DNA of 20,782 nt from Pedosphaera sp. (GTDB taxonomy: Bacteria > Verrucomicrobiota > Verrucomicrobiia > Limisphaerales > SIBH01). The notes beneath the pieces are model-generated. The model was not told the origin of the DNA, did not search any database, and saw nothing but the letters and a program-made list of their open reading frames with translations. Positions 1-20,782 of this stretch are shown in pieces (positions within the stretch are counted from its first letter, which is position 1; each line of letters starts with the position of its first letter). The stretch lies in contig JANOQV010000185.1 in assembly GCA_031414955.1 (NCBI GenBank), positions 1-20,782 of the forward strand. The letters are read 5' to 3'. A program made the translations under genes and the position numbers.

Positions 1-542
<542 letters not shown>

Positions 543-632
543 GTGTTTTTGAAAATATGGCCGCGACGCTGGCAAATCGTCGGAAGGCTGACAAGCGCAG
601 GTTCAAGGTCGCCCGCCCGAAAAATCCCCTCT

Positions 633-660
633 TTGCACGCGGTGGAAAAATCACTACTGT
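633..660 (+). promoter_or_regulatory. Candidate sigma70-type promoter for aspartate kinase
   Basis: TTGCAC(633-638)-N16-TACTGT(655-660), 37 nt upstream of the ATG; same TTGCAC-N16-TAnnnT layout as at 2001-2028. Confidence 0.35.
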
Positions 661-697
661 GCGCCCCCTTGTCGGCGCAGGCCGGCGAAAACAACTC

Positions 698-1915
698 ATG
701 GCGTTGATCGTACAGAAATTCGGCGGCACCTCGGTCGGCAATCCCGACCGGATCAAGAATGTCGCCCGCCGCGTGGCGGAATACCGCCAGCGCGGCGACC
801 AGATCGTCGTTGTGGTTTCGGCCATGAGCGGCGTGACCGATGGCTTGATCAAGCTGGCCAAGGAAATCATGCCCCTGCCTACCGAGCGCGAGATGGACAT
901 GCTGCTCGCGACTGGCGAGCAGACCACCATCGCGCTGACCGCCATGGCGCTGCACGCGCTGAACATCCCGGCGGCTTCGCTCACGGGTGCGCAGGCCGGC
1001 ATCGTCACCGACGGGGTCCACACCAAGGCGAAGATTCAGAACATCACGCCCAAGGAGGTTCACGCCATGCTCGACGCGGGCAACGTGGTCATTGTGGCGG
1101 GTTTTCAAGGGCAGACGCCCACCGGCCAGATCACCACGCTGGGTCGTGGGGGTTCGGACCTCACCGCCATCGCGCTGGCCGCCGCCTTGAAGGCGGACCT
1201 TTGCCAGATTTACACGGATGTGGACGGTGTTTATACCGCCGATCCGCGCATCGTGCCGGGCGCGCGCAAGCTGGAGGAGATTTCCTACGACGAAATGCTC
1301 GAACTGGCCGGGGCCGGGGCCAAGGTAATGCAGTCACGCTCCGTCGAGTTCGCCAAGAAATTCGGCGTGGTCTTTGAAGTCCGCTCCAGCCTGAACGACA
1401 ACCCAGGAACCATCGTGAGAGAAGAAACCAAAAGCATGGAAGACGTCGTGATTCGCGGCGTCGCGTTGGACAAGAACCAGGCCAAGATCACGCTCGCCGC
1501 CGTGCCCGACCGGCCCGGCGTGGCCGCGCGCATTTTCAAGGCTCTGGCGGACGCGAACGTCAACGTGGATATGATCGTGCAGACCGCCAGCCACGGCGGC
1601 GGTGCGAAGGCCACCGACATATCCTTCACTCTGGACAAACCCGAGCTGCTCAAGGCGCAAAAGACGCTCGACGGCATCAAGGGCGAGACGGGCGTGCGGG
1701 AAGTCATCGCCGATGAGAAGATCGGCAAGCTCTCCATCGTGGGCGTAGGCATGCGCAGCCACTCTGGCGTCGCGGCGAAGATGTTTGAGACGCTGGCCGC
1801 CGAAGGGGTGAACATCGAGATGATTTCGACAAGCGAGATCAAAATCTCCGTGGTCATCGACTTGGCCAAGGGCGAGTCGGCCATGAAGGCAGTCCACGCG
1901 GCGTTCTTGGGTTGA
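698..1915 (+). CDS. lysC: Aspartate kinase (405 aa, two C-terminal ACT domains)
   Basis: MALIVQKFGGTSVG, VVVVSAM, TTLGRGGSDLTA, IYTDVDGVYTADPR, ACT motifs DRPGVAARIF and NIEMISTSEIKIS. Start placed at ATG 698 rather than the ORF-track start 557. Confidence 0.97.
   Translation: MALIVQKFGGTSVGNPDRIKNVARRVAEYRQRGDQIVVVVSAMSGVTDGLIKLAKEIMPLPTEREMDMLLATGEQTTIALTAMALHALNIPAASLTGAQAGIVTDGVHTKAKIQNITPKEVHAMLDAGNVVIVAGFQGQTPTGQITTLGRGGSDLTAIALAAALKADLCQIYTDVDGVYTADPRIVPGARKLEEISYDEMLELAGAGAKVMQSRSVEFAKKFGVVFEVRSSLNDNPGTIVREETKSMEDVVIRGVALDKNQAKITLAAVPDRPGVAARIFKALADANVNVDMIVQTASHGGGAKATDISFTLDKPELLKAQKTLDGIKGETGVREVIADEKIGKLSIVGVGMRSHSGVAAKMFETLAAEGVNIEMISTSEIKISVVIDLAKGESAMKAVHAAFLG
1436..1915 (+). 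CDS. Probable in-frame aspartate kinase beta (regulatory) subunit from internal Met247 (159 aa)
   Basis: Met247 (MEDVVIRGVALDK) lies at the kinase/ACT boundary and is preceded by the A/G-rich tract GTGAGAGAAGAAACCAAAAGC in an otherwise GC3-rich gene; matches the alpha2beta2 arrangement of Corynebacterium, Thermus and Bacillus AKII. Confidence 0.6.
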   Translation: MEDVVIRGVALDKNQAKITLAAVPDRPGVAARIFKALADANVNVDMIVQTASHGGGAKATDISFTLDKPELLKAQKTLDGIKGETGVREVIADEKIGKLSIVGVGMRSHSGVAAKMFETLAAEGVNIEMISTSEIKISVVIDLAKGESAMKAVHAAFLG

Positions 1916-2000
1916 GCCGCTAAAGGCGGAACTGCCCGCACCGGTCGGAGCGAGGCCGGCCCGGTGTTGCGGCGCACAGGCCGGAGCCGGAACTCGAGGT

Positions 2001-2028
2001 TTGCACAACCCGCATTGTCCTGTAGAAT
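2001..2028 (+). promoter_or_regulatory. Candidate sigma70-type promoter for the lamin-tail protein gene
   Basis: TTGCAC(2001-2006)-N16-TAGAAT(2023-2028), 19 nt before ATG 2048. Confidence 0.5.
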
Positions 2029-2047
2029 CTCGCACCTGAAATCAGAT

Positions 2048-4549
2048 ATGAAACGATTGCTCACAATTCTTTGTTGCGCGACCCTGGCCATGCCGGTTCT
2101 CGCCCAAACTGTTCACCTCAACGAAGTGCTGGCCAATGGCGTGACGGCGCTCGGCGGCTCGTTTGACGGCGTGGAAATCTACAACAGCGGCGGCATGCCG
2201 GCGGACCTCAGCGACTACAGCCTGAGCGATTCGGTCCTGAGCACGCGCAAGTATGTCTTCCCCGCCGCCACCGTGGTGCCGGCCGGGGGCTTCCTGACCG
2301 TGGTGCTGGACCCGGCGAACACCAACAACAACTTCGGACTCAAGAGCAGCGGCGATACGGTGTACCTCTACACGCCGGGCGGATTGCCCATCGATCAGAT
2401 CACGTTTGGACTACAGGTGGCGGACCTGTCCCTCGGCCGCGTGCCCGATGGCAGCGGTCCCTGGACGCTGACAAGTCCGACCTTTGGCAGCGCCAATGCG
2501 GCCGTGGCGCTCTCCGCGCCCGAAGGCGTGAAGTTCAATGAGTGGATGGCCAACCCCTCCTCGGGCGATGACTATTTCGAGCTGTTCAATTCCAACACCA
2601 ACCCGGTCGCGCTCGGCGGCTTGATTCTGAAGGACAGCGGACTCGTGGTCACGGTCATTGCGGCGCATTCCTTCATCGGCGTGGGCGTGAACGGTTTCAT
2701 CGCCTTCATCGCGGACGATGACACTGCGGCCGGCGCGGATCATGTGGCTTTCAAATTGGGTGCTGGCGGTGATAGCCTCTACTTAAGCAATGCGTTAGGC
2801 ACGACGCTCTTTGACACGGTGACCTTCGGCCTTCAGGGCCAGGGTCTCTCAGAAGGGCGTCTGCCAGATGGCGGTCCGCCGCCGTTCCGGACGTTTCCGA
2901 ATCACGCCACACCCGGCGAGCCGAACTTCGGACTGATCACGAGCATTCAGATCAGCGAGTTGCTGGCCCACACTGATCCGCCGCTCGAGGACGCGATTGA
3001 GTTGTACAACGCCACCGACATCAACAAGGACTTGGGCGGTTGGTATGTGAGCGACAAGTTCGAGGATTTGACCCGTTATCGCATCCCGAACGGCACGATG
3101 GTGCCGGCGCGCGGCTATGCGGTCATTTACGAGTACCAGTTCAACGGTGCAGGCGGGGTCAACCCCACCCACCCGTTCACGTTCAACTCCGCGCATGGCG
3201 GCAGCCTTTTCCTGACCGAGCCAGACTCAGGTGGCACGTTGATCAATTATCTCGAACAGGATTTTCCCGCGTCGGAAAACGGGGTGTCATTCGGACGCCT
3301 GGTCGCGAGCGACGGCAAGGCCCACTTCACCGCGATGGCCAGAAGATCCTTCGGGCGCGATGGGGCGTTGCCATCGGGCATAGCGGGGCTGGCCGTGTTC
3401 CGACAGGGGACGGGGCTGACCAACAGTCCCGGGCCGAAGATTGGCCCGGTGATCATCAATGAACTTATGTTCCAGCCGCCGGACATCATCGAGGGCGGGG
3501 TGACGAACGACAATTCGCTGGATGAATTCATCGAACTGCGCAACGTGACGACCAGCTTGGTGCGGCTCTACGATCCGAATGCCCTGACCAATCACTGGAA
3601 GCTGGCCAATGGCGTCAGCTACGAGTTCTCGACCAATGACACGATTCCCGCGCTGGGCTACATCCTGGTGGTGAATTTCGACCCGGTGACCAACACGATC
3701 CAAACGGTGGCGTTTCGCGCCAAGTATGGAGTCGCGGAGAGCGTGCCGCTCTATGGCCCGTACTCGGGCAAGCTCGACAACAACGGCGAACCGATTGAAC
3801 TGTTTAAGCCGGACCCGCCGCAGGGGGTCGGCCATCCCGACGAGGGCTTTGTGCCGTTCATCCTGGTGGACAAGGTGCGCTACAACGACGCCGCGCCCTG
3901 GCCGACCAACGCCGCCGGCACCGGCAAGTCTTTGCAGCGCAACGTCATCCCCGGCTTCGGCAACGATCCGACGAACTGGACCGCCGCCCTGCCCAACGCC
4001 GGACGGTTGAACGCCCAGATTCTCAACATCATCACGCAACCCCAGAGCCAGTCGGTGCTCACCAAGAGCAATGCGGTATTCACGGTGGAAGTGGAGGGAG
4101 ACCTGCCCGCCTACCAATGGTACAAGCGGAGGGATAAGATTCCTGGAGCCCGGGGTCGGGGGCCATCGCTGATCATTACCAACGCCTCGCGGCTCCGCCA
4201 CGCGAGCACCTACTCGGTGCGGGTGACCAATATCGCCGGGAGTGTGAAAAGTTCGAATGCGACTCTCTCGGTGATTACGCCGGTGAAGATTAGCCTTCAG
4301 CCGCGGAACAAAACGGTGGTGCAAGGCCGCAGTGTGACGAACACCGCCCGGGCCACAGGCACGAAACCCTTCGCCTGGCAATGGTGGCAGAACGGGAGCC
4401 CGATCCTCGACGCAACGAATTCCCGCCTGATCATCACCAACTTCCAGCCCGTGATCAGCGAAGGCGTCTATACCGCCACGGTCAGCAACCTGTTGAGCGG
4501 CGCGGTGAGTTTCCCGGCCACTCTTACGTTGAAGACGAACTCGCCCTGA
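2048..4549 (+). CDS. Secreted/surface protein, 4 lamin-tail-domain (LTD) repeats plus 2 Ig-like domains (833 aa)
   Basis: Signal peptide MKRLLTILCCATLAMPVLA. Four repeats of the LTD pattern: VHLNEVLAN..VEIYN, VKFNEWMAN..FELFN, IQISELLAH..IELYN, VIINELMFQ..IELRN. Two Ig-like repeats: IITQPQSQSV..YQWYK..YSVRVTN and ISLQPRNKTV..WQWWQNG..YTATVSN. Confidence 0.85.
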   Translation: MKRLLTILCCATLAMPVLAQTVHLNEVLANGVTALGGSFDGVEIYNSGGMPADLSDYSLSDSVLSTRKYVFPAATVVPAGGFLTVVLDPANTNNNFGLKSSGDTVYLYTPGGLPIDQITFGLQVADLSLGRVPDGSGPWTLTSPTFGSANAAVALSAPEGVKFNEWMANPSSGDDYFELFNSNTNPVALGGLILKDSGLVVTVIAAHSFIGVGVNGFIAFIADDDTAAGADHVAFKLGAGGDSLYLSNALGTTLFDTVTFGLQGQGLSEGRLPDGGPPPFRTFPNHATPGEPNFGLITSIQISELLAHTDPPLEDAIELYNATDINKDLGGWYVSDKFEDLTRYRIPNGTMVPARGYAVIYEYQFNGAGGVNPTHPFTFNSAHGGSLFLTEPDSGGTLINYLEQDFPASENGVSFGRLVASDGKAHFTAMARRSFGRDGALPSGIAGLAVFRQGTGLTNSPGPKIGPVIINELMFQPPDIIEGGVTNDNSLDEFIELRNVTTSLVRLYDPNALTNHWKLANGVSYEFSTNDTIPALGYILVVNFDPVTNTIQTVAFRAKYGVAESVPLYGPYSGKLDNNGEPIELFKPDPPQGVGHPDEGFVPFILVDKVRYNDAAPWPTNAAGTGKSLQRNVIPGFGNDPTNWTAALPNAGRLNAQILNIITQPQSQSVLTKSNAVFTVEVEGDLPAYQWYKRRDKIPGARGRGPSLIITNASRLRHASTYSVRVTNIAGSVKSSNATLSVITPVKISLQPRNKTVVQGRSVTNTARATGTKPFAWQWWQNGSPILDATNSRLIITNFQPVISEGVYTATVSNLLSGAVSFPATLTLKTNSP

Positions 4550-4641
4550 GCGTTGGGCTGCAACCGGAGCCGGGGAGCGAATTGAGATGCGGTTAAAATA
4601 GCTTTTGAATCAACCGGCCCTGCCTGTTTGTATTTGCGCGC

Positions 4642-5304
4642 ATGGAAGTTCGCCAGGCGCAATTCAAGCGCGTTACTAAGGAAACGCAAATCGCGATCAA
4701 GTTGGTCATCGACGGCAGGGGTCGTTCCACGATCCGAACCGGCGTGCCGTTCTTTGACCACATGCTGACTCTGTTCGCGAAGCATGCCGTGGTGGATCTG
4801 AATCTGCGTTGTCGCGGAGATCTCGAAGTGGACGCACATCACACCGTGGAAGATTGCGGCCTCGCGCTCGGCCAGGCCTTTCTGCGCGCGCTCGGCGATA
4901 AAAAGGGAATCCGGCGCTACGGCAGTGGATTTGATCCGCGCAACCCGCTGACCGGCGAGGCCTACGTGCCGATGGATGAATGTCTCTCGCGTTGTGTCGT
5001 CGATTTCAGCGGCCGGCCCTACCTCGTGTGGCGCGGGTTGGACAAATTTGGTTTCAAAAGCGTGAGCAAACAGGAGAAGATCCAAGACATGTCGAGCGCG
5101 TTTCGCTTCGGCCTCGCCCGGGAGTTTTTCCAGGGCTTCGCCAACGAGGCGCGCTGCAATCTGCACCTCGAACTGCTCTACGGAGAAGAGCCGCACCATG
5201 TGAGCGAGGGACTGTTCAAGGCCTTTGCCAAGGCGGTCGATTTTGCCTGTCAGCGCGACCCCCGGATTGCGGGGGAATTGCCCAGTACCAAAGGGCTTTT
5301 GTGA
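4642..5304 (+). CDS. hisB: Imidazoleglycerol-phosphate dehydratase (monofunctional)
   Basis: RVTKETQI, TGVPFFDHML, GDLEVDAHHTVEDCG, PMDE, DFSGRPYL, second His motif EPHHVSE..FKAF, C-terminal PSTKGLL. Confidence 0.96.
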   Translation: MEVRQAQFKRVTKETQIAIKLVIDGRGRSTIRTGVPFFDHMLTLFAKHAVVDLNLRCRGDLEVDAHHTVEDCGLALGQAFLRALGDKKGIRRYGSGFDPRNPLTGEAYVPMDECLSRCVVDFSGRPYLVWRGLDKFGFKSVSKQEKIQDMSSAFRFGLAREFFQGFANEARCNLHLELLYGEEPHHVSEGLFKAFAKAVDFACQRDPRIAGELPSTKGLL

Positions 5305-5308
5305 GGTT

Positions 5309-5334
5309 TGAATAGCACGGGAGACACTCCCGTC
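5309..5334 (+). promoter_or_regulatory. Candidate ECF-sigma promoter in front of the ECF sigma gene, overlapped by a 7-bp palindrome
   Basis: TGAATA(5309-5314)-N16-CGTC(5331-5334) resembles the TGAAAC-N16-CGTC/A consensus of B. subtilis SigX/SigM/SigW. Perfect inverted repeat ACGGGAG-ACA-CTCCCGT at 5317-5333. Confidence 0.4.
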
Positions 5335-5341
5335 AGAACCG

Positions 5342-5944
5342 ATGGCGTCGAAGAAAGATTACCCGAGCATGGATGACGTTGCGCTCTTTCGAGCAGCGCA
5401 AAAGGGCAACATGCCGGCTTTCGAAGAACTGGTGGCGCGCCACCGCGACAAGATTTACGCGCGCGCCTTCAGCATGATTCGGAACGAGGAAGACGCCACT
5501 GATCTTTCGCAGGAAGCATGGGTGAAGGCCTGGCAGCGGCTGAAACAGTTCCAGGGTGATTCAAGTTTTCTCACCTGGATGACGCGGATTGTCATCAACC
5601 TCTGCCTCGACAAGCTGCGCAAGCAGAAGCGCGAGCGGGCCGAGTCGATTGAGAACCTCGAGGAAGAGTCGGGCGGGGTGGAGCGGCTGATGCCCGCCGT
5701 GATCATCAACCCGACGGAGCGGCTGGAGCGGGGTGAGTTGCGGCAGAGAATCGACAAGGCGCTGGCCCTGCTCTCGTATGAGCACCGCACCGTGCTGATT
5801 CTGCATGAATTTGAAGAGCTGGAGTACAAAGAGATCGCGAAGCGAATGGAGTGCTCCATCGGGACGGTAATGTCCCGGCTGTTTTACGCGCGTCGCAAAA
5901 TGGCCGTGCTCATGGCAAGTTACAAACGCGAGGAAATGAAATGA
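5342..5944 (+). CDS. RNA polymerase ECF-family sigma factor
   Basis: Region 2 (AFEELVARHRDKIY..DATDLSQEAWVKAWQRL..F..WMTRIVINLCLDKLRK) and region 4 (LSYEHRTVLILHEFEELEYKEIAKRMECSIGTVMSRLFYAR). Alternative start at Met10 (5369). Confidence 0.95.
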   Translation: MASKKDYPSMDDVALFRAAQKGNMPAFEELVARHRDKIYARAFSMIRNEEDATDLSQEAWVKAWQRLKQFQGDSSFLTWMTRIVINLCLDKLRKQKRERAESIENLEEESGGVERLMPAVIINPTERLERGELRQRIDKALALLSYEHRTVLILHEFEELEYKEIAKRMECSIGTVMSRLFYARRKMAVLMASYKREEMK

Positions 5945-6441
5945 ACGTGGAATTGGGAATTAAATTACAGGCGCAGCTCGACGGTGAACTCACCGGCCGG
6001 GAGGCTCAAGAAGTCGCGGCGTTGCTGGAAATAGACGCCGAAGCCCGGGCCTTGTTCGTCGAGTTGCAACAGACGAAGTTGTTGCTCGCGGGGAACGAGC
6101 CGGAATTCCGCCTGCCTGAATCGCGCGAGTTTTTCTGGAGCAAGATCGAGCGCGAGATTTCACGCCAAGAGACTGCACCGTCCGGATCCACGCCGGTTTG
6201 GATACTCTTCTTGCAGCGCCATTTCGCCGCCCTTGGCACTACGGCGGTGGCTGCCGCACTGGTGATGTTTCTGGTCGTGAACTCGATGGTGCCAGCGATG
6301 TTTGAGGAGATTGAAAACCCGCTCGAAGATTCGGACTCCTTCTCCTTTCGCTCCGAATCACAGCAGATGACCCTGGTGTGGATCGCCAACCCTTATGTGG
6401 ATGGGGAAGACAACACCGAGGCCGCACCGGATCTCCAATAG
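5941..6441 (+). CDS. Putative membrane-anchored anti-sigma factor (166 aa)
   Basis: ATGA overlap with the sigma stop; N-terminal anti-sigma-like LQAQLDGELTGREAQEVAALL; one hydrophobic segment (FAALGTTAVAAALVMFLVV); short acidic C-terminal part. Confidence 0.8.
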   Translation: MNVELGIKLQAQLDGELTGREAQEVAALLEIDAEARALFVELQQTKLLLAGNEPEFRLPESREFFWSKIEREISRQETAPSGSTPVWILFLQRHFAALGTTAVAAALVMFLVVNSMVPAMFEEIENPLEDSDSFSFRSESQQMTLVWIANPYVDGEDNTEAAPDLQ

Positions 6442-6446
6442 TCCCA

Positions 6447-6974
6447 ATGACCGCTCTTTATTTCATGCACCGGCACCTCCGGCAGGGTTTGACCGCCCTC
6501 ATCCTCGTGGTCGGTCTCGGCACCGGGATTGGCGCGGAGCGGAAACTGGAAGCCCGATTGATTTGGGGCACAAACGACGAGAAGTCACCCGACAAAAGCC
6601 ATAAACCGTTGGATGGCGATTTGGCGAAAAAACTGACCGAAATGCCCTTTAAGTGGAAAAAGTTTTTCGAGGTCAACCGTCAGGTCTTTGCCATCGACAC
6701 CACGAACTACACCAAGATCGTGATGAGCAAGAAGTGCTACATTGAGGTCAAGGACAAGGGGGCCAACAATGTGACGGTGAAAGTTTACGGTGATGGCAAG
6801 CAGGTCAAACGGGTGGACAAGCCCCTGCCCAAGGGCGAGGTTCTAACCATCGGTGGCGATGCCAAGGACAACAATGCGTGGTTCATCACGGTGCGCTCGG
6901 TGAATGCCGAAACAAAATCCGCAGCTCCGCTAAATACGGAGCCTGTCATCGCCAAGCCGGCACCGGCGAAGTAG
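6447..6974 (+). CDS. Hypothetical exported, Lys-rich protein; third gene of the ECF operon
   Basis: ATG 5 nt after the anti-sigma stop (alternative ATG 6465); signal-like LTALILVVGLGTGIGA; normal codon usage; Pro/Ala tail; followed by the terminator. Confidence 0.75.
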   Translation: MTALYFMHRHLRQGLTALILVVGLGTGIGAERKLEARLIWGTNDEKSPDKSHKPLDGDLAKKLTEMPFKWKKFFEVNRQVFAIDTTNYTKIVMSKKCYIEVKDKGANNVTVKVYGDGKQVKRVDKPLPKGEVLTIGGDAKDNNAWFITVRSVNAETKSAAPLNTEPVIAKPAPAK

Positions 6975-6994
6975 CTGGTCGCAACTTTCCTGAG

Positions 6995-7031
6995 AATAAA
7001 AACGCCCCGCACTCGCGGGGCGTTTCGTTTT
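6995..7031. terminator. Bidirectional intrinsic terminator between convergent operons
   Basis: AAACGCCCCGC(7000-7010)-ACTC-GCGGGGCGTTT(7015-7025), a perfect 11-bp stem with an A-tract on the left and a T-rich tract on the right. Confidence 0.85.
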
Positions 7032-7068
7032 CAACCGGCTGGCGCGATGGCGGCCGTTCCCGCGCCCA

Positions 7069-9027
<1,959 letters not shown>

Positions 9028-9032
9028 AGTTT

Positions 9033-10241
9033 TCAATAAGACCTTCGATACAGGTTGACGTTTTGCAGGATGCCAATCGCGATCAACGAGCAGAGCACCG
9101 AGCTGCCACCATAACTGAGCAGCGGCAACGGCACGCCCGTCACGGGCATCAGGCGGATGTTCATGCCGATATTGATGAACACATGGCTGAAGAAGAGCGT
9201 GACCACGCCCACCGCCAGCAGTTTGCCCAGGCGATCGCGCGCCTGGCCGGCAATTCTAATGCCCGTGAACAACACCACGGAGTACAACGCGATAACAATC
9301 ACGCTCCCCATGAATCCTTTCTCCTCGGCAATGACGGAGAAAATGAAATCGGTATGCGCCGCGCCCGGCGGCAGAAATCCCAGCGCCGTCTGGTCGCCCT
9401 CGCACCAGCCCTTGCCGGTCAGGCCGCCCGAGCCGACCGAGATCAGGGCCTGGCGTCCTTGGTAGGATTTGGCCCGCTGCAAGCGTTGCGCCTGCTCCCG
9501 TTGCTCCTTGGTGGCGTTGGGCGGCGCGAAATCCTTCCCGAAATAAACCAGCAGCCGCTGGCGCTGATACTCCTCCAGCTTGATCGTCCACCAACCCGGC
9601 GGAGCAAACAGGATATCCACGAGGAACAGTGCGGCCAGCAACCCGAGCAGGCCGATGAATTTCGCCATGTAGCGCCGCGGCACGCCGGACGCGATCATCA
9701 TCATCAGTCCCGTGGGTAAAAAAATCAGCGCCGAGCCGAGGTCCGGCTCCTTCATGACGAGCAGGAACGGCAGGCCGATCAGTCCGATGGCTTTGAAGAA
9801 AATCGCCGGCGAGCGCAATTCCTCCAGCGGGCGGCTCAGGTAGTTGGCAAAGGCCATGATGAACGCGACCTTGGCGAATTCCGAGGGCTGGAGGAGAAAG
9901 AATCCCAGATCAAACCAGCGTTGCGCCCCGCCCCGCATCGTGCCCAGGCCGGGAATCAACACCGCCACCAGCATCAAGATCATGATCCAGTACCCGACCA
10001 TCGACCACCGCGACAGCGAGCGATAATCAATGAAGCACAGGGCCAGGGCCGCGCCCAAACCGATGACGTACCAAAAAGCCTGCCGGACAAAGAGCGCCTT
10101 GTGCCACGGAATGGTGTTGGCCTCGTAGGCCAGGGTCGCGCTGTACACGAACAGCACGCCCGTCAGCATCAGGCCCGCCAGACTGGCGAGTTGGAGCCAC
10201 TCCACTCGCGACCGATTTTCAGTTTGTCCGATGGCAAACAT
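9033..10241 (-). CDS. rodA: Rod shape-determining protein RodA (SEDS peptidoglycan glycosyltransferase)
   Basis: GAQRWF, QPSEFAK, EPDLGSA, GSGGLTGKG, AHTDFIFSVIAEE, PVTGVPLPLLSYGGSS; multiple TM segments; directly downstream of mrdA. Confidence 0.95.
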   Translation of the reverse strand: MFAIGQTENRSRVEWLQLASLAGLMLTGVLFVYSATLAYEANTIPWHKALFVRQAFWYVIGLGAALALCFIDYRSLSRWSMVGYWIMILMLVAVLIPGLGTMRGGAQRWFDLGFFLLQPSEFAKVAFIMAFANYLSRPLEELRSPAIFFKAIGLIGLPFLLVMKEPDLGSALIFLPTGLMMMIASGVPRRYMAKFIGLLGLLAALFLVDILFAPPGWWTIKLEEYQRQRLLVYFGKDFAPPNATKEQREQAQRLQRAKSYQGRQALISVGSGGLTGKGWCEGDQTALGFLPPGAAHTDFIFSVIAEEKGFMGSVIVIALYSVVLFTGIRIAGQARDRLGKLLAVGVVTLFFSHVFINIGMNIRLMPVTGVPLPLLSYGGSSVLCSLIAIGILQNVNLYRRSY

Positions 10242-10242
10242 G

Positions 10243-12321
10243 TCAATTGCGCGCGAGCGAGTTTTTGCGCGAGGCTGCCGGTTGCTTCTCGCGGTCGCGC
10301 AGTTTTGTGTAAATTCTTTGCGCCACCGGAGCGCAGGTGCCGCCCCCGCTGCCCCCGCTCTCCACCATCACCACCACCGCGTAGCGGGGCTGTTCATACG
10401 GACCAAAGGAGGCAAACCAGGTGATATGATCGTCGGCCTTGGTGTGGCCCAGTTTGATCAGTTGCGCCGTGCCCGTCTTGGCGCAGATACGGAAACCCTC
10501 GACCTGCGCCTTGGTGCCCGTGCCCTCGGCGTCCTCGGTGTCGGCGAGCATGGCCTCGTGGACGAGGCGAAGCGTGCGCGAGGTGACGGGAAGCTGATCC
10601 CGGATGACGGGCCGCACCCCGGCGCGCTGCGCCGGATCGACGAGTTCATCTTGGCCCTGGGTCGAGAGGATGAGTTGCGGCGTGAGCACCCGGCCGCCAT
10701 TCGCCACGGCGGCCATGGCCACGGCCAGTTGCAGCGGCGTGACCAGTAAATCGCCCTGACCAATGGCGAGGTTCGCCGTGTCGCCGTTCTGCCACGGACC
10801 ACGGTTCTTCTTGATCCAATCGCGTGTGGGCAGGATGCCGCGGCTGTCCTGGCCCAGCGGGATGCCGGTGCGTTCACCAAGATGCAGCCGCTCGCCCATC
10901 GCGATGATGGCCTCGGGTCCGACCCGGAGCGCGTTGGTGATGAAGTAGCTGTTGCTCGACTTGATCAGAGCGCGCTTGAAGTTGTAAGGACCCGCATTGG
11001 CCGTGTCCCTGATCTTCCGTTGCCCGACGTAAATGCAGCCCTTCGGGGCATTCTCTGGATCGACCGCGACTTGGAAGATGCTGGCCGGGTCCAACGTGCC
11101 CGCCTCCAGACCCACGAGGGCCACGACTGTCTTGAAAGTCGAGCCAGGCGGATAGCCACCCAGTATCGCCCGGTGTTGCAAGGGCCTGGTGCTCTCGTCC
11201 ATGTACTCCGCGTAATCAGCCGCGCTGATGTGCGGGATGAACTTGTTCGGATCGAAAGCCGGAGCCGAGGCCAGCGCGATGATTTCACCCGTGCGGCAAT
11301 CCAACACCACCGCCGCCCCTCGCACCGGATGTCCCGCGCCGGGCGCATTCTTCAACGCCCTCTCGGCCTCGGCTTGCACCGCAGCATCCAGGGTCAAGGT
11401 CACGTTGCGCCCGGCCTCGACCGGTGACCACACGGTTTCGCTCTGGAGATAGCCGAGGTTGTTCACGAGCATGGACTTCGCCCCGGCCCGGCCGTGCAAC
11501 TCCTCATCCTGGGAATACTCAATGCCGGAGATGCCGCGATAATCAGGCAGCCGGTAATTGTAGAACGACAGCTCGTCCTCGGCCGACTCTTCGCTGCGTC
11601 GCAGGTAGCCAAGAACATGCGCGGCCACCGTGCCCTGCGGGTAAATGCGGATGGGCTGAATCTCCATGTCCAGTCCTGCCAGCCGTGTGCCCTGCTCGAG
11701 AAAGCGCGCGATCAGGTTCGAACTCAGCCCGGATAAAATCGGCATGGGCAGGGCGCGTCGTTGCTCGTAATGCTCGTGGAATTCCTTTTGGAACTTCGCC
11801 TCGTTGGTCACCACGACCTGCCCCAGCGCGAGACCAAGCTGCTGCACCAGATTGCTCGTCGCGGCATAACGGGAGCGGCGCAGGAGTTCGTTGCGTGTTG
11901 CCACATCCAGCTTGCGCGTCTCCTTGGGCAGGGAGCGCAGGCCGGTCCAGGCGAGAAAGCGGGCCAGCCACGAAGGCGGGCGCGCCGGTGCTGCGGTTCG
12001 CGCCACGGCCACCGCCCGCTGGCGAACGTATTCGTCCCAAGCCAGCGCCCGCCAGCCGCGGTCGTGCAGGTAGAGGCTGATGTTGTAAACAGGAACATTC
12101 TCCGCCAGCGCCACGCCGTGGCGATCGAGAATCTTGCCGCGCGGCCCCGGCACGCGGACGGTCCGCGAGGACTGATTGCGCTGGTCCTCGGCGTAATGTC
12201 CCGAGCGCACGACCTGCACCCACCAAAGCCCGCCGAACAAAACAGCGAGTCCCGCCGCCACGCACCAGGAGAGCAGGCGCAGATGGCGATCGGCTTTGTT
12301 GAGCTGGTCGAAGATTAGCAT
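10243..12321 (-). CDS. mrdA: Penicillin-binding protein 2 (class B transpeptidase), 692 aa
   Basis: N-terminal TM anchor, PRGKILDRHG, G-x-SGIE, YPPGSTFK (SxxK), SSN (SxN), KTGTAQ. Start at ATG 12321 (MLIFDQL); the ORF-track extension runs through the repeat element. Confidence 0.93.
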   Translation of the reverse strand: MLIFDQLNKADRHLRLLSWCVAAGLAVLFGGLWWVQVVRSGHYAEDQRNQSSRTVRVPGPRGKILDRHGVALAENVPVYNISLYLHDRGWRALAWDEYVRQRAVAVARTAAPARPPSWLARFLAWTGLRSLPKETRKLDVATRNELLRRSRYAATSNLVQQLGLALGQVVVTNEAKFQKEFHEHYEQRRALPMPILSGLSSNLIARFLEQGTRLAGLDMEIQPIRIYPQGTVAAHVLGYLRRSEESAEDELSFYNYRLPDYRGISGIEYSQDEELHGRAGAKSMLVNNLGYLQSETVWSPVEAGRNVTLTLDAAVQAEAERALKNAPGAGHPVRGAAVVLDCRTGEIIALASAPAFDPNKFIPHISAADYAEYMDESTRPLQHRAILGGYPPGSTFKTVVALVGLEAGTLDPASIFQVAVDPENAPKGCIYVGQRKIRDTANAGPYNFKRALIKSSNSYFITNALRVGPEAIIAMGERLHLGERTGIPLGQDSRGILPTRDWIKKNRGPWQNGDTANLAIGQGDLLVTPLQLAVAMAAVANGGRVLTPQLILSTQGQDELVDPAQRAGVRPVIRDQLPVTSRTLRLVHEAMLADTEDAEGTGTKAQVEGFRICAKTGTAQLIKLGHTKADDHITWFASFGPYEQPRYAVVVMVESGGSGGGTCAPVAQRIYTKLRDREKQPAASRKNSLARN

Positions 12322-12467
12322 GTGAGAAAAGCTCCAAGCTCCAAGAACCATGCTCCAGATAAACACCAAGCACCAAACTCCAACCCGCTCCACGAACGCA
12401 CACGCCGTTTGGAACTTGGGAATTGGAGCTTCCTTGGAGCTTGGTGCTTGGAACTTGGAGCTTTCAT
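12315..12467 (-). CDS. Putative 50-aa mini-ORF spanning element E1
   Basis: MKAPSSKHQAPRKLQFPSSKRRVRSWSGLEFGAWCLSGAWFLELGAFLTC*. The ATG overlaps the mreD stop (ATGA) and follows GAGAGGGAGGAA; its last codons overlap the mrdA start (ATG-C-TAA). Translation not demonstrated. Confidence 0.45.
   Translation of the reverse strand: MKAPSSKHQAPRKLQFPSSKRRVRSWSGLEFGAWCLSGAWFLELGAFLTC
12328..12464. repeat. Heptamer-repeat inverted-repeat (hairpin) element E1 filling the mreD-mrdA junction
   Basis: 56-nt arms at 12328-12383 and 12409-12464 with a 25-nt loop; 43/56 Watson-Crick. Left arm: aaagctc caagctc caagaac catgctc cagataaacac caagcac caaactc caa. Reverse complement of right arm: aaagctc caagttc caagcac caagctc caaggaagctc caattcc caagttc caa. 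Confidence 0.92.
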
Positions 12468-13015
12468 TTCCTCCCTCTCGCGATCTCCCGGTCTTGCCGG
12501 AAACTGGACTCAACCTGACGCTCGTAGCCGAGCAGGCGATACACCTTGTCGAAGATTCTGAAATAAACCGGTACCAGCAGGCCGCCGCCCAAGGTCATCA
12601 CCACCCATTGCCAGATGAAGCCGAGGCCCAGGAGCGGTTCGGCGCGGGAAGACAGGAGGATGACGAAGGTCAACAATGGCACCAGACCGCTGGCCATCGA
12701 GCCGAGGACGAGTTGGGCATAGGTCTGCTCACGCAGGATAAGGTGGGAAAATTGTTGCACCGCGAAGCCGATCAGGAACAAAGGCAGAATCGAGATGCCG
12801 AGCGGATTCGCCGAGAGCGAGTCAAACCACAAACCGCCCAACACGGAGAGCAACGATACGGTCAGCATCCCCGAACTCAGGCTCGCGTATACCATGAGGC
12901 CGGGCAGCAGATCGATCTGCGCCCCCAGGAAATGGCGGAAGAACCCGAACGACGACTCTGCAAACACCGCCAGAAACGCGAGCACGAGGATGAAGATGGT
13001 GTTGAGGGCGCTCAT
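12464..13015 (-). CDS. mreD: Rod shape-determining protein MreD (183 aa)
   Basis: Very hydrophobic multi-TM protein, IDLLPGLMVY and GGLWFDSLSANPLG motifs; lies between mreC and mrdA. Start at ATG 13015. Confidence 0.85.
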   Translation of the reverse strand: MSALNTIFILVLAFLAVFAESSFGFFRHFLGAQIDLLPGLMVYASLSSGMLTVSLLSVLGGLWFDSLSANPLGISILPLFLIGFAVQQFSHLILREQTYAQLVLGSMASGLVPLLTFVILLSSRAEPLLGLGFIWQWVVMTLGGGLLVPVYFRIFDKVYRLLGYERQVESSFRQDREIARGRK

Positions 13016-13158
13016 GCGAAAAAAGATCCAAGACCCAAGATCCAAGATCCAGAGAAACACCAGGCACCAAGACCCAAATGGCACATCCAATGAACTTGGG
13101 TGTTTGAAGTTTGGAGCTTCTCTGGATCTTGGATCTTGGTGTTTGGTGTTTTCATCAT
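13012..13158 (-). CDS. Putative 48-aa mini-ORF spanning element E2
   Basis: MMKTPNTKIQDPEKLQTSNTQVHWMCHLGLGAWCFSGSWILGLGSFFA*. ATGA overlap with the mreC stop at its start and ATGA overlap with the mreD start at its end. Translation not demonstrated. Confidence 0.5.
   Translation of the reverse strand: MMKTPNTKIQDPEKLQTSNTQVHWMCHLGLGAWCFSGSWILGLGSFFA
13022..13152. repeat. Heptamer-repeat inverted-repeat (hairpin) element E2 filling the mreC-mreD junction
   Basis: Left arm: aaagatc caagacc caagatc caagatc cagagaaacac caggcac caagacc caa. Reverse complement of right arm: aaaacac caaacac caagatc caagatc cagagaagctc caaactt caaacac. Perfect 22-bp core: 13035-13056 pairs with 13118-13139. Confidence 0.92.
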
Positions 13159-13970
13159 GGCATCATCACCCACACCTCTTCGAGCAGGTTCATCTTCACC
13201 GCGAGTTTCACACGCGCGACCGTGACGAGGCCGAATTCAACCGGGCGAGTGTCGATAACCTGTCCAATGAGAATTCCTTTGGGGAAAATTCCGCCCAGGC
13301 CGCTGGTCACGACCAGTTGGCCCGGCTTCACGGTGGTGGCCTTGGTGAGGTAGCCAAGTTCAACGATGCTTTCGTCCAGCACGCTGGAGCCGCCCGTGAT
13401 CACCCCGGTGTCGATGGTTTCTCGGTTCTGCGGCACATAGACGAGCGAGGCGACACGGCAACTCGGGTCGCCGATGAGCACCACGCGGGAACGGGTTTCG
13501 CTGACTTCGCTCACGCGGCCGATCAGACCCTCGGCGGTAAGCACTGGCGAATCCACGCGAAGGCCGTCACGCTTGCCGAGATCAATCTGGACGTTGCGCC
13601 ACCAGTTGGCCGGATCGCGACCGATGACGTGGGCCGCCTTGATTTTCCATGAGACCTGTTTCGGGAACTCCAGCATGGCGCGCAGCCGCCCGTTCTCGCG
13701 CTCGAGTTCGGTTTCTCGCTGCAACCGGACCTTCAGCTCCGCATTCTCGCGCCGGAGCTGTTCGTTCTGCTGGACGAGCGCCTTGCGGGGCACGATGGCA
13801 TTGCCGGCTTTCTCGCTCAGTTGCTGGCCAGAACTGGCCAGGCCGAAGGGCACTAGGAAAATACTGCCGAGGGCGAGCTTGAGCTGTGTCGAGGCGCGCG
13901 GGGAAAGGTTCAGGAAAATCGTCGTCAGCAAGAACACGACGCCCAGGGAGATGTAGTGGGAGCGATTCAT
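13155..13970 (-). CDS. mreC: Rod shape-determining protein MreC (271 aa)
   Basis: N-terminal TM, coiled coil (LVQQNEQLRRENAELK..LERENGRLRAML), AHVIGRDP, IDLGKRDGL, GLIGRV, VVTSGLGGIFPKGILIG. Start at ATG 13970. Confidence 0.93.
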   Translation of the reverse strand: MNRSHYISLGVVFLLTTIFLNLSPRASTQLKLALGSIFLVPFGLASSGQQLSEKAGNAIVPRKALVQQNEQLRRENAELKVRLQRETELERENGRLRAMLEFPKQVSWKIKAAHVIGRDPANWWRNVQIDLGKRDGLRVDSPVLTAEGLIGRVSEVSETRSRVVLIGDPSCRVASLVYVPQNRETIDTGVITGGSSVLDESIVELGYLTKATTVKPGQLVVTSGLGGIFPKGILIGQVIDTRPVEFGLVTVARVKLAVKMNLLEEVWVMMP

Positions 13971-14105
13971 GCGCGAACGGCGGGCAAGGATCGTCCCTTG
14001 GAGCCCGGTTTGGCGGGCTGGCGCATCCAAAATGTCAGTAGATCATTCACCGTTTCAGCGTGCGCCCGGACTCTGGCCGGCGGCACGTTCACGGCGAACG
14101 CGGAA

Positions 14106-15134
14106 TCAACCCTTTGCGGAACTGGTGACTCGCTTCAAGAATTGGAGCTCCTGCAACACCCGCCCGGTCCCGGTGACCACGGCGGTGAGCGGATCGTCGG
14201 CGATATGCACCGGCAATCCTGTTTCTTCCGCCACCAGCCGGTCGATGCCGCGCAGCAGCGCGCCACCGCCCGCCATGACAATGCCCCGATCCACGAGGTC
14301 CGCCGACAATTCGGGGGGACACCGTTCGAGGGTGATGCGGACAGACTCCAAAATACTTGAAAGCGGCTCCTGCAAGGCCTCGCGAATCTCTTCCGAGCGG
14401 ACGGGCAGCGTTTTCGGCAGCCCCGCGCCCAGATCGCGGCCTTTGACTTCCATGGTCAATTCCTGTTCCAGCGGAAAAGCTGATCCAATCCGGATCTTGA
14501 TCTCCTCCGCTGTGCGTTCGCCAATCATCAAGTTGTAGGCGCGCTTCATGTGCGCCACGATCGTCTCGTCAAATTCGTCTCCGCCCACCCGCAGGCTGCG
14601 GCTGAAGACGATGCCGGCGAGCGAGATGATTGCGATTTCGCAAGTCCCGCCGCCGATGTCCACGATCATGTTGCCCGCCGGTTCATGGACCGGCAGCCCA
14701 ACGCCGATGGCCGAGGCCATCGGTTGTTCGATCAGGTACACCTCGCGCGCACCCGCATGGGTGGCCGAGTCTTTGACGGCACGTTTCTCCACTTCCGTGA
14801 TGCCTGAGGGAACAGCGACCACAACGCGGGGCGCGATCAGTTTCCGGTGATGCACTTTCTGAATGAAGTGCCGGAGCATCGCCTCGGTAATCTCAAAGTC
14901 AGCGATGACACCGTCTTTCATCGGGCGGATGGCCACGATGTTACCGGGAGTGCGGCCCAACATGCGCTTCGCTTCTTCTCCGACGGCGAGGACGTTGGTT
15001 GTACCGGCCTGAATGGCAACGACGGAAGGTTCACGCAAAACGATGCCCTGATCACGGACATAGACCAACGAATTGGCCGTGCCCAGATCGATCCCAATGT
15101 CATTGGAAAAGAGGCTTTTAAGTTGCGCGAACAT
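14106..15134 (-). CDS. mreB: Rod shape-determining protein MreB (342 aa)
   Basis: [72 protein letters not shown]. Start at ATG 15134. Confidence 0.98.
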
Positions 15135-15257
15135 GAATCTGCCTACGAGCGTGGGATTAGAGCGGCGGGCTTGCGGGCGGGTCAAGAAGTAACTTCCCCG
15201 GATTGGGAAACGACCGATGAACCGCGCCTCTTGGCGGGCGAAAGGCGTGTCCGAGCA

Positions 15258-16625
15258 TCATTGCCCGCGCAAATCCCGCAACAGTCGCTTGTATTCGGCG
15301 GACTCGCGCAGCAGTCGGCCCCCCACGTCGCGCAGCCGGTCCACCGCCTCGGCGGGCAGCGTGAAGCTGGTCTTCAGGTTCTGGAAGTACTCGCGTTCCC
15401 CGGCGTCGGCCAGTTCGTCGAAGCTGACTTCGATGAGATAGAATTCCAGGGAGTTGGTCTGGCCGCGCCGCGCGTCGGCCAGGGCGCCCCATTGGACGAC
15501 CTTTTCCCGGAGCAACTCGACGGTCTCGTAAGAGTAGCGGGACATGGGGATGCTGGAGCTTTTGGCCCCGAGGTCGAACATGCCGGGCGGGAAGGGCTTG
15601 GTGTCCCAGTTGCGTTTGGGCCGGTGGGCCGCGTTCACAAAGATGATGGCCACGCGCCGGAGGGCGGCCACCTCGGGCTGGGTGCGCGGCGCCGCCTCCA
15701 GGGCGGAAAAACTGTCGAGGATGGCCCGCAGCCCAAGGTTATCCGAGACACCCCCATCGATCAGGTGCAGGTAGGGCCGGGCTCCGCTGTCGCCGAAGGA
15801 ATTGATTTCCCGCGCCCGGTAAAGTGCGCGATGCGGCGCAGCGTCGCCCCGGGTGAGGACGCTGTTCATCCAGTCGGGCGGCAGGTAGCCGCATTGGCCC
15901 CCGTGGTTGTCGAGCGTGATGGGCGACAGCACCACCGGCACCGCCGAGGAGGCCGCGACCGCGCGGGCGATGGGAAATTTGGAAATGTCGCCACAGATCA
16001 GGTCGAACTGCGACTGGGTGAACTCGAAGCGCGCGCCGGTGCTCACGTCGCTGGCGTTGATGACGATGAACGGGCGCCCGACGCGCGGCAGATCACCGAA
16101 GGTGGCCCCCTGGAACAGAATGCGGTTGTAATACCGTTCCGCGAGGTCCGAACGGCCGGCCAGCCCGGACCAGAGCCACGGCCAGTTCCACGGGTTGAGC
16201 GTCTGGACAAGCAGGGCGCGCTGCACGTTCCGCTTCAAGAACTGTTTCTCGTAGTCGGCGAAGAGGCGTTCGCCGTGCTGGGCGTAAGCCATGGCCGTAA
16301 AGCTGCCGCCCGACACGGAGGAAATGCCATCCACTTCGTGGAGCAGACTGCGGCCCGGCAGATTTGGCGCCGGTGTCTCGAACATTTCCTTGAGCACACC
16401 ATAGGAAAGCGACGCGGCCCGCGTGCCGCCGCCGGAAAGGGCGAGGAAGCAGAGCAACTCCGGCGAGTTGTTGGTGCGGAGGTCGGGATCCCGGTGGTTC
16501 CAGTAATAGCCGCGGCCGGGGGTGGCCGCATCCAGGCGCGGCGTCGGCGCGCGGGTGGCACAGCCGGTGGCCAGGATGATGGCTGCGAGCAGCGCGGCTC
16601 CCCATGTCGTTCTCATAGCGTTCAT
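15258..16625 (-). CDS. Patatin-like phospholipase family lipoprotein (455 aa)
   Basis: Lipobox LATG-C after a hydrophobic signal; ALSGGGTRAA (oxyanion), SSVSGGS (catalytic Ser), AVAASSAVP, HLIDGGVSDNLG (catalytic Asp). ATG 16625 overlaps the upstream stop (ATGA); alternative ATG 16616. Confidence 0.9.
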   Translation of the reverse strand: MNAMRTTWGAALLAAIILATGCATRAPTPRLDAATPGRGYYWNHRDPDLRTNNSPELLCFLALSGGGTRAASLSYGVLKEMFETPAPNLPGRSLLHEVDGISSVSGGSFTAMAYAQHGERLFADYEKQFLKRNVQRALLVQTLNPWNWPWLWSGLAGRSDLAERYYNRILFQGATFGDLPRVGRPFIVINASDVSTGARFEFTQSQFDLICGDISKFPIARAVAASSAVPVVLSPITLDNHGGQCGYLPPDWMNSVLTRGDAAPHRALYRAREINSFGDSGARPYLHLIDGGVSDNLGLRAILDSFSALEAAPRTQPEVAALRRVAIIFVNAAHRPKRNWDTKPFPPGMFDLGAKSSSIPMSRYSYETVELLREKVVQWGALADARRGQTNSLEFYLIEVSFDELADAGEREYFQNLKTSFTLPAEAVDRLRDVGGRLLRESAEYKRLLRDLRGQ

Positions 16626-17101
16626 GCTTTGCTCCGTGTGTTCCGCGGCTGCTGGCCAGCGGCATCGGCGGGTTCCATGAGCGCCTGCCCCAGCCGCTCC
16701 AGCTCCTTGGTGTAGCAAAACACCGAGAAGAGGATGGCGATGAGCATCGCTTCGCGCCAGAACGCCAGTTGCAACTCGTGGTAGCGGACGTAGAACACGG
16801 CCGCAAACATCCCGCCCACGTAGATGATTGTGAGCCGGCCTAGAAACTGGACCACATGGCCGAGGAACGGCCGCGGGCCGCCACCAACCACGGGCGGGAT
16901 GCGGCGCGCCATCCAATACGCCGGCTGAACCAGTGCCAGCGCGATCAAGGCCCAGCAGGTCACGGAGAGTTTCGGCCCGGTGTCCGGTGCGCCGAGCAGC
17001 AGTCGGCGGTAAATGGGAACTCCCATCCACAGGATGATCCCCACGCCCGCCGACTGGCAGGCAAGCAGCAGCCAATAACGATGTGTGCCGGTGGAACCCA
17101 T
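16622..17101 (-). CDS. Hypothetical membrane protein, ~4 TM (159 aa)
   Basis: Four hydrophobic segments; fills the gap between neighbours; stop overlaps the patatin ATG. Confidence 0.75.
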   Translation of the reverse strand: MGSTGTHRYWLLLACQSAGVGIILWMGVPIYRRLLLGAPDTGPKLSVTCWALIALALVQPAYWMARRIPPVVGGGPRPFLGHVVQFLGRLTIIYVGGMFAAVFYVRYHELQLAFWREAMLIAILFSVFCYTKELERLGQALMEPADAAGQQPRNTRSKA

Positions 17102-17133
17102 CCGGTCCTCGCGGCGCCGCCGCCCACGGGAGG

Positions 17134-17784
17134 TTATTTCCCGCCCGTCGTGGGGGACATGGAAACGCCCAGCGCCTTGAAATCCGCCGACAGCTTGCCC
17201 AGCGCCGAGCGCAGCGGCACCGCGTCCTTGTCCGCTTTGCCCGCCACGCCCTTGATCGAGGCCACGCCGCCGACCGTCAGATCCGTGGAGAGCACGGTGC
17301 GAATGTCCTTGAGGTCGGACATGAACGGCTTGAAGGCGTCGCTCGACTCCAGATAGCTGCGCTTCACGTCCGTGAAGCGCTTCTGCACCTCCAGTCTCCG
17401 CTCCGCGCTGCGGTGCTTGATGTCCTCGTTCTTGATCTGGGCCAGTTGCTCGTCCCAGGACTTGAAGTAATCGTTGCCCTTCTCCTTCATGCCGGTCGCG
17501 GCCGAAGCCACGTCTTCCGCCGTGGAAAACAGCGTGCTGACTGACGTGTCGAACTTCTTGTACTGCGGCTTGAGGTCCGCGCCCGGATTGTTCGCCAGAT
17601 CGGACAGAGCCGTCAGGACCGCTTCGACCTGGTTGCTGCTCTGATCAATGCCTTCAGCCGCCTTCTGCAAGGACGAGGCGGTGTCACTGGCTTTGTCGTA
17701 GCCGGTCGAAGAACAACCGGCGATCAGCGCCGCCGCCAGGGCGAGCGCGGCCAAGTTGGGGAGGGATATTGTTTTTGCAGTCAT
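17134..17784 (-). CDS. Helical/coiled-coil lipoprotein, DUF2959-like
   Basis: Lipobox IAG-C (AAALIAGCSSTG); all-alpha amphipathic pattern; YFKSWDEQLAQI-x-N motif recalled from DUF2959-type proteins (family assignment from memory). Confidence 0.7.
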   Translation of the reverse strand: MTAKTISLPNLAALALAAALIAGCSSTGYDKASDTASSLQKAAEGIDQSSNQVEAVLTALSDLANNPGADLKPQYKKFDTSVSTLFSTAEDVASAATGMKEKGNDYFKSWDEQLAQIKNEDIKHRSAERRLEVQKRFTDVKRSYLESSDAFKPFMSDLKDIRTVLSTDLTVGGVASIKGVAGKADKDAVPLRSALGKLSADFKALGVSMSPTTGGK

Positions 17785-17869
17785 ACGATTTAATTATTGG
17801 TTTGGTGTTTCCCGCGCCGGTCCGGCACCAAAAGGTGTCATTCCCGCGCGGACTCGGCCAGAACCGTAG

Positions 17870-18100
17870 TCAAAGGCCGGCACACCCGGCAACTGCAAAT
17901 TCCCCGCCCGCCCGCCGCGTGACGCCGCGTGCCGCCATCCTCGTGCGGAATCCGCCCCATTCGCCGGTGAGTTTGTCGCGCTCCCAGAGGGAGGCGGATT
18001 TTTCCTCGGCGGCGGGTGCGGCGGGTTTGGCGGGGTCAGCCGCGAGCGAGGTCGTAATGGTGCAGAAGACCGGCAACGCGGCCATGAGTGGTCGTTTCAT
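17870..18100 (-). pseudogene. Truncated OprB-type carbohydrate porin (signal peptide plus N-terminus only)
   Basis: MKRPLMAALPVFCTITTSLAA...SLWERDKLTGEWGGFRTRMAARGVT matches the LTGDWGGxRxxLxxxGV N-terminal motif of OprB porins. Similarity stops after codon 61 (~17918) and the frame ends 15 codons later; no room for a barrel. Confidence 0.75.
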
Positions 18101-18167
18101 AGAGTTTGTCAGCGTCGGCTGTTCACCGTGTTCTTGAAAAGTTTTCCGTCCTTCATGCCGAACCCAA

Positions 18168-18974
18168 TTATTTCGGGAACAGGAACGCCACGGAGAAACG
18201 CAAACCCCAGTCCGGGCCGCCAGTGGGTTTGTCGGCATAGTAGCGTGCGCCCAGCGAAAAACTCACGGGCTGCTTGCCGAACCTCACCAACTGGCTGACC
18301 GACGCGGCCAGCGGCACGGTCCACTGCGAATTGTGCCAGTCGTAGGTGGACTCGGTGGTCACGGTCGCGGTGGTGAGGGTCTTGAACTGGTAGGAGACGA
18401 ACGGGTTCAGGAACGTCGCGTTCACCTCCTGGCGCGAGCCATTGCCCGCCACGGACCAGAGGTGGTTTGCCAGCACGCCGTAAGTCCACGCGCCGTCCTG
18501 CTTCAACGCCACGGCAGTCGGGCCAAGGCCAAACTTCTCCGTGCCGAGGCGGTCATCCGTCGCTGTGGGCAGAAGCAGCACCGGGCCTGCGCCCCAAATC
18601 CAGCCGCCCGCCGTCGGGTTGGCGGGGGAGAGGAACAACGACTGCACGGTGTCGCTCAATCCGCTCTGCGTCGTCCGGCCGATGATGTTCTCCTGGTGAA
18701 TGAACGGCACGATGGTGCGGGAGATGAGGTTCCAATCGTTGTTGAGCGAAAACGGAATGACCGGCTGCACGTTCAACGTGTAGCGGAAGCCGTCGTCCTT
18801 CGGTCCGCCGCCGAAGTCGAAGTTGTTTTGCAGCGGCACGCTGATGAGCGCGGCGACGGGGTTCGACAGTTTCTTCGCCAGTTCCGCCGCGTCGTCGGTG
18901 GCGGGTTCAGCGGCCTGCAATGAAGTGGACGCGAGCGCGCAGGCCAGCGCGAGCAATGATGCTTTATGGTTCAT
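18168..18974 (-). CDS. Putative outer-membrane beta-barrel protein (family often labelled 'transporter' or mislabelled 'neuromedin U'), 268 aa
   Basis: Signal peptide ending SLQA; ELAKKLSNPVAALISVPLQNN, LNVQPVIPF, WGAGP..LLPTA, alternating aromatic beta-strand pattern, C-terminal WGLRFSVAFLFPK. Start at ATG 18974. Confidence 0.8.
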   Translation of the reverse strand: MNHKASLLALACALASTSLQAAEPATDDAAELAKKLSNPVAALISVPLQNNFDFGGGPKDDGFRYTLNVQPVIPFSLNNDWNLISRTIVPFIHQENIIGRTTQSGLSDTVQSLFLSPANPTAGGWIWGAGPVLLLPTATDDRLGTEKFGLGPTAVALKQDGAWTYGVLANHLWSVAGNGSRQEVNATFLNPFVSYQFKTLTTATVTTESTYDWHNSQWTVPLAASVSQLVRFGKQPVSFSLGARYYADKPTGGPDWGLRFSVAFLFPK

Positions 18975-19012
18975 GAACTTTGTTTTGCTGAGTTGAATCA
19001 AACGGCCCCGAC

Positions 19013-20782
19013 TTATTGTCCGGTGCGGAACTTGGCGATGACCGCGCCCTTGCTGGAGAGCGTCAGCTCGTTGCCTGAAACTTGGAAGCCGTCAACCGAA
19101 CCGAGCGCCTTTGCAAAATTATCCTCCCATTCCATCAGCGCGGGTTCGCCGGCCATCTTGGTGCTTACCATGTTTCCGAAACTAACTTTGCCCCCACTCA
19201 CTTCGTAAGTGCCGGACAGTCGGTTGACGCCGCCAAAGGCGGCCACACGACCATCCTCGAACTTGATGGTGGGCGGTTTGCCGGCGGCGACGGGCTTGCC
19301 GTTAAGTTCGGCCAGCGTCCATTCCTTACCGGCAATTTCGCCCAAGTGCGCGATGTCACAGGCCCCTTCGAAATGCCACGAGATCGCCTGGCGCTGTTTT
19401 TCCGTCAGCGGTTTCGCGGTGCTGGCGACCGCCGGGTAAACGGTCACGCCTTCCTTGATGGTTTCGACGATCTTGATTTTGTTGATCGTGGTCGGATCAA
19501 CCGTGAGCGGATTTTTGTCGAGGATGACGAGGTCGGCGAGCTTGCCCACTTCGAGCGAGCCTTTGGTCTTCTCCTCGAAATGCTGGTAGGCGGGCCAGAG
19601 CGTCATCGCCTTCAACGCGACGAGCGGGGTGAGGCGATGCTGCGGGCCGAGGACGTGGCCGGTGCGCGTGGTGCGGTTCACAGCGGTCGCGATGAGCGCC
19701 ATCGAGTCGGGGAAGATCACCGGCGCGTCGGAGTGGATGCTGAACTTCATATTGTTCTCCAGAAACCAGCCGGTGGGCGAAATGTTCTCCGCGCGTTCCG
19801 GGCCGACCACGGATTCGCGGTGCCAATCACCCCAGTTGAACGTGTGCAGCGGAAACTCCGCCGGGAAAAGCCCCATCTGCTTGATGGCCGGCACCTGGTC
19901 GGCGCGGATGAAATGGCCGTGGATGATCGTGGTGCGGCGGTCCTCGCCCGGATAGATGGCGGAGGCGGCACGCGCGGTTTTGATCAGTTGGTCAAGTGCC
20001 GCGTCGCCTCCGCAATGGGCGATCAGCTGCCAGTTGTTTTTATAGGCCAGCATGATCCACTTGTTCAGCTCCTCGTCGGTGAACGCCGGATACCCTACGT
20101 AATCAGACTTCGCGCCGGCCGGCACTTTGAGATAGGGCTTGGTTAGCCAGGTGGTCTTGCCCTGCGGCGAACCGTCCAGCGTCAGCTTGACGCCGCCGAG
20201 TCGGAAGTGGCTGGTGTAGGCGCGCGACATCAGCGGGCCGTGCAAAACCGGCGCGTCGCCGAGCGTGGCGAGATCGGGATACGCCACGAGATCGATCTTG
20301 AATTCCCCCGCCTCGGCCAGCGCGGCAAAGGTGGTCACCTGCCCGGCCATAGATTTACCGTCCTGCACCGTGGTGAACCCGTTGGCCAGGTAGATGGCTT
20401 GGCTCGCCCTCAACTGCGCGGCGATTTCCTCTGGAGTGAACGCGGGCACGATCTTGAAGACCACGGCGAGCCACGCGTTTTCCTCGAACACGCCATCGGG
20501 GGTCTTGCCATCGGCTTCGCGCCGGATGATGCCGCCGGAGGGATCTTTGCTTGCCGCGGTGATACCCACCTGCGCCAGCGCCTTGCTGTTAAGGACGCCG
20601 AAGTGGCCGGACTGGTGAACGGCCATGACCGGCAGCTCGGTGGAGATCGCGTCCAGATCCTGCCGGGTCGGATGGCGGCGCTCGGCGAGCTGCGAATCGT
20701 CATAGTTCATGCCGATGACGACGCCGCGCGCCTTCACCAACGGCGAAGCCGCCATGTAATCGCGCATGACCTGCTGTAGCTC
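19013..20782 (-). CDS. YtcJ/Amidohydro_3-like metal-dependent amidohydrolase fused to a C-terminal META (HslJ-like) domain; 5' end beyond the window
   Basis: PTRQDLDAIS, HQSGH..LNSKAL, GVKLTLDGSPQGKT, AHCGGDAA, IIHGH, HSDAPV, KGSLEVGKLADLVILD, then a META-like domain EWTLAELNG..FEDGRVAAFGGVNRLSGTY..STKMAG..E..F..L (~19016-19340). Frame is open to base 20782 (ELQQV-MRDY). Confidence 0.88.
   Translation of the reverse strand, partial: ELQQVMRDYMAASPLVKARGVVIGMNYDDSQLAERRHPTRQDLDAISTELPVMAVHQSGHFGVLNSKALAQVGITAASKDPSGGIIRREADGKTPDGVFEENAWLAVVFKIVPAFTPEEIAAQLRASQAIYLANGFTTVQDGKSMAGQVTTFAALAEAGEFKIDLVAYPDLATLGDAPVLHGPLMSRAYTSHFRLGGVKLTLDGSPQGKTTWLTKPYLKVPAGAKSDYVGYPAFTDEELNKWIMLAYKNNWQLIAHCGGDAALDQLIKTARAASAIYPGEDRRTTIIHGHFIRADQVPAIKQMGLFPAEFPLHTFNWGDWHRESVVGPERAENISPTGWFLENNMKFSIHSDAPVIFPDSMALIATAVNRTTRTGHVLGPQHRLTPLVALKAMTLWPAYQHFEEKTKGSLEVGKLADLVILDKNPLTVDPTTINKIKIVETIKEGVTVYPAVASTAKPLTEKQRQAISWHFEGACDIAHLGEIAGKEWTLAELNGKPVAAGKPPTIKFEDGRVAAFGGVNRLSGTYEVSGGKVSFGNMVSTKMAGEPALMEWEDNFAKALGSVDGFQVSGNELTLSSKGAVIAKFRTGQ

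Follow-up and report, generated by a model that had tools for sequence, protein, structure and literature searches.

Heptamer-armed hairpins at start codons of a verrucomicrobial mreBCD-mrdA-rodA operon and the relay reading frames that probably bridge them

The two elements that lie between cell-shape genes in this DNA, here called E1 and E2, are quite probably acquired hairpin inserts with arms built of 7-nt units (heptamers), which entered at start codons and have been made harmless by a short relay ORF running through each of them. Within the window (the whole stretch of 20,782 nt that was analysed) they occupy part of an mreBCD-mrdA-rodA operon of an uncultured Verrucomicrobium. Genes were called with our own hexamer model, and all genes and elements located below are on the reverse strand. 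Clear Pfam matches identify mreB (14106..15134; PF06723, E 5.7e-149), mreC (13155..13970; PF04085, E 2e-38; start set by the gene caller), mrdA, which encodes PBP2 (10243..12321; PF00905 and PF03717, transpeptidase and dimerisation), and rodA (9033..10241; PF01098). The PF04093 match of mreD (12464..13015) is weak (E 0.054, under the cut-off of the profile search), and the gene was identified by synteny and by homologues that relatives carry at the place between mreC and mrdA. E2 follows mreC and E1 follows mreD; rodA begins 1 nt after mrdA, with no insert at that junction. As we envisage the relay, a ribosome ending mreC (or mreD) would restart at the overlapping ATG, translate across the hairpin while unwinding it, and stop at or next to the start codon that the insert has displaced, where mreD (or mrdA) would then initiate, either through re-initiation or because a new 30S subunit loads where the RNA has been opened. 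The target of selection would be the unbroken frame and the position of its stop, not the peptide.

The E2 hairpin (13019..13155, -67.1 kcal/mol) has a short loop between a CCAAGAT-type 5' arm and a TTGGATC-type 3' arm, whose cores span 13112-13146 and 13028-13062, and the CCAAGCT-type E1 hairpin (12328..12464, -72.3 kcal/mol) has arms at 12404-12464 and 12328-12388. The E2 mini-ORF (13012..13158, 48 aa, with a second ATG at 13155) has ATGA at both entry and exit: its ATG overlaps the TGA stop of mreC, and the start of mreD lies inside its exit ATGA. The E1 mini-ORF (12315..12467, 50 aa) is entered through an ATGA that contains the mreD stop and leaves through ATGCTAA, so that its stop ends 7 nt inside mrdA. 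ATG-to-ATG distances are 146 nt for E1 and 143 nt for E2, both 2 mod 3. A sequence-only reading of the window had proposed these mini-ORFs, and their coordinates, ATGA ends and spacings were all confirmed. It had also described both elements as free of internal sense-strand stops, which is true of E1; E2 carries one TGA at 13154, on its 5' edge, where it serves as a second in-frame stop for mreC. The antisense stops that it placed at 12360, 13091 and 13105 are present, as is another at 12323. An Rfam search with the elements returned nothing over the gathering threshold and only sub-threshold matches of miRNA type hairpins.

E1 and E2 on their own do not give a significant result, a caution about two copies that was well placed, whereas the pattern across the family to which they belong is significant. 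The genome contains 102 near-full copies of heptamer-array hairpins, 82 of them between co-directional genes. Among the 48 junction-filling (tight) copies that possess an entry start codon, 43 carry a relay frame ending between -20 and +11 nt of the next start, compared with 15.75 +/- 3.0 (maximum 27) in 5000 chimera shuffles; this range was fixed after a first look at the data, and the nulls used the identical range. When the loops were shortened in silico, only 6 (1-nt deletion) and 3 (2-nt deletion) copies still relayed, and with entry held at ATGA 17 of 21 copies relay against 6.3 expected. By the same rule 8 of all 51 tight copies fail; inspection by eye assigned two of these to in-frame N-terminal fusions and one to a two-step relay, leaving five without a clear relay. 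The other 51 copies, which are not tight, were classed by rule, and fusions that the rule missed were added by eye. Some copies fused in frame resemble signal peptides.

Several general features that had been extrapolated from E1 and E2 survived in modified form. Most relay copies (31 of 43) adopt the 2 mod 3 geometry, but it is not a rule, as copies in phases 0 and 1 place a stop just before the ATG instead; in these phases 10 of the 12 frames in use have a stop inside the zone close to the start, against 1 of the 74 that are not in use. ATGA entry is likewise enriched without being universal: upstream stops stand in an ATGA or GTGA context in 39 of 51 tight copies, against 31.7% genome-wide, and entries range from -14 to +13 nt of the upstream stop, a spread consistent with insertion where the downstream gene originally had its start codon. 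Depletion of stops in all sense frames did not extend to the family (of the 43 relay copies, just 13 lack stops in every one of the three), and the supposed asymmetry between strands disappeared, with 66 sense and 70 antisense stops over the 51 tight copies.

Exits are tuned closely, 38 of 43 ending -5 to +4 nt from the next start. This bears on the proposal that the frame stays open solely to keep the RNA coated with ribosomes, as protection from RNase III cleavage or Rho-type polarity, with the downstream gene initiating alone. RNase III substrates include long helices, the genome has an RNase III gene, and the family hairpins are long and near-perfect, with a mean energy of -73.6 kcal/mol. 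Shielding of this kind needs no tuned exit, however, and we judge it very unlikely as the whole explanation, though it may operate in addition to the relay.

Comparison with relatives, those with names being mostly labelled Verrucomicrobiota, demonstrates gain or loss of the inserts at fixed positions and persistence of the frame. Across 30 loci, all 22 filled mreC-mreD and mreD-mrdA sites keep a relay frame while lengths, repeat units and peptides vary, which indicates that the frame, and not the peptide, is selected; these loci come from kin and are not independent, and a quick tree, with L031 left out, was used. Further filled junctions relay by rule in 4 of 5 cases. The eleven mreC-mreD inserts measure 85, 100, 121, 136 or 139 nt, and 11 of 11 are 1 mod 3. 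Where mreD begins ATGG (L014), the relay exits through TAATG. Where the mreC-mreD insert is absent, the two genes mostly meet in an ATGA overlap (14 of 18 empty sites); filled sites read RTGA ... ATG, and L013 preserves a precise empty site. These empty sites are also the starting point for a neutral account, in which insertion into an ATGA overlap simply duplicates the ATGA and CCAA-type heptamers happen to be stop-free, leaving meaningless ORFs. Pure CCAA units indeed encode no stop in any frame, and 1827 of 3339 ATG genes in this genome (55%) start ATGA regardless. Duplication would nevertheless leave length mod 3 free, contrary to the uniform mreC-mreD inserts; the other two sense frames are interrupted by stops in 15 and 23 of the 43 relay copies; copies that do not use ATGA have a stop shortly before the ATG; and the empty mreD-mrdA site usually shows no ATGA overlap. 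The neutral account is strongly disfavoured, and we leave it little probability.

Hairpins of a second type, built on ATGACGA, offer a separate view of the same constraint, since three or more perfect units force an in-frame TGA. Runs of this length occur on 1 of 30 5' arms and on 23 of 30 3' arms, so that the repeat is broken on the arm that would be translated; 23 of 30 copies in relatives relay, against a null of 15.4 (maximum 22). This pattern also speaks against the idea that the hairpin is excised from the message, as rRNA intervening sequences are, or that it brings the upstream SD to the downstream ATG and ribosomes jump across. Association with the 23S rRNA intervening-sequence protein family, precise empty sites such as L013 and stronger SD pairing at entry (mean -4.3 kcal/mol, against -2.8 at exit) would suit removal or bypass, but neither predicts the open loop frame, the length mod 3 or the avoidance of TGA on the 5' arm, and we consider them scarcely probable.

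Predicted structure indicates what an intact hairpin would do to the gene behind it. The predicted cost of opening the downstream start region is 15.6 kcal/mol when the hairpin is present, 8.3 once its 5' arm is taken away and 11.5 in 200 random genes; this occlusion appeared in the opening-energy measure alone, mean unpaired probability giving no extra occlusion (0.46 vs 0.48). The entry start is occluded as well (16.7 kcal/mol), and structure directly downstream of a stop reduces coupling according to the accessible part of a review (PMC12548453); the relay may therefore work at low efficiency instead of being transparent. The claim that mreD and mrdA lack SD sequences did not hold in that form. 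A GGAG from the last 3'-arm unit of E1 (12332..12335) lies 10 nt before the mrdA ATG, paired in the stem, and forms a duplex of -5.6 kcal/mol, and the SD-like pairing of mreD is weak (-3.1). Absence of an SD is moreover normal in this genome, as only 16% of 3048 ATG genes reach -4 kcal/mol; SD-like pairing at the exits is slightly stronger than in average genes. As no 16S 3' end could be located in the assembly, these values use a generic anti-SD.

The mini-ORFs could alternatively encode functional membrane-associated peptides. Those of E1 and E2 align, as had been noticed, with a basic/polar front and a Trp-rich hydrophobic back, and the in-frame fusions mentioned above lend the idea some colour. 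The likeness is, however, forced by the repeat, since a 7-nt unit yields the same 7-residue cycle in every frame. Neither peptide has a Pfam match, loops of operonic copies are unrelated (861 pairs, maximum identity 0.58), and relatives encode unrelated peptides at one and the same junction; a peptide function is the least probable of the explanations considered. The relay reading, in which the mini-ORFs carry translation across the hairpin to the next start, passed both the genome-wide and the cross-species sequence tests. We infer that the relay ORFs are translated, most likely to let ribosomes cross the insert, and they would couple to the next gene by one of the two routes given above.

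The origin of the inserts may be connected with PF05635, the four-helix-bundle family of 23S rRNA intervening-sequence proteins. Inverted heptamer arrays surround 14 of 28 PF05635 genes in this genus, compared with 5 of 1265 control genes. In this genome the PF05635 gene C241 begins with ATG and a CCAA-type arm, shares its arm family with the hairpins and has a full relay hairpin behind it; the link between hairpins and cassettes is one of association. E1 and E2 appear to be gene-less relatives of such cassettes, differing in that their loops carry no gene and lie in mRNA, and their kept frame argues against excision of the rRNA kind. A bolder and rather unlikely extension would treat the hairpins as the members without a gene in a mobile system that is built on PF05635 proteins and has no transposase. 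Such a system would take start codons as its targets, make its arms anew from the heptamers of each lineage and, thanks to relay ORFs, persist in essential operons; the protein would bind hairpin RNA and could hold back ribosomes simultaneously at dozens of operon junctions. Elsewhere in the family, 23 free-standing copies are nested in REP-like palindromes, and such flanks are confined to them. Compared with MITEs, which have near-identical copies and share terminal inverted repeats with a transposase-bearing element, the family has inverted arms and operonic loops that are all unrelated. We also recorded 12 Y1 transposase matches and two reverse-transcriptase matches.

The principle of a relay is already known from mycobacterial MIRUs, which the available text of PMC12548453 describes as dispersed repeats inserting at start codons and containing an ORF; this ORF is coupled, most often with a spacing of -4, to the gene that the repeat displaces, and expression is little disturbed. 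The hairpins share the dispersed intergenic location within operons, the bridging ORF (predicted in 43/48 copies and 22/22 orthologous junctions) and insertion at start codons, the same sites being empty in some relatives. MIRUs as described in 1997 reportedly had no dyad symmetry, whereas E1 and E2 are strong inverted heptamer arrays; loops here are unique to each copy, exits take several geometries tuned copy by copy, different species use different repeat units at one junction, the host belongs to Verrucomicrobiota and there is the PF05635 association. On this comparison of described function, the hairpins would seem to work like MIRUs, and we do not class them as MIRUs. Translational coupling through termination-reinitiation or RNA unfolding, as outlined in the accessible part of PMC12548453, is resembled in the -4, -1 and near-zero spacings at both relay ends and in a structured downstream start that translation from upstream would make accessible; the hairpins differ in needing two coupling events in series and in a relay ORF without conserved product. 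GTAG/CGTC-tagged REPs and REPINs (PMC3733652) are also palindromic intergenic repeats often touching stop codons, but heptamer arrays and bridging ORFs are not mentioned in the portion of that paper available, and E1 and E2 span stop to start directly without a tagged outer palindrome. The TAACTGA intergenic repeats of Beggiatoaceae (PMC4679880) similarly place 7-nt tandem units just upstream of start codons; they are direct and almost never inverted, with stops in all forward frames, and translational coupling is not mentioned in the available text. A literature search, mainly of freely accessible main texts, found no description of this type of hairpin-relay element.

The relay would explain how a hairpin of about -70 kcal/mol is tolerated inside an essential cell-wall operon, and it warns annotators that repeat-coded 'small proteins' of this kind would be relays. 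E1/E2-type elements would be ready constructs to separate re-initiation from coupling by RNA unfolding. The findings tie heptamer repeats to the PF05635 family, and the mobile-system reading, if true, would supply a function for this long-unexplained protein family and for bacterial heptamer repeats. With dozens of copies, and with different inserts at one junction across species, the hairpins would amount to a natural, replicated test in which translational coupling is so essential that non-coding inserts are shaped by it.

Gene calls and Pfam matches place an mreB-mreC-mreD-mrdA-rodA operon on the minus strand of the window. MreD, whose Pfam score lies under the cut-off, was assigned from its position and from homologues, and the named encoding records of its relatives are mostly labelled Verrucomicrobiota. 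Two hairpins, E1 (12328..12464, mreD-mrdA junction) and E2 (13019..13155, mreC-mreD junction), are built of CCAAnnn units in the 5' arm and their complements in the 3' arm. Each is crossed by a relay, a short frame running from the stop of the upstream gene (entry) to the start of the next (exit). The mini-ORFs reported by the sequence-only reading (12315..12467, 50 aa; 13012..13158, 48 aa), their overlaps, their ATG-to-ATG distances of 146 and 143 nt and the antisense stops listed were all found as claimed; E2 carries an additional TGA at 13154, which gives the mreC frame a further stop. Two other junctions in the window are ordinary coupled ones lacking an insert: mrdA-rodA (1 nt spacing, 10241-10243) and the gene pair at 5342-6441 (4-nt overlap, 5941-5944).

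An iterated nhmmer search of the host genome (G000; 6.55 Mb, 313 contigs, 62% GC) recovered 146 loci of the hairpin family. Among the 102 near full length, 82 separate co-directional genes, 14 divergent and 2 convergent ones, while 2 sit at a contig edge and 2 fall within called ORFs, according to our own hexamer-model gene calls, which reproduce the window's genes. Copies were termed tight (51/102) when the upstream stop lay no more than 25 nt away and the element end had an in-frame ATG/GTG at -2..+45 nt from it; the remaining 51 were inspected separately. An entry ATG/GTG is present in 48/51 tight copies, and in 43 of these 48 the frame opened there closes at -20..+11 nt relative to the next start, a success window chosen after a first look at the data and used identically for the nulls. 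Chimeras with 5' and 3' halves swapped between copies (5000 times) gave only 15.75 ± 3.0 relays (maximum 27). In-silico loop deletions of 1 and 2 nt left 6 and 3 relays, respectively, and where the entry is fixed by an upstream stop in ATGA, 17/21 copies relay against 6.3 expected.

Exits are -4 overlaps in 23 relays. The proposed 2 mod 3 phase is the commonest (31/43), but phases 0 and 1 also occur (6 each); phase 0/1 frames have a stop in the start-proximal window in 10/12 cases when used versus 1/74 when unused. Freedom from stops in all sense frames, also proposed, holds for only 13/43 relay copies, and the two frames not used for the relay are interrupted by stops in 15 and 23 of the 43. 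Strand-specific depletion was not upheld (66 sense versus 70 antisense stops over the 51 tight copies). By eye, the 8 tight copies failing the rule comprise 2 in-frame N-terminal fusions, 1 two-step relay and 5 without a clear relay. In two-step solutions, read by eye at G000:C244:10437, C152:75219 and the mreD-mrdA junction of one relative (L156), the first stop (of the upstream gene or first mini-ORF) falls at an ATGA inside the element and a second mini-ORF reaches the next start. These hairpin relays are a real feature under selection, and their translation is predicted from sequence.

Other copies occupy different settings. Hairpins fused in frame to a downstream protein (G000:C261:1300, C56:41422, C184:45154, C56:1504, C65:55630, C231:23719, C56:53296) give N-termini with a basic front, hydrophobic back and Ala-X-Ala-like end that look like signal peptides. 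Twenty-three copies stand free within REP-like palindromes, and the rule flags relay-like frames in only 3/23, one of them apparently mis-classed as nested. A near-identical free-standing subfamily (18-21 motif hits; G000:C311:4280, C150:9908, C230:14465 and others), embedded in REP-like palindromes of the CGTC type, may owe its spread to a REPIN-like unit that carries it as cargo.

Relay hairpins of the ATGACGA, GTCCAAG, GTTGAAG and AACTTTG families also occur in this genome (e.g. C84:35598, C94:26741, C204:12710, C156:16431, C113:13392), as do other-family copies without a relay (C125:5887, C32:6011, C183:14755). At C249:6036-6129 a different heptamer hairpin would be translated in frame directly before what we take to be a prepilin-like cleavage motif, in a leader that would be removed. 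An ATGACGA pattern search gave 496 matches in 12 genomes, 150 of them with locations; 60 regions from two genomes, together with loci from this search, yielded 52 elements (30 tight, 22 not). The tight elements relay in 23/30 cases versus a null of 15.4 ± 2.0 (maximum 22), in a sample that includes about four orthologous pairs and some failures due to mis-called upstream stops; 6 and 13 relays survive 1- and 2-nt in-silico deletions. An in-frame TGA is unavoidable by the third perfect ATGACGA unit, and runs of at least three such units occur in 1/30 5' arms versus 23/30 3' arms. The 5' arm, predicted to be translated, sacrifices pairing and so avoids the stop, which is hard to explain without translation.

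MreD was found in 38/41 genomes, with at least 30 mreC-mreD-mrdA loci; these relatives are kin, so the following counts are not independent. The 29 mreC-mreD junctions comprise 18 empty ones (14 with a called -4 ATGA overlap) and 11 filled ones, and 11 mreD-mrdA junctions carry inserts of at least 64 nt. The relay is kept in all 22 filled sites, E1 and E2 included, with exits from -8 to +7; five further filled junctions give 4 relays by rule, the fifth (L156) being the one read as two ORFs in series. The mreC-mreD inserts measure 85 (3), 100 (5), 121, 136 and 139 nt, every one 1 mod 3, and they differ in repeat unit (GTCCAAA, GTCGAGA, GAGTTTC, TTTTCGA, CCAAGAT types) and encode unrelated peptides. 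At L014, where mreD starts ATGG, the exit is TAATG; mreD-mrdA inserts occur in all three phases, the stop being matched to the phase in each case. Among the inserts of distant families, several (L022 mreC-mreD, L026, L029, L031) lack a clear heptamer array and may represent other kinds of element; at L031 (G002:C9:254284-254830) mreD is split across two frames, by either a frameshift or an assembly error. In a quick tree a well supported clade of filled sites includes the empty mreC-mreD site L013, and sites with inserts are spread over several separate families, which indicates recurrent gains and losses.

The hairpin raises the opening energy at the downstream start (-18..+12) to 15.6 kcal/mol (E1 19.9, E2 15.3) from 8.3 without the 5' arm, against 11.5 for 200 random genes; a simpler unpaired-probability measure there showed no difference. 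The entry start is likewise occluded (16.7 kcal/mol), so the mini-ORF would most likely be initiated by a ribosome terminating on the upstream gene. Structure just downstream of a stop reduces translational coupling, according to PMC12548453, and the relay may therefore also attenuate expression. Entries, located between -14 and +13 nt of the upstream stop, are preceded by purine-rich SD-like sequence (mean -4.3 versus -1.8 genome-wide). This is as expected if the element inserted at the original start codon, the former initiation site now presumably driving the mini-ORF. The peptide itself is a by-product, since any 7-nt unit encodes an identical 7-residue cycle in all frames, the loops of the 43 relay copies are mutually unrelated and Pfam gives no match.

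All four PF05635 genes (four-helix-bundle/23S rRNA intervening-sequence family) in this genome, located inside operons at C217:28957-29473, C137:15520-15970, C32:21037-21342 and C241:17863-18530, lie by eye between heptamer-like arms; one has a CCAA-type arm with the ORF start inside it. Coupled frames cross some arms by eye, and a 16-codon ORF (GTGA in, ATGA out) traverses the C217 right arm. Genus-wide, in a test using 32 of 61 matches, 14/28 PF05635 loci having both flanks satisfy a strict definition of inverted arrays, versus 5/1265 small control genes. The genome also contains an RNase III gene, together with matches to reverse transcriptase (2) and to Y1 transposase (12).

Mycobacterial interspersed repetitive units (MIRUs) are not known to have dyad symmetry, and the dyad symmetry of E1 and E2 sets them apart from that class. 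Our literature search, incomplete in coverage, found no account of heptamer hairpins with relay ORFs. PMC12548453 describes MIRUs as inserting at start codons and carrying an ORF whose coupling to the displaced gene is at -4. The relay principle is therefore already known, and the heptamer-hairpin element is a new variant of it.
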